From: Methanomassiliicoccaceae archaeon
Lineage (GTDB): Archaea > Thermoplasmatota > Thermoplasmata > Methanomassiliicoccales > Methanomethylophilaceae
DNA length: 64,000 bases
NCBI GenBank assembly: GCA_016284295.1
Contig: JAEEOP010000033.1
Span: 7,735-71,734, forward strand
Direction: 5' to 3'
Translations under genes and position numbers: made by a program
Part shown: positions 1 through 64,000 of the stretch, piece by piece
How the letters are laid out: the number at the start of each line of letters is the position of its first letter
How positions within the stretch are numbered: position 1 is the stretch's first letter
Notes under the pieces: generated by a model
What the model was told of the DNA's origin: nothing
Seen by the model: only the letters and a program-made list of their open reading frames with translations
Database searches by the model: none

Positions 1-114
1 CGGATAGTCATAGGAGAGGACGGTGTCGAACGGCACGATGAAAAGGGACACGAGCGCGAGGATCGCTGAGATGACCAGTAGATAGTCCTTCTTCACGTGC
101 TCTAAGATGTCCAT
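1..114 (-). CDS. Partial (runs off window) membrane protein, possibly SLC13/citrate-type anion permease
   Basis: ATG at 114 gives an open frame MDILEHVKKDYLLVISAILALVSLFIVPFDTVLSYDYP with a hydrophobic N-terminal helix; family assignment is tentative. Confidence 0.45.
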   Translation of the reverse strand, partial: MDILEHVKKDYLLVISAILALVSLFIVPFDTVLSYDYP

Positions 115-246
115 ACCGTGCTGAACGACAGGTGCCTAATAACTATATCGCTGGTAGCACACATCAGCCATCACTTGTAAGGTTTTTTAATAATCAAAGA
201 ATACGAGCAATCAGAACGGAAGGTAAAGGTCTGGGGGAGTTCTGAA

Positions 247-1920
247 TTGGACGATCTTGTAATCGCATCAGCCATTTTGACGCTACTTGCAGGCATAGGG
301 GTTTTCCTTACAGCCTGCATCATGCTGAGTTCCAATTTGGAGTCCATGAGCAGCGGACGTCTCAAGAAGATGTTCACGAAGGCTTCCAAGAGCAAACTGT
401 ATGGTGTCGGTATCGGTGCCGTAGGTACGGCGGCCATCCAGAGTTCCGGAGCCATGACCGTCATGGTCATCGGATTCGTCAACGCGGGGATCATGGCCCT
501 GCCTCTGGCGGCCACGATCATCTACGGAGCGAACATCGGTACTACGATAACCGCCCAGCTTGCCGCCATCGGTATGTTCAGCGGCAATTCGATATCCCTT
601 GCCCTCATCTTCTCCGCATTCGCCGGTATCGGCGCCTTCGCGATGACCTTCGCCAAGAATGATTCCACCAAGCTCTGGGCCGGTGTCATCACAGGTTTCG
701 GTCTGCTTTTCGTTGGACTCACCATGATGGCATCCTCCATGTCGGAGTTCGCGGAGCTGCCTGAGGTCGTCGAGTTCCTCTCTTCGATAGACAATATCAT
801 CCTTCTCCTGCTGATCGGTATCGGTCTGACCGCGCTCGTCCAGAGCTCGTCGGTCGTGACCACGTTGGCCATCACCATGGTGGTCACCGGGCTCATCAAT
901 CTCGAGCAGGGTATCTATCTGACATTGGGATCCAACATCGGATCGTGTGTCGTCGCCATCATTGCCGGATTCTCCGGAGGGCTCAACGCCAAGAGGACAT
1001 CCGTCATACATCTTCTCTTCAACGTGTTCGGAGTGGTGATATTCGTCATCGCCGGATTCGTCATGGGAACGTTCGGGGTCCAGTACTCGGGTCTCTTCGA
1101 ATCCCTGTTCCCCGGAGCGCCGTCCACCCAGCTGGCCATGTTCCACACGTTCTTCAACGTGGTGACCGTCATAATCATGCTCCCGCTGACCAACAAGCTG
1201 ATCAACCTCGTCGTCAGGCTGGTCCCCGACAAAGGGGAGCCCGAGGAGACCGAGTTCATTCCAAAGCTCCACTTCCTGAACGAGTACATGCTCAGGACCC
1301 CGCCTCTTGCGGTCCAGCAGGTGATGAAAGAGGTACTCAACATGTCCGTCATAGCCATGGACAACTACCGCAAGGCATGCCACATGATCCGCACTATGGA
1401 CTTCTCGAAGGAGAACGAATTCTGCAACAACGAATAGGAGCTGAACTTCCTCAACAAGGAGATCGCCAGGTTCCTGGTCAAGCTGTCAGAGAACAAGCTC
1501 AGCGAGAGGGACCAGATATACATCTCCACGGTGTACCACACCATCTCGGACATGGAGCGCATAGGAGATTATTCCAAGAACATCATGGAGTACGCCAAGA
1601 AGATGGATGAGCTCGGATTCAAGTTCTCAGAGGTCGCACTCCAGGAGACCATGGTCATGGAGGGGCTGATCGATCAGCTCTACGACAAGATCGAGCAGGC
1701 ATACAGCGAATCCAACGAGACCGCTTTGGAGCAGGCGTACGACATCGAGGAGAACATAGACGTCGTGACCGAGGAGATGGCGGAGAACCATGTCAAGAGG
1801 CTCAACGAAGGCGTGTGCACCCTGGATGTCGGTTCGGAGTTCCTTGCGATGACCTCGGATTCCGAGAGGGTGGCGGACCACCTGATCAACATGGGCAAGG
1901 TAATCAGGCTGTACTCCTGA
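247..1920 (+). CDS. Na/Pi cotransporter family protein (NptA-like) with C-terminal PhoU domains; one in-frame TAG at 1435-1437 (probable Pyl)
   Basis: QSSGAMTV and QSSSVVT cotransporter repeats plus GANIGTT/GSNIG motifs; track ORFs 247..1437 and 1531..1920 are in one frame separated only by a TAG (NNE-TAG-ELNFLNKEIARFL...SDMERIGDYSKNI). Confidence 0.88.
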
Positions 1921-2286
1921 TCGGACGTACGCGCTCTTCAGGCGTTTCCCGTTCCTGACCCTGCCGTAGAACATCGCGACCATCACGCAGTCGTCGGGCG
2001 TCAGGTCCCCGAGCTTGTAGTTGAATCTGCTCTTGGAAAGCTTGAACGTGCGGTCGGTCCTGACCGTGGACGTCTTGTCGAGCATCACCTCATATGGATC
2101 GACCAGTTTGATATCCGTCTCCGGATGGTGGCCGTGGGATGTGACCATGAATACTATCAGGTCGTCCCCCTTCTTGTCCAGCACGATGACCGGGCGGTTC
2201 TTCGCTCCCGTGAGGTTGTCGAAGTCGACCTTCGCGTTCCAGACCTCCATCGGTCTCGGCACGGAGGGGTCGCTCTTCAGCTTCAC
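1627..2286 (-). CDS. PemK/MazF-like protein (core ~1920-2286) with an open-frame tail antisense to the Na/Pi gene
   Basis: EVWNAKVDFDNLTGAKNRPVIVL..VFMVTS..STVRTDR pattern typical of the PemK/MazF fold; GTG start 4 nt after the ubiA-family stop. Confidence 0.65.
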   Translation of the reverse strand: MKLKSDPSVPRPMEVWNAKVDFDNLTGAKNRPVIVLDKKGDDLIVFMVTSHGHHPETDIKLVDPYEVMLDKTSTVRTDRTFKLSKSRFNYKLGDLTPDDCVMVAMFYGRVRNGKRLKSAYVRSGVQPDYLAHVDQVVRHPLGIRGHRKELRTDIQGAHAFVEPLDMVLRHLLGHDVYVLLDVVRLLQSGLVGFAVCLLDLVVELIDQPLHDHGLLECDL

Positions 2287-2290
2287 GTTA

Positions 2291-3121
2291 TCACGCGAGG
2301 AAACTGTAGTACACGGCGCTCAGGATGAATGCGAGCAGACCGAACAGCATACCGATCTTGGCCTTCTTCTCCGCCGCATGGGGGTCCGAGAAGACCTTGT
2401 AGGCGCAGTAGAAGAACGTGATGTCCGCCAGGATGACCGAGTAGTACAGGTAGTTGTTCGGATCCAGGTATATCGGGTACCAGCTGAGGATCGGGCCTGC
2501 GATGTAGAATATGGCCGCGACGATGGATGCGTTCCTGACCCCGATGGACATGGGGAGGGTCTTCCTGCCGACGTCGGACTCCATGTCCTCGATGTCCTTG
2601 GAGATCTCCCTTCCGACGGAGACCAGCGCAGCCATCCCACCGACGGCGATGTTCGCGGTCCAATCCCCGACAAGTGCGCCTGCGAGCAGGAACACCATGC
2701 CGGTGAGCAGTGCAATGGTGAGATTCCCTATGAATCCCCTCTGCTTGAGCGCGACCTCGTACAGGAACATCAGGATCACGGCGATGATGACGATCGCTAT
2801 GCATGCCACGTCCATCGTAAGGAGCGACAGCACCGCGGACAATGCCAGCATCACAAGGCCAACGTTCCTGGCCTGGACCGGGGTCATCTCCCCGGATGGC
2901 ACCGGGCGGTCTGGATGTGCAGTGCGGTCGATGTCCACATCGATGTAGTCGTTAAGGGAATTGCCTCCGGCGATGAAGGTGAACACTACGGCGAAACCTA
3001 TGACGAGGTTCACCCAATGGTCGACCATGGAGGTCCCGGCAGCCATGAAGGCGGCTATCAGGATCGCCACGGATCCTATGAGTGCGTTGTTCAGCCTGAA
3101 CAGCCGAAGGTACTTGTTCAT
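2291..3121 (-). CDS. UbiA-family prenyltransferase, probable digeranylgeranylglyceryl phosphate (DGGGP) synthase
   Basis: NDYIDVDIDRTAHPDRPVPSG and REISKDIEDMESD aspartate-rich motifs; multiple TM helices. Confidence 0.88.
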   Translation of the reverse strand: MNKYLRLFRLNNALIGSVAILIAAFMAAGTSMVDHWVNLVIGFAVVFTFIAGGNSLNDYIDVDIDRTAHPDRPVPSGEMTPVQARNVGLVMLALSAVLSLLTMDVACIAIVIIAVILMFLYEVALKQRGFIGNLTIALLTGMVFLLAGALVGDWTANIAVGGMAALVSVGREISKDIEDMESDVGRKTLPMSIGVRNASIVAAIFYIAGPILSWYPIYLDPNNYLYYSVILADITFFYCAYKVFSDPHAAEKKAKIGMLFGLLAFILSAVYYSFLA

Positions 3122-3235
3122 GACCGTACCATGGGATAAGGTCTATAATTCTGTTGGCTACGGGAATCTACGGATAGTCGAACGCTATCTTTATCTCTAA
3201 GACTACATACGGCATGTAAAAATTGGGTGTGGCAC

Positions 3236-3964
3236 ATGGGTTTGGGCGATATTTTCCAGATTTCGACAAATGATATCGTCGCCCTTGTGCTGGTCTACAT
3301 ACTGATTGTTGTCGTCCTAGCGGTCGCCCTGCTCGTTCGCAAGGGTTTCGCCGACAGGTTCGACATACGCAAGATCATCCACATAGGGATAGGAAATTTC
3401 GTCTTCATCTGGTGGATGTTCGAGCACGCATGGGTGATGGAGGCCTTCTTCGCGATACCGTTCGCGATAATCCTGTTCGCCGCCATGCTCAAGGACAACG
3501 CCATAGCCAGGTCGTCCCTGGGGGAGATCTCCAAGGATATGGGCCACAGGCAGGGCCTGTTCCTGTATGTGGTCAGCATCGTCATCCTTGTAGCGCTCTG
3601 CTTCAACGACCACTGGACGGCGGCATCCATCGGAATAGTCGCCATGACCTGGGGTGACGGTTGCGGAAGCATAATCGGCAAGAGGTTCGGGAAGCACAAG
3701 TCCTTCAACGGCAAATCCGTCGAGGGTACCCTGGCCGTTTTCGTGGCCACGGCGATAGTATCGATGATACTGGTGGTCTTCCTGGGATACATGCCTCTGC
3801 CCGATCTTACCGGGATATCGTTGGTCGCAAGCATCCCCCTGTGGGCGTGCTGCATAGTGGCCGGATGCGTCGTGGCGGTGACGGAGACGTTCTCCCCTGG
3901 CTGGATAGACAACATCGTCAACTGCCTCGCTGTGACCGGCGTGATGATACTCCTAGGACTGTGA
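3236..3964 (+). CDS. Dolichol/phytol (polyprenol) kinase family membrane protein
   Basis: RKIIHIG, GDGCGSIIGKRFGKH..KSVEGT and DNIVNCL motifs of the CTP-dependent polyprenol kinase/cytidylyltransferase family. Confidence 0.8.
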   Translation: MGLGDIFQISTNDIVALVLVYILIVVVLAVALLVRKGFADRFDIRKIIHIGIGNFVFIWWMFEHAWVMEAFFAIPFAIILFAAMLKDNAIARSSLGEISKDMGHRQGLFLYVVSIVILVALCFNDHWTAASIGIVAMTWGDGCGSIIGKRFGKHKSFNGKSVEGTLAVFVATAIVSMILVVFLGYMPLPDLTGISLVASIPLWACCIVAGCVVAVTETFSPGWIDNIVNCLAVTGVMILLGL

Positions 3965-3968
3965 TCTC

Positions 3969-4550
3969 ATGACATGGTACGCGGTCGACGGCATGGACGG
4001 TTCCGGGAAGACGACGTCTTCCGATTTCCTCAGGGAGCAGCTGATGGCGGAGGGCCGCAAGGTGCTGGAGATCACCCATCCCAATTCGGAGACCTCTTAT
4101 GGGAGGACCTCTGCCAAATACCTGTGCAGGAAGGGCAAGGGTGCAGTCATGATCTCCACACTGTTCTACATCCTGGACGTGCTCCATTCCCTCAGATACA
4201 AGAGGAAGCATGGCAAGGAGTACGACGACGTCATATTTGTCAGATACAGCCTAGCCGCCGCCTACATGCCCGAATCCCTTTGCAAGCCCATATACAAGAT
4301 AATCGAATTCGTGCTTCCTATCCCCGATGTCAAGATCTACGTGGACATCGACCCGAAGATCGCACTGGAGCGTATCTACGAGAGGGGGGAGGAGCTGGAG
4401 ACGTTTGAGACGGCGGAAAGCCTTGAGAAGACCCGCCGCCGCATGGGGATGATCACTGACTCATGGATCAAGATAGACAACTCCGGCACGCCGGAGCAGA
4501 CCCGCGAGCAGACCAAACGCATTCTCGAGGAGGTGAGGAAGCATGCATGA
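3969..4550 (+). CDS. tmk: Thymidylate kinase-like P-loop kinase
   Basis: AVDGMDGSGKTT P-loop, PDVKIYVDIDPKIALERI; the usual DRY motif reads VRY. Confidence 0.72.
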   Translation: MTWYAVDGMDGSGKTTSSDFLREQLMAEGRKVLEITHPNSETSYGRTSAKYLCRKGKGAVMISTLFYILDVLHSLRYKRKHGKEYDDVIFVRYSLAAAYMPESLCKPIYKIIEFVLPIPDVKIYVDIDPKIALERIYERGEELETFETAESLEKTRRRMGMITDSWIKIDNSGTPEQTREQTKRILEEVRKHA

Positions 4551-5166
4551 TCCCACGCACAGATTCGAAGGCGATATATCGCCGCGCACCGAGAAGGTCG
4601 CCAAGATCGTATCGCTCATTGGGCAGCCGCCGTTCCTGGCGATAGTTCCCTTCGTTGCGATATGCATGACGATGTGCGAGGACACGACGTTCGGCATCAT
4701 CTGCTCTGCGGCATCGATCTTCGCCGCTACTATCCTCCCGATAGTGAACATCATGTTCTTCTCCAAGAAGTTCAACAACACCGACAAGCTGGACGTCGTC
4801 AACAAGGAGGACAGGATGCTCCCCCTCATCGCAGGCGTTCTGGGATACGTCGTGGGTGTGGTCCTTCTGTTCCTTCTGAACGCGCCATGGCTGGCGACGG
4901 TGTTGATGATATGCTACGCGGTCGTCACCGGAGTGATTACGCTGATCACGCCCTATTGGAAGATCAGCATCCATTCATGCGGAGTGGTCGGTCCCTCGAT
5001 GGGTCTTGCAATATGCTTCTGGCCTGTCGGCCTCGCATACTTCCTGATCCTTCCGCCGGTGGTCTGGAGCCGTTATGTGCTGAAGAAGCACACTCCGATG
5101 CAGCTGCTGATGGGTGCTGTGGTCGGTTTCATCATCACCGCGATCATATTCGCGGTATTGCTTTGA
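4543..5166 (+). CDS. PAP2-like (phosphoesterase-related) membrane protein
   Basis: YWKISIHSCG and WSRYVLKKHT motifs; about 6 TM helices; overlaps the tmk stop. Confidence 0.7.
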   Translation: MHDPTHRFEGDISPRTEKVAKIVSLIGQPPFLAIVPFVAICMTMCEDTTFGIICSAASIFAATILPIVNIMFFSKKFNNTDKLDVVNKEDRMLPLIAGVLGYVVGVVLLFLLNAPWLATVLMICYAVVTGVITLITPYWKISIHSCGVVGPSMGLAICFWPVGLAYFLILPPVVWSRYVLKKHTPMQLLMGAVVGFIITAIIFAVLL

Positions 5167-5174
5167 GAAGATGC

Positions 5175-5190
5175 CCGGCCCGAGGGCCGG
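5175..5190. terminator. Hairpin between convergent genes
   Basis: CCGGCC-CGAG-GGCCGG perfect 6-bp stem between stops at 5166 and 5201. Confidence 0.45.
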
Positions 5191-5200
5191 TAAGTGGTGT

Positions 5201-5749
5201 TCAGAACTTGGATCCGATCTCAGCTGCCTGAGCGAGGAGCTGGGGGTTCTGTTCGGCGGTGTGCGGGTTGTTCCCGTCCACCATGGTGATGTTGCCGATG
5301 GGCTCCATCTTGAAGTACGAGACCATCCTTCCGGCGATCTGCGCCGCAAGCTCGTCCGCACCGGCGGATCCTGCGCTGACGACGACCGCGACCTTCTTTC
5401 CCGTAGGGATGTTGGGTGTGAACGATCCGTCGATGAAGCTGAAGAACCTGTCCTCGAGGAGCCTGTACTGTCCTGTGGGCTGTCCGAAGTAGACCGCCGT
5501 GGAGAGGATGACCCCGTCCGCTTCCCTGATGGCATCGAGCACGGGGGTGAGCTCGTCCTTCAGTACGCACTTGCCTGCCTTCTTGCATCCCATGCATGCG
5601 ATGCATCCCCTTCTGTCCTTGAGTGTGGCGACGTTGAAGACCTGGACGTCGTGTCCCTTGCCCTTTGCTGCGTCGACCATCGCTTTGACGATGGTCTCGG
5701 AGTTCCCGTCCTTCCTAGGACTGGAGATCACTGCTACTATTTTTCCCAT
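5201..5749 (-). CDS. Iron-sulfur flavoprotein / NADPH-dependent FMN reductase family
   Basis: SSPRKDGNS FMN-binding start, CIACMGC-x5-C cluster motif, STAVYFG. Confidence 0.88.
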   Translation of the reverse strand: MGKIVAVISSPRKDGNSETIVKAMVDAAKGKGHDVQVFNVATLKDRRGCIACMGCKKAGKCVLKDELTPVLDAIREADGVILSTAVYFGQPTGQYRLLEDRFFSFIDGSFTPNIPTGKKVAVVVSAGSAGADELAAQIAGRMVSYFKMEPIGNITMVDGNNPHTAEQNPQLLAQAAEIGSKF

Positions 5750-5847
5750 GTTGGTAACCTCGGTTCATCGGTAAATCTACACGTTGAAAAATGTATCGAG
5801 ATTTGTTTCGGATGAGGTCCATCAGAGTTGAATCGCTCGATCCTGGT

Positions 5848-6540
5848 TCAGATTATCCTCTGCACATCGGCCTCGACCATCTCAGGGACGTCTCCGTAGA
5901 ACGCTACCTTGCCGCCGATGCAGGCCATGCATCCTTTGACCCCTTGGAGCGATCCTACTTTCTCCAGGGCTTCCGACAGGGAGTCCTCGTCGGTCACGAG
6001 GTTCCCGAGCGCCGTGGCGCAGCAATCTGCGAGGATGACATCGTCGGAGAACACGGTGCACACATTGCTGGAGCCCAGCGATACCGAAGGTCCTATCTTT
6101 GCCGATGAAGAACATATCCCGGTGATGCCGTCGGACGATACCATGAAGGCCACGTCCTTGAGGACGGGGTGGTCCGCGAACAGCCCCACAGGGACCTGAC
6201 GGTCGGAAAGGAACGCGATGTCCCCGCCGTTCTCCACGATGGCCTCCCTGGCGCCCGCTTCCTTCGTCCTTTCAACCGCATGCACGGCAACGGCGCCGGC
6301 GACTCCGGCGAACGGGCCTACGCCGGAGATCTCGGATGCATTGCACATGCGTTGGATGAGGGTGTCGTCATCGGAACTGGCTGGATAGGGTTCGTAGGTG
6401 ATCCTGAAGAAAGGGTCCTCTGCTACTTTTCTCTCGATGATGTCCCTGGCCTCGAATATCGCCTGTTCGGCGACCTTCGCGAAGGGTTCCTCGCAGACAA
6501 TGCTGACGATGGTCTCCTTGTATTGGAAGCGCGTCCTCAT
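5848..6540 (-). CDS. UPF0280 (ApbE-superfamily) protein
   Basis: ATG at 6540 (MRTRFQYKETIV); GVGPFAGVAGAVA, ENGGDIA, GICSSSAKIGPSVSLG, ADCCATALGN motifs. Confidence 0.85.
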   Translation of the reverse strand: MRTRFQYKETIVSIVCEEPFAKVAEQAIFEARDIIERKVAEDPFFRITYEPYPASSDDDTLIQRMCNASEISGVGPFAGVAGAVAVHAVERTKEAGAREAIVENGGDIAFLSDRQVPVGLFADHPVLKDVAFMVSSDGITGICSSSAKIGPSVSLGSSNVCTVFSDDVILADCCATALGNLVTDEDSLSEALEKVGSLQGVKGCMACIGGKVAFYGDVPEMVEADVQRII

Positions 6541-6947
6541 ATGTGCAGGCCGAGGGCGTGGACGGCGCAGCTGTTCAGGCATGCGCCGCATGCGATGCAC
6601 TTGCTGTCGTCGAAGTTGATGAGGAAGGTCTTGGGATCCATGCTGATGCATCCGGTGGGGCAGATCGAGGTGCATGCTCCGCAATTCCAGCAGAGACACT
6701 CGTCGCGGTGGATGCGCTTCTCCAGCTCCTTGATGTCGAAACCGGCCTCCTCCAGCCTCTCCTCGGCCTTGACCAGCTTCTCCTCGTCGCCGACAAGCGA
6801 GAGGATCATGACTCCTGATCCGTCGCCGGAGATCTCCGCCTTCAGGATGTTGGGCCTGAGGTCGAACTCCGATACGAGGATGTACGCTACCGAATCCTGG
6901 ACGTTGGATTCCGTGAAATTGATCTTGAACTTCTTCTCGGTCATCAT
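6537..6947 (-). CDS. NIL-domain / 2x[4Fe-4S] ferredoxin (MA1822-like partner in homocysteine synthesis)
   Basis: N-terminal NIL-like domain (FDLRPNILKA), CWNCGACTSICP and CIACGACLNSC motifs; coupled to the upstream gene. Confidence 0.88.
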   Translation of the reverse strand: MMTEKKFKINFTESNVQDSVAYILVSEFDLRPNILKAEISGDGSGVMILSLVGDEEKLVKAEERLEEAGFDIKELEKRIHRDECLCWNCGACTSICPTGCISMDPKTFLINFDDSKCIACGACLNSCAVHALGLHI

Positions 6948-8101
6948 CAGCACCTCCTCTCCTCGAGCTTGTTGAGCTTCCTCTCCTTGGGGAACGGCAC
7001 ATCAGCGGGTTTGTTCAGCATGAACTCCCCGTGCTCGATCCAGTCCTTGAGCCTGTTGGCGACGTCCCTGGCTCCGGAGTAGGATGACATGGACGAGGTC
7101 CTGATGTGCTTCCCGTTGTACTCCACCTTTCCTGTCCTGAGCTGGGCGTAGCTGTACCTGGCCATGGGCGGTCTGTCCACCGGCTGGCTGTAGTCCACCA
7201 TGTCCGCGAAGATCTGGTCGTCGGATATGGCGCACCTCTCCATGATCTCCTTGTTGAGGATTGGGATGGGAATCCCGATACCGACCGCCATGGAGATCCC
7301 GTATCCGGTGATGTCCAGTCCGCGGACGTACTTGGCGTCCATCTGCTTCATGTCTCCGATGAGGGCGAGTGTCCTGGCCCCTGCGACGGGGACCCCGTTG
7401 ACCTCCTCAACATTGGTCTTGAACTGTGTGCCCGGCCATGCGACGTATCCCTCTCCTCCTCCGAGGAAGATCCTGGTGCCCATACCGATGGTCTCGAGAT
7501 GGGGGTCGTTCAGGAGCGGTGAGAGCTGTCCTGCGGAGCTGTATGTGGCGTTCTTCATCCTGGGCAGGAGCTTTCCCATGTAGGTGTAGATGGTCCTGTC
7601 GGACGTGTTGGTCGCTATCGAGTAGTTCTGATAGCAGTTGCGGGGGTTGTAAAGGTATGCGTCGTTGATGTCGTCGAGTGTGATGTAGGTGTCGATGTCC
7701 TTCCTGACGTAGCAGTCCGTACCCGGACCCCAGGCGTGGAGATGGATCTTCTTCCCTGCAATGAGGTCCTCGATGACGTGGGCGCCTCCGTAGCCGCCTT
7801 TGGAATTGGTGGTGAGCGCAGTCGCACCGATGTAGGTGTCCACGGCGGCCAGTCCTCCGTCCACGGGGACATCGTTCAGCCTGATGTCTGTCATACGGAT
7901 CGGAGGGGACGAATGTCCGAAGTTGACGAACGCTCCAGAGGAACACATGGCTCCGAAAGTCCCGGTCGTCACGACGTCCACTTCTTCCGCTGCCTTCTCC
8001 GCTCCATTGGATCTTACGAGGTCGATTACTTCCTCGGCGGTGTAGACCACCGCTTTACCGGAACGGATCTTCTCGTTGATTTGCTCGTATGTCTTCGGCA
8101 T
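6947..8101 (-). CDS. Homocysteine biosynthesis protein (DUF39 / MA1821-like aspartate-semialdehyde sulfurtransferase)
   Basis: KTYEQINEKIRSGKAVVYTAEE, VDVVTTGTFGAMCSSGA, NPRNCYQNY, LNDPHLETIGMGTRIFLGG. Confidence 0.9.
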   Translation of the reverse strand: MPKTYEQINEKIRSGKAVVYTAEEVIDLVRSNGAEKAAEEVDVVTTGTFGAMCSSGAFVNFGHSSPPIRMTDIRLNDVPVDGGLAAVDTYIGATALTTNSKGGYGGAHVIEDLIAGKKIHLHAWGPGTDCYVRKDIDTYITLDDINDAYLYNPRNCYQNYSIATNTSDRTIYTYMGKLLPRMKNATYSSAGQLSPLLNDPHLETIGMGTRIFLGGGEGYVAWPGTQFKTNVEEVNGVPVAGARTLALIGDMKQMDAKYVRGLDITGYGISMAVGIGIPIPILNKEIMERCAISDDQIFADMVDYSQPVDRPPMARYSYAQLRTGKVEYNGKHIRTSSMSSYSGARDVANRLKDWIEHGEFMLNKPADVPFPKERKLNKLEERRC

Positions 8102-8182
8102 CTGTTCACCTTTATTATGTAATAATCCATTGTTTCGCCATACATATAACTTTAGCCAGTTTGCCACGGGCATATCGGAGCG

Positions 8183-8365
8183 ATGACAATGCCCGACCAT
8201 GATGGCAAGGGACATCTAGAGAGGGAGATGAGGCCGCTGAAGGGCGTGAAGGACAATTACCACAAGACCGTTCTGACGCTCGACAGGTTCGGAATGGGGT
8301 CCGATGAAGGGATAGGGGTGGTCAACGTCATCGATTGGCTGCTCGGGAGACCATCTAAACGATGA
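8183..8365 (+). pseudogene. C-terminal remnant of an AAA_14/DUF4143-type ATPase
   Basis: EREMRPLKGVKDNYHKTVLTLDRFG..GIGVVNVIDWLL matches the typical C-terminus of this family; no ATPase domain upstream. Confidence 0.6.
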
Positions 8366-8440
8366 TGAGGTGAGAAGGACCGTTCTCCATCCGATGCCCG
8401 ATTCAATGAATTGGGGGCCGGTCCGGCCCATAGGTCATAG

Positions 8441-8477
8441 TTATGAAAATTCGGAATACAATTCCGATAAATCATAA
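8441..8477. promoter_or_regulatory. Operator-like inverted repeat
   Basis: TTATGA-AAAT-TCGGAAT-ACA-ATTCCGA-TAAA-TCATAA, about 27 nt upstream of the ATG at 8504. Confidence 0.45.
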
Positions 8478-8503
8478 AAAAGTTCGACGATGATGTTGGA
8501 ACG

Positions 8504-8785
8504 ATGATCGAGAGAACCATCTACAAGCAGATACTCCACAGCATCTCTGTCAGGCCGGTCACTCTCATAACAGGTGCCCGCCAGGTAGGAAAGACCACAC
8601 TATGCCTCAAGCTCAGGGACGAGAAGGGATTCGGACACGTGTCCCTCAGGGACAAGGACGAGCGGGCGATGGCCAGGGGGATCCCAACCCAATATCCGAT
8701 AACGGCGAAAGGGGTCCTGTGCCTCACGGAGAAGCTGTATCCGATAGAGAAAGGGATCTACGCTCTCCCGGTGTCATCGATCTGA
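8504..8785 (+). pseudogene. Internally deleted AAA_14/DUF4143-type ATPase
   Basis: Intact N-terminus with Walker A (ITGARQVGKTT) joined after ~59 aa to a family-type C-terminus (GVLCLTEKLYPIEKGIYALPVSSI); only 93 aa long. Confidence 0.7.
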
Positions 8786-8868
8786 GAACGGGTCGGCATA
8801 AGGCTGGATAGGAACCAACTTTCCGCCACTATGCCGTTATATATCTGGATGTCGGAATAGCATAGGCC

Positions 8869-9840
8869 TTGAACGGAGATGAACAGATGAGATACGAAGC
8901 GCTCGGCAACGCGATAGAGGATGCGGTCCGCAGGGCCTGCGAGGGCAAACGTGTGGGCATAGCCTTCTCCGGCGGCATGGACTCCGGTCTTATGGCCGCA
9001 TTGGCATCCAAGTACGCCAAGTCGGTCACATGCTACACCTGCGGTTCGGACGACTCCTTCGACGTGGCGGCCGGCAGGGAGCTGGCGGACATCCTCGGTC
9101 TTCCTTGGGTACAGTGCAGGATCTCCGAGGAGAACATCGAGGACACCGTCCGCGAGATGATATTCGCCACGAAGGTCTCCGACCCTTTCACCATCTCATA
9201 CGACCTCCAGCTGTTCTGCGTGTGCCGCGAGGCGGAAGAGAGGGTCATCATTACCGGCCAGGGCAGCGACGAGTACTTCGGGGGATGCGCCAACTCCGTC
9301 AACGAGGACGATTCGCAGTACAGGGAGTTCACCGACTGGGGCCTGGAGAGGCTGGAGAAGGTCTCGATCCCCTGCGAGATGTCCGCTGCCGCCCATTTCA
9401 AGAAGAAACTCTACTATCCCTATCTGGACCCTGCTGTGGTGGAGGAGGTCGGAAGGCTGGATCCCGACGAGCTCAGGCCGAAGTCCCTCGAGGACAGGAA
9501 ATCGGTGCTCAAGACGGTGGTCTCGGATCTCGGATATCCCGTTCTGGCCCATCGCACCAAGAAGGCATCTCAATATGGTTCCAGCACTACCGACCTGATC
9601 CGCGGAGCGGCCAGGAAGAAGGGTGTGAGGTACAACAGGTTCATCTCAGACATCTACGAGGGCCTCGGGCTGAGGAACGCCAACCTCTTGCGCGACGCGG
9701 CTGTGGATGTCCGCATGGACCCGATCCTGCTGCATGATGCCGAGGAATTGCTCGAAAGGAACGGTCTCACCCACTCTGAGGCCGTGGCGCTGTTCTATAA
9801 GAAGATGGTCAGAGAGGGTGACCTGAGATTCCTGGAATGA
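8869..9840 (+). CDS. Asparagine-synthase C-terminal (PP-loop) domain protein fused to a C-terminal RelB/DinJ-like RHH domain
   Basis: AFSGGMDSG PP-loop, ITGQGSDEYFGG, YPYLD, KKASQYGS; no Ntn glutaminase domain; tail VDVRMDPILLHDAEELLERNGLTHSEAVALFYKKMVREG. Confidence 0.8.
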   Translation: MNGDEQMRYEALGNAIEDAVRRACEGKRVGIAFSGGMDSGLMAALASKYAKSVTCYTCGSDDSFDVAAGRELADILGLPWVQCRISEENIEDTVREMIFATKVSDPFTISYDLQLFCVCREAEERVIITGQGSDEYFGGCANSVNEDDSQYREFTDWGLERLEKVSIPCEMSAAAHFKKKLYYPYLDPAVVEEVGRLDPDELRPKSLEDRKSVLKTVVSDLGYPVLAHRTKKASQYGSSTTDLIRGAARKKGVRYNRFISDIYEGLGLRNANLLRDAAVDVRMDPILLHDAEELLERNGLTHSEAVALFYKKMVREGDLRFLE

Positions 9841-9859
9841 TGCGTTGCGGCAGACCGGT

Positions 9860-11143
9860 TCATCCGCGGTTCAGGATCGAATCGATGGCCGCAATAGTCG
9901 TCTCCTCTATCCCACACTGTTCTGCGTACTGCCGCCAATCCCCCACAACCCGTCCGGTCTTCTGAAGCACATTCCTGCAGAAGCGTCCGCTCAATCCTAT
10001 GGACTTCCCGAATGACAGGAGATCATCCTCGGTGATGCCTTCGGATTTGCCGCAGACTGTCATCTGATGGCCGCGTAGCCATCTGTTGCCAGGGTTGTAG
10101 GCGAAGGTCAGGTCATACGCCGGCGCAAGGTCCCATACACCATCCCTGTCCATGATGAAGGATATGTTCTTCACATGGTCGTCGCAGTTCATGGCCCCGA
10201 CGTTGAACACCGTCCTTCTGTAGATCTCCTCCATCCCGCTCCTGTGAATCCCCAATCTCCTGGCGACGGATGCGCAGGTCTCGTATCCGCATAGGCACGG
10301 CTCATTGTAGTCGTAATGTCCGATAGCACCTAGCGTCTGCACGAACAGCTTCTTCGCGCCTTCGCGGTCGAAACGCCTGGTCATGAAGTGGGACATCCCG
10401 TCCTTCTTCAATATCCTGCATTCGCTCATATCGATCCCGGCATCCTTGGCCATGAGATGATACGCATATTCGATGAGGGTGTACTGTTTGGGATCCTTCT
10501 CCCCGTGGTCCCCGTTACCCCTGACCTCATCGAACTTGACGAGCCAATGATCCGATCCCGGGGCGGCAAGGGTCTGACCCGACCTGATCTCGCCGGTCTC
10601 CTCATTCAATGCGATCACGGCCTTCGCCCTGGCACCCCCGGCGGATGAGCCGATCTCCAGCATCTGCGCCATCGTGATCCGGTCGATGTCGTATGAGGCG
10701 CTTTCCTTACCGGACAGCACCATCGACGCCAGTTCTGTCAGTTTGGTCACATCGACTTCCGAATCCGGGAAATCCATGTCGGCGGCGGGCACATACTCCA
10801 GGGCTCCCATCCCGCGTCTTCCGGTGTAGCTAAGTCTTTCCAACGGCGACATGCTCCCGACCGGTCTCCCGTTCTGCTTCAGCCAGAGGTCTATGACCGC
10901 ATTGCCGAACCTGTCCGGAAGGGAATCCGCCACAAGCCCAGGAAGGCCGTGGAAGGATGCTGAATTCCCGAGTGCGGGAAATGCGTAGACCCTGTCGGAC
11001 AGAGGCATCATGAGCGGTGCGGGCTCGATGCCACTGCCGATGAAATCCCTGTCGTATTCGAACGTGGGGACGGGATCATCCTCACCCTGATGCAGTATGC
11101 CTATCCTCCTGCCCCACAGATGGACCTCGACGGTGCTGATCAT
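9860..11143 (-). CDS. hipA: HipA-family toxin (Ser/Thr kinase) with N-terminal coupling domain
   Basis: EVHLWGRRIG, DSLPDRFGN, SSAGGARAKA, WLVKFD, FMTRRFDR, NCDDHVKNISF, LAPAYDL. Confidence 0.92.
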   Translation of the reverse strand: MISTVEVHLWGRRIGILHQGEDDPVPTFEYDRDFIGSGIEPAPLMMPLSDRVYAFPALGNSASFHGLPGLVADSLPDRFGNAVIDLWLKQNGRPVGSMSPLERLSYTGRRGMGALEYVPAADMDFPDSEVDVTKLTELASMVLSGKESASYDIDRITMAQMLEIGSSAGGARAKAVIALNEETGEIRSGQTLAAPGSDHWLVKFDEVRGNGDHGEKDPKQYTLIEYAYHLMAKDAGIDMSECRILKKDGMSHFMTRRFDREGAKKLFVQTLGAIGHYDYNEPCLCGYETCASVARRLGIHRSGMEEIYRRTVFNVGAMNCDDHVKNISFIMDRDGVWDLAPAYDLTFAYNPGNRWLRGHQMTVCGKSEGITEDDLLSFGKSIGLSGRFCRNVLQKTGRVVGDWRQYAEQCGIEETTIAAIDSILNRG

Positions 11144-11484
11144 TCCTCATCTCCCCATTTCCATTGCCTGGTCTTGGTCGTTCTCTTCCTGGCGCGCTGT
11201 CTAGGTTTCGTGTTCTCGACGAACGCGGACGGGCGGATGGACTGATCGGGGATCAGTATCTCGAAATTGCCCTGCAGGTCCAAAGCTTCCATAAGTTTCA
11301 ACAGGTTGGAGAGGCCTATGTCATAACCGTTCTCGAACCTCTTGATGGTACTGAGCGACACCATCGATTTCTCGGCAAGATCGGTTTGTGTCATGGGATA
11401 GGATATCCTGTACTGTTTGAACCTTTTCGATAATTCGGATGCGATCTCTGTCGGGTCAGAGGTTGTGGTGATTTTCATTGACAT
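11140..11484 (-). CDS. XRE/HTH antitoxin-like regulator (HipB-like)
   Basis: MTQTDLAEKSMVSLSTIKRFENG HTH; ATGA overlap with the hipA start. Confidence 0.85.
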   Translation of the reverse strand: MSMKITTTSDPTEIASELSKRFKQYRISYPMTQTDLAEKSMVSLSTIKRFENGYDIGLSNLLKLMEALDLQGNFEILIPDQSIRPSAFVENTKPRQRARKRTTKTRQWKWGDEE

Positions 11485-11795
11485 TCAATAGATTAAATGT
11501 GAGATATTAAAGTATTTTTATAGGGTTAATAGCTCATATTTTAGATATTATTTTTTTGAAAAGGCAATAAATCCCGATTCCGGGAGATATGATTGTAAGA
11601 AAGTCGTGCGACCGATGTCATGTATGGGTCCGCCGCTGCGATCCGCCCAGCGTAAACATTTATCTCCGCGGTGCGGATTTGCTAGTGAATTGTGACCAGA
11701 TACCATCCATGGAATTCGGTACTGGACACATTGTTTTCTAACTCCAATAGTAACACGAATTAGTAATAAATATTACCAAACTGAATGCTAAAACC

Positions 11796-13004
11796 ATGCA
11801 ATCCAAAGCTGTTCTAGCAATCGCAGTTGCGGTAGTTGTCATCATAGTGGGCATCGGCGCATTCATGTTCCTGAACAACAACGGCAACAATGATTCCCCG
11901 ACCGGAGAGGTGACCGACGCTCTCGGCCGCACCATCAAGATCCCGTCCGACCTGGACAACGGTATCGTGACGATAGGCAGCACCGGGCCTCTCAGATTCG
12001 CTTCCATCTTCGATGTGTATGACAGGATCATCGAGGTCGACAAGGGCGACATAACCGACAACAAGAACGGAAGGGCGTACTCCTATGCATATCCCTACGA
12101 CAAGCTCGATGTCGAGACCCAATCCCATGCCGACAACAAGCTGGAATCGGCGACGGTGGAATCTATAGGGAAGAAGAATCCCAGCCTGGTCATAACCTCC
12201 GCCGGTGTGTGGAACAACTATGCCGAGAACTTCCAGACCCTGGCCAAGAAGGTCACCGTTATGGTGCTAAAGGATCAGCAGATGCAGTACATGACCGAGG
12301 ACGGCAAGCTCGCTGAATTCATCACGTTCAACATCGAGCTCCTTGGAAAGGTCCTGAAGAAGGAGTCCCGTGCCACGGAGGTCATCGACGGCATCAACGG
12401 AATAATCGCAGACATAGCGTCTCTGAAGGGGACATCGGACAGGAGCATCTACGTCGCAGGCGTCACCATCAGCGGCAGCAACACGCTGAACACGACCTTC
12501 CCCAGATACATCCCCTTCGACCTCACCGGTTCCAAGAACGCATACGCCGGCGGGTCCACCGACAGTAAAGTGGTCCTGAGCCCCGAGGAGGTGGCGAAGA
12601 TGGACATCGACATGATCATCATCGACCCGTCATCCTCGGACAAGGTGAAGGAGCAGGACAGCCAGGCGGTCCTATCGTACCTCTACGGTCTCGATGAGAG
12701 TGAGAGGCCGGACATGTACATCACCGTGCCCATAGTGTGGGACAGTATCAACTACGACTGCGCCCTGGCCAGCGCATTTGTTGTGACGTACCTCAATTAC
12801 CAGGGGTCGCTGACCCTCGAGCAGCTGGAGCAGAAGGTCGTGAACGTTTTCAAGACGTTCTACGGAACCCACGGTGATAATGTCCTGAAGGACATGAAGA
12901 CCTTCTTTGAGGGCAAATCCTCATCGAACGGACAGGAGATGCCGATCTTCCAGGAAGTAGAGGTCGTCAAGAACGGCGACATGTACGCGCTTGCAGCCGC
13001 ATGA
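11796..13004 (+). CDS. ABC transporter substrate-binding protein (iron-chelate/cobalamin, Peripla_BP_2 type)
   Basis: N-terminal membrane anchor, VTDALGRTIKIP, DMIIID; first gene of an SBP-permease-ATPase operon. Confidence 0.85.
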   Translation: MQSKAVLAIAVAVVVIIVGIGAFMFLNNNGNNDSPTGEVTDALGRTIKIPSDLDNGIVTIGSTGPLRFASIFDVYDRIIEVDKGDITDNKNGRAYSYAYPYDKLDVETQSHADNKLESATVESIGKKNPSLVITSAGVWNNYAENFQTLAKKVTVMVLKDQQMQYMTEDGKLAEFITFNIELLGKVLKKESRATEVIDGINGIIADIASLKGTSDRSIYVAGVTISGSNTLNTTFPRYIPFDLTGSKNAYAGGSTDSKVVLSPEEVAKMDIDMIIIDPSSSDKVKEQDSQAVLSYLYGLDESERPDMYITVPIVWDSINYDCALASAFVVTYLNYQGSLTLEQLEQKVVNVFKTFYGTHGDNVLKDMKTFFEGKSSSNGQEMPIFQEVEVVKNGDMYALAAA

Positions 13005-13035
13005 CAACTTCGATAAAGGGATTGATAGGGTGCTG

Positions 13036-14109
13036 ATGGACAGGACGGGGACGGAAGACAGTACCAAGGATGGATATCTGAGGTACGCCCGCAGCAAATG
13101 GCTGTTCCTCATCGGAACGGCCGTTCTGCTGGCGATCCTTTCGGTATACACGATAGGTCTCGGTGCCACCGATCTCTCGTACTTGGACATCCTGAGATAC
13201 CTGTTCTTCCCGGACGATTCGTGGGACAGCACGGTGGTCTGGGATCTCCGCTTCAAGATGATCGTGGCGGCCATATTCGCCGGAGCGGCACTCGGTATCG
13301 CGGGAACCGTGATGCAGAGCATCCTGAGGAACCCGCTGGCCTCCCCGTTCACCTTAGGCCTGTCGAACGCTTCGGCGTTCGGCGCGGCACTGGCCATCCT
13401 CTTCATGGAGGGCGGTACCATCGTGGGGCAGACGGCCGCCTATGCGAACGTCAACAACCCCATCCTTGTCACCGTCATGGCGTTCGCCATGGCCATGATC
13501 GCCACCGGCATCATGCTCCTCCTTGTCAAGATGACCGAATGCACCCCGGAATCCATCGTCTTGGCAGGGTTGGCGATCAGCTCGATATTCTCCGCGGGAC
13601 TGGCGTTCCTGCAATACATGGCAAACGATGTCGCATTGTCCGCCATCGTTTTCTGGCAGTTCGGAAGCCTGAGCAAGGTAAGCTGGTCCAACCTGTACCT
13701 GGTAGGTGCCGTGCTGGTCCTCGTCGCACTGTACTTCATCCACAAGCGCTGGGATTACAACGCACTGGAGTCCGGGGAGGACGTGGCCGCCGGCGTGGGT
13801 GTGAACGTTGAGAGGACCCGCATCATCGGATTGGTCCTGTCCGCGGTTCTGACAGCCGTTGTGGTATCGTTCATGGGCGTGATCGGGTTCATAGGGCTGA
13901 TCGGCCCCCATATAGTCAAGAGGCTGATCGGCAACGACAGCAGGTACGTCCTGATAGGCTCCATGCTGATCGGGGCGCTTGTCCTGCTGTTGGCGTACAT
14001 AATAGGGTCGTACGCATTCTACACGGTCATACCGGTGGGCATAATCACATCGGCGATAGGCGGACCCCTGTTCATCCTCATCCTCATAGGGAGGCGCAGA
14101 AGAAGATGA
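13036..14109 (+). CDS. FecCD/BtuC-family ABC permease
   Basis: LRNPLASPFTLG, GEDVAAGVGVNV (EAA-like), GVIGFIGLIGPHIVKRLIG, IPVGIITSAIGGP. Confidence 0.92.
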   Translation: MDRTGTEDSTKDGYLRYARSKWLFLIGTAVLLAILSVYTIGLGATDLSYLDILRYLFFPDDSWDSTVVWDLRFKMIVAAIFAGAALGIAGTVMQSILRNPLASPFTLGLSNASAFGAALAILFMEGGTIVGQTAAYANVNNPILVTVMAFAMAMIATGIMLLLVKMTECTPESIVLAGLAISSIFSAGLAFLQYMANDVALSAIVFWQFGSLSKVSWSNLYLVGAVLVLVALYFIHKRWDYNALESGEDVAAGVGVNVERTRIIGLVLSAVLTAVVVSFMGVIGFIGLIGPHIVKRLIGNDSRYVLIGSMLIGALVLLLAYIIGSYAFYTVIPVGIITSAIGGPLFILILIGRRRRR

Positions 14110-15062
14110 TCGATGTGAAGGACATCAGGTTCTCGTACGGGAAGAACGAGGTGCTGAAGGGGATATCCTTCCAGTCGGAGCCCAACACTGTGATATCGAT
14201 ACTCGGCCCGAACGGTACCGGTAAGACTACCTTCCTGAGATGCATCACAGGGGCCCGCAGGCCCAGCTCCGGGTAGATCACCGTGGATGGCACGGACATC
14301 TTCGCCTTGTCGGGACGCGAATTGGCGAGGAAGATCGCATACGTTCCCCAAAGCGTCCCCGCATCCAGGATGTCCGTGTTCGACACCATACTGGTCGGCA
14401 GGAGGCCGTACATCGAATGGAGCGCGACCAAGAAGGACTTGGACCGCGTATCAGAGATAATCGACGCCCTGGGGATGTCGCACATCTCCCTGAAGTACAT
14501 GGACGAGATTAGCGGCGGGGAGTTCCAGAAGGCCCAGATCGCCAGAGCGATCGTGCAGGAGCCGTCGGTCCTGATCTTGGACGAACCGACGAACAATCTC
14601 GACATCTCCAACCAGCATCGCACAATGGGGATGATCATGGACATAGTCCGTTCGCGGGGGATGTGCACGATCATGACCATGCACGACATCAACCTGGCGG
14701 TGCATTACTCGGACAGACTCCTGTTCCTTAAGGACGGCAAGGTCGCGGCCTACGGAGGACAGGAGATCGTCACCCGGGAGCTGATAGAGGATGTGTACGG
14801 CGTCGAGGCCGATGTCATCCGCCACAGAGGGGTTCCCATGGTGGTCCCCAGATATTCGATAAAATATGACGATCATGATGATGGAGAACGATACGATGGC
14901 AGAGGACCCGGAGAGGCTTATGCACCCTGTAAGGAACGACCGCGACGCAGTGATCCGCGGAAAGTTCGGCGGATATATGACGGGGTTCGCAAACGCGATG
15001 ATACTGAGGACGTCCTTCCGTTTGGGGCTGTTCGACATTGCCGCCAGCCCGGTATCCGCTAA
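14106..15062 (+). CDS. ABC transporter ATP-binding protein; in-frame TAG at 14274-14276 (probable Pyl)
   Basis: ATG at 14106 overlaps the permease TGA; Walker A GPNGTGKTT precedes RPSSG-TAG-ITVDG, then ISGGEFQK, LILDEPT, TMHDIN in the same frame. Confidence 0.88.
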
Positions 15063-15933
15063 AGAGATCTCCGGAAAGGCAGGTCTGGATGCCGATCTGA
15101 CCGTGATGCTCTGCGACAGCCTGGTGCAGATGGGCCTGCTGGACGGGGTGGAAGGAGGATACGTGGATTCGGACGCTGCATCGGCATATCTCTGCCGCGA
15201 TTCAGACACCTATCAGGGCAACACGCTCAACGGGATGTTCGACAACATGGATGAATGGATGCACTTGGAGGAACGCCTCGTAATGGGTCCAAGATATGTC
15301 CACAGGGAGGAGATGTTCGGGGAGAAGTGGCTCCGGGCGATAGCCGAGTCGTGTCTCGATGGGAGCGTCGGTGCAATCGTCGACGAGATAGATTCCCGCG
15401 TGGATCTGTCAGGATACAGGACCCTTCTCGATCTCGGAGGAGGTCACGGTCTGCACTCGATAGGCCTGGTCCACAGGCATCCGAATCTGGAGGCAACCGT
15501 GTTCGATGTGCCGATGATGTGCCCGATAGCCATGAAGAACTCGGAGAGGTACGGCGTGCCCCTGCGTACGATCGCAGGCGACTTCTATAAGGACGATCTC
15601 GGTGGCCCTTACGATGTGGTGTACTCATCGTTCAATCTTTCCACATCGGACATCAGGATGGCCGACCGTGTCCACGGGGCGGTGGCAGACGGAGGCCTTC
15701 TGATTCTCCGCCGTCATCTGCCAGCGACATCGCAGGACAGCATCCGGAACTTGGAGTGGAGCCTCAGGACCTGGGACGGGAAGGGCAAGAAGAACTACGG
15801 GGGCTCATGGCTACCCACGGCGGAGGCCTACATCGACAAACTGATCGGTCTGGGCATGTCGATGCTCGTGAGGGAACAGATGGATGGATCATCCGAACTG
15901 GTCATCATGACGAAAAGTCCGATACATCCGTAA
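14866..15933 (+). CDS. SAM-dependent methyltransferase (Methyltransf_2 with dimerisation domain)
   Basis: LLDLGGGHG motif I, VFDVP, IAGDFYKD; N-terminal wHTH dimerisation region; start may be 14896. Confidence 0.85.
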   Translation: MTIMMMENDTMAEDPERLMHPVRNDRDAVIRGKFGGYMTGFANAMILRTSFRLGLFDIAASPVSAKEISGKAGLDADLTVMLCDSLVQMGLLDGVEGGYVDSDAASAYLCRDSDTYQGNTLNGMFDNMDEWMHLEERLVMGPRYVHREEMFGEKWLRAIAESCLDGSVGAIVDEIDSRVDLSGYRTLLDLGGGHGLHSIGLVHRHPNLEATVFDVPMMCPIAMKNSERYGVPLRTIAGDFYKDDLGGPYDVVYSSFNLSTSDIRMADRVHGAVADGGLLILRRHLPATSQDSIRNLEWSLRTWDGKGKKNYGGSWLPTAEAYIDKLIGLGMSMLVREQMDGSSELVIMTKSPIHP

Positions 15934-15967
15934 TCAGGATTATAAACAGGGCAATCCTCGTAACATT

Positions 15968-16351
15968 ATGGATTTCTGCCCCAGATGCGGTAGGTACCTC
16001 AAGGATGAGGAGTTCCAATGCCCGGAATGCGGTAACATTGTGCGTGAGCTGCCCATCCGCGATCAGGTAGCGCCCGAGATCAACATGATGTACTCCGGGA
16101 ACAGGGCGGGCAGATTGGACATCAGAGACATATTCAGGGACAAGGTGTTCTACATCGTGTTCGCGATAGGTTTCGCGGCTTCGTTCTCCGTCACCTACTT
16201 CTGGAGGTTCTCGGTGTTCCTGTTCCTCATCCCGCTGCTGATGCCGGTGGGGAGGCCGAGCATAAGCCTGGGGCTCATACTCGGCATAATAGTCGGTTCC
16301 CTGATCGGCTTCGTCACGAAGACCTATCTCGTGGCCTCTTCGATAGTGTGA
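15968..16351 (+). CDS. Zinc-ribbon membrane protein
   Basis: CPRCG..CPECG followed by hydrophobic helices. Confidence 0.65.
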   Translation: MDFCPRCGRYLKDEEFQCPECGNIVRELPIRDQVAPEINMMYSGNRAGRLDIRDIFRDKVFYIVFAIGFAASFSVTYFWRFSVFLFLIPLLMPVGRPSISLGLILGIIVGSLIGFVTKTYLVASSIV

Positions 16352-16928
16352 AGTCGTAGAGTTTGTCCATGTTCTCGCCGGTCTTGGCCGAGACCTCCTG
16401 GACGGGCTTTCCGGGGAAGTTCTGTTCGAACCACGCTTTGATGTGCTCTATCTGACCGGGCTTCGCCAGGTCCATCTTGTTGATGAGGATCAGGTCCGAC
16501 CCGGACATCTGCATCTTGTAGAACGCCTCCTTCTTCTCCAGGAGCGTGTCGAACCTCTCCACGTCGGCAAGTCCGATGATCGAACACGAATCCTCGTCGA
16601 TCATGGCGTTGTGCACGAACTGCTTCACCTTGTGGGGGAGCGCCAGACCGGTGGGCTCGATGATGAGCACATCGGGGTCCAGGTCCCTCTTGATGTTCCT
16701 GAGCGTGGCCTGGAGGGTGCCGACCAGGGTGCAGCAGATGCACCCCTCGGGCAGCTCCGTCGCGCTGTACCCTTCGGCTTTGATCGTCGCTCCGTCGACC
16801 CCGACCTCTCCGGATTCGTTGACGATGATAGCCGTCTTCAGTCCCTTGCCGGTATAGACCTTGGCCAGGTCCAGGAGCATGGTGGTCTTTCCGCTTCCGA
16901 GGAATCCTCCGATTATGAATACATCCAT
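16314..16928 (-). CDS. CobW/HypB/UreG-family GTPase (metallochaperone)
   Basis: GGFLGSGKTT, NESGEVGVDG, GCICC, IEPTG, NKMD. Confidence 0.9.
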   Translation of the reverse strand: MDVFIIGGFLGSGKTTMLLDLAKVYTGKGLKTAIIVNESGEVGVDGATIKAEGYSATELPEGCICCTLVGTLQATLRNIKRDLDPDVLIIEPTGLALPHKVKQFVHNAMIDEDSCSIIGLADVERFDTLLEKKEAFYKMQMSGSDLILINKMDLAKPGQIEHIKAWFEQNFPGKPVQEVSAKTGENMDKLYDFTLSKRPRDRSS

Positions 16929-16937
16929 CGTACCGCC

Positions 16938-18554
16938 TCAGAACGACAGCCTGAGGTCGTCGTACTTGTACACTTTCTGGGGGCAGCTGAACTGGCATCT
17001 GTAGCATGCGGTACCGAGGCAGTTCTTGGTCTTGACCACGATCTTCTTGTCCTCCTGGACGGTGAGCGCGTGCTCGGGGCACTCCTTCTCGCACTTCTTG
17101 CACCCGGTGCAGCCTTCCATGTATCCGGTGAGCTCGGTACCGATGTCGTGGAGGATGTACAGTCCCCTCTCTCCCAGGTCGGGAATGTCACGCTGTACGA
17201 TTCTGTGGACCGTGGGCACGCCTTTCGGCCTGGGGAGCTCCTGGATGCCTGCGATGGCGTTGTTCCTGTTGTACATCTCCATGCTCATGCCCTCGTCACA
17301 CACGGCCAGCTCCTGGGTGTAGATCTGCTCGAAGATCTTGTCGCCTGCGAACATGATGTGGTTGGCCCTGATTCCGTTGGCGATGTCCTGGAGGGTGTCC
17401 AGGAGCTCGGGGTTCCTGAGGATGTCGGTGGCCATGGCCAGCGAGGTGTTACCGTACTGGTAGATGGTGTTGCATGACGGCGGCAGGAGACCGACCTCCC
17501 TTGCCTTCACAGCATCCACATAGGTTCCGGATGCCCCGGCCATGTACATGATGTCGAGGTCGCTGAACTTGATGCCCGCATGCTCCAGGAGGGTGAAGTG
17601 TCCCGCCCTCATCGCTCCGATCGCCTTCATGGCCTCGGAGATGTCATGCGAGTCGATGTAGATGCCGTCCTGCAGGTGGAGCAGTCCGTCGGAGGTCGTG
17701 AGCTTCCCCTTCTTCCAGAGGTGGCAGTCCAGTGCCGCGGCGACGGCGGCGATGACTCCGGTACCGGTGATACCGGTGGCCTTGCCGCTCATCGGCCCTT
17801 CGGGGGTGACGGACTCCAGGCCGAAGTCACATCTGGCCCCGTTCTCGGGGATGATGTCGTCGTTCAGGACCTTGCATATGTATTGGAAATCATATTCGAG
17901 ATCGGATATGGCGCCGGGTCCAGCGAGCATACCGTATTTGATGGACTGCCCTTCCATGGCCGGTCCCGCCGCCGCGGATCCCGTGTAGATGTCGTCCCCT
18001 ATCTTCAGGGCCATCTCGGCGTTGGTACCGTAATCCGTGACGAGGCAGTTCTCCTTCTGCTCGAGGAATCCGCTCTTGTACATCATGGCCAGCGCATCGG
18101 CGCCGATCTCGTGCCTGATCGCCGGGGGAACGCAGAGCTCGCATCCATCCCTGACATTCAGTCCGACATCCACTGCCGAGAAGACCCCGGCATCCCTTTT
18201 CTGCGCCACTATGCCTCTGGCCTTGTGCGCGTTCTCGCCCGCGAAGGCCAGGTCGTCCACCGGGATCCCTTGGAAGAGCGACAGCTGTATCGGGTTACCG
18301 CAGATGCTGACCCTCTCGACCTTGTTCAGGTCCACGCCGAGGGTGGCAATGAGCTTGTTGACGGTGTCGATCAGGATCTTGTGCGCCGTGTCCGTCCCTG
18401 CGTTTATGCAGAACGTTAGATGATCCATGATGTTCGCTCCGGGCAGCGGATGACATTCCGTGACGGAGGTTGATAGTATCTTGCCGTTCGAGAGGTCGAC
18501 GGCGTGCCCTCTTGTACCGCTCGTACCGATATCCAAAGAAATTCCTATACTCAT
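16938..18554 (-). CDS. ramA: Methyltransferase corrinoid protein reductive activase (RamA/RamM, ASKHA ATPase with C-terminal ferredoxin)
   Basis: SLDIGTSG, DYGTNAEMAL, SAAAGPAMEGQ, C-terminal CTGCKKCEKECP and CLGTACYRC; AGGTGG RBS before ATG at 18554. Confidence 0.92.
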   Translation of the reverse strand: MSIGISLDIGTSGTRGHAVDLSNGKILSTSVTECHPLPGANIMDHLTFCINAGTDTAHKILIDTVNKLIATLGVDLNKVERVSICGNPIQLSLFQGIPVDDLAFAGENAHKARGIVAQKRDAGVFSAVDVGLNVRDGCELCVPPAIRHEIGADALAMMYKSGFLEQKENCLVTDYGTNAEMALKIGDDIYTGSAAAGPAMEGQSIKYGMLAGPGAISDLEYDFQYICKVLNDDIIPENGARCDFGLESVTPEGPMSGKATGITGTGVIAAVAAALDCHLWKKGKLTTSDGLLHLQDGIYIDSHDISEAMKAIGAMRAGHFTLLEHAGIKFSDLDIMYMAGASGTYVDAVKAREVGLLPPSCNTIYQYGNTSLAMATDILRNPELLDTLQDIANGIRANHIMFAGDKIFEQIYTQELAVCDEGMSMEMYNRNNAIAGIQELPRPKGVPTVHRIVQRDIPDLGERGLYILHDIGTELTGYMEGCTGCKKCEKECPEHALTVQEDKKIVVKTKNCLGTACYRCQFSCPQKVYKYDDLRLSF

Positions 18555-18602
18555 CGTTACCACCTGACCTATCTGGTCTTTCTTATGTTTTTGTAATAGA
18601 AC

Positions 18603-18625
18603 CTAACATAAAAATGGTATGTTAG
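18603..18625. promoter_or_regulatory. Inverted repeat in ramA-mtaC intergenic region
   Basis: CTAACATA-N7-TATGTTAG perfect 8-bp arms. Confidence 0.5.
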
Positions 18626-18715
18626 ACAAGGCAACTTTTACCTGATGTTTAGTCAATTTTTTTGTTGTCATTGTCAATACTATATAAAACTTATATCCAA
18701 AGTATTTAAAGTTAC

Positions 18716-18777
18716 TGGGATATTTCATCCAACCAACCATTCCATTAAATAGTTTAGAAATACATCCAACTAACCAT
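18716..18777. promoter_or_regulatory. Operator-like repeats upstream of mtaC
   Basis: CATCCAACYAACCAT at 18726-18740 and 18763-18777; the first copy lies within TGGGAT-N5-ATCCAA. Confidence 0.55.
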
Positions 18778-18820
18778 AGGGAGTTCACGGCAGCCCCCTA
18801 GATAATAAGGAGGAAAATCA

Positions 18821-19600
18821 ATGATAGACTACTCTAAAGTAGACTTTTCTAAGATCCTCAAGCGTTACGACGTTGAGGGTCAGAACGAAATGACACCTGA
18901 GTCCGTGGCCAAGGCAATGCTGCCGAAGGACCCCGTCCTGTACAAGGTCGCCGAGTGCGTCCTGTACATGAAGTTCAAGGACGTGGGACCCGCGACCGCC
19001 GAGGCGCTGAAGACGAAAGATGCTCTTGATATCATCAACAACGGACTCGTCGTCGGAATGGAGTGTGTCGCGAAACTGTACGCAGAGCACATCTACTACC
19101 TGCCCGAGATCATGATGGCCGCAAAGACTATGGAGATCGGAATCGCACTCGCAGAGAAGCAGATCCCCGGTGGAAGGACGACAAAGGGAACCGTCGTCAT
19201 GCATGCCGCCGAAGGAGACCCCCACGACATCGGTAAGAACATCGCCGCCGTCATGATGAGGTCTTCCGGATACACCGTCGTCGACATGGGAAAGGATGTC
19301 GCAGTGGACGATGTCGTCGCCAAGGTGAAGGAGATCAAGCCCTTCATGGTGACCGGAACCGCGCTCATGACGACCACCATGACAGCATTCCCCCGCGCCG
19401 CAGCGAAGCTCGTCGCAGCCGGAATCAACATCCCGTTCATGGCAGCCGGAGGAGCAGTCAACAGGGACTTCTCGGAGTCCTTCGACCTCGGAATCTATTC
19501 CGAGAAGGCGCCTCAGACCCCGCCCATTGCGGACAAGATCCTTGAGGGATACGACTGGAGAAAGATCAGGGAAGAGTGGGACCACATCGTAGGAGAGTGA
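18821..19600 (+). CDS. mtaC: Methanol corrinoid protein
   Basis: EGDPHDIGKNI B12-binding motif (DxHxxG), GTALMTTT, AAGGAV; AGGAGG RBS. Confidence 0.93.
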   Translation: MIDYSKVDFSKILKRYDVEGQNEMTPESVAKAMLPKDPVLYKVAECVLYMKFKDVGPATAEALKTKDALDIINNGLVVGMECVAKLYAEHIYYLPEIMMAAKTMEIGIALAEKQIPGGRTTKGTVVMHAAEGDPHDIGKNIAAVMMRSSGYTVVDMGKDVAVDDVVAKVKEIKPFMVTGTALMTTTMTAFPRAAAKLVAAGINIPFMAAGGAVNRDFSESFDLGIYSEKAPQTPPIADKILEGYDWRKIREEWDHIVGE

Positions 19601-19605
19601 TTGTT

Positions 19606-20997
19606 ATGGCAAAGTACACAAAGATGGCATACGGCAGTGCGGAAGAGATGGTATTCGGACACGCGAAGGAGCCCGTCTCTTACGGTTTCGGAATCAAGGT
19701 CGGAGCAGGCAGGGTCATCCCCGAGCTGAACTACGGACCCAGGCCCGGATCCGAGGCGACACCCGAGAAACTCAGGAAGGAGTACGTCGACTACATCTCC
19801 AAGGATGTCCTCAACAGATGCGTCACCCTCGGATTCCCCGACGTCCAGCTGGAGACCGAGTGGATCTCCCAGATGGGAGACCCCAAGATGGCCACACCCG
19901 TGGTCGAGGGCCAGAAGGCAATCTGCGAGAAGTACTACGAGGAGTACGGACTGAACTGCGCCGTGAGGCAGACAATCCCCGACCAGCGTGAGGCGGAAGA
20001 GGGATACAGGCCCGGAATGGGCGGAAAGCACAGCTACCCCGAGCACCTGTTCCAGTGTGCTGAGGTCGCCTGTGAGAACGGAGCGGATGTCCTCTCGTGC
20101 GAGACCCTCGGAGGAAAGGAGCTCGGAGACTACGCGACCACGAACGGAGACATCGTCGCATTCCTGTTCGGAATCGGATACCTCGGTTCCATCGACATGG
20201 AGTACGTCTGGAAGCAGTTCGTCGATATCGCCAAGAAGAACAAGGTCATCGCCGGAGGAGACACCAACTGTTCCGGAGCCAACACCTCGATGTTCATGGC
20301 CGGCGGAATGCTGGACCAGGATGTCCAGAGGACCTACTCCGCGGTCACCCGTGCGATCTCCGCCGCAAGGACCCTTGTGGCATGGGAGCAGGGTGCATCC
20401 GGACCCGACAAGGACTGCGGTTACGAGGGACCCATCTGTAAGGCTATCGCAGGAAAGCCCTGCGCACAGGAGGGAAAGAACTGTCAGTGCGCCCACGCCG
20501 ATCTTCAGGGTAACCTGATGGCACAGGTCTGCGACCTCTGGTCCAACGAGTCCATCGAGTACCACCCCGAGTTCGGAGGAACCTCCGTCCAGTGCTGGAT
20601 GGGAAGCCTCGGATACGAGGTGGCCCTGATGAACACCGCCATCCAGACCGGCAAGCAGAAGGACCTCAGAGACCTCTACATGATCACCGACCGTGAGAGG
20701 GGACCCGAGGGACACATCCTCGCATACGACAACGCATATAAGATCGGAGAGGCTATCGTCTCTGAGGGCAACAACTACTACCTCAGGGCCAAGGCCGCCG
20801 GACTCACCGCCGCGAAGCTCATCAAGGACCACAACGACTCCAAGGAGCTCCAGCTGACCAGGAAGCAGAGGGAAGTCCTCGACTCTATCATCAAGGACCT
20901 CGAAGCTCTTCCGGATGATGAGGACAAGTTCTTCGAGTACTGCTGCAAGAAGTACGCGGACGTGCCCAACTTCAACCTGAAGAACTACGGTCTTTGA
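19606..20997 (+). CDS. mtaB: Methanol:corrinoid methyltransferase
   Basis: MAYGSAEEMVFGHAKEPVSYG, ENGADVLSCETLGGKE, GDTNCSGANT, GPDKDCGYEG, WSNESIEYHPEFGG. Confidence 0.95.
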   Translation: MAKYTKMAYGSAEEMVFGHAKEPVSYGFGIKVGAGRVIPELNYGPRPGSEATPEKLRKEYVDYISKDVLNRCVTLGFPDVQLETEWISQMGDPKMATPVVEGQKAICEKYYEEYGLNCAVRQTIPDQREAEEGYRPGMGGKHSYPEHLFQCAEVACENGADVLSCETLGGKELGDYATTNGDIVAFLFGIGYLGSIDMEYVWKQFVDIAKKNKVIAGGDTNCSGANTSMFMAGGMLDQDVQRTYSAVTRAISAARTLVAWEQGASGPDKDCGYEGPICKAIAGKPCAQEGKNCQCAHADLQGNLMAQVCDLWSNESIEYHPEFGGTSVQCWMGSLGYEVALMNTAIQTGKQKDLRDLYMITDRERGPEGHILAYDNAYKIGEAIVSEGNNYYLRAKAAGLTAAKLIKDHNDSKELQLTRKQREVLDSIIKDLEALPDDEDKFFEYCCKKYADVPNFNLKNYGL

Positions 20998-21017
20998 TAG
21001 AAGGTCTAAACTTCAGA

Positions 21018-21039
21018 TCCGGCGGGAACCCCCGCCGGA
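21018..21039 (+). terminator. Stem-loop after mtaB
   Basis: TCCGGCGGG-AACC-CCCGCCGGA perfect 9-bp stem. Confidence 0.6.
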
Positions 21040-21066
21040 CGACTTCATCAGAGGAGGTAGACTGAT

Positions 21067-21564
21067 ATGTCTGAATTCAAGCCATTGGATCCAACGGCAT
21101 GCGGATTGTTCCTGGTGGCAGTGGTGTCATTCCCTCTCGCGATCGTCAATCTGATCGATGGGCAGGTCGGACCTTCGAGCGATTTCTTCACGATAATAGG
21201 CGCACTGATCCTTGTCGTGGCGCTCCTGGCCTACAGAGCGGAGAGCAATTTCGGATTCACGGTGTTCACATTGGTCGGGGCGGCCGTGCTGCTGACCGGA
21301 CTGGGGATCGGACCCTGGGAGGACATAGCGTTCACGCTGACCTTCCTGCTGGCCATCATATGGTCCTTGAATGTGAAGGCTCCGAAAGCATTGACGATAA
21401 TCTGTTTTACCACCGCCTTGGTCTTCCTGACCGTAGGTCTCTCCGGCATAGTCGGAGGGGACTATTGGCATTGGTTGATAGGAATCGCGGCGCTGTTGAA
21501 CTTCATCTTCAACATCTATCTGTCGTTCGCACTTGCAATGGACGGTAAGATCAAGGTCTTCTGA
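21067..21564 (+). CDS. GPR1/FUN34/YaaH (SatP-like) small membrane transporter
   Basis: PLDPTACGLF resembles the NPAPLGL signature; ~6 TM helices; strong GGAGGT RBS. Confidence 0.6.
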   Translation: MSEFKPLDPTACGLFLVAVVSFPLAIVNLIDGQVGPSSDFFTIIGALILVVALLAYRAESNFGFTVFTLVGAAVLLTGLGIGPWEDIAFTLTFLLAIIWSLNVKAPKALTIICFTTALVFLTVGLSGIVGGDYWHWLIGIAALLNFIFNIYLSFALAMDGKIKVF

Positions 21565-21579
21565 TCCCGTCCCTCAAAC

Positions 21580-21598
21580 AGGTCCCTTCATGGGACCT
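21580..21598 (+). terminator. Hairpin after SatP-like gene
   Basis: AGGTCCC-TTCAT-GGGACCT followed by a pyrimidine tract. Confidence 0.5.
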
Positions 21599-21737
21599 CC
21601 TTCTCCTTGTTCAGAAGGGGCCGTCGGCATGCGGCCCCGTCATCCACGGCGATGGTCGATGATTTTTCCGATAATTCGACATACGTCGTACATGCTGGCA
21701 ACAAGCCAATAAATAGAGTCCGCTTTACGGTTCTCAG

Positions 21738-24353
21738 ATGACATCATCAAATCCACGTCCAGTGGTCCCTCTGGATTCTTCCGAACTCGATATCGGTCTG
21801 GTCGGAGGCAAGGGGATCAACATAGCCAAGATGATCTCGAGCGGATTCAGCGTGCCACCGGCGCTCTCTGTCACCGTGGACGCATACGACATGTTCCTGG
21901 ACATAACCGGTCTCAGGGGCAGGATCGCCGAGATACTGGCTAGGACGGATTTCGATGACGATGCGGATCTCAACGCATCATCCGACAGGATACGTTCGCT
22001 CTTCACCGAGGTGCCCCTTCCGGAGGAGGAGATCTCAGACCTCAAGAAGAACTTCTTCAACCTCGAAGGCGAGTACTTCGCGGTCCGCTCTTCCGCCGTG
22101 GCGGAGGACCTGGCCGATGCCAGCTTCGCAGGTCAGCAGGACACCTATCTGAACGTGAGGAAGCATGACATCATCTCCAGGGTCCTGGCCTGCTGGGCGT
22201 CGTATTGGAACGCAAGGGCGATGAAATACAGGCATGATGCATCGAAGGACCATCTCTCGCAGGGTATGGCAGTCGTCGTACAGAAGATGGTCAAATCCGA
22301 CATCAGCGGGGTCATGTTCACATCCGATCCGGTCACCGGTGAGGAGCATGTCATAATAGAGGCGTCATGGGGTCTCGGAGAATCGATAGTGTCCGGGCTC
22401 GTCACCCCCGACAGCTACAAGGTCTCGTACGACGGGAAGGTCCTGTCCGCCGAGGTCCACAACAAGGAGATCGGGTTCTTCCTCGTCGACGGGGAGAACA
22501 GGCAGGTCCCCATCGATCCCGACAAGGTCTCGGTGCGCTGTGCGGACGATACTGTGCTGAAAGCGATCGCAGCCGAGGGACTCAAGCTCAGGGACCACTT
22601 CGGATGCCCCCAGGACATCGAATGGGCCGTCGAGGCCGGCAAGGTGTACATACTCCAGTCGAGGGCGATCACGACCCTGCCGGACATGTCCGAGAAGGAC
22701 GACATCCTCTGGTCCAGGGGATACGGCGACGAGTACTGGGCGGATGCCACCACACCGATGTTCTATACGGTCATGGGAAAGCTCCTGACCGATTACGTGA
22801 ACCACGAGGGAGCGCACATGATGGGCTACAAGGATCTGGAGTCCGGACCGCTCACGAAGCTCCACAAGTCGAGGGTGTACTTCTCCGCCGTCGTGTTGGA
22901 GAGGATCTTCGCCCACTATCCCAAGTTCATACGTTCGAAGGAACTGCTCGAGTACTTCCCCCGCAGCGAGCAGGAGAGGATCTCGAAGTACCCCAACGAT
23001 TTCCTCGGAATGATCAAGTCGCAGCTCTGTCTGCTCATCCGCGACAGGGACGGGATGATCTGGAGGACGGACAAGGTCTACAGGAAGTGGGCAGAGGGAT
23101 TCCTCAAGCTGTGCGACGAGTTCGATGCCACCGATTTGACCAGAGTATCCGACAAGGAGCTGGCCGAGTGGTACGGCAGGATTCGCGTGGGATCCACCAA
23201 GCACTACCAGCTGATCCGCTACGGTATGGTGTCGCATTCGATCATGACCAATCTGCTGGTCAAGAACTGGTCCATCAAATGGTTCAAGGATGACGGTTCC
23301 GTCTATGCCGGACTGATGTCCGGGCTGGAGGACAACAAGACCGTCGAGACCAACAAGGGATTCTCCGACCTGGGCGTGGCGCTCAGGGCCGACGAGGATG
23401 TCAGGAAGAAGGCGGAGTCCATGGATGCCGAGGAGTTCGTCGAGTGGCTCCAGACATCCGACGTCCCCTTCAAGGATGTCTATAACGGATTCATAAAGGA
23501 GTTCGGGCACAGGTCCGGTACAAGAGAATTGAACGCCCTCAGGTGGGCAGAGGATCCCGATTACGTGATGTCCATGGCCTTGCAGATGTGCGATTCCGGT
23601 GTAGATCTCAGGAAGGAGTTCGAGAACGGTATCCAGCGCAGGAAGGACACGGAGGAGATGGTTCGCAAGGAGCTGGGTTTCTTCAAGAGAGCCATACTGT
23701 TCAAGGTGCTGCAGTATGCGCGCACATACCTCATATTCAGGGAGAACCAGAGGTTCTACCTCGACCATATGATGTACAGGAACAGGCTGATCTTCCTCGA
23801 GCAGGGAAGGAGGATGAAGGACATGGGCCTGATCGATGACAGGGAGGACATATTCTTCCTGGAGGACACCGAGGCCCTGGCGATCCTCAACGGAGGGGAC
23901 GCGTCCGATGCGAGGGCGGTCATCGCCCCCAGGAAGGCGGAGTTCATGAAGTACCGCGACAGGCTCCCGCCGAAGTTCCTGCTGAACGGGGTCGACTTCG
24001 ACGACGACCCCATCTCCCAGGGGGACACCCTGGTGGGTGCGGCGTCCAGCCCTGGAACGTACAGGGGAAGGGTCCGCGTCATCAGCGACGTCAGGGATCT
24101 GGGCCAGGTCGAGAAGGGCGAGATACTTGTCACGAGCAACACCGATCCCGGGTGGACGGTGGTGTTCTCGAAGCTGGGCGGGCTCATCACCGAGACAGGA
24201 GGAATCTTATGTCACGGTGCCGTCATATCCCGCGAGTACAGGATACCTGCGGTCACAGCGGTCAAATCAGCGACCTCCGTGCTGCACACAGGGGACTTGG
24301 TCTCCGTGGACGGCAGCAAGGGAGAGGTAACGATACTGGAGGAAAAGGAATGA
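21738..24353 (+). CDS. PEP-synthase/rifampicin-phosphotransferase-like enzyme (PPDK_N + central substrate domain + His swivel domain)
   Basis: VGGKG, AVRSSAVAEDLADASFAGQQDT, PQDIEWA, ILQSRAIT; C-terminal TDPGWT and GGILCHGAVISREYRIPAV. Confidence 0.88.
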   Translation: MTSSNPRPVVPLDSSELDIGLVGGKGINIAKMISSGFSVPPALSVTVDAYDMFLDITGLRGRIAEILARTDFDDDADLNASSDRIRSLFTEVPLPEEEISDLKKNFFNLEGEYFAVRSSAVAEDLADASFAGQQDTYLNVRKHDIISRVLACWASYWNARAMKYRHDASKDHLSQGMAVVVQKMVKSDISGVMFTSDPVTGEEHVIIEASWGLGESIVSGLVTPDSYKVSYDGKVLSAEVHNKEIGFFLVDGENRQVPIDPDKVSVRCADDTVLKAIAAEGLKLRDHFGCPQDIEWAVEAGKVYILQSRAITTLPDMSEKDDILWSRGYGDEYWADATTPMFYTVMGKLLTDYVNHEGAHMMGYKDLESGPLTKLHKSRVYFSAVVLERIFAHYPKFIRSKELLEYFPRSEQERISKYPNDFLGMIKSQLCLLIRDRDGMIWRTDKVYRKWAEGFLKLCDEFDATDLTRVSDKELAEWYGRIRVGSTKHYQLIRYGMVSHSIMTNLLVKNWSIKWFKDDGSVYAGLMSGLEDNKTVETNKGFSDLGVALRADEDVRKKAESMDAEEFVEWLQTSDVPFKDVYNGFIKEFGHRSGTRELNALRWAEDPDYVMSMALQMCDSGVDLRKEFENGIQRRKDTEEMVRKELGFFKRAILFKVLQYARTYLIFRENQRFYLDHMMYRNRLIFLEQGRRMKDMGLIDDREDIFFLEDTEALAILNGGDASDARAVIAPRKAEFMKYRDRLPPKFLLNGVDFDDDPISQGDTLVGAASSPGTYRGRVRVISDVRDLGQVEKGEILVTSNTDPGWTVVFSKLGGLITETGGILCHGAVISREYRIPAVTAVKSATSVLHTGDLVSVDGSKGEVTILEEKE

Positions 24354-25219
24354 GCGGAGAATTGGATTGGAACGAGAGCTATTACTTCAACTTCTTCGAT
24401 GCGAAGCAGGCCCTCACGGCCTTCATGCGCATCGGCAACAAGCCTAACAGGAACGAGAAATCCGTGTTCCTATTCGTGATGAACAAGGACGGCGTGTTCG
24501 GCATCAGGAACACCGAGCCCTGCGACGAGAACAAGACCCTCTGCTCCGGACTCAGGTTCGAGAACAAGGGCGATGTCTGGAAGATCACCTACAACGGCCC
24601 CCTGTTCGACATGTCCAAGGAGCCTGTGCCCATCATGTCCTCGCTGGACATCGACTGGAGACCCGTCAACCCCGAGATGGACTACCACGACTGCGTGGAT
24701 GCCGCCGGGGAGGCCCTGTCCGCGAAGACCGCCTCGGAGCACTTCGAGCAGTTCGGAGTCGCCACCGGAAAGGTCGTCGTCGGTGATTCCTCATTCCAGG
24801 TCGAAGCGACGGGAGAGAGGGACAAGAGCGAGGGCGTCCGCGACTGGGGATCCCCCAAGATGTGGCTCTGGCTCAACTCCGTCTACGGCGCGGATCTCGG
24901 ATGGAACGCCACCAAGCTGTCCACGCAGATGGGGGATGTCGATGCTGGATTCGTCGGGACCAAGGACTGCAACGATCCCGTCGTCAAGATCGATATCGAC
25001 CTGGACTACGACGGTGCTATACCCAAGTCCTACAGGATGACCATGCATGGCAAGAGCGGCAAGTCCTACGATGTGGAGGCCAAGATCCTCAAGTACGCCC
25101 AGCTTCCGATGCAGGGCAGCAAGGACATGATGCTCATTGAGACCATCTCGCAGACCGTCATGGACGGCCGCACCGGTTTCGGAATCGCCGAGCTCCTGGT
25201 GCCCTCCAAGAGGGAGTGA
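24350..25219 (+). CDS. Uncharacterised beta-rich protein (DUF7064/7065- or AttH/CrtC-like), translationally coupled to the phosphotransferase
   Basis: ATGA overlap at 24350-24353; WNESYYFNFFD..RIGNKPN, HFEQFG..G....G, GERDKSEGVRDW motifs. Confidence 0.7.
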   Translation: MSGELDWNESYYFNFFDAKQALTAFMRIGNKPNRNEKSVFLFVMNKDGVFGIRNTEPCDENKTLCSGLRFENKGDVWKITYNGPLFDMSKEPVPIMSSLDIDWRPVNPEMDYHDCVDAAGEALSAKTASEHFEQFGVATGKVVVGDSSFQVEATGERDKSEGVRDWGSPKMWLWLNSVYGADLGWNATKLSTQMGDVDAGFVGTKDCNDPVVKIDIDLDYDGAIPKSYRMTMHGKSGKSYDVEAKILKYAQLPMQGSKDMMLIETISQTVMDGRTGFGIAELLVPSKRE

Positions 25220-25352
25220 AACACATTTGGGGCCCACGCCCCGTTTCATCCATCCACATGGTATCCTCCTGGATACTGGCTATGTTTTATCCTTGAAGAT
25301 TCGGACCGCATCAGTCTTATAATGTCGGATGCCGATTCGAATACTGATCCAA

Positions 25353-25700
25353 ATGACCGATTGCAAAGTATGCGTGGATGCGGGTGTCTGCAAGATGAAG
25401 ACCATCATCACGGCCACTACCAATGACATGGGCCTGGTCGATCTCCATATCAAGAGCGATTGCCCGAACATCTTGAAGATGTCGTGGAGGATGGAGCCTG
25501 TCAGCCCGTATGCGGAGGTCGAGTCCGAGTTCTACAAGTCCGAGGTATACAAGTGGGCCCAGGAGACCCCTATACCCCATACGGCATGCCCTGTGCCTTC
25601 AGCGATCATCAAAGCAATAGAGTACGCCGGGGATCTAGGCCTGAAGCGCGACGTGTCCATCAGGTTCATTGACGACGATTCAGAGGCCGGGATGGACTGA
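25353..25700 (+). CDS. DUF6951-family small Cys-containing protein
   Basis: VDAGVCKMKTIITA, SDCPNI, HTACPVPSAIIKAIE, RDVSIRF. Confidence 0.7.
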   Translation: MTDCKVCVDAGVCKMKTIITATTNDMGLVDLHIKSDCPNILKMSWRMEPVSPYAEVESEFYKSEVYKWAQETPIPHTACPVPSAIIKAIEYAGDLGLKRDVSIRFIDDDSEAGMD

Positions 25701-26102
25701 TCAGATCGGCAGCTTGGTGCAGTTAGGCACCACTTTGTAGTTGTACTCGCAGAAGTAGACCTCTATATTCTGCCCCTTGTACTTCTCGAAGACCAGATGC
25801 CAGTTCTGGACGGGTATGTTGCCGCATATGACGGCGTTCACCTTCTTCCCCTCCGATAGCCTGTCGCCGATGAAGGCCTCCAACTCCCTGGGGAAGGTTA
25901 TCCTGTTGTCGGCCAGGAACTCGCGGTCCACCTTCAGGATTATGGAGTCAGGCTCCTGCCTTGCGATTTCGTCCAGGACTATCTGGATGAGAGTCTCCAT
26001 CCCTTCGGTCTTTATTCCGGATATGGCGGTGGGCTCCTTGGTGGCAACGAATCCTGCCACCAGCGGTCTTGGGTCGGTCTCGGGCGGTGTGGCGAAAACC
26101 AT
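25701..26102 (-). CDS. Hypothetical protein, tandem paralogue B
   Basis: 133 aa; collinear similarity to 26112..26513 (PPETDPRP, RLSEGK, G.IPV..W, CTKL). Confidence 0.75.
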   Translation of the reverse strand: MVFATPPETDPRPLVAGFVATKEPTAISGIKTEGMETLIQIVLDEIARQEPDSIILKVDREFLADNRITFPRELEAFIGDRLSEGKKVNAVICGNIPVQNWHLVFEKYKGQNIEVYFCEYNYKVVPNCTKLPI

Positions 26103-26111
26103 GGTATCACA

Positions 26112-26513
26112 TCATATGGTGAGCTTGGTGCAAAGCGGCACCTGACGGCAGGCCGCGGCGCAGTAGAAGACCTGCAGGTCCCTTCCTTTGAACTTCTGCA
26201 GCTCCAGGTTCCATCCGGAGACGGGAATGTCCCCTGCGATGATGAGGTTCAGCCTCTTCCCTTCGGACAGCCTCTTCTCAATGTAACCGGAGAAGTCCCT
26301 TGCGAACGTGATGTCCTCGTCGGACATCAGGTCCCTGTCCATTATGACTATGTTGGATCCGGGCTGCTGTCTGCTCAGCTCGTCGACGACGATTTGCATC
26401 AGGGCTTCCGTGCCTTCGGCCACAAGGCCTGCAAGGGCCTTGGCGTCATCATTGGATATGAATTCGGATACCTTCGGACGCGGGTCCGACTCAGGGGGAC
26501 AGGAGTTGACCAT
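26112..26513 (-). CDS. Hypothetical protein, tandem paralogue A
   Basis: 133 aa; same length and shared motifs as 25701..26102. Confidence 0.75.
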   Translation of the reverse strand: MVNSCPPESDPRPKVSEFISNDDAKALAGLVAEGTEALMQIVVDELSRQQPGSNIVIMDRDLMSDEDITFARDFSGYIEKRLSEGKRLNLIIAGDIPVSGWNLELQKFKGRDLQVFYCAAACRQVPLCTKLTI

Positions 26514-26580
26514 CTTCGCACCTGAGAAAAGTAATGGGTGAAGGCGTTTAAAACATGGGTGGAGGTCCTCAGGCCCCAGC

Positions 26581-26718
26581 TCATTTCATCTTCTTCTTCA
26601 GCTTAGCGATCTTCTTCTTTGCTTCTCCATCGCCGGCATCTGCCTGCTTCTGGAGCTCAGCAAGTTCAGCTTTCTTGGCCTGTTGCTTCTTTTCGAGCTG
26701 TTTCTTGGACATCGGCAT
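26581..26718 (-). CDS. Small Lys-rich helical protein (45 aa)
   Basis: MPMSKKQLEKKQQAKKAELAELQKQADAGDGEAKKKIAKLKKKMK; AAGGAG-like RBS upstream; host-like codon usage. Confidence 0.6.
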   Translation of the reverse strand: MPMSKKQLEKKQQAKKAELAELQKQADAGDGEAKKKIAKLKKKMK

Positions 26719-26835
26719 TCTATACGCCTGCTCCTTGAATCCACGCACCCACGATAAATGTTGCCATCGGAAGGCCCCTATGTGAATCGGCATCAGTATG
26801 ATTATTATCGGCGATGGGATTCATCGCCCGTTAAC

Positions 26836-27831
26836 ATGGACGACCGGAACAGGGTGCTCACAGCCATAGTCGCGGCGATATTCGTCATCGCAGGTCTTGT
26901 AGTGTCGCAGAACTGCTACAGTCACGATGAGAATGATGATTGGACGGTGGGCGTCATGTGGCGCACCAACCAGTCGTCTGAGTCGTATGTGTATACATGC
27001 AGGGCCATCGAGGCGGCCGGCGGCAGCGTGGTCAAAGTCGGACAGATATTCTTCGACGACCTGGAGTATGACGGCAACGGAAAGCTGGTGAGCGGCATCA
27101 ACGAGATAGGTTATCTCGATCAGGAAACGGCCGACAAGGTGAAAGGCGCAGATTGGCATCGCTCTAACATCGAGGAGGCGCTAGCAGGGGTGGATTTCGT
27201 AGTGTTCCCTGGCGGGGACGATATCAGCCCCTCCCTGTACAAGATTCCACAGGAATGGGTGGACAGCGGAGAGGACAGGGCTTTCGACCCGGAGAGGGAC
27301 GTCTCTGACTACTTGGCGATGAAATATTGCTTGGAGAAGGACATCCCGCTGGTCGGAATATGCAGGGGGATGCAGTTCCTATTCGTGGTCTCCGGTGCGG
27401 AGATGGCTCAGGACATTCCCGCATATTTCAGGGAGCATTTGTCCGATGATAGGGATACGCACAGGAATCCTATGCCCTCGCAGGGAGGGTACAGGGACTA
27501 CTCTTTTCATGACGTCGTTCTGGAGACGGGATCCTGCATCCATGGCATTATGGGCAAGGAGCTACTGACAGGATGTCCTTCATGGCACCATCAGGCTGTT
27601 CTGAACGTCGACAACACGTAGCTGAAGGTCACGGGATACACCGAGACCGACGGCATCAGAATCATCGAATCCGTTGAGAGAACCGACAAAACGTGTGCGT
27701 TCGGAGTCCAGTACCATCCAGAGGCCGCGGTCTGCAAGATCCTCGACGATCTTCCCAACAAGGATGATTACATGAGCTACGAGGATGCAATGAGACTGTT
27801 CGAATGGATCGTGGATTACGGACGATCCTGA
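26836..27831 (+). CDS. Peptidase C26 / class I glutamine amidotransferase (gamma-glutamyl hydrolase-like) with N-terminal anchor; in-frame TAG at 27619-27621 (probable Pyl)
   Basis: FPGGDDISP, GICRGMQ nucleophile elbow and SWHHQAV before the TAG; GVQYHPE catalytic His-Glu only after it; TGA at 27829-27831. Confidence 0.85.
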
Positions 27832-27846
27832 TGGCATCCGATACGG

Positions 27847-28344
27847 TCACTTGATCAGAACGCTGGCGACGCCGCGGCAGGACTTGAGCATCATGATGAC
27901 GTTCTCCTGCAGCTTGCCCTCGACGACGATCTCCAGCGTGGACCTGTCCCATTCGCCGCTGTTGCTGACGACGGCCTGCTTGAGGGTGATGCCTGAATTG
28001 TAGAGGACGGTCGTGACATCCGCTATGATGCCGGGGATCCTGGAATCGGTCGGGATGATGACCAATGCGGAGCATCCTATCTCATCGGCCATGTCTATCA
28101 TGGACAGCATGGGCCTGAGCTTGGAGAATATGCGGTCGAGCTCCGGTATGGACGAGATGTGTTCGAGTGTCGTACGTACGACACGTCTGTCCACCTCGCA
28201 GGCGCGGGCTATGCCTGCATCGGTCTGTTCGACATCCCCGCAATAGGCGACGCCGTTCTGTACCCTGATCCCATACTCGAGCAGCTTCTTCGCCACCTTC
28301 CTCTGAGAAGGATACCTCTTCAGCAGAGCAGTAACCTGTTCCAT
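27847..28344 (-). CDS. ACT-domain regulator of amino acid metabolism (COG2150-type)
   Basis: YPSQRKVAKKLLEYGIRV, IARACEVDRRVVRTT HTH, PGIIADVT ACT domain. Confidence 0.85.
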   Translation of the reverse strand: MEQVTALLKRYPSQRKVAKKLLEYGIRVQNGVAYCGDVEQTDAGIARACEVDRRVVRTTLEHISSIPELDRIFSKLRPMLSMIDMADEIGCSALVIIPTDSRIPGIIADVTTVLYNSGITLKQAVVSNSGEWDRSTLEIVVEGKLQENVIMMLKSCRGVASVLIK

Positions 28345-28517
28345 AAAATCTCATCGACTTAGCATATAAAAATAGTGTCGGTCAGTGGGCATTTTTTATG
28401 AAGATTCGTCAATAAAAATCATCATTGCACATTTTTCTATAAAAACAGCGCTTTCTGTTCCTAGTCTTCTATACCCGTGTTAAAAAGTCCCTATTATCAG
28501 TCTGTTTTAGGCTCATC

Positions 28518-29183
28518 TTAGGCTTTTTTCCACGTCTGCCAATAGATCGCGGTCCCCTGTCCTTCCTTGGTTTCGGGGGTCGGATAGGTGTCGGCAATCA
28601 ACGTAGCCACCTTGGGGAACGTCTTGCGATTGGACATCATGAACTGCGACAGCGGAGCCGGGACCGTGCTCAGGATCCTTCCGTCCATGTCGATAGATGT
28701 GCAGTCCGGATTGAATTCCACCCCGAGTATCTCCGATATCTTCTCGGCCAACTGCGTGCCCCTCTCCGATGCGGGAAGTATGACTGCTGAAGGGACCACA
28801 CGGTCGATTATATCGCATATGGTGATCGAATACACGTTGGAGTCGTAGCATTCGGAACCTTTGTCCCTCACATGGTAGATGGTCCCGGCACCGCATCCGA
28901 AGACTGACGGGTAAAGGGGCTTCAGGTCCTGACCTCCGAATATCACTGCGTATGTGCGCCCCTCGTTGATCCCGGTGGCTCTGGACAGCGCCTGCATGCT
29001 GCAATCGGATATCCTAGGTCCTTCGGGGCAGTGCAGCACCTCCAGCCATACTAGGACTCCGTCCGCGGTGGACTGGTCCAGATCGTATCTGTCCAGCATC
29101 CCCGGCGGGAGCTCGTTGTCGTCGCGGCCGTCGCCGGTAGAGCATGACGAGCACGTGGAGCAGGACCCTCCGCTGCAGCCCAT
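28518..29183 (-). CDS. Stand-alone ETF alpha N-terminal-domain-like protein with Cys-rich leader
   Basis: VLVWLE, FGCGAGTIYHV, PSAVILPASERGTQLAEKIS..LGV...DCT resemble ETF-alpha domain I; no FAD-binding domain. Confidence 0.65.
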   Translation of the reverse strand: MGCSGGSCSTCSSCSTGDGRDDNELPPGMLDRYDLDQSTADGVLVWLEVLHCPEGPRISDCSMQALSRATGINEGRTYAVIFGGQDLKPLYPSVFGCGAGTIYHVRDKGSECYDSNVYSITICDIIDRVVPSAVILPASERGTQLAEKISEILGVEFNPDCTSIDMDGRILSTVPAPLSQFMMSNRKTFPKVATLIADTYPTPETKEGQGTAIYWQTWKKA

Positions 29184-29260
29184 ATCAGGGCCTCCTCTGG
29201 GATGTCAGGACATCATACATGCCATTCCGATGGGGGTCATGATATAAAAGTGGGAATAGG

Positions 29261-29278
29261 GGGCCCCTTCCGGGGCCC
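29261..29278 (-). terminator. Hairpin downstream of Zn-ribbon gene
   Basis: GGGCCCC-TTCC-GGGGCCC, 5 nt past the stop at 29284. Confidence 0.5.
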
Positions 29279-29283
29279 GGGTT

Positions 29284-30570
29284 TCAATTGTTGTTTATGC
29301 GCCTGCTGGTGGTGCGTTTGTAGAGGAAGGTATCGCTCTGACGCTCGATCTTCATGCTTCCGCTACGGTAGTAGTTCCTGGCGCCGTGCTGGAACTCGAC
29401 GGACTTCAGTTTGGACTTGAAGTGCGAGTAGAAGATCGCTGCCGCGATACCTCCGAATATCAGACCCATGACGAGTCCAGAGATGAGGTCTCCCTCGGAG
29501 GACAGGAACATTATTCCAAAGAATACCGCGAACACCAGCGCGAATATCCCTGCGGTCGCTCCGCCCAGCTTGAGCATGTCCGCCGGGAGGTTGCCGACCA
29601 TCTTGCCGGTCTGACCGTTCATTGCGAAGATGAATTTCCGTCCGTTCCAATCCGTGTTCATGAGCCACACGGGGTACAGGACGTAGTTGACGGTGGATGA
29701 TCTGGCGGAGATGTCGCTTCTCTCCACGCTGACCGTATCGTATCCGTTGACGGTGGTCTGGAACTGCTCGGCGGCGCCGTCGGCCATCCTCTGTCTGGCA
29801 CGGGGACGCTGCTGGTCCTGGTCCAGGTCGTACTTGTCGGCCACGTATCCGGACAGGTATCCGGTCGTGAAGTCCGCGGCCTGGTCGTAGTCGAAGGGCT
29901 CGATGGATTCCATGAGGTCGTCGGGCATCTTTGTCGATCCGTCCACGGGGACATGGTCGAACGAGATCTGTCCGGACCTCTTGACATCGTAGTACTTCGT
30001 CTCCGTGTACTCGGTGTCACCGGAGGTCCACTTGTGCACGGTGGTGCACCTGTATGTGACGTCCGCATCGAGGTCCGCATCGTACACCCAGAACGGGACA
30101 TACAGGCCCTTGATCTCCTCGAGCCTGTTGTTCTCGATGAACTTCTTGGGGACGAACCTCTGTCCTCCGCAGTGCTTCTTCAGACCCTCTATGGCCTGCT
30201 CCTTCGTCTGCTTGAACGGCATGACCTTGTCGGGCTTCAGCACACCGCTGAGACGTCCCTTCAGGATGACCGCGTTGCCGCAGTACGGGCAGATCGTGGC
30301 CGATGTGGTCTCTTCCGAGTAGATGTTTCCTCCGCAGGAGTTGCACTGGTACTCTGTCATACCGTACAGCTCCTTCTCGGACCACTCCATTCCTCCGTCG
30401 GATGCGAGATCCACGTTGTCCGCAGCTACGGACAGGTCCCCCTCGTTCTTCATCGTAGTGGACACATCGAACTCGCTGTCGCAGTACGGACATTTGACCA
30501 TCTGCGACCCGGCGTCGAACTGCAGCGTTGCACCGCAGCACGGGCATTTGTGATCGAAAGTATCAGACAT
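29284..30570 (-). CDS. Double zinc-ribbon membrane protein (SPFH-operon associated)
   Basis: ATG at 30570; CPCCG..CPYCD, CNSCGG..CPYCG, YVPFWVYD, MNGQTGKMVG; two C-terminal TM helices. Confidence 0.85.
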   Translation of the reverse strand: MSDTFDHKCPCCGATLQFDAGSQMVKCPYCDSEFDVSTTMKNEGDLSVAADNVDLASDGGMEWSEKELYGMTEYQCNSCGGNIYSEETTSATICPYCGNAVILKGRLSGVLKPDKVMPFKQTKEQAIEGLKKHCGGQRFVPKKFIENNRLEEIKGLYVPFWVYDADLDADVTYRCTTVHKWTSGDTEYTETKYYDVKRSGQISFDHVPVDGSTKMPDDLMESIEPFDYDQAADFTTGYLSGYVADKYDLDQDQQRPRARQRMADGAAEQFQTTVNGYDTVSVERSDISARSSTVNYVLYPVWLMNTDWNGRKFIFAMNGQTGKMVGNLPADMLKLGGATAGIFALVFAVFFGIMFLSSEGDLISGLVMGLIFGGIAAAIFYSHFKSKLKSVEFQHGARNYYRSGSMKIERQSDTFLYKRTTSRRINNN

Positions 30571-30578
30571 ATTATCAC

Positions 30579-31946
30579 TCAACTCTTGTTTCCGAACGGA
30601 CTGCCACACTCGGGACAGAACTTGGGGACCTTGGTCGGATCCTCGGGGGTCCATCCGCAATTGTCGCATTTTGCAGGAGCTGCCTCGGGTCTCTTGGCAC
30701 CGCACTCCTGACAGAATTTGCCTTTGTTCACCGCACCGCACGAGCACTTCCATCCTTCCTCCGGCCTCTTGGAGCCGCACTCGGGACAGAACTTTCCGGC
30801 AGCCATGGCACCGCACGAGCATTTCCACATGTCTGCGGACATCTGCTGGGTCCCCTGCTGCTGAGAGGTCCCCTGTCTGGGAGCGTATCCCTGCTGTTGG
30901 GAGTATCCCTGCTGTTGCTGATAGCCCTGCTGCTGGTTCGCCATGTTGTAGTATCCTTGTGCGTTCATGCTTCCTCCGCCCATCTGGCCCAGCATACCGA
31001 TACCCATGAGTCCGGTGACCGCACCGGCCTCGTTGCTGGCAGCGGCCTTGAGGGCCTCGGCCTGGGCTCCCACAAGGGTCGCACCAGCCATACTGGGGTC
31101 ACGGAGGATAGCGGTCTTCTGCGCCTCCTTGATCATCTGGGCGTCCTCTTCGGGCAGGGTCAGGGATCCGATGGCTATGGATACCACGACGATTCCGCGA
31201 AGCTGGGACCATTTATCGGAGAGGGCGTCGTTCATTGCCAACTGGAGATCGTCCACATGGGCGACGATCTGGTTGGGACGGAGCCCCATGTCCGACATCT
31301 TTCCGAATCCCGGCTGGAGGGCCGCGGCGAACTCCGTCTTGAGCTGGCCGTCGATCTCGCCTCTCGTGTACTTCTCGGATACGTTACCGCACACGTTGAC
31401 ATAGAACAGAATCGGGTCCGCAATCTTATACGAGAACGTTCCCGAGCAAGTGACTGCGACGTCGATATCGAGGTTGATGTTCATATCGACGACACGGAAC
31501 GGTATGGGGTTGGTTGTCTTGAACTTGTTGTCGATGATCTCTTTGGTGTTGATGTAGTAGACGCGCTGGTCCTTGCCGGTGTCCCCGCCGTAGGCGAAAC
31601 GTCCGAACATCGTCTTGAATGTGTTGATGATGCTCTTTCCGAGGCTACCTGCGAAGACGCTGGGCTCGGTGGACTTATCGAATGTGTACTGTCCGGGTTC
31701 GGCACAGACCTCAACGATCCTTCCCTGCTCGACGATCAGCATGCACTGACCGTCCGCAACAGCGATTCCGGATCCGTTGGAGATGATGTTGTCATTTCCG
31801 CTCGTGTTCGTGGAGCGGGGTCCTGTACGCTTTACCCCTTTTACCATCAGCACGTCCGGAGGCATGGACTCGCAGTAGAAGAATTCCTTCCACTGGTCGG
31901 CCAAGGTACCTCCTACCGCGCCGGTTATCGCCTTGATTAGACCCAT
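30579..31946 (-). CDS. SPFH (band 7)-domain protein with Q-rich linker and C-terminal zinc ribbons
   Basis: MGLIKA..LADQWKE, IAVADGQCMLIVEQG, QQQGY repeats, WKCSCG..GKFCPECG repeated. Confidence 0.88.
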   Translation of the reverse strand: MGLIKAITGAVGGTLADQWKEFFYCESMPPDVLMVKGVKRTGPRSTNTSGNDNIISNGSGIAVADGQCMLIVEQGRIVEVCAEPGQYTFDKSTEPSVFAGSLGKSIINTFKTMFGRFAYGGDTGKDQRVYYINTKEIIDNKFKTTNPIPFRVVDMNINLDIDVAVTCSGTFSYKIADPILFYVNVCGNVSEKYTRGEIDGQLKTEFAAALQPGFGKMSDMGLRPNQIVAHVDDLQLAMNDALSDKWSQLRGIVVVSIAIGSLTLPEEDAQMIKEAQKTAILRDPSMAGATLVGAQAEALKAAASNEAGAVTGLMGIGMLGQMGGGSMNAQGYYNMANQQQGYQQQQGYSQQQGYAPRQGTSQQQGTQQMSADMWKCSCGAMAAGKFCPECGSKRPEEGWKCSCGAVNKGKFCQECGAKRPEAAPAKCDNCGWTPEDPTKVPKFCPECGSPFGNKS

Positions 31947-32036
31947 GTTGACGGTATGTGTTTCTTACAATAAAACTGATACTCTGACAGTTTGGTTTTT
32001 GTACCCTTACATGCGTCCATCCATCGGAGCACGGAT

Positions 32037-32477
32037 ATGTCGTCGAAACCTTCAATGTTGGTCATTGCGGCTGTGATTATAGCGGTCTCGATAGCAGTGG
32101 CCGTGCAGCTCGGACAGCCGGATGCCGTCAGGGCCGCAGACGATGCGGTCTTAGAAACGGCGGACCCTGCGGAGTCGGATATCATGGATGAAGGAGTTAT
32201 CAATGTCAAGGCAGGAGAGGAGTTCAGAATAACGCTCAGAGGGAACGTCACTACCGGCTTCCATTGGTTCGCCACCTCGTACGACGGTCTCAGGCTCGTC
32301 AGGGACTGGTACGCGACGGATGTGGTCGACGGCCCGCCCAGATGCGGTGTCGGAGGCAAGCACACGTTCGTGTTCTCAGCCGATGAGGCGGGCACGTACA
32401 GGATCGTGCTCGACTATGCCCGTCAGTGGGAGGGCCATCCCATAGAGACCGAGACGTACACCGTGACCGTCGAATGA
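32037..32477 (+). CDS. Chagasin/I42 protease-inhibitor domain protein, secreted or anchored
   Basis: LRGNVTTGFHW, GVGGKHTFVF, LDYARQWE motifs after a signal anchor. Confidence 0.88.
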   Translation: MSSKPSMLVIAAVIIAVSIAVAVQLGQPDAVRAADDAVLETADPAESDIMDEGVINVKAGEEFRITLRGNVTTGFHWFATSYDGLRLVRDWYATDVVDGPPRCGVGGKHTFVFSADEAGTYRIVLDYARQWEGHPIETETYTVTVE

Positions 32478-33482
32478 TCATCCGGATAGGTCGTACGAAA
32501 TCCTGCCCTTCGCGCCCGTCACTGTGAACGTGGCCTTGGCACCGTTTATGAAGGTCATCCTAGGTGCCTTGTGGCCGATATCGGCATCGAAGACCTTGGG
32601 CACGTCGTAATCCTTCAGACAGTCTAGGATGACTTCCCTGTAGTCCCCGCCCTTGTAGAACAGCGGTCTGCCGAAAACGAATCCGCTCACACCCTCGAAC
32701 CACCCGTCATCGGACATGCCCTCGAACATCTTCCTGACCCTGGCCTCGTCCATGTCGTAGGTCTCCATGTACCATATGATGCCATCCTTGGCATACCTGC
32801 CGGTGAACCCTGACATGTCGACGATGCCCTTTCTCTGATACCATTCGAGGACGTCCATGCATCCGCCGATCAGCCTTCCGGAGAACTCGGCATCGCCGTC
32901 CGGACACTCCCAGATGACGACCTTCTCCTCGTTGTAAGGCTCCAGCCCGGTCTCCCTCTCGGAGAATCCGTCCTGATACATCAGGAACGATTCCTGCTCC
33001 GTCCTCTTCCCTTCGAGGAACTCGAGGTTCTCCTCCACGGCGCGATGCCACGGCTCCATCCCGAAGTCGCCGAAGTTGCTGCCGTATATGGTGGCGATGT
33101 CATGCTCCGCGGTTATCTTGAACAGGAGGACGGTGTTGTCCGAGAACCCCTGTATCCACTTGGGATGCCTCTCTATGAAATCCCAGTCCATGCCCATCAG
33201 CATCTCGCACTGGTAGTCCCCTCCGCTGGCGGAGATCACCACGCCGACCCTGTCATCTTCCAGAAGGCTCCCGAGCTCCATCACGCGCTGCATCATGGGC
33301 GAGCTCCTGCCGGTCTCGTCCGCAGTGTGGACGTTGGGTGTCTCAAGGACGCGGTACCCTCTCTCAAGGAGCTTCTCCTTGCCGTGGTCGAAGCGTGCGA
33401 TATCCACCGGGTCGACCACGCCGAACGAGGGTGCGGTCACGCCTATCAGGTCGCCTTCCTTGAGGAATTTCGGGATTATCAT
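32478..33482 (-). CDS. S66 peptidase (LD-carboxypeptidase/MccF-like)
   Basis: GDLIGVTAPS, SGGD, QGFSDNT (Ser), YMET (Glu), DIGHKAP (His). Confidence 0.9.
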   Translation of the reverse strand: MIIPKFLKEGDLIGVTAPSFGVVDPVDIARFDHGKEKLLERGYRVLETPNVHTADETGRSSPMMQRVMELGSLLEDDRVGVVISASGGDYQCEMLMGMDWDFIERHPKWIQGFSDNTVLLFKITAEHDIATIYGSNFGDFGMEPWHRAVEENLEFLEGKRTEQESFLMYQDGFSERETGLEPYNEEKVVIWECPDGDAEFSGRLIGGCMDVLEWYQRKGIVDMSGFTGRYAKDGIIWYMETYDMDEARVRKMFEGMSDDGWFEGVSGFVFGRPLFYKGGDYREVILDCLKDYDVPKVFDADIGHKAPRMTFINGAKATFTVTGAKGRISYDLSG

Positions 33483-33541
33483 GATGCCATGAATCGGAAG
33501 ATAAGAGATAATCTTTATCGGCCCGCACCGATGACGGTGGC

Positions 33542-34033
33542 ATGGCGATACTGTCGGACAAGGACATCTTGGAAGGAATGGAGACCGGATATCTGGGGAT
33601 CAGCGACTACCACGAGAGGGGACTGACCCCCAACGGCTACGACCTCCGCATCAAGGAGATCATGGTAAGAGGGGACCTGGACCTCAAGACCGAAGGGAAT
33701 GTCACGATCCCTCCGAGGACCATGTTCTACGTGTCCACCATCGAGAGGGTGAGGATGCCCAAGGATGTCTGCGCGCAGCTGTGGCTGAGGACCACATGGA
33801 TCAGGAAGGGTGTCATAGGCTCCTTCGGGAAGATAGATGCGGGATTCGAGGGAACATTGACCCTCGGAGCGTACAACGCGACCGACGATCCGATAGAGCT
33901 GCCGATAGGCGAGAGGTTCTGCCAGATGGTCTTCGAGACGCTGAACAGCGGTACCATCAAGGATTATTCCGAAAGGAGCGGACACTACCAGGGGCAGACC
34001 GGCGTGACCCTCGAGCAGATAAGGAAGGACTGA
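33542..34033 (+). CDS. dcd: dCTP deaminase
   Basis: ILSDKDI, PNGYDLR, LRTTWIRKG, IDAGFEGTLTL, RFCQMVF, YQGQTGVT. Confidence 0.9.
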   Translation: MAILSDKDILEGMETGYLGISDYHERGLTPNGYDLRIKEIMVRGDLDLKTEGNVTIPPRTMFYVSTIERVRMPKDVCAQLWLRTTWIRKGVIGSFGKIDAGFEGTLTLGAYNATDDPIELPIGERFCQMVFETLNSGTIKDYSERSGHYQGQTGVTLEQIRKD

Positions 34034-35032
34034 TCAGAGCTTAGTTATCCTCATAGAATAGACGCTCATCGTGGGGGAGTAGGTCTTCAGCTCGTAGCTG
34101 TCGATGGCTATGCTGTGGCCCAGCTCTCCCATGTCCTTTTCCAGCTTTTCGCAGAATCCAGGGAACTCGGCCCTCTCGATGATCTTGTACATGTGGGCGA
34201 TCGAGCCGGCATGCATCCTGTCCAGCGCATATCTCAGGAACCTATCGGCTATCTGGGGGAGGTTCATGATCACATGATCGGCCTCCGGCAGGTCGTAGAT
34301 CAGCTTGGAGGAGTCGCCGGTCATCGGCACTATGCAGTCGACATGGTTCTTTTCCGCATTGATCCTGGCGAAGTGCTCGGCCTCAGGGTTGAGGTCTATC
34401 GAATAGACCACTTTAGGATGTGAGAGTTTCCCGATGACCGTGCCGAACGGCGCTACGCCGGCAAACATGTCTATGACGACATCCCCGTCCTTGACCATCT
34501 GCGCTATCCTGGACCTCTCCGATGACAGCCTGGGATTGAAGTACACCTTGGAAGGGTCTGTATAGAGGTTGACCCCGAACTCCTTATGGACGGTCTCCGA
34601 GGTCCCTTCTCCGGCGATCTTCTCCAGGTCCCTTATCCTGAAGTCGCCCTTGACCCCGTAGTCATGGAACACCACGCGGATGTTCTTGTTCACTTTGATG
34701 AGGGCCTCTCCTATCTGCGTCCTGTACTCCCAGAGCTCATCAGGGATCTTGATCATCGCGACATCGCCGACCACGTCGAACGAGCTGGGGAGGTCCTTCC
34801 TCAGATTCTCGGGAACATCGGCTATCTCTGTGTAATCCGAGACCTTGTGCTCCTGGACGGCGAGCTCGGCATCCACGACCTCGTAATCCTCGAAGGAGCC
34901 GCAGGTGATGGGGATGAGAAGGCAGTCGCCGTCCGAGCGGATCTTAGCATCGAGGTCCAGATGTCCTTCGTCGAAGAGAGCGGCGCGTACCCTCTCCCCT
35001 TCCTTCTTCGGGACCCTGATGCATCTGGTCAT
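34034..35032 (-). CDS. trm5: Trm5/Met-10+ family tRNA methyltransferase
   Basis: SFDVVGDVAMI, VYFNPRLSSER, IDMFAGVAPF, IDLNP, IMNLP. Confidence 0.85.
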   Translation of the reverse strand: MTRCIRVPKKEGERVRAALFDEGHLDLDAKIRSDGDCLLIPITCGSFEDYEVVDAELAVQEHKVSDYTEIADVPENLRKDLPSSFDVVGDVAMIKIPDELWEYRTQIGEALIKVNKNIRVVFHDYGVKGDFRIRDLEKIAGEGTSETVHKEFGVNLYTDPSKVYFNPRLSSERSRIAQMVKDGDVVIDMFAGVAPFGTVIGKLSHPKVVYSIDLNPEAEHFARINAEKNHVDCIVPMTGDSSKLIYDLPEADHVIMNLPQIADRFLRYALDRMHAGSIAHMYKIIERAEFPGFCEKLEKDMGELGHSIAIDSYELKTYSPTMSVYSMRITKL

Positions 35033-35089
35033 GATCCGACCAATGCGAATACGGATAAAAATACCATGGCCGGTCGCCCGGCCACGGTC

Positions 35090-35890
35090 TCATTGGGTGA
35101 TGCTGACCCTCTTGGGCAGCACGTACAGGTCCCCTTCGGAATCAATACCGACGGAGGCCTCGACGCCGTACACGTCCTTGATCAGTTCCGGGGTGATGAC
35201 CTTCTTCGGCTCTCCGACGGCCACCAGCTCCCCTTTCTTCATGATCACGCACAGGTCGCAGTACCTCGCCATCAGGGAGATGTCGTGCTCCGCGACAAGG
35301 ATCGTCATGTCCTTCTTGACCATGGCCTTCAGGTACTCCATGACCTCGAGCTTGAACTTCATGTCAAGGTGGGACGTGGGCTCGTCGACCAGCATCAACC
35401 TGGGCTCCTGCACGTAGGCCTTGGCGATCAGCACACGCTGCTGCTCTCCGGAGGAGAGCATGTTGAGGGCGCGGTCCTGAAGATGATGGACACCGAACTT
35501 CTCCAGCGTCTCCTCCACGAGGGTCTCGTCCTCGTCGGTCTCCCACCACATGTTCTGCAGATAGGGATATCTTCCGAGCATGACGGTCTCGAACACGGTC
35601 AGTCCGAAGGATGCGGTCATCTCCGCCGGCACGTTGGACACCAGCTTGGCGACCTCCGTGGGGGTCTTCGGTATGACCGATTCCCCGTCGATGAGGATGT
35701 CCCCGCTGGTGAGCATGTGCATCTTGTTGATGCATCTCATCATCGTGGTCTTCCCGCAGCCGTTGGGCCCGATGAGGCCTACGAGCTTTCCCGATGGGAT
35801 CGAGAAGCTTACATCCCTGTCGGCATGGTAGCCGTTTTCGTATATCTTATCCAAATGACGGATCTCTAATAACGGAACCTCATCATCCAT
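35090..35890 (-). CDS. ABC transporter ATP-binding protein (FecE/BtuD-like)
   Basis: GPNGCGKTT, LSSGEQQR, LVDEPTSHLD, AEHD. Confidence 0.92.
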   Translation of the reverse strand: MDDEVPLLEIRHLDKIYENGYHADRDVSFSIPSGKLVGLIGPNGCGKTTMMRCINKMHMLTSGDILIDGESVIPKTPTEVAKLVSNVPAEMTASFGLTVFETVMLGRYPYLQNMWWETDEDETLVEETLEKFGVHHLQDRALNMLSSGEQQRVLIAKAYVQEPRLMLVDEPTSHLDMKFKLEVMEYLKAMVKKDMTILVAEHDISLMARYCDLCVIMKKGELVAVGEPKKVITPELIKDVYGVEASVGIDSEGDLYVLPKRVSITQ

Positions 35891-36995
35891 TGTACATCTT
35901 CCCCCTTATGAACAGAAGGTAGGCGAACACAGGCACGCCTATCAAAGTAGTAATGGCTCCCACAGGGAGCTCGTTTCCAGGAATTATCATTCTCGCCGCC
36001 AGGTCTGCGGCCATCATCAGCACGCCTCCCAGGGCTATCGATCCCGGGAGCACCAGGCGGTGGTCGCCTCCGAACAGCATACGGCACAGGTGGGGCACCA
36101 CCAGTCCGACGAAACCGATGATACCGCAGAACGCGACGCAGAAGGCCGTCATTATGGACGCCAGGGTAAGGATCATGGCGTTGAACCTCTTCACGTTCAG
36201 GCCCATCTGCCTCGCCTGTCCCTCTCCCAGAAGCACCAGGTTCATCTCCTTGGCGTACCTGAAGATGAACAGGCTGATTATGATCACAGGGATCAGGATG
36301 AAGATCGCCTTCTCCCAGGTGATGTTAGAGAAGGATCCGAACAGCCACAGCATGACGTTGGAGACCTTGTTCCCCGAGAACACGATCATTATTGTCTGGG
36401 CGGCACCGAACACCAGTCCGATGACGACTCCCGACAGGACGTAGGCGTTGGTCGTTCCTCCGGCGCGGAGGGCCAGGGCCATGGTGAGCAGGAACGCGAC
36501 CAGTCCTCCCACGATCGCCGCCACGGCGATCAGGTAGATCGAGTATGCGGACATCAGTCCGAAGAACGTGAAGTCGAATGCGATCACGGCTATCGCCAGG
36601 GTGCCCGCTCCCGAGGACACTCCCATGATGTACGGGTCCACGAGCGGGTTCCTGATGACGGCCTGATAGGCCGCACCGGCTACGGACAGTCCCAATCCGA
36701 CGGCCAGGGCCGCTATCGCCCTGGGCGTGCGCGAGCTGTAGATCAGGATCTCGTCCGGGCTCATGACCGAGCCGTCCTTCCCTATGGCCGAGAACAGGCT
36801 CGTCAGCGCCGTTATCGGATCCACGATCTTCGTGGGTCCGATGCATAGCATCGCCAGGAACATTATCACGGAGAGGACGGTCCCCAGGAGCACTATCATC
36901 TTCATCCTGTGCCTCTTCCTCTGCATGTGGGTATCGCCGCCTCCGTCCAGGAAGCGCTTGGCGGATGCCCTGAAGCTCCTTTCCTCGTCAGACAT
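35883..36995 (-). CDS. FecCD/BtuC-family permease
   Basis: IRNPLVDPYIMGVSSGA, GEGQARQMG, GFVGLVVPHLCR, ELPVGAIT. Confidence 0.92.
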   Translation of the reverse strand: MSDEERSFRASAKRFLDGGGDTHMQRKRHRMKMIVLLGTVLSVIMFLAMLCIGPTKIVDPITALTSLFSAIGKDGSVMSPDEILIYSSRTPRAIAALAVGLGLSVAGAAYQAVIRNPLVDPYIMGVSSGAGTLAIAVIAFDFTFFGLMSAYSIYLIAVAAIVGGLVAFLLTMALALRAGGTTNAYVLSGVVIGLVFGAAQTIMIVFSGNKVSNVMLWLFGSFSNITWEKAIFILIPVIIISLFIFRYAKEMNLVLLGEGQARQMGLNVKRFNAMILTLASIMTAFCVAFCGIIGFVGLVVPHLCRMLFGGDHRLVLPGSIALGGVLMMAADLAARMIIPGNELPVGAITTLIGVPVFAYLLFIRGKMYNG

Positions 36996-39948
36996 CGTAA
37001 CTCCTCCCTCTCTTGATCAGGAGATATGCGAACACGGGCACTCCTATCGCGGTCGTTATCGCCCCCACGGGGAGCTCGTAACCAGATAGCAGCACCCTGG
37101 ACAATAGGTCGGCCGCTACCATCAGGAATCCTCCGAAGGCCATCGTCGCAGGGAGCATCAGGCGGTGGTCACCGCCCAGGATCATCCTGCTGAGGTGGGG
37201 AATGACCAGTCCCACGAATCCTATGACTCCGCAGAATGCCACGCAGAACGACGTGAGCACGGATGCTATGATCAGCATGACCGCATCGAAGCGCTTGGCG
37301 TTCAGACCCATCTGCTTGGCCTGGTCCTCTCCCAAGAGGATCAGGTTGAACTCCTTTGCCCAAATCAGCGGGATCATGGACAGGAACATGGCGGGGATTA
37401 GCACCAGCCACACCTTGTCCCATGTCATGGTGCTGAACGATCCGTACAGCCAGGACAGGGCGCTGGACACCTTGGTCCCCGCACCTATCATCAGCAGCGA
37501 CTGCACGGCAGAGAACACCAGTCCTATGACTATTCCGGCTAGGACGTAGTTGATCGATTTGCCTCCGGTCTTCATCGCCAGCAGCATCGTCAGTCCGAAG
37601 GCCAGGAGACCTCCGAAGATCGCAGAGAATGCGGTGAGGTAGATGCTGTTGGCCGCGAAGAGGCCGAAGAACGTGAAATTGAATGTAAGGACTGCCACGG
37701 CGAACGTTCCCGCTCCCGAGGACACTCCCATGATGTAAGGCTCCACCAGAGGGTTCTTGATGACCGCCTGATACATCGCACCTGCAACAGATAATCCGAT
37801 ACCGACTCCGATGGCGGCGAGGACACGGGGCAGACGCTGGTTGTAGATCAGCATCTCCTCATACGTCAGATTGTGCCCGCCCTTGCTTATAGCGGATATC
37901 GCCGCGTTGACGGCATCGCCTATGCTCATGGTGGTCTCCGACCCGACGCACAGCGATACAAGCGAGATGGCCACGGTGATCACCACTCCGAAGAGCACCA
38001 CTGCACGCACCTTGCGCTTGCTCTTTTTGTTGTGCGTGTATTCGGCCCCGAAGAAGAAGTGCATGATGTGCGCACGGAGGTCGCTGAACGGATGCTCCCA
38101 CTTCAGCGCGAATCTCAGGACGATCCAGAGCGCGATCAGGAAGATGACCAGCCCAATCAGGACGTACATTATGATCTTCCACAGTCCGTCGTCCGTCGGA
38201 ACGGGCGTTGGGGGCGCATACTCCGGATAGTTGGCGTAGAACGTTTGAAGGCCGGTATCATCTGATACCAGGACAAGTCCGTCAATGACAACGGGTCCGA
38301 CCATCGCGTAGTTGCTGATGCCGGAATTCAGTCCGATCCTGCCGGTGGACAGGTCGTACGACACCGTGCTCTTGGAGCCGTAGGTGGTCATGTACAGGAT
38401 CTCGCCGTTGACCAGCACGGGCGTGCTGTGGAGGCTGTGGTATCCTGAGATGAAATCCGTGAGAAGAGTTGCGTCACCGTTCTCATCCACCTTGTAGAGT
38501 CCTTTGTAGAATCCTATTATGATCCCTTTGAAACTGTCGGTCTCGTATCTTGTGGAGTATGTACCGGTGTTCCCGAGGGTGGTCTTGAAGTCCTTAACGA
38601 GCTTGGTTATCTTCTCCTTTGCATCGAAGGTGTAGATCACCAGGCTGCTGTATTTGGAATCCATTCCGAGACCGTCGGAGCATGTGATGAATACGGTGTA
38701 TAGATCGTCTCCATCCTTGTAGACCTGGGAGACGTTCGCGGATCCGCACTTGCCCTTGAAGTCCTCGGTCTGATAGACGACCTGGCTGGTGATAAGTTCA
38801 CCAGTGGCCTGATCGATGATGTACAGGGTTCCGTCGTAGCATCCTGCGAAGACGTATCCGTCGAAGACGGTCGGAGTGGAATAGTAGGTGTGCCCGCCCA
38901 TCTGGTAGGACCATACGAGGTTCAGGTCGCTGTCGAAGCAGTAGCACATACCGTTGTATCCCTTGACGTAGATGGAACCGGAATCCGCTACCATGGAGGT
39001 GATGATGCTGGTGTAGGAGACGTACCAATCGATGTCTATGGTCTTCTCGGGGATGACAGCCTTCTCGTCATCGTAGGGTGCACCGCCGATGGTGGTCACG
39101 TTGCAGTAGTTGTCGCCAGGCCCTTCCCTCCAATCGAACTTGTAGATATGCCCGTTATTGCTTCCGACATACACGTACTGGCCCATGACGCAGGCGGAGG
39201 TGGTGTCCATCATCTTGGCGTAGAACTCGAAGGACCAGATCTCTTCCCCGGTCTCTATATCGAATGCCTTGACGCCCGCGTTCCCGGTGGTACCCGATGC
39301 CGCTCCGAATTTGGCGATGACCATGTCCCTGGTGACCAGGACCCCTCCGTACAGTCCGGCCGGGTCGGGTCCGCCGAATTTGGGCATGACCTCCCAGGAC
39401 CTTCCGGACTTGTCGGTCTTGTACTCGGTGGTCTGGTTCGCGCTGTTCCAGGAATCTCCCTCGATGGCCGTCCAGGAGGACTTGCGGTCGGGGGTCTCTA
39501 CGGGGATGAGGTCCTCAGGATAGAAACCGACGGCGACCGGCGATCCGTCGTAAGAGGATGAGAGGTCGCTCTTCACCCACTCCGATCCGGACCAGATGTA
39601 GAAGTTCCATCCGCTGGTCTGCTTGACTCCGGTGGCACCGGGGAGGGACAGGGATCCGCCGGTGGATTCGGTACCGATGGTGACCTCGGATATGCCGTCG
39701 ATGGTCTTCAGGTCCTCGGAATACGGGATCGATGCAGCCTTCAGCGACGATGCGATGGTGGATGATAGGTCCTCGCCCTTCTCCAGTGCTATCCAGGTTG
39801 TTCTACCGTTCCCGTAATCGACCAGGAAGTCCCCTCCGTAGACATCGCCTTCTGCGGCAGACGTCTCATCGGACAGGAACTGGAGCGGGAATACGGCTAT
39901 AGCCGCAACTAGGATTGCCAGGATGATGCGGCGGTCCATCTCACTCAC
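36988..39948 (-). CDS. Fusion: signal anchor + beta-grasp-like domain + PQQ-type beta-propeller + FecCD/BtuC permease
   Basis: Repeats such as AFDIETGEEIWS, CFDSDLNLVWSYQ and IIDQATGE indicate a propeller; C-terminal ~330 aa carries IKNPLVEPYIMGVSSGA and GFVGLVIPHLSR. Confidence 0.88.
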   Translation of the reverse strand: MSEMDRRIILAILVAAIAVFPLQFLSDETSAAEGDVYGGDFLVDYGNGRTTWIALEKGEDLSSTIASSLKAASIPYSEDLKTIDGISEVTIGTESTGGSLSLPGATGVKQTSGWNFYIWSGSEWVKSDLSSSYDGSPVAVGFYPEDLIPVETPDRKSSWTAIEGDSWNSANQTTEYKTDKSGRSWEVMPKFGGPDPAGLYGGVLVTRDMVIAKFGAASGTTGNAGVKAFDIETGEEIWSFEFYAKMMDTTSACVMGQYVYVGSNNGHIYKFDWREGPGDNYCNVTTIGGAPYDDEKAVIPEKTIDIDWYVSYTSIITSMVADSGSIYVKGYNGMCYCFDSDLNLVWSYQMGGHTYYSTPTVFDGYVFAGCYDGTLYIIDQATGELITSQVVYQTEDFKGKCGSANVSQVYKDGDDLYTVFITCSDGLGMDSKYSSLVIYTFDAKEKITKLVKDFKTTLGNTGTYSTRYETDSFKGIIIGFYKGLYKVDENGDATLLTDFISGYHSLHSTPVLVNGEILYMTTYGSKSTVSYDLSTGRIGLNSGISNYAMVGPVVIDGLVLVSDDTGLQTFYANYPEYAPPTPVPTDDGLWKIIMYVLIGLVIFLIALWIVLRFALKWEHPFSDLRAHIMHFFFGAEYTHNKKSKRKVRAVVLFGVVITVAISLVSLCVGSETTMSIGDAVNAAISAISKGGHNLTYEEMLIYNQRLPRVLAAIGVGIGLSVAGAMYQAVIKNPLVEPYIMGVSSGAGTFAVAVLTFNFTFFGLFAANSIYLTAFSAIFGGLLAFGLTMLLAMKTGGKSINYVLAGIVIGLVFSAVQSLLMIGAGTKVSSALSWLYGSFSTMTWDKVWLVLIPAMFLSMIPLIWAKEFNLILLGEDQAKQMGLNAKRFDAVMLIIASVLTSFCVAFCGVIGFVGLVIPHLSRMILGGDHRLMLPATMAFGGFLMVAADLLSRVLLSGYELPVGAITTAIGVPVFAYLLIKRGRSYDV

Positions 39949-41374
39949 TGATCCTTTTGGTTATGTCAAGGTAATCGGTGTAGTCGTCTCCGACCGCTTT
40001 GGGAAGCGGTTTCTCCCTGTATGCGCCGGGGTCGATGGCCATTCCCATGATCTCCATCAGCTGGACGAACCTCGGTCCGGCCCTGCTGCCCATCTCTCCC
40101 AGGCCCTCCGCGAAAAGATAGATGTCGCCGTTCTTGTACGCATCCGTTGATTTCCATTCGTTGGAGAGGATCTTCATCATCTCGTCGTATTTGTCGGCTC
40201 CGTACTTGTAGCTGTCAAGGACGATTATGCAGTCAGGGTTCTTCTGTGCGACGGATTCCGCTGTGACGTTGGTCCAGCCGGGAACATCCGCGAACACGTT
40301 CTCCCCTCCCAGGTTCCCTATGAGGTCGTTGATGTAGGTGTAGTTTCCTGCGATCCACGGCGAAGGGTCGTTGCTGAGAGTCAGCATCACCCTGCGGCCG
40401 TCCTGGCCGTTAACCGTCTTCTTGATCTCCTCGACGGAGTAGTTGAGCTTCAGGATGTATGCCTGGGCGGCAAGGGTGTGACCCATGGAGGCCCCGGTAA
40501 TGAAGACGTTCTTGATGATGGTGTTGATGTCCTCGCCGTTGTACAGGACGACGGCGTTCACGTTGGAGGCCCTGAGCATCCCTGCCATCTGGACATCGTT
40601 GTAGGTGGATGCATCGCAGTATACCATGTCAGGGGTCGTGTTCATGATAGCTTCATAGCTGGGATCGGTGTAGGAGCCCACGATGGATATGGAACCGTCC
40701 TTGTGACCCTCGTCGATGTACTGGGGGTAGTTGCTGTACGAATCGGTTCCGACGACCTTCTGGATGGCTAGGGCCGCATTGACGTTCTCGGTACATACGG
40801 GCGACAGGGATACGATCCTTTCAGGCTCCGCGTAACCGTAGATGGAAGTCGCGGTGGCATCGACTGCTGGCATAGGTTTGTCACCCGTGGAGGTGTACGC
40901 CCAGATGACGACAGAATAATCCGATACCTTGATGGAGTACGTGCCGGATTTCACAGCATCGAATTCCTTCTCTTGGATGTACCATAGGTCCCATGAATGG
41001 TCAGCGTCGTTAGCATACACCGTTCCGCTGTAGGAGACTGAGGTGAGCTTTCCGTCCGTGATGACGTAGTCGAAGCTCGCTGACATGTGCTCCGCCTTCA
41101 CGGCATCGAGCAGGGACACGGGGTCGTCATCCTTGTTCAGATCGGCGTTGGTCCATGCAGTGTTGTAATCTCCGAAATCGACCAAGATGCCCTCGGACTT
41201 GTACTGAGTCGCATTAGATCCCAACCCGTTGCAGGCAACTGTCGCTATGAAGCAGATAACGATGATCGCCAGGGTGAGTATTACCTTGGTCCTAGTCGCG
41301 TTGGTAGGACCGGAACCGTTGCTTGCCCTATCCGTTTTTATCCATGAATTGTCAACCATTCGGGAACGCTCCAT
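39941..41374 (-). CDS. BtuF-like substrate-binding protein with extra N-terminal domain
   Basis: PERIVSLSPVCTE, VVGTDSYSNYP, SYEAIMNTTPD, GSRAGPRFVQ; extra ~120 aa after the TM anchor. Confidence 0.88.
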   Translation of the reverse strand: MERSRMVDNSWIKTDRASNGSGPTNATRTKVILTLAIIVICFIATVACNGLGSNATQYKSEGILVDFGDYNTAWTNADLNKDDDPVSLLDAVKAEHMSASFDYVITDGKLTSVSYSGTVYANDADHSWDLWYIQEKEFDAVKSGTYSIKVSDYSVVIWAYTSTGDKPMPAVDATATSIYGYAEPERIVSLSPVCTENVNAALAIQKVVGTDSYSNYPQYIDEGHKDGSISIVGSYTDPSYEAIMNTTPDMVYCDASTYNDVQMAGMLRASNVNAVVLYNGEDINTIIKNVFITGASMGHTLAAQAYILKLNYSVEEIKKTVNGQDGRRVMLTLSNDPSPWIAGNYTYINDLIGNLGGENVFADVPGWTNVTAESVAQKNPDCIIVLDSYKYGADKYDEMMKILSNEWKSTDAYKNGDIYLFAEGLGEMGSRAGPRFVQLMEIMGMAIDPGAYREKPLPKAVGDDYTDYLDITKRISE

Positions 41375-41392
41375 TCATTCCTGTCCCAATCA

Positions 41393-41578
41393 ATTGGATA
41401 CTTTATCCAATAACCATTTTCATACTTAAAAAAGTTGGAAAGTTGGACTAATTTGGTTGTTTCACCAGTCTGGCTATAGGGGCGAGCATGTTCATCGGCA
41501 ACGTATTACAGATGAAGATAGTCAAGTGAATTGTGGCCATCTTTATAATATAGGATGAATATTACATATCATCCAACT
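41393..41578. promoter_or_regulatory. Operator-like palindromes in divergent promoter
   Basis: ATTGGATA-CTT-TATCCAAT (41393-41411), AAGTTGGA twice (41432-41447), GGATGA-N10-TCATCC(AACTAA) (41553-41580). Confidence 0.55.
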
Positions 41579-41666
41579 AATGGCTCTGCGGGTGTTCCTT
41601 ACCTAAAGGATATCCGAAGAGTCAGATGAGCTTGGGTTCACTAAAACATCTGAATAAGGTGGAAAT

Positions 41667-42662
41667 ATGGCAGATAAGAAGATCATTATCGCTGTCGTAG
41701 TAGTGGCTGTAGTTGTTGTTGTGGCTGTTGCAGCATTTATGCTGATGAACAACAATAACAACCAGAACACGGATGAGACATATTACTTCTACATCAATTA
41801 CGGCGACAACGATACGAAGACCGGTTGGTATTCAGCGGCTGGAGCCAACCCCGATGACGCCCTCGCGAAGGCAGTCAAGGATAAGGGAATAACAGTCGAC
41901 TACGGAAAGTATGGATACCCCAACTTTGACGACGGCACGTGGGGAGTTTTCAACTACACATGGAACATTTGCGATTCTACGACTGCGACCGAGAGTATCG
42001 TCTACCCTCAGTATGACTCCTACAAATCATTTGTCAAGTCCAACGGATGGGATTCCTTCTCGGGATACGGAAGCGATGGGAAGAAGCTCCAGCAGAGCGA
42101 TTCCAATGTGTTCTATTTCGCGAAGTACGATGCGGCAACATACGAAATCGCCGATCCCACCGAGTGCAAGCTCTGGGCGACCGCCAACGGCAGCCCCTTC
42201 CAGAAGAAAGTGGACAACACCACCGAGACGGACTACTACTTCTACATCAACTTCGGTGATAACAACGCGAAGACTGGATGGTACACCGCCAAGGCGAAGA
42301 ACGCAGACGATGCGCTTGCAGCAGCCATCAAGGACAAGGGAATAACAGTCGACTACGGAAAGTATGGATACCCCAACTTTGACGACGGCACGTGGGGAAT
42401 CTTCAACTACACCTGGTTCCTGACCAACCCCACGACTGCGACCGAGAGTATCGTCTACCCTCAGTATGACGCCTACAAATCATTTGTCAAGTCCAACGGA
42501 TGGGATTCCTTCTCGGGATATGGAACCGAAGCGAAGAAAGTGCACCAGTCCATGTCTGAAGTGTTCTACTTCGCAAAGTACGATGCGGCAACATACGAAA
42601 TCGCCGATCCTACCGAGTGTAAGCTCTGGGCGACCGCCAACGGCAGTCCCTTCGCAGCCTGA
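41667..42662 (+). CDS. Membrane-anchored protein of two tandem ~140-aa domains
   Basis: Hydrophobic N-terminal anchor; internal duplication with 453-bp period. Confidence 0.88.
   Translation: MADKKIIIAVVVVAVVVVVAVAAFMLMNNNNNQNTDETYYFYINYGDNDTKTGWYSAAGANPDDALAKAVKDKGITVDYGKYGYPNFDDGTWGVFNYTWNICDSTTATESIVYPQYDSYKSFVKSNGWDSFSGYGSDGKKLQQSDSNVFYFAKYDAATYEIADPTECKLWATANGSPFQKKVDNTTETDYYFYINFGDNNAKTGWYTAKAKNADDALAAAIKDKGITVDYGKYGYPNFDDGTWGIFNYTWFLTNPTTATESIVYPQYDAYKSFVKSNGWDSFSGYGTEAKKVHQSMSEVFYFAKYDAATYEIADPTECKLWATANGSPFAA
41781..42653 (+). repeat. Intragenic direct repeat, 2 x 420 bp (41781-42200, 42234-42653)
   Basis: 63-bp identical block (41883-41945 vs 42336-42398) and 89-bp block with one mismatch (41979-42067 vs 42432-42520). 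Confidence 0.95.
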
Positions 42663-42670
42663 ATATAAAC

Positions 42671-42695
42671 GATGGTTGCGGTTTCCGCAACCATC
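42671..42695 (+). terminator. Intrinsic terminator-like hairpin
   Basis: GATGGTTGCGG-TTT-CCGCAACCATC 11-bp stem followed by a T-rich tract. Confidence 0.7.
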
Positions 42696-42896
42696 ACCTT
42701 ATCTTTTTGACTACTCAAACTGGCGATACAGAATTAAGGCACGTCTCCAAATAAATCGGAGAACTGGATGTCGTTACCGGAGCGGTCCAATCACCCCCTG
42801 GACGATCTGGATAACTTATGGATGAGAAGGTGAAGAGGGTCAGGAGGGGCCTGACCCGTCGCAAACATTAGCGAAGTTTTTCAGAGCCGGGTGAAC

Positions 42897-43694
42897 TCAC
42901 TCGTCCTCGATTATCTCTTCAGGTGCTCCAGCGAATTTCACGAGGGCGTACTGCTCCATGAAATGCAGGTTGCCGGGAAGGACAAGTGTGAACAGCGGTT
43001 CTCCCAGATCCATCTTCAGGAGGTCCTGAGGATATCCGGCGAAGATCTTCTCGTTGGGGGATCCCACCTGAGATGCGACGCACAGGATTGTCTTGTCGTC
43101 GATGAGGCCTTCCTGCCATTTCTCCTCTCCGAGGATGAGCCATTCGATGGCCTCATGGGCAGTCATGTAGCGCATCTCGTCAGCATGGATGTCGAGCAGG
43201 ATCATGGTGTGGAGGCCCATCTTCTTGTTCTGCATGATGTGGTCGTAAGGCGACTTGGGGTGGTATCCCTGCTCGATGAAAGGCAGAGTCACCGCTCTTC
43301 CGAACTTGTAGTTCTGGAGTCCGAACACCGTCGGGCAAGCTGAGAATATTGTAATGCCGTTGTACAGCCTTACAGGTATCCCAAGCTCCGTGGCCTGTAT
43401 CCTGAGGTCCACATGCGTGGTTGCGGACATGGTGTCGCCGGCGGTCACGAAACCCACCCTCATCTCCATGGCATCCTTGATTATGTCGTCGCATTCTTCG
43501 ACCTGGGCCCTGTAGAGGACCTTGATCTTCTTGCCGATGACCTCTTCGAGTTCCTCGACCTTCGTCCCGATCAGGAACGATGTGTAGAATTCTGCATAGA
43601 TCTTGTCGCATTCCTTCAAGGCGTTGAGCGCTTTAACTGTCATGCCGTCCGTGCCGCTGAGGCCAAGTCCTACGAAGATGAGTTCAGAGGTCAT
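42897..43694 (-). CDS. dph5: Diphthine synthase
   Basis: FVGLGL, IYAEFYTS, TAGDTMSATTH, LQNYKFGRAVT, HTMILLDI, VLPGNLHFME. Confidence 0.95.
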   Translation of the reverse strand: MTSELIFVGLGLSGTDGMTVKALNALKECDKIYAEFYTSFLIGTKVEELEEVIGKKIKVLYRAQVEECDDIIKDAMEMRVGFVTAGDTMSATTHVDLRIQATELGIPVRLYNGITIFSACPTVFGLQNYKFGRAVTLPFIEQGYHPKSPYDHIMQNKKMGLHTMILLDIHADEMRYMTAHEAIEWLILGEEKWQEGLIDDKTILCVASQVGSPNEKIFAGYPQDLLKMDLGEPLFTLVLPGNLHFMEQYALVKFAGAPEEIIEDE

Positions 43695-43999
43695 TGTCCG
43701 CGTCTATGTTATCGTATTATAAAACGTGCTCAGTCTGGTTCCATGATGCCATGAGCATTCCGTCGATGCGCTCGAACCAGGACGTGGGGGAAGGTCTCCT
43801 GCCGAAGTTCGGGCCTCTGGTCCGATAACAGCGGACGCAGAGGTTCAATCAGGGATCCAAGACCTCGACAGGAGGTGATTTAAGCGCTTCTGCAAATGAA
43901 TTGTCGGCCTCTTCCGCAAGGAGGATTTCGGCTAACCATTACGATTGGCGACATAACAATCGTAATAGATTGGTTATAAAACCATCGGAATGGTGAAGT

Positions 44000-44064
44000 C
44001 CGGGTCACTTTACGACCCGGGGGTCAGCCGGTGTCGATCTCCAAGTGAGCCGGCGGCCCTCACA
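44000..44064 (+). ncRNA. Candidate kink-loop small RNA
   Basis: TTATAAAA box at 43974-43981; hairpin 44000-44020; second hairpin 44021-44059 capped by 3-nt bulge, tandem G.A pairs, U.U and C-G; ACA at 44062-44064. Confidence 0.4.
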
Positions 44065-44078
44065 CTCCTAAATAATAA

Positions 44079-44100
44079 GGGCCCGGGTCCCCCCGGGTTT
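44079..44100 (-). terminator. Hairpin downstream of acd
   Basis: CCCGGG-TCCC-CCCGGG core just past the stop at 44106. Confidence 0.5.
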
Positions 44101-44105
44101 TAAGT

Positions 44106-46208
44106 TCATTCTTTGACCAATGTCACGAGCGCATCCACGGCGTAGGCTCCCTTGCCCTCGACCTGGACGATGACGGGGTTGATCTCCAGCTCGTGGATCT
44201 CAGGGTTCTCCACCGCGATGAGGGCGATCCTCTTGATGGCCTCCTTCATCGCCGGGATGTCGGACTTGGCAAGACCCCTTGCACCGGACATGAGCTTGTA
44301 TGCCTTGGTGGATGTGATCATCTCGTCGAGCTGCTCCTCGGTCATGGGCACATGCGCCTGGGAGATCTCCCTCAGGATCTCGACGTAGATTCCTCCGAGT
44401 CCGAAGGACACGACGGGTCCGAACTGCGCATCCCTGATCATGGAGAGGATGACCTCCTGTCCGGAGACCATCTGCTGGATGGAGACGCCGTCGATCTTGG
44501 CGCCGGGCACGTTCTTGGTGCATGAGTCCATGATCTTGTTGTATGCCTCGCGTGCCGCTGCGGAGTCCTTGACGCCGACCACGACACCTCCGACATCCGT
44601 CTTGTGCTTGATGTCGGGGGAGACGATCTTCATGACGACGGGGTAGCCGATCCTGTCGCTCTCCTTGACGGCCTCATCCGCGGATGTCACGGTAGCCTCT
44701 CCGGGAGTGGGCACTCCGTATGCCTTGAGGATCTCCTTTCCTTCCGCCTCGGAGAGGGAGTCCCTTCCCTCGGCCTTGGCCTTGTCGATGACTTTCTTGG
44801 CTGCATCCCTTCCTCCGCCGGCGGGGGCGGGGTAGGACATGGGCGTGTGGGTCTTCTCCTTGTTGATCGTGTATGTCCTGAGGACGTCCAGTGCGTGGAT
44901 GGCCCTGTCAGGGGTGGGGTACGTCGGGATGCCGGCCTCCTTCAGGTAGTTGTTGGCCTTGTCGCACTTGTGGCCTCCGGCGAAGCAGACTACGAAGGGC
45001 ACGGGGATCTCGTCCTTGATCTGGACGATGGACTGCGCGACAGATTCCAGATCGGCCGTGTCGAGGGGCGATCCCATGATGACCAGCGCACCGACCTCGG
45101 GGTCGTGCGACAGGATGTCGATGACCTCCTTGAAGTACTCGGGCTTCGCATCTCCGCGGATGTCGATGGGGTTGGTGACACCGGCGACGGTGGGGACCCT
45201 CGTCCTGATCTCCTTGATCGTCTCGTCGGAGAACTTGACCGCGTAGACGTTCTTCGCATCGTATGCCGCATCGGCGGACATGACTCCGAGTCCTCCGGCG
45301 TTGGTGATGATTCCGAGTCCGCCCTTCTTCATCTCGTCGCAGCCGCTGAACACGTTGAGTACGTCGAACATGTCGTCCAGGCTGCTGGCCCTGTAGACGT
45401 TGAGCTTCTTGAAGATGACGTTGTTGACCGCATCGGCCCCGGCCAGGGATCCCGTGTGTGAGGATGCGGCTGCTGCCCCGGCCTGTGTCCTTCCTGACTT
45501 GTAGACGACGATGGGCTTTTCGATGGGCATGTCCTCGATGGCGGATACGAACCTGTGTCCGTGGGAGATTCCCTCGCAGTACATTCCGATGACCTTCGTG
45601 TTGGGGTCCTCGGAGATCTCGGGGATGATGTCCGCCTCGTCCAGGTCGGCCTTGTTACCGAATGTGACGAAGTTCGCGATTCCGATCTTGTTGAAGTATG
45701 CCCAGTCTATGATCGAGGATCCGACCGCTCCGGACTGCGAGAAGATGGAGATGTGTCCTTTGCGGGGCAGGAGGTGCGCGAAGGTCGCGTTGACGCCGGC
45801 CCAGGGGTTCATGTTACCGAAACAGTTGGGTCCGAAGAACTTGACACCCGCCTCCTTTGCGGCGGCTACCAGCTTCTGCTCGAGGATCTTGCCTTCGGGG
45901 CTGTCCTCTTTGAATCCTGCTGTGAGGATTGTGGCGCAGTGGCATCCGTTCTTCTTCAGGTTCGCCATCTCGTCGGGGACGAGGTTGGCCTTGATGGAGA
46001 TGACAGCGAGGTCCACGGGCTCGGGGATCTCGGTGATGGATGTGTAGGCCTTCAGACCCTGTATCTCTCCTCCCTTGGGGTTGACGGGGTAGAGGTGTCC
46101 CTTGAAGCCTGCGTTGATCATGTTCTTGAGAAGCATTCCACCTAGCTTCGACTCATCATTGGAGGCACCAATGATTGCGACAGAGTTGGGTGTCAGTAAT
46201 CCATTCAT
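44106..46208 (-). CDS. acd: ADP-forming acetate--CoA ligase, fused alpha/beta
   Basis: VAIIGAS, FFGPNCFG, SQSGAVG, KSGRT..AAASSHTGSLAG (phospho-His), ITNAGGLG, KIVSPDIKHKTDVGGV, LEINPV. Confidence 0.93.
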   Translation of the reverse strand: MNGLLTPNSVAIIGASNDESKLGGMLLKNMINAGFKGHLYPVNPKGGEIQGLKAYTSITEIPEPVDLAVISIKANLVPDEMANLKKNGCHCATILTAGFKEDSPEGKILEQKLVAAAKEAGVKFFGPNCFGNMNPWAGVNATFAHLLPRKGHISIFSQSGAVGSSIIDWAYFNKIGIANFVTFGNKADLDEADIIPEISEDPNTKVIGMYCEGISHGHRFVSAIEDMPIEKPIVVYKSGRTQAGAAAASSHTGSLAGADAVNNVIFKKLNVYRASSLDDMFDVLNVFSGCDEMKKGGLGIITNAGGLGVMSADAAYDAKNVYAVKFSDETIKEIRTRVPTVAGVTNPIDIRGDAKPEYFKEVIDILSHDPEVGALVIMGSPLDTADLESVAQSIVQIKDEIPVPFVVCFAGGHKCDKANNYLKEAGIPTYPTPDRAIHALDVLRTYTINKEKTHTPMSYPAPAGGGRDAAKKVIDKAKAEGRDSLSEAEGKEILKAYGVPTPGEATVTSADEAVKESDRIGYPVVMKIVSPDIKHKTDVGGVVVGVKDSAAAREAYNKIMDSCTKNVPGAKIDGVSIQQMVSGQEVILSMIRDAQFGPVVSFGLGGIYVEILREISQAHVPMTEEQLDEMITSTKAYKLMSGARGLAKSDIPAMKEAIKRIALIAVENPEIHELEINPVIVQVEGKGAYAVDALVTLVKE

Positions 46209-46419
46209 GCTTGGTAATCAGAAACCTTTTATTAAAAAACATACGGAACTGTATTGAAGAATTTGGCTGATTACGATAGTTTCTATTCGATTTTCGTAGA
46301 ATTTCTGTGAAAATATTATGAAATCAGTAGAATTCGTCATACGTCTAACAAAAATCATGGTTTTCATACGATTCTTTTGATGTTAGTTCGACGATTGACG
46401 ATTTTAAACAACGTCGATA

Positions 46420-47154
46420 TCATATCCTGTCGAAGATGCCCTTGATCTTCCCGAGGGGCTTGAACGCAGGCTCCAGGAGACGTCTGGCATGCCCGATCAC
46501 GAACGCCATGTAAAGTTCCTTGGTGGACCTGGGGAAGTATGATAGCACCCTGTTGCGGTCCAGCTTTGCCGCGGTCATGATGATGTTCGAGTGGAATCCC
46601 CTGATGCCGAGGTCCAGGCCTTTGGCTATCATCCTGTTGGATGCGATCACCGCCCTGTCCGCGCTGTCTGCGAAGATGAAGAGGACCTGGCTTCCTTCCC
46701 AGAGCACCGGGTTGGGCTGCAGGATGTCCCTCTTGTCCCTCCATTCGCCCCATTCCCTGACGATCGGGGTGTCCGCCTCCTTGTCCTTCACGATCTGCCA
46801 GACGGTCTCCATGAAGCTGTTGAGCTCCTCGCCCTGGAGGACGAAGAACTCGCACCTCCTTTTGCCGTGGTCCATCGCGTAGAACAGATCCTGAAGATCC
46901 TCTTCCGAGACCACCCTGCCATCGAACATCTTGCCCTTCTTGATCGTATCGAAGAGGCCCTCGTCCTTCGCCTCCTTCGGCGCCAATTGGATGGCCCCTT
47001 TGGGGCATGAGGATACGCAATGGGAGCATTCCAGGCAGCCGTTCCCGGTCTCCTTCGCCTTGCGGTTCTCTATGACGATGTTGTTCTTCATGCACATGCG
47101 CGCGCATTTCCCGCAGCCGATGCACTTCTCCGTATCGATTATGAGGTGGTTCAT
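46420..47154 (-). CDS. 2x[4Fe-4S] ferredoxin fused to a divergent nitroreductase-like domain
   Basis: CIGCGKCARMC and CLECSHCVSSCP; downstream region has nitroreductase-like layout but no RRSxR or APSxxNxQ motif. Confidence 0.7.
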   Translation of the reverse strand: MNHLIIDTEKCIGCGKCARMCMKNNIVIENRKAKETGNGCLECSHCVSSCPKGAIQLAPKEAKDEGLFDTIKKGKMFDGRVVSEEDLQDLFYAMDHGKRRCEFFVLQGEELNSFMETVWQIVKDKEADTPIVREWGEWRDKRDILQPNPVLWEGSQVLFIFADSADRAVIASNRMIAKGLDLGIRGFHSNIIMTAAKLDRNRVLSYFPRSTKELYMAFVIGHARRLLEPAFKPLGKIKGIFDRI

Positions 47155-47503
47155 TCCACGGACGACTGTCCGTACGCAGATAAACAAGTATCGAGGAGAA
47201 ATGCTGGGATCGCGAACCATCCGCGGTCACCGATATCGAGGGGACTAAGCCTTGCACTAATCTGTTTAAATAGTCGGAAAGGGTCATCGCGCTGTCGTAC
47301 CGGCGAAGGGGCGTGATATCGTGATCGTCATGTGCACGGGACGGCATACAGTGGCCCTATCCCAACTTAGTTTGGGCTCCCGCGGGAGTCGGTGACGTGT
47401 CGTCACAGCAATGACCGGGGGTCAACGTGGGGTCCGACACATACCCCCGGTGTAAGTCAGTGCTCCGAGATCGGCGTCATCGTCGTTACCGTGAAAGAGT
47501 GTG

Positions 47504-48208
47504 TTAGCATTCGGGGGACAAGTTCTTCAGCACAGACATACCGAGGCAGTCCATCTGCTCCATGAGCCTGTCGCTGTCCGGGTACGCATCGATCTTCCTC
47601 ATGAACTGCCTGTTGCGGATCAGCGGATCTGCCCCGTACTCCAGAGATACGAAGGTCACCTGCGTGTAGAGCCCGAAGTCCAGCAGTTCGCTTTCGATGA
47701 TCGGCGCGTCCAGCCTGCGGCTGAGGCACACGGACCTCATGAGCGCGCTGGAGTGGCCCACCGTGCCTTCTCTGACCAGCGGAAGCCAGCCGATGGAGAG
47801 GTTCGGGACCCTCTCCACGAGCTTCTGGCCGATAAGCCTCTCGTACGATTCGAGGACGTTCTTGTAGCGGAAGTCCTCCGCACGGGTCATCCCGTCCAGC
47901 CTGCCCAGGTAGATCGGCTGGTTCCTCTTCACGAAATCGTCCGATTTCAGGTATTCCAGTGCCTTGTCGGAGTAGGGCACCTGGGAATCATCGGTGATCC
48001 TGGAGTAGATCGTGGTCGCCAGCGACTTGAGGACGTCCTCCGGGGCATCCTCGATGTAGTCGCTCACCCAGAAGTCTATGGACCCGTTCATGCGCCTCCA
48101 GGCGACCTTGAGGTCGGTCTCCTGGGAGTAGCCGGCGGTCACATGGGTGAATCCGTAATCCAGGCCCTTCTCGGTGAAGACCCTCGTCAGCATCTTATTG
48201 TCTGTCAT
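47504..48208 (-). CDS. Hypothetical protein, M48/SprT-like fold lacking HExxH
   Basis: DLKVAWRR..SIDFWVSDYIEDAPEDVL, GHSSALMRSVCLSRRLD; LYTQVTFV at the position where HExxH is expected. Confidence 0.55.
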   Translation of the reverse strand: MTDNKMLTRVFTEKGLDYGFTHVTAGYSQETDLKVAWRRMNGSIDFWVSDYIEDAPEDVLKSLATTIYSRITDDSQVPYSDKALEYLKSDDFVKRNQPIYLGRLDGMTRAEDFRYKNVLESYERLIGQKLVERVPNLSIGWLPLVREGTVGHSSALMRSVCLSRRLDAPIIESELLDFGLYTQVTFVSLEYGADPLIRNRQFMRKIDAYPDSDRLMEQMDCLGMSVLKNLSPEC

Positions 48209-48368
48209 CTGTCTTTTCCTGCTCTGCCGTAGAGCGGACCAGGACTCTCGGCGTGCAGATTATAAAGGTGACCTGTACGGTAACAGTGCCTTTCGTTTTA
48301 TCAGCGATTACAGGGTGTAAGTGAAAGAATTCGTTCCAGTATCATCAAGGTACCGACGGTGTACAAAG

Positions 48369-48384
48369 GTTACCTGCAAGTAAC
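48369..48384. promoter_or_regulatory. Candidate HxlR-type operator
   Basis: GTTAC-CTGCAA-GTAAC palindrome in the divergent intergenic region upstream of an operon that includes an HxlR regulator. Confidence 0.45.
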
Positions 48385-48471
48385 GCTGTTACTCATTAGT
48401 TACTTTATTACATGTAAGTATCTTTTTCATACTTATATCCCGATGTGAATGCAGTGTCGGAGTTGAAACAA

Positions 48472-49263
48472 ATGACAACCACAACAGAACAGCTCTCGAA
48501 AGGGAAAGTCACGACGATCGAATGCGGGGACCTTAACGTCCGCGTCTACAGCACGAACGATGCGATCAACGACCAGGTGATCCTTCTGGATCGTGCAGGG
48601 AAGGGAGTGGTCATAGAGCTCCCCTGCTTCCGCGACAGCATCGAGGAGATGACAGCTTACATCAAGGGGAAGGACATCTCCATCGAGGGAAAGCTCGTCT
48701 CATATCACGCGGCGGGATCCTCATTCCTCCCGGATGTCAAGAGCTACATGACGGATTCGTCGGTAGCCTACAATACGGACGGCGAGGGGGCGCAGTTAAT
48801 CAAGGGTTTCACAGGTGCATTCGGCTCCGGATTCGATTCGGGAACGGTCAACAGCGGAGAGAGGATCGGCGCCGGCACGATCGGCATCGGGGGAATAGAG
48901 CTCGAGATCATCCCTAACGGGGACGCATTCGAGGTGTACATCCCTGCCGCCAAGGCGGTCTATGTGCACATGATCGGACACGACTGCCATTCCATCGTGG
49001 GGAGTCCTGCACACGCCGATTCGATCATCAGGAACCTCAGAGGATACCTTGACAGGGGGACGCAGATCTTCCTCTCGTCCCACTACGGCCCCGAGACCAG
49101 GGAGGATGTGGAGGCAAAGATCGCATACCTCCAGGAGCTCAAGGACATCGCCGCCGGCAGCGAGGACAGGGAGGACTTCAAGGCCAGGGTCAACGCGATG
49201 TTCCCGGGGTATTCTGGTTCCAACTATCTCGACATGACGGCCGGTTTCCTCTTCAGGGACTGA
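48472..49263 (+). CDS. Metallo-beta-lactamase-fold-like protein (degenerate metal motif)
   Basis: VILLD..GVVIELP, LVSYHAAG, VYVHMIGHDCHS, FLSSHYGPE. Confidence 0.6.
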   Translation: MTTTTEQLSKGKVTTIECGDLNVRVYSTNDAINDQVILLDRAGKGVVIELPCFRDSIEEMTAYIKGKDISIEGKLVSYHAAGSSFLPDVKSYMTDSSVAYNTDGEGAQLIKGFTGAFGSGFDSGTVNSGERIGAGTIGIGGIELEIIPNGDAFEVYIPAAKAVYVHMIGHDCHSIVGSPAHADSIIRNLRGYLDRGTQIFLSSHYGPETREDVEAKIAYLQELKDIAAGSEDREDFKARVNAMFPGYSGSNYLDMTAGFLFRD

Positions 49264-49301
49264 GGGACAAGGATAAACCGTCGAAGGGAGATACGGGGAA
49301 C

Positions 49302-49628
49302 ATGAGAGAACTTCCAGCATGCCCTGTCGAGACCACTCTGCTCATGATAGGGGAGAAATGGAAAGTGCTGATACTGCGGGAGCTGCTCACGGGGACCAAG
49401 CGTTTCAGTGAGATCAAGGCGGCAGTATCGGGGGTATCGCAGAAGGTGCTCACGCAGAAGCTCCGCGAGATGGAATCCGACGGGTTGCTAACCCGCGAGG
49501 TGTTCCCCGAAGTCCCTCCGAGGGTGGAGTACACCCTTACCGATCTGGGCGAGACGCTCAGACCGATCCTCGATTCCATGAGGGATTGGGGAGCGGAGTA
49601 TCGGAACATCAATAAGGAGAATCGATGA
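49302..49628 (+). CDS. HxlR-family winged-helix regulator
   Basis: CPVETTLLMIGEKWKVLIL, RFSEI, SQKVLTQKLREME, VPPRVEYTLT. Confidence 0.93.
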   Translation: MRELPACPVETTLLMIGEKWKVLILRELLTGTKRFSEIKAAVSGVSQKVLTQKLREMESDGLLTREVFPEVPPRVEYTLTDLGETLRPILDSMRDWGAEYRNINKENR

Positions 49629-50473
49629 GTTCATCAGATGATTACAGGGAGGGGCTGCTGGAAGGGCTCATGTCGGAGACCGACGTAAGATTCCGGACCG
49701 GCGACATATCCGGCGCCGATTTGCAGAGGATGCTGATCCGCGCCTACATGAACATAAGGCGGCCGGCCCCCGCTACGGAGGAACTGCTCAGGATACAGGA
49801 CCTGTACCTGTCGGCACGGAGATCGGAGAGAGGTGTCGTGGATTCCGCGGGCATCCCCACGATCGACAGGTCGCTGGGGAGCACACGTCCCTTCTCGGAC
49901 AGGATCTGCCTCTGGCGGGGTGACATCACTACACTGGACTGCGACGCCATCGTAAACGCGGCGAATTCGCAGATGCTGGGGTGCTTCCAGCCATGCCATG
50001 CCTGCATCGACAACTGCATACACACGTATGCGGGCATGCAGATGAGGATGGAGTGTGATGCCAGGATGCGGGAGCTGAGGGCAAGATTCGGGGGCGGCTA
50101 CGAGCAGCCTACTGCTATACCGATGCTCACGGATGCATACAACCTCCCGTGCAGGAAAGTCATCCACGTTGTCGGACCGATCGTGCAGGAAACGCTCACC
50201 CCTGATCTGGAGAGGGATCTGGGCGATTGCTACAGGAACGTCCTCGACATGTGCAGGGACAACGGGATCAGATCCGTGGCCCTCTGTTGCATATCCACGG
50301 GCGTGTTCCACTTCCCTAACAAGCGGGCGGCGGAGATCGCGGTATCAGCAGTGGGCGGGTGGCTCGAGAACAACAGGGATTCGATGGACAGGGTGATATT
50401 CAATGTATTCCTCGAAAAGGACTGGAGCATCTACAAGGGACTTCTTTCTCGAGGTCCCGGACGGCTACCGTGA
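49625..50473 (+). CDS. Zinc-dependent macrodomain protein-ADP-ribose hydrolase
   Basis: GDITTLDCDAIVNAANSQMLGCFQPCHACIDNCIHTYAG, VIHVVGP, CISTGVFHFP. Confidence 0.92.
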   Translation: MSSSDDYREGLLEGLMSETDVRFRTGDISGADLQRMLIRAYMNIRRPAPATEELLRIQDLYLSARRSERGVVDSAGIPTIDRSLGSTRPFSDRICLWRGDITTLDCDAIVNAANSQMLGCFQPCHACIDNCIHTYAGMQMRMECDARMRELRARFGGGYEQPTAIPMLTDAYNLPCRKVIHVVGPIVQETLTPDLERDLGDCYRNVLDMCRDNGIRSVALCCISTGVFHFPNKRAAEIAVSAVGGWLENNRDSMDRVIFNVFLEKDWSIYKGLLSRGPGRLP

Positions 50474-51446
50474 GACCATATCCGAAGGTCAGAAGGCGAT
50501 CGGGTTCCTCGACAGGAGTCTCATGAGGGGGCCGGGCACCAAGGAGGGGAATATGAGGAGGCTCAGGGAGGCGATCGATTCCGCCGACGCCATAGTCGTC
50601 GGGGCCGGCGCAGGATTGAGCACATCCGCCGGTTTCACCTACAGCGGACCACGGTTCATGAGGTACTTCGGGGATTTCTTCGTCGCTTACGGGATCACGG
50701 ACATGTACTCCGGCGGATTCTATCCGTTCCCGGAGCCGGAGATTCAATGGGCATGGTGGAGCAGGCACATTTACTTCAACCGGTACGTGGACGCTCCCAA
50801 ACCGGTGTACAGGGACCTGCTCGGGCTCCTTGAGGGCAGGGAATACTTCGTTATCACCACGAATGTCGACCACCAGTTCCAAAGGGCCGGCATCGACAAG
50901 AGACGTCTCTTCTACACCCAGGGGGATTACGGCCTTCTCCAGACGAAGGACGGGAGGAACCGCAGGACGTATGACAACGAGGACATGGTCATCAGGATGA
51001 TGGAATCTCAGGGATTCGTCAGGGGCGGGAACGGCGAGTTCGCCATCCCGGAGGGAGGTGTGAGGATGAGGGTTTCCACCGAACTCATACCAAGGGATGA
51101 AACGACGGGCGAGCCGCTCGTGATGAACCTGCGCAGCGACGATTCCTTTTCCGAGGACGACGGCTGGGTCAGGGCATCTGCCGCATACTCAGATTTCCTG
51201 AGAAGGCATGACGGTCAGAAGGTCCTTTACATGGAACTGGGGGTGGGTTCGAACACCCCGGTGATCATCAAATTCCCGTTCTGGTACCGCACGTGGAAGA
51301 ACCCGAAGGCGACATATGCGTGTCTGAACCTCGGCGAGACGTTCTGTCCCAAGGGTATCTCGGACAGATCCATCTGCATAGACGGCGACCTGGCCGAGAC
51401 CATCTCGGCGTTGAAGGGGATAGAGGAAAGCCAGCGCACCGTATGA
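50403..51446 (+). CDS. Class M sirtuin (SirTM-like ADP-ribosyltransferase)
   Basis: GAGAGLSTSAG, FVITTNVDHQF, YTQGDYG, MNLRSDDSF, ELGVGSNTPVIIKFPFW; alternative start at 50553. Confidence 0.9.
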   Translation: MYSSKRTGASTRDFFLEVPDGYRETISEGQKAIGFLDRSLMRGPGTKEGNMRRLREAIDSADAIVVGAGAGLSTSAGFTYSGPRFMRYFGDFFVAYGITDMYSGGFYPFPEPEIQWAWWSRHIYFNRYVDAPKPVYRDLLGLLEGREYFVITTNVDHQFQRAGIDKRRLFYTQGDYGLLQTKDGRNRRTYDNEDMVIRMMESQGFVRGGNGEFAIPEGGVRMRVSTELIPRDETTGEPLVMNLRSDDSFSEDDGWVRASAAYSDFLRRHDGQKVLYMELGVGSNTPVIIKFPFWYRTWKNPKATYACLNLGETFCPKGISDRSICIDGDLAETISALKGIEESQRTV

Positions 51447-51544
51447 GGTCTCTTAGACGCTTCTCTATGATGCACCATCGCCCATGTGGTTTCCACGGGG
51501 CGGCGATGATAAGGCTTAAACGGAATCAACATCGTCGGCCACCC

Positions 51545-51931
51545 ATGCAGGAAGATTCCGAGCAGCGCAAGAAGACTGATATGATATTGAAGGCCATCGA
51601 GAACGAATATGGTTTCATCCCCGTGGTGAACCAGGTCCTGAGTGACCGTCCTGATATCTTCCTCCCGTCGGTGGCATTCAGCCAGACGGTCCTCGAGAAC
51701 AAGAACGGAGCCATCGGCAAGAAGGAAAGGTACCTCTGCGCCATCTCGGCAGCGGCGGCGGTCGGAGGGGAGTACTGCCTGAAGGTGCAGATCCAGCACG
51801 CCAAGGACGCAGGTGCATCCAAGGACGAGATCCTCGAGAGCATTATGATCGGCTCCATGATGTCCATGACGCGCTCCGAGTCCTATGCTCTAAGGGCCTA
51901 CGCCGATGCCTTCGATATCGAGTACAAGTAA
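51545..51931 (+). CDS. Carboxymuconolactone decarboxylase / AhpD-like protein
   Basis: KKERYLCAISAAAAVGGEYCLKVQIQHAKDAGASKDEILESI. Confidence 0.85.
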   Translation: MQEDSEQRKKTDMILKAIENEYGFIPVVNQVLSDRPDIFLPSVAFSQTVLENKNGAIGKKERYLCAISAAAAVGGEYCLKVQIQHAKDAGASKDEILESIMIGSMMSMTRSESYALRAYADAFDIEYK

Positions 51932-52052
51932 TCATTGGCGCATCCATCCAAACAGCCAGCCACGTGCTGGCTCTTTCTCCGACCCTACCGAAGTCCCGAA
52001 GAATCCGGGGCCATGTTTTATATTATCGTCGTTGTTAAGAGGGACGATACCA

Positions 52053-52379
52053 ATGGTAACCATCACTGAGGACGCAGAGAAGTTCATAACCGATCTGCTC
52101 GAGAAGAACCAGAAGACTGGATATGGAATCAAGATCTACGTCGCGGGATTCGCATGCTCCGGACCCCAGTTCGGTATGTCCTTCCAGGAGAAGGAGGCCG
52201 AGGGAGACATCATCGACGACACCGCAAAGGGATTCAAGATGTACTACGACGACGAGACCAAGAAGGAGCTCGACGAGTGCGTCATCGAATTCATCGACGA
52301 CCCCAACTTCGGAACGGGTCTCACCATCCGCAACCCCAACTTCAACGGTTGCGCCTCCTGCGGCGGCGGATGCCACTAA
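52053..52379 (+). CDS. HesB/IscA-family Fe-S cluster carrier
   Basis: ITEDA, YVAGFACSGPQFGM, NPNFNGCASCGGGCH. Confidence 0.85.
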   Translation: MVTITEDAEKFITDLLEKNQKTGYGIKIYVAGFACSGPQFGMSFQEKEAEGDIIDDTAKGFKMYYDDETKKELDECVIEFIDDPNFGTGLTIRNPNFNGCASCGGGCH

Positions 52380-52468
52380 ACCTATCCAGGGGCCAAGCGC
52401 CCCGTCAAACCTTTCTTCCAGACTTTCTCTCATAATCTATTTTTGATTGTTCCCTATACCGTCAGACG

Positions 52469-54037
52469 ATGAGTTCCGTAGTCCACCCCTGCATCGCTCC
52501 GGACAAGGTCGAGGAGCGCAGCTACCAGACCAACGTCGTGGCCAGCTGCATCAGGGCCAACACGCTGGTGATCCTGCCCACCGGTCTGGGCAAGACCATC
52601 ATAGCCCTGCGTGTCGCTGCGGAGTACATCGGTTCGGGCAAGATCCTTATCCTCGCCCCGACCAAGCCGCTGCTGGACCAGCATCTGGACACCTTTAGTA
52701 CGCTGATGGTCGGGCATACCGTCACCGTCCTCAACGGATCCATCACGCCGAAGAAGAGGGCGGAGGTCATCGCGCAGTACGACGTTGTCATCGCCACCCC
52801 CCAGACAATTTCAAATGACCTCCAGGAGGGGAGGTACAATCTGGACCCGTTCTCCCTGATAATCTACGACGAGGCACACAGGGGCGTGGGGGATTACGCA
52901 TACGTCACCATCGCCCAGTACTGCAACCGCAGGATGCGCTCCATCGGAATGACCGCGTCCCCCGGTGCGAACATGGAGAAGATCAAGCAGGTGTGCGTGA
53001 ACCTGGACCTGCGCCGCATAGAGGCCAAGTCCGAGGACGACCGCGATGTATCGCCATATGTCCACGACACCTACGTGACCGAGGTCAGGGTGAACCTCCC
53101 GGACGATATCGTGGCGATAGACCACTTCCTCAAGACGCTCCTGAGCCATTACGTGAGCGAGCTGACCAGCCTGAGGCTGATGAATCCCGCCAGGCCTCCG
53201 ACCAGGGGGCACTTCCTGGACATCCAGAGGATGCTGCAGGTGAGGCTGAACAGCGGGGAGAAGACCGCGCTTATCTACAGGGGACTGTCTTTGACGGCCA
53301 AGGGGAACAAGATCCTCCATGCCATCAAGCTGGCGGAGACGCAGGGCATAACGCCGCTCAGGCTGTACATCGACAAGCTGGAGGCGGAGGCCGCCCAGGA
53401 CAAGGGCGGGAGGACGGCCAGGGAGATCATCGGGCGCCAGGAGTACAAGGACATGAGGAAGGTCTTGGACTCCACCAACGTGGAGCATCCCAAGGTGTCC
53501 AAGGCGCTGTCCATCGTGAGCAGGACGCTCAACGACGATCCCGGCTCCAAGGTGATGATATTCACAGAGCTGAGGGACACGTGCGACATGCTGGTGTCCA
53601 AGCTTTCCGCAGTAAGCGGGGCCAGGGTGGCCAAGCTGGTGGGCCAGTCCAAGGACGGGATGTCGCAGAAGGAACAGGTGGAGCTCCTCGAGAGGCTCCG
53701 TTCCGGAGAGGTCAACGTAATCGTGGCAACATCCGTCGGGGAGGAGGGTCTGGACATCTCGAGCACCAACGCCGTCGTGTTCTATGAGCCGGTGCCGTCG
53801 GAGATCCGCACGATCCAGAGGAGGGGCCGTACAGGCAGGAAGAACGACGGCGACGTGTACGTCCTCATCGCCAACGGTACAATGGACGAGGGAACGGAGG
53901 CATCCAGCAAGCGCAAGGAGGAGGCCATGAGGGCCAACATAGCCAAGCTCAACGAGGATCTCAGCCGCGGGAAGCCCTGGATACAGGATACCGCCCAGAC
54001 CGGACTGGACAGCTACCGCCGCATCGACGGACAGTAA
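52469..54037 (+). CDS. hef: Hef/FANCM-type SF2 helicase without ERCC4 nuclease domain
   Basis: RSYQ, LPTGLGKT, LAPTKPL, DEAH, GMTASPG, VATSVGEEGLDI, QRRGRTGR. Confidence 0.9.
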   Translation: MSSVVHPCIAPDKVEERSYQTNVVASCIRANTLVILPTGLGKTIIALRVAAEYIGSGKILILAPTKPLLDQHLDTFSTLMVGHTVTVLNGSITPKKRAEVIAQYDVVIATPQTISNDLQEGRYNLDPFSLIIYDEAHRGVGDYAYVTIAQYCNRRMRSIGMTASPGANMEKIKQVCVNLDLRRIEAKSEDDRDVSPYVHDTYVTEVRVNLPDDIVAIDHFLKTLLSHYVSELTSLRLMNPARPPTRGHFLDIQRMLQVRLNSGEKTALIYRGLSLTAKGNKILHAIKLAETQGITPLRLYIDKLEAEAAQDKGGRTAREIIGRQEYKDMRKVLDSTNVEHPKVSKALSIVSRTLNDDPGSKVMIFTELRDTCDMLVSKLSAVSGARVAKLVGQSKDGMSQKEQVELLERLRSGEVNVIVATSVGEEGLDISSTNAVVFYEPVPSEIRTIQRRGRTGRKNDGDVYVLIANGTMDEGTEASSKRKEEAMRANIAKLNEDLSRGKPWIQDTAQTGLDSYRRIDGQ

Positions 54038-54069
54038 ACCATTTTACGGAGCCTTGCGATTGAGGTCCC

Positions 54070-55836
54070 ATGTTGTATTCCGAGCTCGCTGAAATGTTCG
54101 ACAGACTGGAGGCCACCGGCAGCCGTCTCGAGATGACCTCGATCCTGGCGGATTTCCTGGCCAAGGTCGACAGGAAGGAGCTCAGGAGGATCGTGTACCT
54201 ATCCCAGGGGAAGCTGCATCCGGATTTCGTCGCCAAGGAGCTCGGGATGGCCGACAGGCTGGTCCTGAAGGCGATATCATTCACGTCCGGTACTCAGGAG
54301 TCCGTGGCCGAGGAGCTGTGGATAAAGACCGGCGATCCCGGGGAGGTGGCGGAGAAGCTGATCTCGAAGAAGAAGCAGATGACGCTCTTCGCCGAGGAGC
54401 TCACCGTGGACAGGGTGTACAACGGCCTGACGGCCATCCAGGATGCCGAGGGGAAGGACTCCCAGGACAAGAAGATGAAGCTCCTGTCCAACATGCTCCA
54501 CGATTCCGGCCCTGTCGAGGCACGCTACCTCTGCAGGATAGTCACCGGCAGGATGAGGGTCGGCGCAGGGGACATGACGATACTCGACGCCCTGGCCGAG
54601 GCGTTCGCCTCCAAGGAGGACAGGCCCGCCATCGAGAGGGCGTTCAACATCACATGCGACATAGGTTTCGTTGCGGAGACCATAGCAGAAGGCGGAATGG
54701 ACGCCATAAGGGCCGTGCAGGTCACGATAAACAACCCCATCAAGGTCATGCTCGCGGAGCGTCTGCCGTCGGTGTCCGAGGTGGTCGCCAAGATGGGCGG
54801 CAAGTGCGCCATAGAGTACAAGTACGACGGTATAAGGGTCCAGGCCCATATCGGCAGGGATTCTGTCAAGCTGTACTCCCGCAGGCTGGAGGATCTCACG
54901 AGCAACTTCCCCGACATCGCCAAGGCGCTGAGGGAGAGGTGCAGGTACGGGGAGGTCATCATCGAGGGAGAGTGCGTGGCCGTGGATCCGGAGACCGGGT
55001 TCATGCTCCCGTTCCAGGCGGTCACCCACCGCAGGAAGAAGCACGGCATGGACGAGGCCGTAAAGGAGGTCAGCGTCAGGATATTCATGTTCGACATCCT
55101 CTTCCGCGATGGGGAGGACATGACCAATGTTCCGTATCTGCAGCGCAGGTCGGAGTTGGAATCGTCGTTCGAGATCGGCGACAAGGTGCAGATGACCACC
55201 ATGCGCCTGGTCAACAGCCCCGAGGAGGGCGAGGACTTCTTCGCCAATGCCATTGCAGCGAGGTGCGAGGGGATAATGGCCAAGTCCGTCGCGCCCGAAT
55301 CGATATACAGGGCGGGTTCCAGGGGATTCCTGTGGATCAAGTACAAGAAGGACTACCAGCAGGCCTTGACCGACTCCTTCGACCTCTCCGTCGTGGGAGC
55401 GTTCTACGGCATGGGGAAGAGGGCCGGGAAGTACGGTGCGCTCCTCATGGCCGCGTTCAACGAGGATTCCGGAAGGTTCGAGACCGTCTGCAAGCTTGGA
55501 ACGGGATTCGACGACGCGTTCCTGGACTCCATGCCCGAGCTGCTTAACTCCGGTCTCTCCGAGAGCAGGCCCCGCTCCGTCGATGCCGAGATGGTCCCCG
55601 ACGTATGGTTCGAGCCGTCCGTGGTCCTGGAGGTCGTGGCCGCAGAGATAACCTTGAGCCCGATCCACACGGCTGCCAGAGGGGTCCTGAAGGAGGACGC
55701 CGGGCTGGGCATAAGGTTCCCCAGGTTCACCGGCCGTGTGAGGGACGACAAGTCCCCCGAGCAGTGCACCACCGTCGGCGAGATCATCGAGATGTACGAG
55801 ATGCAGGCCCACGATTCCGATGGTCTCTCGGAGTGA
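54070..55836 (+). CDS. lig: ATP-dependent DNA ligase
   Basis: EYKYDGIRVQ, IIEGECV, MFDILF, EGIMAK, WIKYKKDY, RFPRF. Confidence 0.96.
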   Translation: MLYSELAEMFDRLEATGSRLEMTSILADFLAKVDRKELRRIVYLSQGKLHPDFVAKELGMADRLVLKAISFTSGTQESVAEELWIKTGDPGEVAEKLISKKKQMTLFAEELTVDRVYNGLTAIQDAEGKDSQDKKMKLLSNMLHDSGPVEARYLCRIVTGRMRVGAGDMTILDALAEAFASKEDRPAIERAFNITCDIGFVAETIAEGGMDAIRAVQVTINNPIKVMLAERLPSVSEVVAKMGGKCAIEYKYDGIRVQAHIGRDSVKLYSRRLEDLTSNFPDIAKALRERCRYGEVIIEGECVAVDPETGFMLPFQAVTHRRKKHGMDEAVKEVSVRIFMFDILFRDGEDMTNVPYLQRRSELESSFEIGDKVQMTTMRLVNSPEEGEDFFANAIAARCEGIMAKSVAPESIYRAGSRGFLWIKYKKDYQQALTDSFDLSVVGAFYGMGKRAGKYGALLMAAFNEDSGRFETVCKLGTGFDDAFLDSMPELLNSGLSESRPRSVDAEMVPDVWFEPSVVLEVVAAEITLSPIHTAARGVLKEDAGLGIRFPRFTGRVRDDKSPEQCTTVGEIIEMYEMQAHDSDGLSE

Positions 55837-55986
55837 ATCTGTCCCTACCGTATCTTGTTTGTCCCTTCAGAGACAGCAGGTATCCCTGGGGGACAATCGA
55901 CGGGTTTTCGGCGAAGGACAGTTTTAAGAACAGGGATTGATACGCAGCGTTTTGTGGCAACGGATTCGCTTACCCCGGAACAGAGG

Positions 55987-58794
55987 ATGAAGGTGGCCGC
56001 ATCTACGGATGTGGAGACCGTCATCGAGCAGTACAACAGCAGGATCGAGGGTCACTACAACGAGGAGCTCACGACATCGCGTATCAGGTACGGCGAGAAC
56101 GTGGTCTCCAACCACAACACCCATGTGATCCTCAGAAGGCTGTACCACTCATTCGTGAACATCTTCATCATCGCCCTTGTCGTCATAGACATACTCTGGC
56201 TCACCCCCGGCATAGGATACGAGGTCGGCGGGGAGCCCGATATGATATACTTCTACATCCTGACCACGCTGATCCTCGTCAGCGGTACGATGACCTTCAT
56301 CCAGGAGACCCGCAGCAGCAAGGCAGCGGCCAAACTGGTGAACATGGTGACCACGATCATCACGGTCCGCCGTGAGAACGTGGAGATAGAGGTGGACTCC
56401 TGCGACCTTGTCGTCGGGGACATCCTGATCCTGGACACCGGGGACATCATACCCGCCGATGTCAGGATAATCAAATCCAATCATCTGAAGGTGGACCAGT
56501 CCGCGCTCACCGGGGAGTCGGAGGCGGCAACCAAGTATTCGGAGCCGGTCGTATGCGACGGGAGCATCCTGGACTGCAACAACATGGCCTTCATGGGAAC
56601 GAGCGTGATGGAAGGTTCCGCCGAGGCCGTGGTCATCGCCGTCGGCGACGACACTGTCATAGGATCCATGGCGGAGAAGCTCTCGGCCAGGTCCGTCAAG
56701 ACCACGTACGACAAGGGAAGCACAGCGATCGTGAAGGTCCTGGTGAAGCTCATGCTCTACACCATCCCTCCGGTATTCATCATCATGATCCTCAAGGGAT
56801 ACCTCAACAGCGGGGCCTTCCTAGAGGAGGACATAAGGGGAGCGATCCAGTTCACCGTATCTCTGGCGATAGGCCTGATGCCCGAGATGCTGGCCACGAT
56901 AGTCTCTACAAATCTTGCGAAGGGCGCCGTGGACATGTCCAAGAGGAAGGTCATCGTCAAGGACGTGAACGCCATCCAGAACTTCGGAGCGATGGACGTC
57001 CTATGTTCAGACAAGACCGGTACCCTGACGGAGAACAGGATCTTCGTCCAGTCCAGCAACGACATCTACGGGACCCAGAGCACGCTGGTGGAGAGGCTTG
57101 TCTGCCTGAACAGCACGAAGCTCACATCCGCCACCAACCAGATCGACTGGGCCATCCAGGAGCACGCCGAGGACGAATACCTTATGGAGGGGCTGGATGA
57201 ATACAAATGGGTCGGCGACGTGCCGTTCGACTTCGTCAGGAGGAGGGCCACGGTCGTTGTCACCAAGGACGGGGAGATAGACCTGATGGTCACCAAGGGT
57301 GCCGTGCCCGAGATCCTCGCCATATCGACAAGATACCTCAACGAGGCGGGGGAGATCACCGACCTGGACGATGCCACCGTCAGCAAGATTCTCGGTCTGG
57401 TGGAATGGTACAGCAACAAGGGGATGCGCGTATTGGGGGTCACCCACAAGTACTTCCCCCACGGGAAGGGCGAGTTCTCGCCCTCAGACGAGACCGAGCA
57501 GATATTCGCCGGGTTCGTCGTGTTCACCGATCCGGTGAAGAGGACCGCCAGGAAGGCGATCAAGGACCTCAACGACTACGGCATCAGGGTGAAGGTCCTC
57601 ACCGGCGACAACGAGTACGTGTCCCGTTACGTCTGCGACGAGATCGGCATCAACTGCCATGTCGGTGAGAAGGACATCTCCATGATCGAGGATGCGGATC
57701 TGGAGAAGATGAGATCATCGATCATCACCGGCCCGCAGATCGACAGGATGTCCGACGATATGCTCAGGAAGGTGGTCGAGGTCAACGACGTGTTCGTGAG
57801 GCTGACTCCGGACAACAAGTCCCGCATAGTCGTCGCACTGCGCGACAACGGCCACTGCGTCGGACTCATGGGCGACGGTATCAACGATGTGCTGGCGATG
57901 AAGAACGCCGATGTGAGCATATCCGTGGACACCGGAACGGACATCGCAAAGGAAACGGCTAGCATGATTCTGCTGGAGAAGGACCTGGGCATCCTCAAGG
58001 ACGGGGCCATCGAGGGAAGGAAGGTCTACGTCAATTCCATCAAGTACGTCAAGATGATCGGTTCGATCAACTTCGGATACATGTTCTCGCTGATCATGGC
58101 CACGATCCTGTTCAACTTTAGCCCGATCGGCGCCGTGATGATCCTGATATTCAATCTGATCAACGACTTCGCCTGCCTCATCATCCCGTGGGACAAGGTG
58201 GAGGACGAGTTCGTCAGGGAGCCGAGGAAGTGGGATGCGGTCAATCTGAAGAACGTCATGTTCCATTACGGTCCGATGTGCCCGCTGACGGATCTGATGA
58301 CCTGGGGTTTCATGATATTCGTCATATTCGGGTCGATGTCCATGATGGACATCCTGGATGCGGACGGGAACGTCGCGTTCGCCGCAGGCTCGTACGAGAA
58401 CATAGGTGCGCTCATACTGTCCGGACAGGACCTGAGCGGCACCAGCGTTGAGGCATGGTTCCAGGCGATATGGGTGATAGAGCAGTACTGGATGCAGGTA
58501 TGGTCCATCCACATCGTCCGTACGAACAAGCTGCCGTTCTTCCAGACCTGGTCATGCAAGGCCCTGGTGGTATCCGCGCTCCTTGCTTTGGCTGTAGGGA
58601 CGCTGCTGCCCTTCACCGGAGGCCTCTGGGAGTACATCTCGGAGTTCCCGGCCGAGATATTCCAGAGTGTGTTCTTCAACGACATCGCTCCCGTGGCGAT
58701 GCTGTGGATGCCACTGATCGCATGCATCTACTTTTTCGGGAGTCATTTGGTCAAGAAGAGGATGCTCGGGAAGTACGGGTACTTCGCCTGCTGA
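55987..58794 (+). CDS. mgtA: Magnesium-translocating P-type ATPase (start uncertain, 55954-55987)
   Basis: LTGES, GLMPEML, CSDKTGTLTEN, TKGA, LTGDN, GDGIND, KYVKM, PWDKV. Confidence 0.9.
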   Translation: MKVAASTDVETVIEQYNSRIEGHYNEELTTSRIRYGENVVSNHNTHVILRRLYHSFVNIFIIALVVIDILWLTPGIGYEVGGEPDMIYFYILTTLILVSGTMTFIQETRSSKAAAKLVNMVTTIITVRRENVEIEVDSCDLVVGDILILDTGDIIPADVRIIKSNHLKVDQSALTGESEAATKYSEPVVCDGSILDCNNMAFMGTSVMEGSAEAVVIAVGDDTVIGSMAEKLSARSVKTTYDKGSTAIVKVLVKLMLYTIPPVFIIMILKGYLNSGAFLEEDIRGAIQFTVSLAIGLMPEMLATIVSTNLAKGAVDMSKRKVIVKDVNAIQNFGAMDVLCSDKTGTLTENRIFVQSSNDIYGTQSTLVERLVCLNSTKLTSATNQIDWAIQEHAEDEYLMEGLDEYKWVGDVPFDFVRRRATVVVTKDGEIDLMVTKGAVPEILAISTRYLNEAGEITDLDDATVSKILGLVEWYSNKGMRVLGVTHKYFPHGKGEFSPSDETEQIFAGFVVFTDPVKRTARKAIKDLNDYGIRVKVLTGDNEYVSRYVCDEIGINCHVGEKDISMIEDADLEKMRSSIITGPQIDRMSDDMLRKVVEVNDVFVRLTPDNKSRIVVALRDNGHCVGLMGDGINDVLAMKNADVSISVDTGTDIAKETASMILLEKDLGILKDGAIEGRKVYVNSIKYVKMIGSINFGYMFSLIMATILFNFSPIGAVMILIFNLINDFACLIIPWDKVEDEFVREPRKWDAVNLKNVMFHYGPMCPLTDLMTWGFMIFVIFGSMSMMDILDADGNVAFAAGSYENIGALILSGQDLSGTSVEAWFQAIWVIEQYWMQVWSIHIVRTNKLPFFQTWSCKALVVSALLALAVGTLLPFTGGLWEYISEFPAEIFQSVFFNDIAPVAMLWMPLIACIYFFGSHLVKKRMLGKYGYFAC

Positions 58795-58804
58795 AATGAT
58801 TCAA

Positions 58805-58824
58805 GGCCGGGGCCTTCCCCGGCC
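58805..58824 (+). terminator. Hairpin after mgtA
   Basis: GGCCGGGG-CCTT-CCCCGGCC 8-bp stem. Confidence 0.55.
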
Positions 58825-58859
58825 ATACTATTAATTAGGACGTAGCCTACGGAGTCATC

Positions 58860-59096
58860 ATGCTGTCTTTGGAGCTCAGGTTCGAATATCCCGATGCGAA
58901 GGTCGCTGAGGCCGTCATGAAGTCGCTCGAGCCCGACAACGGGGGATACGTCGAGACCGTCCGTGAGGATAATGTTCTCAGATTCTTTATGGAAGCGGAC
59001 AACGCCGGTTCGCTGAGGAACACGGCGGATGACCTTCTGGCCTGCATAAAGATCGCCGAGGAGACGATCGGTATCGGCTCCTCGAAGAAGATGTGA
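58860..59096 (+). CDS. pcc1: KEOPS complex subunit Pcc1
   Basis: AVMKSLEPDN..EADNAGSLRNTADDLLACIKIAE; 78 aa. Confidence 0.85.
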   Translation: MLSLELRFEYPDAKVAEAVMKSLEPDNGGYVETVREDNVLRFFMEADNAGSLRNTADDLLACIKIAEETIGIGSSKKM

Positions 59097-59105
59097 TCCC
59101 GGGGA

Positions 59106-59525
59106 TCAGAAATCAGATTCTACCAGACCCACTAACTCCCTCAGCTTCTCGGCCACCGCATGGCCCTTCTCGGTCATGACTATCACATTGTTGTTCGTCT
59201 TGCCCGTGGTGTAGATGCGGATGATGCCGTAATCCTCGAGGTCCTTGATCTTGTCCAGGATGGTGCCGGTCCTGGCGACGTCGTTGTAGATGTCGCTCTT
59301 GATAACGGGGGACATCTTGTCCAGATAGATTATGAGGGAGAGCATGTGCTTGCCCTCGAGCTTATGGATGACTGTGCCCCTGTCCCCGCCGTTGCGCCTC
59401 CTGTCCTTGATATATTTCTTGACCTCCTCCGGCAGCTCGTCGTACGAATGGGGCTCCTTGTTGACGTTCTTACGGGTGTCGAGACTCTCCCCTATCTTGA
59501 CGCTGACTGTCTTGGTTTCCTCCAT
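59106..59525 (-). CDS. Winged-helix DNA-binding protein
   Basis: LEGKHMLSLIIYL..KSDIYNDV..IKDLEDYGII..MTEKGHAVA. Confidence 0.75.
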   Translation of the reverse strand: MEETKTVSVKIGESLDTRKNVNKEPHSYDELPEEVKKYIKDRRRNGGDRGTVIHKLEGKHMLSLIIYLDKMSPVIKSDIYNDVARTGTILDKIKDLEDYGIIRIYTTGKTNNNVIVMTEKGHAVAEKLRELVGLVESDF

Positions 59526-59626
59526 GTTGTCATCCCTCCATGGAAATGCGGCAAAGACGATCCGGAGCCGGAACGGCGGTGTCGATCATGTGGGAAGAGG
59601 CCTTTCCGTTGTCCGAATTGTCTGGA

Positions 59627-59702
59627 CATGAAATATGGACATATTTCATGCAACATTTCATGAACATGCATTATAATCATTGCATATAATAGATATTTCA
59701 TG
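59627..59702. promoter_or_regulatory. Operator-like palindrome with extra half-sites
   Basis: CATGAAATAT-GGAC-ATATTTCATG (59627-59650); ATTTCATG again at 59655 and ATATTTCATG at 59693. Confidence 0.55.
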
Positions 59703-59842
59703 CTCTTTGTACATGAATGTTTCAGCACGGACAATGAAGAACCCAGCCAGACAGTTCTATCTGGATGGTCCGATGCGGTGTGGCAGGCCGACCGTCAGGT
59801 CCACGTTAAGTATTTATCAGACGATTATCTGTCAGATTTTGT

Positions 59843-59915
59843 GGGCCCGTGGGGTAGCTTGGTATCCTTGTGGCTTCGGGAGCCATTGACTCCGGTTCAA
59901 ATCCGGGCGGGCCCA
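59843..59915 (+). tRNA. tRNA-Pro(CGG), CCA not encoded
   Basis: GGGCCCG/CGGGCCC acceptor stem, GTGGC-TTCGGGA-GCCAT anticodon arm, TCCGG-TTCAAAT-CCGGG T arm. Confidence 0.96.
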
Positions 59916-60191
59916 CTCATTTCTACTGGATTTTCCCTGCAATTGAGCTATCAGCGTGGATTCTGGATGCCAATCTTACCGTTAATAATCGCTCAAGTAT
60001 GTGATCTGATGAGGTTGTGGGTTCGATCCCTTCGAAAAACCAACCCACTTGTTCTTGACAGGTTCGTCTCGTTGAGTCGTCTCTGATAGCTACGATCCAG
60101 TATGGTTTCTTTCGTCTATTGCATCCAGCCGTATTTGGACGGGTGTGTTGCGTTGAATGGACTGTTTCATGAACGGATGTATTTGAAATCC

Positions 60192-60221
60192 GGTGTCCGC
60201 GTCTGAACGGTCACGGACACC
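60192..60221 (-). terminator. Hairpin downstream of small membrane gene
   Basis: GGTGTCCG-N14-CGGACACC. Confidence 0.35.
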
Positions 60222-60253
60222 TGTTTATGGTTGGTCGTTGGAAGGCAGTTCCG

Positions 60254-60493
60254 TCAAGCATCGCGATGTGATTGCCGGTTGCGGAAATACCTGATTACGA
60301 ACGCCACTGTCGGTATCGCGACTAGCAACAATCCGAGATAGGGCAGTACGTCCGCGACATAGAATATCTTGCTGATGCGCCCGGTACTGATCAGAAAATT
60401 ACCGCCCATGATCTCGAAGAATAAGGATCCGAGGAACATGATCCATCCGCTTATGAACAATGTGCAGTAGACATTCACCTTGTTGCCGTCCAT
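60254..60493 (-). CDS. Small two-helix membrane protein
   Basis: 79 aa with two hydrophobic segments; GGATG/GGCGG upstream. Confidence 0.55.
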   Translation of the reverse strand: MDGNKVNVYCTLFISGWIMFLGSLFFEIMGGNFLISTGRISKIFYVADVLPYLGLLLVAIPTVAFVIRYFRNRQSHRDA

Positions 60494-60548
60494 CCTTGCA
60501 TCCGCCCCCTGTACATTTCCCTCTGGTCCATGCCGGTCTCGAAGGAGT

Positions 60549-61088
60549 TCATTGCAGATACCCTCCCTTCTTGACCTGTTCGTATATCCAGCAGTATGTC
60601 TTGGCCATCGCTTTCCCGGTTCCGCCGTCGTCTATGCTGCTGCATTTGAAGCTCGAGCCATCGGAGGCCTTGAACGCGCTGTATGTGTCGCAATCCTCCA
60701 TGAAGGCCTTGAAGTTCAGTACGGGGTTCCTGAGGAACAGGTCCGGCGAGTCCAGGACCGTCACTATAACGCCGGAATCCAGTAGAGATTTCACGTACAC
60801 ATCCATCTTCGACGTATTCTGCGACTTCGCCCAATCATCATCGATGATGACCGCCTTGGCATCCGCCGCATCTGTCAGCTCGGTGCTGGTACGGATATCG
60901 CTGGTCCCGAAGGATATCTTCTCCGAGATGTCCGAGGCTTCGTCTGACAGGATCAGCACCGGTATGTCGGTACCGGTCGCTTCGCGGAACTCCCCCTGCT
61001 CGGAGGCTTCTATCGTCGCTATGGCGATGCACGCGGAACCGACGATCAGAACGGTCGCAAACACAATGTAGAGTGCCCTAGGATTCAC
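60549..61088 (-). CDS. Hypothetical secreted/anchored protein
   Basis: GTG start with AGGAGGG RBS; N-terminal hydrophobic helix. Confidence 0.7.
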   Translation of the reverse strand: MNPRALYIVFATVLIVGSACIAIATIEASEQGEFREATGTDIPVLILSDEASDISEKISFGTSDIRTSTELTDAADAKAVIIDDDWAKSQNTSKMDVYVKSLLDSGVIVTVLDSPDLFLRNPVLNFKAFMEDCDTYSAFKASDGSSFKCSSIDDGGTGKAMAKTYCWIYEQVKKGGYLQ

Positions 61089-61159
61089 GATTCTCCCTCC
61101 TGTATGTCGTATATTGTCATTTCTTCGACCTCCTTAGGTCTGATATAACATCGATCAAC

Positions 61160-61200
61160 TAGTATATATTGTGTATGTTCAATAATTACAATATACACTA
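61160..61200. promoter_or_regulatory. YtrA/GntR-type operator
   Basis: TAGTATATATTGT-N15-ACAATATACACTA (13-bp arms, one mismatch) upstream of the GntR gene. Confidence 0.65.
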
Positions 61201-61233
61201 TAAATAGTAGTTTTGCCTAATAATGAGTGTATT

Positions 61234-61836
61234 ATGGACCTTGTAATCAGCCCCACGTCCGGAAAACCGATTTACGAGCAGCTGGAGGAGCAGATCAAGA
61301 ATCTGATCATCACGAAGAGGCTGCTTCCAGGGGACCCCCTGCCCAGCATGAGGGACCTTGCCAAGGACCTGGGTATAAGCCTGATCACCACCAAGCGCAC
61401 CTACAAGGACCTGGAGGAACAGGGTTTCATAGTCTCCATGGTCGGAAAGGGAAGCTTCGTATCCGAGAACAATCTGGAGTTCCTGTCAGAATACAAGTAC
61501 AAGGAGGTGGAGCAGTCCCTCAGGAAGGCCATCGAGCAGTCGAGGATGTGCGACATGTCCCTGGATGACATGATAGAGGTCCTGAGGATGCTGTACGAGG
61601 AGGATGCCGATGAGCGAGGTCATCGAGGTCAACGGCCTCAGGAAATCATTCAAGGATTTCGTGCTGGGCCCTATCGACATGAAGATCCACAAGGGCGCTG
61701 TGACCGCTGTGCTCGGAAGCAATGCATCCGGGAAGACCACCTTTCTGAAGTGCCTGGGAAGGCAGTACGTCTGCGACAGGGGATACGGAAGCTATCAGGA
61801 GGAGAACGGTCAGTTGAGGGTGGGCTTCGTCTTTGA
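61234..61836 (+). CDS. GntR-family (YtrA-like) regulator; the frame runs ~75 codons past the normal end into the ABC gene
   Basis: KPIYEQLEEQIK, GDPLPSMRDLAKDLGISLITTKRTYKDLE, GKGSFV. Confidence 0.88.
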   Translation: MDLVISPTSGKPIYEQLEEQIKNLIITKRLLPGDPLPSMRDLAKDLGISLITTKRTYKDLEEQGFIVSMVGKGSFVSENNLEFLSEYKYKEVEQSLRKAIEQSRMCDMSLDDMIEVLRMLYEEDADERGHRGQRPQEIIQGFRAGPYRHEDPQGRCDRCARKQCIREDHLSEVPGKAVRLRQGIRKLSGGERSVEGGLRL

Positions 61837-62680
61837 TGAATGCCCTTACCCAGGGTCGCACACCATACAGAGATTGACCAAATTGCTGTCCGGCCTCTAT
61901 CCGGATTGGGATCAGAGGTGCTTTTCGGACCTGTGCTCCCGTTTCGGTCTTGAAGATGGCCGGCGGATCGAGGAACTGTCCAAAGGCTCGAAGATGAAGC
62001 TGCAGGTCGCCGTGAATCTGTCGCATAAGGTGGATCTGCTCTTGTTGGACGAGTTCACTTCCGGTCTCGACGACCGTTCCAAAAGGATTGTGATGGAGGC
62101 GGTGAAGGCCAATCTCGATGATGATAACGCCGTGGTCATGTCCACGAACGACACCTCGGACCTGGAAAGGTTCGCAGACCGCATCGTTATCCTCAGGGAC
62201 GGAATGGTAGTACTAGACACCGACGTCCCCACATTGCAGGATTCTTTCATGATCGTAAGGACCACCGACCCGAACATCGCCATCTGTACGGACGATCTGG
62301 TGAAGGTCAGGAAGGAAGGATACGGGTCGGTATACCTGGTCAGGAATAGCGGCAGGATGCCGGAGGCCGTAGGTAACACGGTGGTGGAGAAAGCATCCGT
62401 CAGGGAGGTCCTGGCGTTGTACACGGAGGGCCGAGTCCATGAACGATGTCGTGAGGTCGCTCGTATCCGGCAATCTGCGTGCATCCCGTTACGTGGTGAC
62501 CCTGGTGCCCGTACTGTCATCCCTGCTCATGATAGCAGCGTGGATTGGCGGAGACAGGAACTATCAGTACTTCTCCTTCCCGCTGATCTGCTCCCTTCTC
62601 GTGGCATCCTCATTCGCTCTGATCGGCGCATACAACGACGTGCAGAGCAGATGGTGCTCCTTCGTCGTATCGTATCGTAA
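61610..62680 (+). CDS. ABC-2/YtrB-like ATP-binding protein; the frame runs ~80 codons into the permease gene
   Basis: GSNASGKTT, LSKGSKMK, LLLLDEFTSGLD; H-loop reads STN. Confidence 0.85.
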   Translation: MSEVIEVNGLRKSFKDFVLGPIDMKIHKGAVTAVLGSNASGKTTFLKCLGRQYVCDRGYGSYQEENGQLRVGFVFDECPYPGSHTIQRLTKLLSGLYPDWDQRCFSDLCSRFGLEDGRRIEELSKGSKMKLQVAVNLSHKVDLLLLDEFTSGLDDRSKRIVMEAVKANLDDDNAVVMSTNDTSDLERFADRIVILRDGMVVLDTDVPTLQDSFMIVRTTDPNIAICTDDLVKVRKEGYGSVYLVRNSGRMPEAVGNTVVEKASVREVLALYTEGRVHERCREVARIRQSACIPLRGDPGARTVIPAHDSSVDWRRQELSVLLLPADLLPSRGILIRSDRRIQRRAEQMVLLRRIVS

Positions 62681-63053
62681 CGATCGCAAGGGGATGATCT
62701 GTTCGATCATGGCGACGTTCTACCTGGAGGTGGCGATCAGCTGCATCATCGCCATATTAATACTCATGCTGTTCGATTCCCGCATTCTTGCACATGTGGC
62801 TCCAGCACTGGTAGTCTCATTGATAGGTGTCGCACTGGTGTTCTCGGCTGCCTTGCTGGCGTATTCGTCTTTCGGTGCGCATTCCGCATTCATAGTAGCT
62901 GTGCCGGTGTTGGCCATATACGGCGGGATCATCTTGTATCTGTCCGTGGCCCGTCTGCTGACAATCGAACCGTATATCCTGCTGATCGCTTGTGCCGGCA
63001 TACTTGCGATGAACATGCTGTCGTTTAGGGCGATAACGCGTCTGGACTTGTGA
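62439..63053 (+). CDS. ABC-2-type membrane permease
   Basis: About 6 TM helices; GGAGGG RBS; follows the ATPase. Confidence 0.75.
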   Translation: MNDVVRSLVSGNLRASRYVVTLVPVLSSLLMIAAWIGGDRNYQYFSFPLICSLLVASSFALIGAYNDVQSRWCSFVVSYRNDRKGMICSIMATFYLEVAISCIIAILILMLFDSRILAHVAPALVVSLIGVALVFSAALLAYSSFGAHSAFIVAVPVLAIYGGIILYLSVARLLTIEPYILLIACAGILAMNMLSFRAITRLDL

Positions 63054-63057
63054 TACC

Positions 63058-63693
63058 ATGATGACGAGGACGATGACAGGTATTGTATGCATCTCCGTAG
63101 GTGTGATACTGTTCGCCGTCCTGCTGCTGGTGACGTATGATGGTGTCGACCCGGAAGACAGTGTCATAGATCCTGTAGATGTATCCGTGTCCTTCGGGGA
63201 TGAATGGAGAGAGGAGGTGACAACGGATGCCGGTACGATCACATACGCCTTCTCCATATTGGAGAGGGAGCCGATCCAGGGGCACAGGTGCGTATCTCTT
63301 GTTGTAGAAGTCGAAGCCGAATCGGAGATGTCGCTGGACAGAGCGATAATAAACTGCAACGGCGACGTTAGGATGGATGGGCTCAAGATAAGCTCGGAGA
63401 GTTCGATGGCCAATACAAAGAAAGAACTGATCGGTGGTGTCCAATACGGCACGAACGAGGACCCCTTCATGCACAGGGCGACTGGATTCGCTACTGTTTT
63501 CGTCAAATCCGGCGGGTCGGACGATCATAGCAGAATAGTCCTGGACTTCCTGATCATAATGTTCGATGACCGCTGCTGGCTTTCGATGCGTTCCATCACT
63601 TCATATTCAGATGATGACGTTACGAAGAGTTACGGTCAAATGTTCCATGTATCGGTGAATGCAACAGAGAACGGCACAGATGGGATTGCATAA
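63058..63693 (+). CDS. Hypothetical membrane-anchored protein
   Basis: N-terminal TM helix; 4 nt after the permease stop. Confidence 0.65.
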   Translation: MMTRTMTGIVCISVGVILFAVLLLVTYDGVDPEDSVIDPVDVSVSFGDEWREEVTTDAGTITYAFSILEREPIQGHRCVSLVVEVEAESEMSLDRAIINCNGDVRMDGLKISSESSMANTKKELIGGVQYGTNEDPFMHRATGFATVFVKSGGSDDHSRIVLDFLIIMFDDRCWLSMRSITSYSDDDVTKSYGQMFHVSVNATENGTDGIA

Positions 63694-63909
63694 CGGCTTC
63701 AATCCGAACGAAGGCCATCATACGTACTTTGAACCGAACAAGACCTGGTGATCGCATTCCCAGAGTTCTGGATCTGCCCTCGATCGACCTGTTGCCGATT
63801 TTATAGGCAGACTGCATTCCATGTGTGATGTCAGCGAGCAGAAGCGAACTTCACACTCTCCATGCAATCCAGTCGGAAGCCGCATGTCCGCTGTCCGGAG
63901 GAACGATAC

Positions 63910-64000
63910 ATGGCAACCGATCCGTCCGAGATCATGAGGTCGTACATCATCGATCTGGAATGCTACAATCTTGCCGAGCAGGCGGGGATGTTCTGCGAGG
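63910..64000 (+). CDS. Partial CDS (runs off window)
   Basis: GGAGG RBS then MATDPSEIMRSYIIDLECYNLAEQAGMFCE open to the window end. Confidence 0.55.
   Translation, partial: MATDPSEIMRSYIIDLECYNLAEQAGMFCE

What the first reader, a model, noticed from the sequence alone, without database searches (positions are those of the whole stretch)
27619..27621. Amber codon splits the catalytic triad of a membrane-anchored C26/GATase hydrolase
Seen: the nucleophile motif GICRGMQ lies before the TAG and the His-Glu motif GVQYHPE lies after it; the frame ends at TGA 27829-27831. Activity therefore needs read-through. This is the third such case in 64 kb, which suggests broad use of Pyl in this genome. The N-terminal TM anchor is also unusual for a family that is normally cytoplasmic.
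Basis: partly seen in the sequence, partly recalled or inferred. Interest (0 to 1): 0.62.

Follow-up and report, generated by a model that had tools for sequence, protein, structure and literature searches.

The report
Strain-level pyrrolysine codon in exported hydrolase
A rumen methane-producing archaeon that appears to read every TAG "stop" as the rare amino acid pyrrolysine carries a recent serine-to-TAG change at a variable loop of an exported gamma-glutamyl hydrolase gene; this is an ordinary example of an already described genetic code, not a new mechanism.

Summary
Gene 26836-27831 (+) has 331 codons, and TAG is codon 262. It lies between the nucleophile Cys176 (GICRGMQ) and His294/Glu296 (QYHPE).

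The host is a Methanomethylophilaceae archaeon. In this window none of about 60 genes ends in TAG, and all three in-frame TAGs sit inside Pfam domains. The TAG in the Na/Pi transporter is shared with a diverged relative, and pN/pS is 0.12 on both sides of it. TAG is therefore translated in this lineage, which is the published "Genetic Code 34" pattern (all TAG read as pyrrolysine).

The C26 TAG is young and polymorphic within the species. Other strains carry Ser at this codon: TCG, which is one step from TAG, or TCT. The TAG allele is confirmed in several independent assemblies and on two haplotypes. The position is variable across homologues (Arg, Pro, Asp, Ala, Ser and others) and lies in a loop before a beta-strand.

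The N-terminal anchor is not unusual for this group: 118 of 121 homologues have a signal or anchor segment.

One caveat applies. The window's haplotype carries six nonsynonymous and two synonymous private changes, including S183F and S224F at conserved small-residue sites, and another strain has a frameshift. The gene may therefore be under relaxed constraint.

Verdict: a new member of a known kind, of low interest.

The parts
26836..27831 (+). Exported or membrane-anchored Peptidase C26 / class-I glutamine-amidotransferase-like gamma-glutamyl hydrolase gene: 331 codons with one in-frame TAG, monocistronic, flanked by minus-strand genes.
   Evidence: PF07722 4e-32. (2379 homologues; P0002 is 97% identical and full length). 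(AF2 pLDDT 88.6; Foldseek hit to PuuD 6vtv, E 5e-16).
26842..26919 (+). N-terminal hydrophobic helix (residues 3-28; core LTAIVAAIFVIAGLVV), which is a signal-anchor or signal peptide. It is followed by a low-confidence acidic linker (residues 28-37).
   Evidence: helix 3-28; pLDDT below 50 at residues 28-33. (118 of 121 homologues have such a segment; 16 are lipobox-like).
27361..27363 (+). TGC encoding Cys176, the catalytic nucleophile in GICRGMQ.
   Evidence: Invariant in 120 of 120 homologues.
27619..27621 (+). In-frame TAG, codon 262, most likely read as pyrrolysine. It derives from Ser TCG by a C->A change at 27620.
   Evidence: Alleles in other strains are TCG (X6, X12) and TCT (X4, X5, X8, X11, X28, L001, L102). 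The TAG is also present in L101. The column is variable: R87, P12, D4, A4, H3 and others.
27715..27723 (+). CAT-CCA-GAG encoding His294-Pro-Glu296, the rest of the catalytic triad, downstream of the TAG.
   Evidence: Invariant in 120 of 120 homologues.
27829..27831 (+). TGA, the true terminator of the gene.
   Evidence: It is at the same end as the full-length orthologues.
27383..27506 (+). Private nonsynonymous changes of the window's haplotype: 27383 S183F, 27440 S202L, 27506 S224F. Further ones lie at 27526 (A231T), 26905 (A24S) and 26932 (D33N). All are GC->AT.
   Evidence: Positions 183 and 224 hold almost only small residues in the 120 homologues (183: S/A/G/T; 224: P/S/A plus one L and one R), and Phe occurs only in the window.
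1435..1437 (+). Context: in-frame TAG in the Na/Pi cotransporter-PhoU gene. It is conserved in a diverged relative.
   Evidence: TAG/TAG at the same column, pS about 0.5-0.6, and pN/pS 0.12 both before and after the TAG.
14274..14276 (+). Context: in-frame TAG in an ABC-transporter ATPase, inside the ABC_tran domain.

Best explanation
The window comes from a rumen or gut Methanomethylophilaceae archaeon (order Methanomassiliicoccales). In this lineage TAG no longer ends genes and is translated, almost certainly as pyrrolysine by tRNA-Pyl/PylRS. This is the published 'Genetic Code 34'.

Codon 262 of an exported or membrane-anchored C26 gamma-glutamyl hydrolase (Cys176-His294-Glu296) changed recently from Ser TCG to TAG by one C->A transversion. 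The ribosome therefore makes the full 331-residue protein with Pyl in a variable loop just before a beta-strand. The position is not part of the catalytic triad. No special recoding signal is needed or present.

The change is a near-neutral, or mildly deleterious, strain-level missense polymorphism and not a regulatory device.

Shown here:
- The TAG is real and polymorphic.
- The site is variable across homologues.
- TAG is translated in this lineage (the Na/Pi gene).
- No gene in the window ends in TAG.

Inferred:
- The inserted residue is Pyl.
- pylTSBCD is present in this genome.
- The Pyl262 enzyme is still active.
- The catalytic domain faces outward.
For: 1. Taxon. The window's DNA ligase is 88-93% identical to those of several Methanomassiliicoccales/Thermoplasmata MAGs, two of them named Methanomethylophilaceae. 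MtaB, MtaC and RACo genes are in the window.

2. Code.
- All 58 genes I called end in TGA (52) or TAA (6), and none has a TAG near its end.
- The only in-frame TAGs in coding frames are three, and all lie inside Pfam domains.
- No gene is split by TGA or TAA.

3. Translation past TAG in this lineage. The Na/Pi TAG is shared with L103 at pS about 0.5-0.6, and pN/pS is 0.12 both upstream and downstream of it.

4. Pyl machinery in the family.
- More than 120 PylRS clusters were found, many named Methanomethylophilaceae.
- pylS-pylC-pylD lie beside TAG-split mtmB genes.

5. Literature.
- All three Methanomassiliicoccales genomes analysed carry pylTSBCD.
- M. alvus has 1.6% TAG stops and 16 non-methyltransferase Pyl candidates (PMC4153887).
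- Proteomics shows Pyl at TAG in M. alvi, and most new Pyl sites are singletons in one genome or genus (10.1101/2024.09.30.615893).

6. The site.
- It is Ser in the 97%-identical P0002.
- It is variable in 120 homologues.
- It lies between strands 254-257 and 263-271 of a confident model.

7. Intact downstream sequence. The window and L001 differ downstream of the TAG by 6 synonymous and 1 nonsynonymous change.

8. Persistence. The TAG is seen on two haplotypes and in several samples.

9. No RNA signal. There is no PYLIS-like structure downstream (z = -1.16), consistent with context-free decoding.
Against: - No pyl gene or tRNA-Pyl is in the window.
- The window's haplotype has 6 private nonsynonymous and 2 synonymous changes in this gene, all GC->AT. 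They include S183F, seven residues after the nucleophile, and S224F, at positions that hold almost only small residues in the 120 homologues. Fisher's test gives p = 0.016 against 8 nonsynonymous and 23 synonymous between two other strains.
- The gene's dN/dS against L102 (0.26) is the highest among its neighbours, whose mean is 0.10.
- One other strain has a 1-nt deletion in the gene.
- Together these suggest relaxed constraint, so the Pyl262 protein may be impaired or the gene dispensable.
- There is no protein-level evidence, and no RNA contig covers the TAG.
Confidence: 0.72

Rival explanations
1. The gene is decaying or dispensable. Either the TAG partly terminates translation through competition with aRF1, or Pyl262 together with S183F and S224F cripples the enzyme. 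On this view the window's copy is a young pseudogene or hypomorph that only looks intact because too little time has passed.
For: - The window's branch has 6 private nonsynonymous and 2 synonymous changes, all GC->AT, which is typical of unfiltered new mutations (Fisher p = 0.016).
- Phe replaces almost uniformly small residues at positions 183 and 224.
- The gene has the highest dN/dS among its neighbours.
- An independent 1-nt deletion occurs in strain L102.
- GC3 is lower than in housekeeping genes (0.70 against 0.82-0.87), as expected for an accessory or acquired gene.
- Kivenson et al. note that RF1 is retained in all genomes they examined.
Against: - TAG is translated in this lineage, and no window gene uses it as a stop.
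- This copy has no second lesion; the ORF is otherwise open to the orthologous TGA.
- The 69 downstream codons carry no private nonsynonymous change.
- The TAG allele persists on two haplotypes and in several samples.
- The counts are small and the test was post hoc.
- The L102 deletion sits in a single low-coverage contig and may be an error.
Confidence: 0.2
2. The TAG is a plain nonsense mutation read as a stop. The 261-residue product lacks His and Glu and is dead.
For: Under the standard code this is what the sequence says, and gene callers annotate a 261-aa product. pyl genes were not shown in this genome.
Against: - Zero of about 60 genes end in TAG. At the 11% TAG-stop usage of the non-recoded relative M. 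luminyensis (PMC4153887), the chance of that is about 0.001.
- All three TAGs lie inside domains, and no gene is broken by TGA or TAA.
- The Na/Pi TAG is conserved, with equal purifying selection on both sides.
- The family-wide Pyl machinery is documented (PMC4153887).
Confidence: 0.05
3. Sequencing or assembly artefact at 27620.
For: None beyond the low depth (3-5x) in the runs that hold this strain.
Against: The same TAG is present in contigs of X1, X2 and X7, in two JGI assemblies and one NCBI assembly, and in a different haplotype from another ENA sample.
Confidence: 0.01

Closest known systems
Singleton 'Category 1' pyrrolysine sites in Genetic Code 34 archaea (Kivenson et al., bioRxiv 10.1101/2024.09.30.615893; earlier Borrel et al. 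2014, PMC4153887, for 'Ca. Methanomethylophilus alvus')
   Same: - An internal TAG has homologous sequence on both sides and an extension of more than 15 aa.
- The host is a gut methyl-reducing methanogen of the same family.
- TAG is absent as a terminator, and there is no PYLIS.
- The site is not conserved beyond one species, as reported there for nearly all non-methyltransferase Pyl sites.
   Different: - This protein family (exported C26 hydrolase) is not named in the main text of those papers. The supplementary tables are not held, so I could not check them.
- Here the Ser/TAG state is seen segregating within one species, with the one-step TCG intermediate present.
- Pyl itself is not shown here.
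PuuD / SpuA / Lin1909 gamma-glutamyl hydrolases (Peptidase C26, class-I GATase fold; PDB 6vtv, 7d4r, 3fij)
   Same: - Pfam PF07722 hit at 112 bits.
- Cys-His-Glu triad in the same motifs.
- Predicted fold matches 6vtv (E 5e-16, target-normalised TM 0.73).
   Different: - Only about 21-23% identity over the structural alignment.
- Well below the NCBIfam PuuD equivalog cut-off (50 against 266 bits).
- It has an N-terminal signal or anchor and an extra roughly 70-residue N-terminal part.
- It is probably extracytoplasmic, and its substrate is unknown.
Uncharacterised exported 'gamma-glutamyl-gamma-aminobutyrate hydrolase family' proteins of gut Firmicutes (for example Butyrivibrio, Schwartzia, Clostridia MAGs)
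   Same: 46-54% identity over about 90% of the length, the same N-terminal signal, lipobox or anchor architecture, and the same invariant residues.
   Different: They are bacterial, read by the standard code, and have Arg at the position equivalent to 262.

Membership tests
Peptidase C26 / class-I glutamine amidotransferase-like hydrolase | Profile match above the curated threshold | tested here: met
   PF07722: 112.2 bits against a cut-off of 20.5. PF00117: 45.8 against 22.8.
Peptidase C26 / class-I glutamine amidotransferase-like hydrolase | Nucleophile Cys in G-x-C-x-G-x-Q, and His-x-Glu near the C-terminus | tested here: met
   Cys176, His294 and Glu296 are invariant in 120 of 120 homologues. 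His and Glu are present only if the TAG is decoded.
Peptidase C26 / class-I glutamine amidotransferase-like hydrolase | Class-I GATase alpha/beta fold | tested here: met
   AF2 model pLDDT 88.6. Foldseek best hits are PuuD 6vtv (E 5e-16), Lin1909 3fij and SpuA 7d53.
PuuD (gamma-glutamyl-GABA hydrolase) equivalog | Score above the NCBIfam equivalog cut-off | tested here: not met
   NF008471 scores 50 bits against a cut-off of 266. It is a family member but not a PuuD orthologue.
Peptidase C26 / class-I glutamine amidotransferase-like hydrolase | Gamma-glutamyl amide hydrolase activity | not testable with these tools
   Needs an enzyme assay.
Genetic Code 34 'Category 1' Pyl-containing gene | Internal TAG with more than 30% identity to known proteins on both sides and an extension of more than 15 aa | tested here: met
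   97% identity (P0002) down to 46-54% identity (Firmicutes homologues) on both sides, with a 69-codon extension.
Genetic Code 34 'Category 1' Pyl-containing gene | Genome uses only TGA and TAA as stops (few or no Category 4 cases) | tested here: inconclusive
   Met for the 64-kb window: 52 TGA, 6 TAA and 0 TAG terminators, and 3 internal TAGs.
Genetic Code 34 'Category 1' Pyl-containing gene | Sequence after TAG is translated in this lineage | tested here: met
   The Na/Pi gene has its TAG conserved against L103, with pN/pS 0.12 before and 0.12 after it.
Genetic Code 34 'Category 1' Pyl-containing gene | pylT, pylS and pylBCD present in the same genome | not testable with these tools
Relatives of the family have the cluster (PMC4153887).
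Genetic Code 34 'Category 1' Pyl-containing gene | Pyl detected at the site by mass spectrometry | not testable with these tools
   Needs proteomics.
Pseudogene | A further disabling lesion (frameshift, or a TGA/TAA stop) in this copy | tested here: not met
   The ORF is open from 26836 to the orthologous TGA apart from the TAG.
Pseudogene | Relaxed selective constraint on this lineage | tested here: inconclusive
   6 nonsynonymous and 2 synonymous private changes, p = 0.016 against the background. The numbers are small, the test was post hoc, and the downstream part has no private nonsynonymous change.

The most novel reading that the evidence does not exclude
The TAG makes synthesis of the active exported hydrolase depend on the supply of charged tRNA-Pyl. 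In this strain the enzyme would then be made in proportion to pyrrolysine synthesis, that is, to growth on methylamines. On this reading the allele is shared by two haplotypes because selection or recombination spreads it, so it would be a natural Pyl-gated gene rather than a neutral missense change.
Probability: 0.04. Interest if true: 0.55.

Novelty: new member of a known kind. Interest (0 to 1): 0.2.

Why it matters
It adds one more protein family, an exported C26 gamma-glutamyl hydrolase, to the list of proteins that carry pyrrolysine in archaea that read TAG as a sense codon. Standard annotation truncates this gene to a 261-aa fragment.

The modest extra value is at the population level. 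The Ser(TCT), Ser(TCG) and TAG alleles coexist in one rumen species, so this is a caught-in-the-act example of how new Pyl codons enter genes after a code change. There are hints that such entries may occur in weakly constrained accessory genes.

It does not reveal a new mechanism.

Tried and rejected
- The search for related loci with the C26 protein in genome contigs found no relative. In metagenome contigs it found only two 60%-identical loci with no shared synteny.
- I tried to link a pyl cluster to this strain by laying runs X1, X2, X3 and X7 on a relative's pylS-pylC-pylD locus.
- The Kivenson et al. supplements are not held, so I could not check whether this protein family is in their tables.
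- A control for branch-specific N:S in the flanking genes by read laying over 10 kb was truncated to 40 of 454 variants. I used pairwise dN/dS against L102 instead.
- PYLIS-like structure: none found.
- RNA runs: contigs of species alleles exist, but none covers the TAG or belongs to the window's haplotype.
- Sequencing error: rejected.
- The ORF start at 26758 proposed by a plain ORF listing was rejected in favour of 26836, which matches the orthologues.

Full report
**Observation**

- The ORF starts at ATG 26836. That is the start used by the 97%-identical orthologue P0002, not the upstream ATG at 26758.
- It runs for 331 codons to TGA 27829-27831, with a single in-frame TAG at 27619-27621 (codon 262).
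- Cys176 (TGC 27361-27363, GICRGMQ) lies before the TAG. His294 and Glu296 (27715-27723, QYHPE) lie after it.
- Pfam Peptidase_C26 matches at 4e-32 across the TAG (residues 110-296). The 69 residues after the TAG alone still hit GATase/C26.
- An AlphaFold model (pLDDT 88.6) matches E. coli PuuD, Listeria Lin1909 and Pseudomonas SpuA (Foldseek E 5e-16 to 1e-13; sequence-level hits).
- The protein is far below the PuuD equivalog cut-off. It is a C26 family member with unknown substrate.

**Is the TAG real?**

Yes.
- Contigs from three runs of one study (X1, X2, X7) carry the window's sequence over the site with no differences.
- The exact 261-aa truncated product is called on contigs of two JGI assemblies and one NCBI assembly. 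These are 99.98-100% identical to the window over 8-21 kb, so they are the same strain.
- A second, different haplotype from another ENA assembly (L101) has the same AAC ACG TAG CTG. It differs from the window at 11 amino-acid positions upstream, and by two synonymous changes in the 17 nt available downstream.

**What other strains have**

- The 90%-identity protein cluster holds 14 sequences. Nine are full length (331 aa). Three are TAG-truncated: two distinct haplotypes, one of them called twice with different start codons. The remaining two are the halves of one frameshifted gene.
- Reads and contigs from other sheep, goat and gut metagenomes show Ser at codon 262 in two forms. AAC ACG TCG CTG (X6, X12) is one C->A step from TAG. 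GGC ACA TCT TTG occurs in X4, X5, X8, X11, X28, L001 and L102.
- The TAG is therefore a young, within-species polymorphism derived from Ser.
- Across 120 homologues the column is variable: Arg 87, Pro 12, Asp 4, Ala 4, His 3, and single or double cases of Gln, Asn, Ser and Lys. The flanking Thr261 and Leu263 are nearly or fully invariant.
- In the model the residue sits in the turn between strands 254-257 and 263-271.

**The organism and its code**

- The window's ATP-dependent DNA ligase is 88-93% identical to those of several Methanomassiliicoccales/Thermoplasmata MAGs, two of them named Methanomethylophilaceae. All of the roughly 80 best loci appear to be Methanomassiliicoccales.
- The window also holds MtaB, MtaC and RACo, as expected for a methyl-reducing methanogen.
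- With a self-trained codon model I called 58 genes. 52 end in TGA, 6 in TAA and none in TAG, and none has a TAG near its C-terminus.
- The only TAGs in good coding frames are three: the Na/Pi cotransporter-PhoU gene (1435), an ABC ATPase (14274) and this gene. Each lies inside a Pfam domain match.
- No gene is split by TGA or TAA. The in-frame continuations after TGA are separate neighbouring genes.
- If TAG ended 11% of genes, as in the non-recoded relative M. luminyensis (PMC4153887), none in about 60 would have a probability of about 0.001.

The strongest evidence from within this lineage is the Na/Pi gene.
- A relative (L103) that has diverged to pS of about 0.5-0.6 keeps TAG at the same codon.
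- The 160 codons after it have pN/pS 0.12, identical to the 367 codons before it.
- Sequence after a TAG is therefore translated in this lineage.

This matches the published picture.
- Borrel et al. 2014 (PMC4153887) found pylTSBCD in all three Methanomassiliicoccales genomes they analysed. They also found 1.6% TAG stops and 16 extra Pyl candidates in 'Ca. M. alvus'.
- Kivenson et al. (bioRxiv 10.1101/2024.09.30.615893) showed by proteomics that M. alvi reads TAG as Pyl.
- They proposed Genetic Code 34 and predicted 1903 Pyl proteins. Nearly all non-methyltransferase sites were singletons in one genome or genus, probably neutral, with no PYLIS needed.
- I found no significant RNA structure after this TAG (z = -1.16).
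- PylRS is ubiquitous in the family, and in relatives it sits in a pylS-pylC-pylD cluster beside TAG-split mtmB genes.

**The N-terminal anchor**

- Residues 3-28 form a hydrophobic helix followed by a disordered acidic linker.
- This is not a peculiarity of this gene. 118 of the 121 closest homologues, both archaeal and Firmicutes, have an N-terminal hydrophobic segment, and 16 have a lipobox-like motif.
- The whole subfamily is therefore probably exported or surface-anchored, unlike the characterised cytoplasmic PuuD and SpuA.
- The substrate is unknown. An extracellular gamma-glutamyl amide (folyl-polyglutamate, gamma-glutamyl peptides or amines) is an inference from family chemistry only.

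**A caveat: possible relaxed constraint**

I polarised the window's haplotype against eight or more other alleles.
- Eight substitutions besides the TAG are private to it. Six are nonsynonymous (A24S, D33N, S183F, S202L, S224F, A231T) and two are synonymous.
- All nine changes, counting the TAG, are GC->AT.
- Against 8 nonsynonymous and 23 synonymous differences between two other strains, this gives Fisher p = 0.016.
- Positions 183 and 224 hold almost only small residues in the 120 homologues (183: S/A/G/T; 224: P/S/A plus one L and one R). Phe occurs only here, and position 183 is seven residues after the nucleophile.
- The gene's dN/dS against strain L102 (0.26) is the highest among ten neighbouring genes, whose mean is 0.10.
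- L102 itself carries a 1-nt deletion at codon 162.
- GC3 is lower than in housekeeping genes, which fits an accessory or acquired gene.

Points against over-reading this signal:
- The density of private changes is the same outside the gene: 10 per 996 nt inside against 6 per 701 nt outside.
- The 69 downstream codons have no private nonsynonymous change.
- The numbers are small and the test was post hoc.

I therefore keep a 20% rival in which the copy is a hypomorph or a young pseudogene even though the TAG is decoded.

**Verdict**

Read-through is needed and Pyl use is broad, but this is the known Code 34 situation. The site is a recent, variable-position Ser->Pyl polymorphism, and the anchor is the norm for the subfamily.
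- Novelty: a new member of a known kind.
- Interest: low (0.2). The small added value is a within-species snapshot of a TAG codon entering a weakly constrained gene.
- Metatranscriptome contigs show that alleles of this gene are transcribed in gut samples, but none covers the TAG.
- Two earlier notes on this window (the Na/Pi and ABC ATPase TAGs) agree. I re-tested the first, and re-tested the second only to the extent of the domain match.

Noticed in passing
L102:3360-3370 (equivalent to window 27316-27325): In another strain (a Logan contig of a public run) the same C26 gene has a 1-nt deletion (GCG ATG AAA -> GCG TGA AA) at codon 162. This splits it into 161-aa and 166-aa calls. It is either a real frameshift, which would suggest the gene is dispensable, or a low-coverage contig error.
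   Followed up: partly
window 25701-26102 and 26112-26513 (minus strand): Two tandem paralogous 133-aa genes with no Pfam match lie directly upstream of the C26 gene and are conserved in all strains seen. A lysine-rich 55-aa ORF (26581-26748, minus strand) follows them.
   Followed up: no
window 36988-39948 (minus strand): A 986-aa protein fuses a PQQ-like beta-propeller region (residues about 314-447) to a FecCD-type ABC permease domain (residues 658-979). This is an unusual architecture. It sits beside a second FecCD permease and an ABC ATPase.
   Followed up: no
window 24763-24979: A dense cluster of about 25 substitutions separates the window from all four other strains examined, inside the DUF7064 gene. 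Most recur every third base (24763, 24766, 24778, 24781, 24784 and so on), so they look mostly synonymous. It resembles a recombination tract from a more divergent lineage (dS 0.21 against 0.07-0.14 in most of the neighbouring genes).
   Followed up: partly
window 26836-27831: The C26 gene has lower GC3 (0.70) and a lower codon-model score than housekeeping genes (GC3 0.82-0.87). Its 60%-identical archaeal orthologue (L085) shows none of the window's neighbouring genes within the 2 kb fetched on either side. Outside a small group of N-terminally anchored relatives (54-64% identical, most of unknown taxon), the next homologues are at 46-54% and those that carry names are gut Firmicutes. This is compatible with acquisition by lateral transfer.
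   Followed up: partly
window 14106-15062: The ABC ATPase ORF with the in-frame TAG (codon 57) runs about 50 codons past the usual end of such proteins and overlaps the next ORF (14866-15933) out of frame. The true 3' end is unclear.
   Followed up: no
window 16938-20997: A methanol methyltransferase set lies here: RACo/RamA-like activase (minus strand), MtaC (18821-19600) and MtaB (19606-20997). This confirms a methyl-reducing methanogen.
   Followed up: no
L087 and L091-L095 (relatives' pyl loci): In Methanomethylophilus-like relatives, two mtmB copies, each split by its Pyl TAG into roughly 201-aa and 219-244-aa calls, lie directly upstream of pylS-pylC-pylD. A gap of 160-200 nt before pylS could hold pylT.
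   Followed up: no

What the first reader, a model, noticed from the sequence alone, without database searches (positions are those of the whole stretch)
49302..52379. Zn-macrodomain/SirTM ADP-ribosylation pair without GcvH-L or lipoate ligase
Known: in Streptococcus/Staphylococcus this pair reversibly ADP-ribosylates lipoylated GcvH-L encoded in the same operon with LplA. Seen: here the pair follows an MBL-fold gene and an HxlR regulator (ATGA-coupled to the macrodomain) and precedes an AhpD/CMD-like protein and an IscA/HesB carrier; no GcvH-L or LplA lies in the window. Inference: the target is different or encoded in trans, and the redox and Fe-S neighbours point to an oxidative-stress ADP-ribosylation circuit in a strict anaerobe.
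Basis: partly seen in the sequence, partly recalled or inferred. Interest (0 to 1): 0.62.

Follow-up and report, generated by a model that had tools for sequence, protein, structure and literature searches.

The report
Mobile archaeal ADP-ribosylation stress cassette

Summary
The genes at 49302-52379 are an HxlR regulator, a Zn-macrodomain (ATGA-coupled to HxlR), a SirTM, a CMD protein and an IscA/HesB protein. An MBL-fold gene lies upstream. No GcvH or LplA is in the 64 kb window.

SirTM/Zn-Macro pairs without GcvH-L/LplA are a published class ("minimal operon"), which includes archaeal (Methanobrevibacter) members.

CMD and IscA are resident neighbours. Six related Methanomassiliicoccales contigs read U234|CMD-IscA-Hef-ligase with no cassette between, so a ~3.2 kb insert (about 48276-51500) split that spacer. 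CMD keeps its own TATA-like box. In two metatranscriptomes IscA contigs have about 10-25 times the assembler depth of the pair.

The unit that travels together is U263 (263-aa MBL-fold protein, no Pfam family) + HxlR + Zn-Macro + SirTM. It recurs in Methanomassiliicoccales and gut Clostridia. A palindromic operator, GTTACC-N4-GGTAAC, is conserved upstream of U263.

Most likely it is a thiol/electrophile-stress regulon in which the pair reversibly ADP-ribosylates an unknown target. U263 is the best candidate.

The parts
48369..48384 (.). Candidate HxlR operator, GTTACCTGCAAGTAAC (consensus GTTACC-N4-GGTAAC), about 100 nt upstream of the U263 start codon.
   Evidence: It is the only match (up to 2 mismatches) in the 64 kb window. 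In 57 of 80 related loci the same palindrome lies within 300 nt upstream of U263. Of 103 matches in 987 kb, 75 fall in that 2.7% of the sequence. Loci without an adjacent HxlR mostly lack it.
48388..48403 (.). Second, degenerate operator-like site, GTTACTCATTAGTTAC, 19 nt after the first.
   Evidence: Equivalent second sites 19-25 nt from the first are seen in L005, L006, L011 and many bacterial loci. This copy has 3 mismatches to the consensus, so it is weaker evidence.
48418..48441 (+). Conserved A/T-rich block GTATCTTTTTCATACTTATATCC. It is the likely archaeal BRE/TATA promoter of the cassette.
   Evidence: The block (GTTTCTTTTTGATACTTATAC) is nearly identical upstream of U263 in L005-L011. 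The promoter function is inferred.
48472..49263 (+). U263: a 263-aa cytosolic MBL-fold protein of an unannotated family. The canonical HxHxDH motif is absent. H79, H166, H170-D171-C172-H173 and H204 are invariant.
   Evidence: There is no Pfam or NCBIfam hit. The AF2 model has pLDDT 91.8. The Foldseek top hit is 6UXU, chlorothalonil dehalogenase (TMq 0.69), followed by B1 MBLs at probability 1.0. Conservation is shown. The family has about 650 clusters at 50% identity.
49302..49628 (+). HxlR/DUF24-family regulator of the one-Cys type, with an invariant Cys7.
   Evidence: PF01638, E 1.4e-35. PDB relatives are YybR/HypR, HxlR and YodB. Cys7 is present in 65 of 65 cassette-linked homologues.
49625..50473 (+). 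Zn-macrodomain (ADP-ribosyl hydrolase, the 'eraser'), ATGA-coupled to HxlR.
   Evidence: NAAN 111-114, the Zn-loop C120-x4-H125-x-C127 and D129-x3-H133 are all present, and invariant in 51-52 of 52 homologues.
50403..51446 (+). SirTM (class M sirtuin, ADP-ribosyltransferase, the 'writer'). The likely start is 50403, which overlaps the last 71 nt of the macro gene. Alternative starts are 50523 and 50553.
   Evidence: PDB 5A3A, 4e-50. The N-terminal PDGYRETISEG block upstream of 50523 is conserved at protein level. The catalytic N154/Q173/R244 (347-aa numbering) are invariant in 49-50 of 50 homologues.
51545..51931 (+). CMD/AhpD-family gene. It is a resident neighbour and not part of the cassette.
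   Evidence: It directly follows U234 in six relatives that lack the cassette. A TATA-like box (GGCTTAAAC; TTTATAAAC in relatives) is kept about 25-30 nt upstream of the ATG. No CMD hit occurs in the 81 cassette loci outside this species.
52053..52379 (+). IscA/HesB-family gene. It is a resident neighbour and a separate transcription unit.
   Evidence: Synteny without the cassette is shown. A hairpin at 51993-52011 and TTTTATATTA lie upstream. Metatranscriptome contig depth is 92 against 3-6 for Macro/SirTM in X25, and 30-37 against 2-4 in X27.

Best explanation
The window holds a self-contained four-gene cassette of about 3.2 kb, at roughly 48276-51500. Its parts are a promoter with a GTTACC-N4-GGTAAC operator, U263 (an MBL-fold metallo-hydrolase-like protein), hxlR, a Zn-macrodomain and SirTM. 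It lies in a Methanomassiliicoccales (Methanomethylophilaceae-like) rumen/gut archaeon, inserted into the spacer between two resident genes (U234 and CMD).

Proposed mechanism:
1. The one-Cys HxlR-type regulator binds the palindromic operator and controls the cassette, including its own gene.
2. Modification of its invariant Cys7 by an oxidant or electrophile changes binding, and the cassette is expressed.
3. U263 is the enzymatic output of the regulon, probably a small-molecule hydrolase.
4. SirTM uses NAD+ to mono-ADP-ribosylate a protein target, and the Zn-macrodomain removes the mark.
5. The target is not a lipoyl-GcvH-L encoded in cis. The only non-regulatory protein that travels with the pair is U263, so it is the leading candidate. 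HxlR itself or a protein encoded in trans are alternatives.

Shown here: gene identities, catalytic motifs, cassette conservation, operator conservation, and the insertion into conserved synteny. Inferred: regulator-operator binding, the inducing signal, enzyme activities, and the target.

The CMD and IscA genes downstream are unrelated housekeeping neighbours.
For: Identity of the pair:
- The SirTM catalytic N/Q/R trio and the Zn-Macro NAAN, Cx4HxC and Dx3H motifs are present and invariant across homologues.

The cassette travels as a unit:
- U263 relatives were found in at least 575 species genomes.
- Among loci with at least 2.5 kb on both sides, 29 of 33 bacterial loci have HxlR within 1.5 kb and 25-26 of 33 have Zn-Macro and SirTM. 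In archaeal loci 6 of 18 have HxlR within 1.5 kb (more lie further off) and 7-8 of 18 have the pair.
- Clustering all neighbours within 5 kb gives only three recurrent families: Zn-Macro, SirTM and HxlR.
- A relative with an 81% identical SirTM (L005) has the same four genes in the same order in a wholly different genomic context.

Insertion:
- Six related contigs with about 72% Hef identity read ACS-Fer4-U234|CMD-IscA-Hef-ligase with only 47-95 nt where the window has 3.3 kb.

Operator.

Regulator: Cys7 is invariant, and the closest solved relatives are the thiol/aldehyde sensors HypR/YybR, HxlR and YodB.

U263:
- The fold is confidently MBL.
- Distant family members are fused to ABM and SnoaL small-molecule-enzyme domains or are secreted.

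SirTM tree:
- Archaeal cassettes carry SirTMs from two different SirTM clades (100* and 99* support), while their U263 proteins form one archaeal clade. This suggests the association was made or renewed more than once.

Literature:
- Lone pairs are a published class, and their Zn-Macros do not act on GcvH-L (PMC11490716).
- Methanobacteriales, which carry published lone pairs, lack lipoylation pathways altogether (PMC3904984).
Against: - No biochemical data exist for any protein of this cassette.
- About a third of U263+HxlR loci have no adjacent pair, and some U263 genes stand alone. U263 therefore has a function of its own, and the link to SirTM is not obligatory.
- The closest bacterial SirTM relatives sit with other regulators and partners, such as Rrf2, a PNPOx/Fer4 protein or a 2-hydroxyacid dehydrogenase. 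The target may therefore be a common protein in trans rather than the local partner.
- The operator lies upstream of the presumed TATA box. In archaea that position fits activation as well as repression.
- No RNA contig covered U263 in the three clearly RNA runs that covered HxlR, Macro and SirTM. Co-transcription of U263 with the rest is therefore not shown, though contig depth of 0 is not evidence of absence.
- The own genome could not be searched for gcvH/lplA.
- The trees are quick searches, and backbone support is only 85-88.
Confidence: 0.75

Rival explanations
1. The pair, the MBL protein, the CMD/AhpD-like protein and the IscA/HesB carrier form one co-transcribed oxidative-stress ADP-ribosylation circuit. 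CMD or IscA is the target.
For: All six genes are on the same strand with gaps of only about 100-120 nt. CMD and IscA families have redox and Fe-S roles. A 559-nt contig from a run of unknown type spans the SirTM stop through CMD.
Against: - CMD and IscA accompany the cassette only in same-species contigs (L001-L004). They are absent from 81 other cassette loci.
- Six relatives have CMD-IscA in the same synteny without the cassette.
- CMD keeps the ancestral TATA-like box.
- IscA is preceded by a hairpin and a TATA-like box, and its RNA contig depth is 10-25 times higher.
- The CMD protein has GEYC where the family's CxxC redox motif would be (sequence; the motif is from my own knowledge).
Confidence: 0.05
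2. The target is a GcvH-like lipoyl (or other) carrier protein encoded elsewhere in the genome. The cassette then works like the staphylococcal system, but in trans.
For: GcvH-L is the only proven SirTM substrate (PMC4518038, PMC11490716). The own genome could not be searched. Some Thermoplasmatota have lipoate ligases (PMC10332631).
Against: - No GcvH or LplA was found in the window or within 8 kb of any of about 90 related loci.
- Lone-pair and archaeal Zn-Macros (MorMacro, the best PDB match to this protein) do not demodify GcvH-L and lack the basic docking patch (PMC11490716).
- Obligately anaerobic methanogen orders that were surveyed lack lipoylation (PMC3904984).
Confidence: 0.08
3. The pair acts on a common cellular protein or on the regulator itself, for example on the sensing cysteine of HxlR. 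U263 is then only a co-regulated detoxification enzyme.
For: - Close SirTM relatives sit beside different 'cargo' genes but usually beside a redox-type regulator: Rrf2 in L087 and L090, HxlR here.
- hxlR is translationally coupled to the macro gene in this archaeal arrangement.
- Zn-Macros are reported to cleave Cys-ADP-ribose (PMC11490716).
- U263+HxlR occur without the pair in about a third of loci.
Against: There is no direct evidence. In bacterial cassettes hxlR is divergently transcribed and U263 is the gene joined to the pair. Regulator ADP-ribosylation by a sirtuin has no precedent that I know of.
Confidence: 0.12

Closest known systems
Lone ('minimal operon') SirTM/Zn-Macro pairs, e.g. 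Methanobrevibacter oralis MorMacro/SirTM (PDB 8RSI-8RSK), Enterococcus faecalis, Treponema pedis (Ariza et al. 2024, PMC11490716; Rack et al. 2015, PMC4518038)
   Same: The macro and sirtuin genes are adjacent and overlapping, with no GcvH-L or LplA. The Zn-loop Cx4HxC, NAAN and Dx3H motifs are present, and the N-terminal extension aligns to MorMacro. The SirTM has the QG motif with the N/Q/R trio. The host is archaeal. The best PDB match of the macrodomain is MorMacro, at 1.7e-60.
   Different: - The host order is Methanomassiliicoccales. It is absent from the published tables, which list only Methanobrevibacter and Methanosphaera.
- The pair is embedded in a conserved four-gene cassette with an HxlR regulator, its operator and an MBL-fold protein. 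The searchable literature does not mention this: no paper holds both 'SirTM' and 'HxlR'.
- This SirTM clade has lost the four cysteines that SpySirTM has at its small-domain zinc site. The window reads T/R/D/T at those positions.
Extended SirTM operon of Staphylococcus aureus / Streptococcus pyogenes (OYE, LLM, GcvH-L, Zn-Macro, SirTM, LplA2)
   Same: It has a writer/eraser pair with the same catalytic motifs. It is associated with stress-related enzymes and is proposed to act in oxidative-stress responses.
   Different: There is no GcvH-L, LplA, OYE or LLM. The partner is an MBL-fold protein, and a dedicated HxlR regulator is encoded in the unit. Lipoylation dependence is unlikely.
HxlR/DUF24-family thiol or aldehyde sensors: B. 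subtilis YodB, HypR (YybR), HxlR
   Same: PF01638 winged helix, 72-101 bits to the solved structures. A conserved N-terminal Cys aligns with the sensing Cys region. A palindromic operator lies next to a gene for a putative detoxification enzyme.
   Different: The host is archaeal, so the regulator must act on a TBP/TFB-type promoter. It has a single Cys only, and it lacks the Lys two residues after the Cys that I recall HxlR using for formaldehyde cross-linking (own knowledge). The signal is unknown.
Metallo-beta-lactamase superfamily (closest fold: chlorothalonil dehalogenase Chd, PDB 6UXU; B1 MBLs)
   Same: The alpha-beta/beta-alpha sandwich fold matches at Foldseek probability 1.0 and TMq 0.5-0.69. 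Several invariant His and Asp residues are present.
   Different: There is no HxHxDH motif (YHAAG stands at that position), no Pfam Lactamase_B hit, and only 10-16% identity. The family-specific motif is H-M-x-G-H-D-C-H-S.

Membership tests
SirTM (class M, macrodomain-linked ADP-ribosylating sirtuins) | Sequence homology to a characterised SirTM across the Sir2 fold | tested here: met
   phmmer against 5A3A (SpySirTM): E 4e-50, residues 52-341 aligned to chain residues 26-300.
SirTM (class M, macrodomain-linked ADP-ribosylating sirtuins) | Catalytic His replaced by Gln (QG motif), plus Asn and Arg. The trio is N118/Q137/R192 in SpySirTM (PMC8120803). | tested here: met
   The window residues N154, Q173 and R244 (347-aa numbering) align to the SpySirTM trio. 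They are invariant in 49-50 of 50 cassette SirTMs.
SirTM (class M, macrodomain-linked ADP-ribosylating sirtuins) | Genetic linkage to a Zn-macrodomain gene | tested here: met
   The macro gene lies directly upstream, and the ORFs overlap by 71 nt if the SirTM start is 50403. The same linkage is seen in the relatives.
SirTM (class M, macrodomain-linked ADP-ribosylating sirtuins) | NAD+-dependent protein mono-ADP-ribosyltransferase activity | not testable with these tools
   This needs an enzyme assay.
Zn-Macro subfamily of MacroD-type macrodomains | Zn-loop Cx(4)HxC replacing the glycine-rich catalytic loop (PMC11490716) | tested here: met
   C120-FQPC-H125-A-C127. C120, H125 and C127 are invariant in 51-52 of 52 homologues.
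Zn-Macro subfamily of MacroD-type macrodomains | NAAN motif and Dx3H catalytic dyad | tested here: met
   N111-A-A-N114 and D129-NCI-H133 are present and invariant in 52 of 52 homologues, apart from one A113G.
Zn-Macro subfamily of MacroD-type macrodomains | N-terminal extension (three-helix bundle) before the macro domain | tested here: met
   About 90 residues precede the Pfam Macro match (110-239). They align to MorMacro 8RSI from residue 20 onward. The fold itself was not modelled here.
Zn-Macro subfamily of MacroD-type macrodomains | Zinc-dependent ADP-ribosyl hydrolase activity | not testable with these tools
   This needs an enzyme assay and a metal analysis.
Extended SirTM operon (GcvH-L / LplA2 / OYE / LLM type) | GcvH-L carrier gene in the operon | tested here: not met
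   A six-frame phmmer search with E. coli GcvH gave a best E of 1.3 in the window, and nothing within 8 kb in about 90 related loci.
Extended SirTM operon (GcvH-L / LplA2 / OYE / LLM type) | Lipoate-protein ligase gene in the operon | tested here: not met
   A six-frame phmmer search with E. coli LplA gave a best E of 0.16 in the window. The Pfam hits of the neighbouring genes are Fer4, HxlR, Macro, CMD, Fe-S_biosyn and helicase only.
Lone ('minimal operon') SirTM/Zn-Macro pair | Pair present without GcvH-L/LplA in cis, with the macrodomain of the non-extended-operon branch | tested here: met
   Absence in cis is shown. The best solved relative is the lone-pair archaeal MorMacro (207.9 bits), ahead of SauMacro and SpyMacro (169 and 149 bits). 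No formal tree with the published set was built.
HxlR/DUF24 family of MarR-type regulators | PF01638 domain with a conserved N-terminal sensing cysteine | tested here: met
   PF01638, 121 bits. Cys7 is present in 65 of 65 homologues. It aligns with YodB, HypR and HxlR structures.
HxlR/DUF24 family of MarR-type regulators | Response to oxidant, electrophile or aldehyde through thiol modification | not testable with these tools
   This needs EMSA or in vivo induction.
Metallo-beta-lactamase superfamily (for U263) | Alpha-beta/beta-alpha MBL fold | tested here: met
   AF2 model with pLDDT 91.8 and pTM 0.88. Foldseek gives 424 PDB hits at E<=0.001, and the listed top 50 are all MBL-fold proteins.
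Metallo-beta-lactamase superfamily (for U263) | HxHxDH metal-binding motif and a match to a Lactamase_B profile | tested here: not met
   The sequence at the motif position is S-Y-H-A-A-G. None of 25 family members hits a Pfam MBL model, even at E<=10. U263 is therefore MBL-fold but not a member of any described MBL family.

The most novel reading that the evidence does not exclude
The unannotated MBL-fold protein U263 is the physiological substrate, or an obligate co-enzyme, of this branch of lone SirTM/Zn-Macro pairs. It would take the place that lipoyl-GcvH-L holds in staphylococci. Reversible ADP-ribosylation would gate a metallo-hydrolase under the control of a thiol-sensing HxlR regulator. 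The whole writer/eraser/target/sensor unit, with its operator, would have moved between gut Clostridia and methanogenic archaea.
Probability: 0.25. Interest if true: 0.7.

Novelty: new variant of a known kind. Interest (0 to 1): 0.42.

Why it matters
The only known substrate of any SirTM is GcvH-L. Ariza et al. 2024 state that the targets and physiological role of the lone and fused systems are unknown. This cassette has a single conserved non-regulatory partner (U263), a dedicated sensor and a recognisable operator. It is kept in two domains of life and inserted at different genomic sites. That narrows the open question to a few purified-protein experiments.

It also shows that the pair occurs in Methanomassiliicoccales, the methyl-reducing gut and rumen methanogens. 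In addition, a bacterial-type regulator/operator unit is retained in front of an archaeal promoter.

Tried and rejected
2. Notes of this scan on the same genome hold nothing on lipoate or GcvH.
3. Literature on lipoylation in Methanomassiliicoccales. Nothing specific was found. Only the 2014 archaeal survey was useful, and it does not cover this order.
4. Sequence-profile identification of U263. Pfam, NCBIfam and PDB by sequence all gave nothing significant. The best was a faint E = 0.022 match to an MBL over residues 33-79. Only the fold search worked.
5. Rosetta-stone fusions of U263 with Macro, SirTM or HxlR. None were found. The fusions seen are with ABM, SnoaL, SLH, LysM, Big_2 and transglutaminase domains.
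6. A residue of U263 specific to SirTM-linked copies. None was found. The HDCH motif and all other conserved residues are the same whether or not the pair is adjacent.
7. Terminal repeats, tRNA or att-like sites at the insert borders. None were found.
8. Rfam families in 46-54 kb. None matched.
9. The sigma-70 promoter scan found nothing, as expected for an archaeon.
10. RNA evidence for U263-hxlR co-transcription. Only low-depth assembler contigs were available. Runs X28, X33 and X34 are of unknown type and cannot be used.
11. The idea that the CMD gene is an AhpD-type peroxidase partner was rejected on synteny and because the CxxC motif is missing.

Full report
**1. What is in the sequence**

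ORF listing and profile searches give this + strand series:

| Gene | Coordinates | Evidence |
|---|---|---|
| U263 | 48472-49263 | 263 aa, no Pfam or NCBIfam hit |
| HxlR | 49302-49628 | PF01638, 1.4e-35 |
| Macrodomain | 49625-50473 | PF01661; NF003163 'protein-ADP-ribose hydrolase' 269.8 bits |
| Sirtuin-like ORF | 50403-51446 | see below |
| CMD protein | 51545-51931 | PF02627 |
| IscA/HesB protein | 52053-52379 | PF01521 |
| Hef-type helicase, ATP-dependent DNA ligase, P-type ATPase | downstream | |

HxlR and the macrodomain overlap as ATGA.

- The sirtuin-like ORF matches S. pyogenes SirTM (5A3A) at 4e-50.
- The macrodomain matches MorMacro (8RSI) at 1.7e-60, SauMacro (5KIV/8RSL) at about 1e-48, and SpyMacro (8RSM) at 1.7e-42.
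- The macrodomain carries the family's defining motifs: NAAN, Cx4HxC and Dx3H (PMC11490716; sequence).
- The SirTM carries the N/Q/R catalytic trio (PMC8120803; alignment).
- All of these residues are invariant in about 50 homologues taken from related loci.
- Six-frame phmmer searches of all 64 kb with E. coli GcvH and LplA gave only noise, with a best E of 0.16.

The organism is a Methanomassiliicoccales (Methanomethylophilaceae-type) archaeon from ruminant gut. This follows from the titles of the closest genome records and from the samples that hold the sequence.

**2. The pair without GcvH-L/LplA is a published class**

- Ariza et al. [quoted passage not shown]
- They solved the macrodomain of a lone archaeal pair (Methanobrevibacter oralis).
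- They showed that lone-pair and fusion Zn-Macros cannot demodify GcvH-L.
- They call the targets of such systems unknown.
- Their tables list Methanobrevibacter and Methanosphaera but no Methanomassiliicoccales.
- Methanobacteriales lack lipoylation altogether (PMC3904984), so archaeal lone pairs in that order cannot act on a lipoyl protein.

**3. CMD and IscA do not belong to the system**

Three independent lines support this.

(a) Co-conservation:
- Among loci fetched through U263 relatives (80 genome loci) and through the closest SirTM relative (L005), none outside the window's own species has a CMD or IscA homologue near the pair.
- L005 has an 81% identical SirTM and the same gene order, U263-HxlR-Macro-SirTM. 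It is followed by an FAD oxidase and sits in a quite different neighbourhood.

(b) Synteny:
- Contigs of relatives found through the Hef helicase (about 72% identity) read ACS - Fer4 protein - U234(-) | CMD(+) - IscA - Hef - ligase - ATPase.
- Six of them (L094, L095, L097-L100) cover the junction. They have only 47-95 nt between U234 and CMD, where the window has 3.3 kb.
- The flanks align up to about 48275 and again from about 51500.
- The A/T box upstream of CMD (TTTATAAAC in relatives, GGCTTAAAC in the window) is retained.
- The four genes are therefore an insert of about 3.2 kb into a conserved spacer.
- No terminal repeats or tRNA mark its ends.

(c) Expression:
- In two gut metatranscriptomes, assembled RNA contigs identical to the window cover IscA at depth 92 and 30-37.
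- HxlR, Macro and SirTM contigs have depth 2-10.
- A hairpin and TTTTATATTA lie between CMD and IscA.
- Assembler depth is a poor measure of expression, so this line is supportive only.

**4. The unit that is conserved**

- U263 relatives occur in at least 575 species genomes, in Methanomassiliicoccales and in gut Clostridia, mainly Oscillospiraceae and Ruminococcaceae.
- Among loci with at least 2.5 kb on each side:
  - 29 of 33 bacterial loci have an HxlR gene within 1.5 kb, usually divergent.
  - 25-26 of 33 bacterial loci have Zn-Macro and SirTM directly downstream.
  - In archaeal loci the figures are 6 of 18 (more lie further off) and 7-8 of 18.
- Unsupervised clustering of all neighbours within 5 kb finds no other recurrent family.
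- The top SirTM hits and the top U263 hits in the 5.8-billion-protein collection share contig lengths (6135, 12505 and 8702 nt). This fits the idea that they lie on the same contigs.

A 16-bp palindrome, GTTACC-N4-GGTAAC, lies upstream of U263:
- In the window its single occurrence in 64 kb is at 48369-48384.
- It is present within 300 nt upstream of U263 in 57 of 80 loci.
- 75 of all 103 matches in 987 kb fall there.
- It is often doubled at a spacing of 19-25 nt.
- It is mostly absent where no HxlR is adjacent.
- In the archaeal relatives a nearly identical A/T block (…TTTCTTTTTGATACTTATAC…) follows. This is probably the BRE/TATA.

The HxlR protein:
- It has one cysteine, Cys7, invariant in 65 of 65 homologues.
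- Its closest solved relatives are HypR/YybR, HxlR and YodB.
- From my own knowledge, these sense hypochlorite/diamide, formaldehyde and quinones through an N-terminal cysteine.

**5. U263**

- The AF2 model is confident: pLDDT 91.8, pTM 0.88.
- Foldseek places it in the MBL fold. The top hit is 6UXU, chlorothalonil dehalogenase (TMq 0.69), and hundreds of MBLs match at probability 1.0.
- The canonical HxHxDH is replaced by S-Y-H-A-A-G.
- The invariant residues are H79, D122, H166, H170-D171-C172-H173, H181, D183, H204, E208 and D212.
- An exhaustive profile search finds about 650 clusters at 50% identity.
- More distant members are secreted, or are fused to ABM monooxygenase or SnoaL-like domains. 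They keep H79, H166, H173 and H204 but not the HDC triplet.
- This points to a metal-dependent enzyme that acts on small molecules. That is an inference.
- No fusion to Macro, SirTM or HxlR was found.

**6. Evolution**

- The U263 tree separates an archaeal clade from a bacterial clade.
- The few 'bacterial' rows inside the archaeal clade are probably binning errors.
- A Methanomassiliicoccus group is sister to the bacteria.
- Linkage to the pair is scattered through both clades.
- In the SirTM tree, the window, L005 and L007-L009 fall in a clade with 100* support, together with bacterial SirTMs that are not U263-linked. Those bacterial genes sit with Rrf2-type regulators and other partners.
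- The other archaeal cassettes (L014-L031) form a separate clade with 99* support, among Clostridial U263-linked SirTMs.
- U263 and HxlR therefore appear to have been joined to SirTM/Zn-Macro pairs of two different origins. This argues for a functional tie rather than chance adjacency.
- The backbone support of this quick tree is modest (85-88).
- The 100* clade has lost the four cysteines that SpySirTM has in its small domain. The window reads T, R, D and T there.

**7. Gene start of SirTM**

- Homologues conserve a PDGYRETISEG…LDR block upstream of the two internal ATGs.
- The start is therefore most likely 50403, giving 347 aa and a 71-nt overlap with the macro gene.
- hxlR, macro and sirTM then form a chain of overlapping genes, as in L005-L009.

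**8. Mechanism proposed**

- An HxlR-type one-Cys sensor bound to the palindromic operator controls the cassette promoter.
- Thiol stress switches it.
- U263 is the enzymatic output.
- SirTM and Zn-Macro write and erase mono-ADP-ribose on a target that is not GcvH-L in cis.
- U263 is the best candidate (about 25%). HxlR itself or a protein in trans are alternatives.
- Identities, motifs, conservation, the operator and the insertion are shown. Binding, signal, activities and target are inferred.

**9. Relation to earlier notes of this scan**

- After I had formed this reading (recorded), look-ups showed that other windows had been noted with MBL-fold/Zn-Macro/SirTM operons next to HxlR in Clostridia: e1-1500800, e1-3652420 and e1-4717299.
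- Lone pairs with other partners under HxlR or Rrf2 regulators had also been noted: e1-1976059, e1-2020670 and e1-4115138.
- These are unchecked AI notes. They agree with what I measured here but are not independent evidence.

**10. Verdict**

- The pair is real and ordinary for its published class.
- Its presence in Methanomassiliicoccales is a new host order as far as the papers I read show.
- The conserved four-gene cassette with regulator, operator and MBL-fold partner is a variant architecture. I did not find it in the literature I could search: no paper holds both 'SirTM' and 'HxlR'.
- Interest is moderate. The cassette gives concrete candidates for a stated open question, but there is no functional evidence yet.

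Noticed in passing
window 50403-51446 (SirTM residues T181, R185, D232, T235 in 347-aa numbering): This SirTM and its whole clade have lost the four cysteines that align with SpySirTM's QCSQHC…HCPEC. The clade has 100* support and includes many gut-metagenome proteins of 64-82% identity. 44 of 50 other cassette SirTMs keep C-C-C-C at these positions. The sirtuin small-domain zinc site is apparently dispensable here.
   Followed up: partly
window 49241 joined to 51216 (run X34, one contig, depth 3): A low-depth metagenomic contig from a run of unknown type joins the 3' end of U263 to the 3' part of SirTM, skipping 1974 nt (hxlR, macro and most of sirTM). It could be a deletion variant or an assembly chimera.
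   Followed up: no
window 51545-51931 (CMD protein): The CMD/AhpD-family protein reads G-E-Y-C where the family usually has a C-x-x-C redox motif (own knowledge of the family). Its best NCBIfam hits are to groups that contain selenoproteins (GSU3128 family). The neighbouring IscA likewise hits 'HesB_rel_seleno'. CMD-IscA is a conserved pair in relatives.
   Followed up: partly
window 47504-48208 (-) (U234): A 234-aa protein with no Pfam or NCBIfam hit is conserved in the same position, divergent from CMD, in at least six related Methanomassiliicoccales contigs.
   Followed up: no
L097 5573-7162 and L098 7959-9548: In two related contigs the Hef-type helicase gene matches as two adjacent ORFs (about 116 aa and 413 aa) split by a stop. 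It may be a pseudogene, a recoding site or a sequencing error.
   Followed up: no
L012, L026, L035 (genome contigs records): Contigs labelled Bifidobacteriaceae and Eggerthellaceae carry U263 genes that nest inside the archaeal clade. A contig labelled Alistipes communis carries a Clostridia-type cassette. These are probably metagenome binning errors rather than transfers.
   Followed up: partly
L032, L054, L066 (bacterial cassettes): In some Clostridia a Fer4-containing protein gene lies between U263 and the Zn-Macro gene. It is weakly similar to the window's 266-aa Fer4 protein at 46420-47220. In L090 a PNPOx/Fer4 protein and an Rrf2 regulator directly precede a closely related SirTM, and no macro gene was called on the part of the contig that was held.
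   Followed up: no
window 48257-48273: GTGACC-TGTAC-GGTAAC, an operator-like palindrome with a 5-nt spacer, lies next to the presumed U234 promoter at the left border of the insert. A similar sequence exists at that place in the cassette-free relative L099, so it may be ancestral rather than an HxlR site.
   Followed up: no
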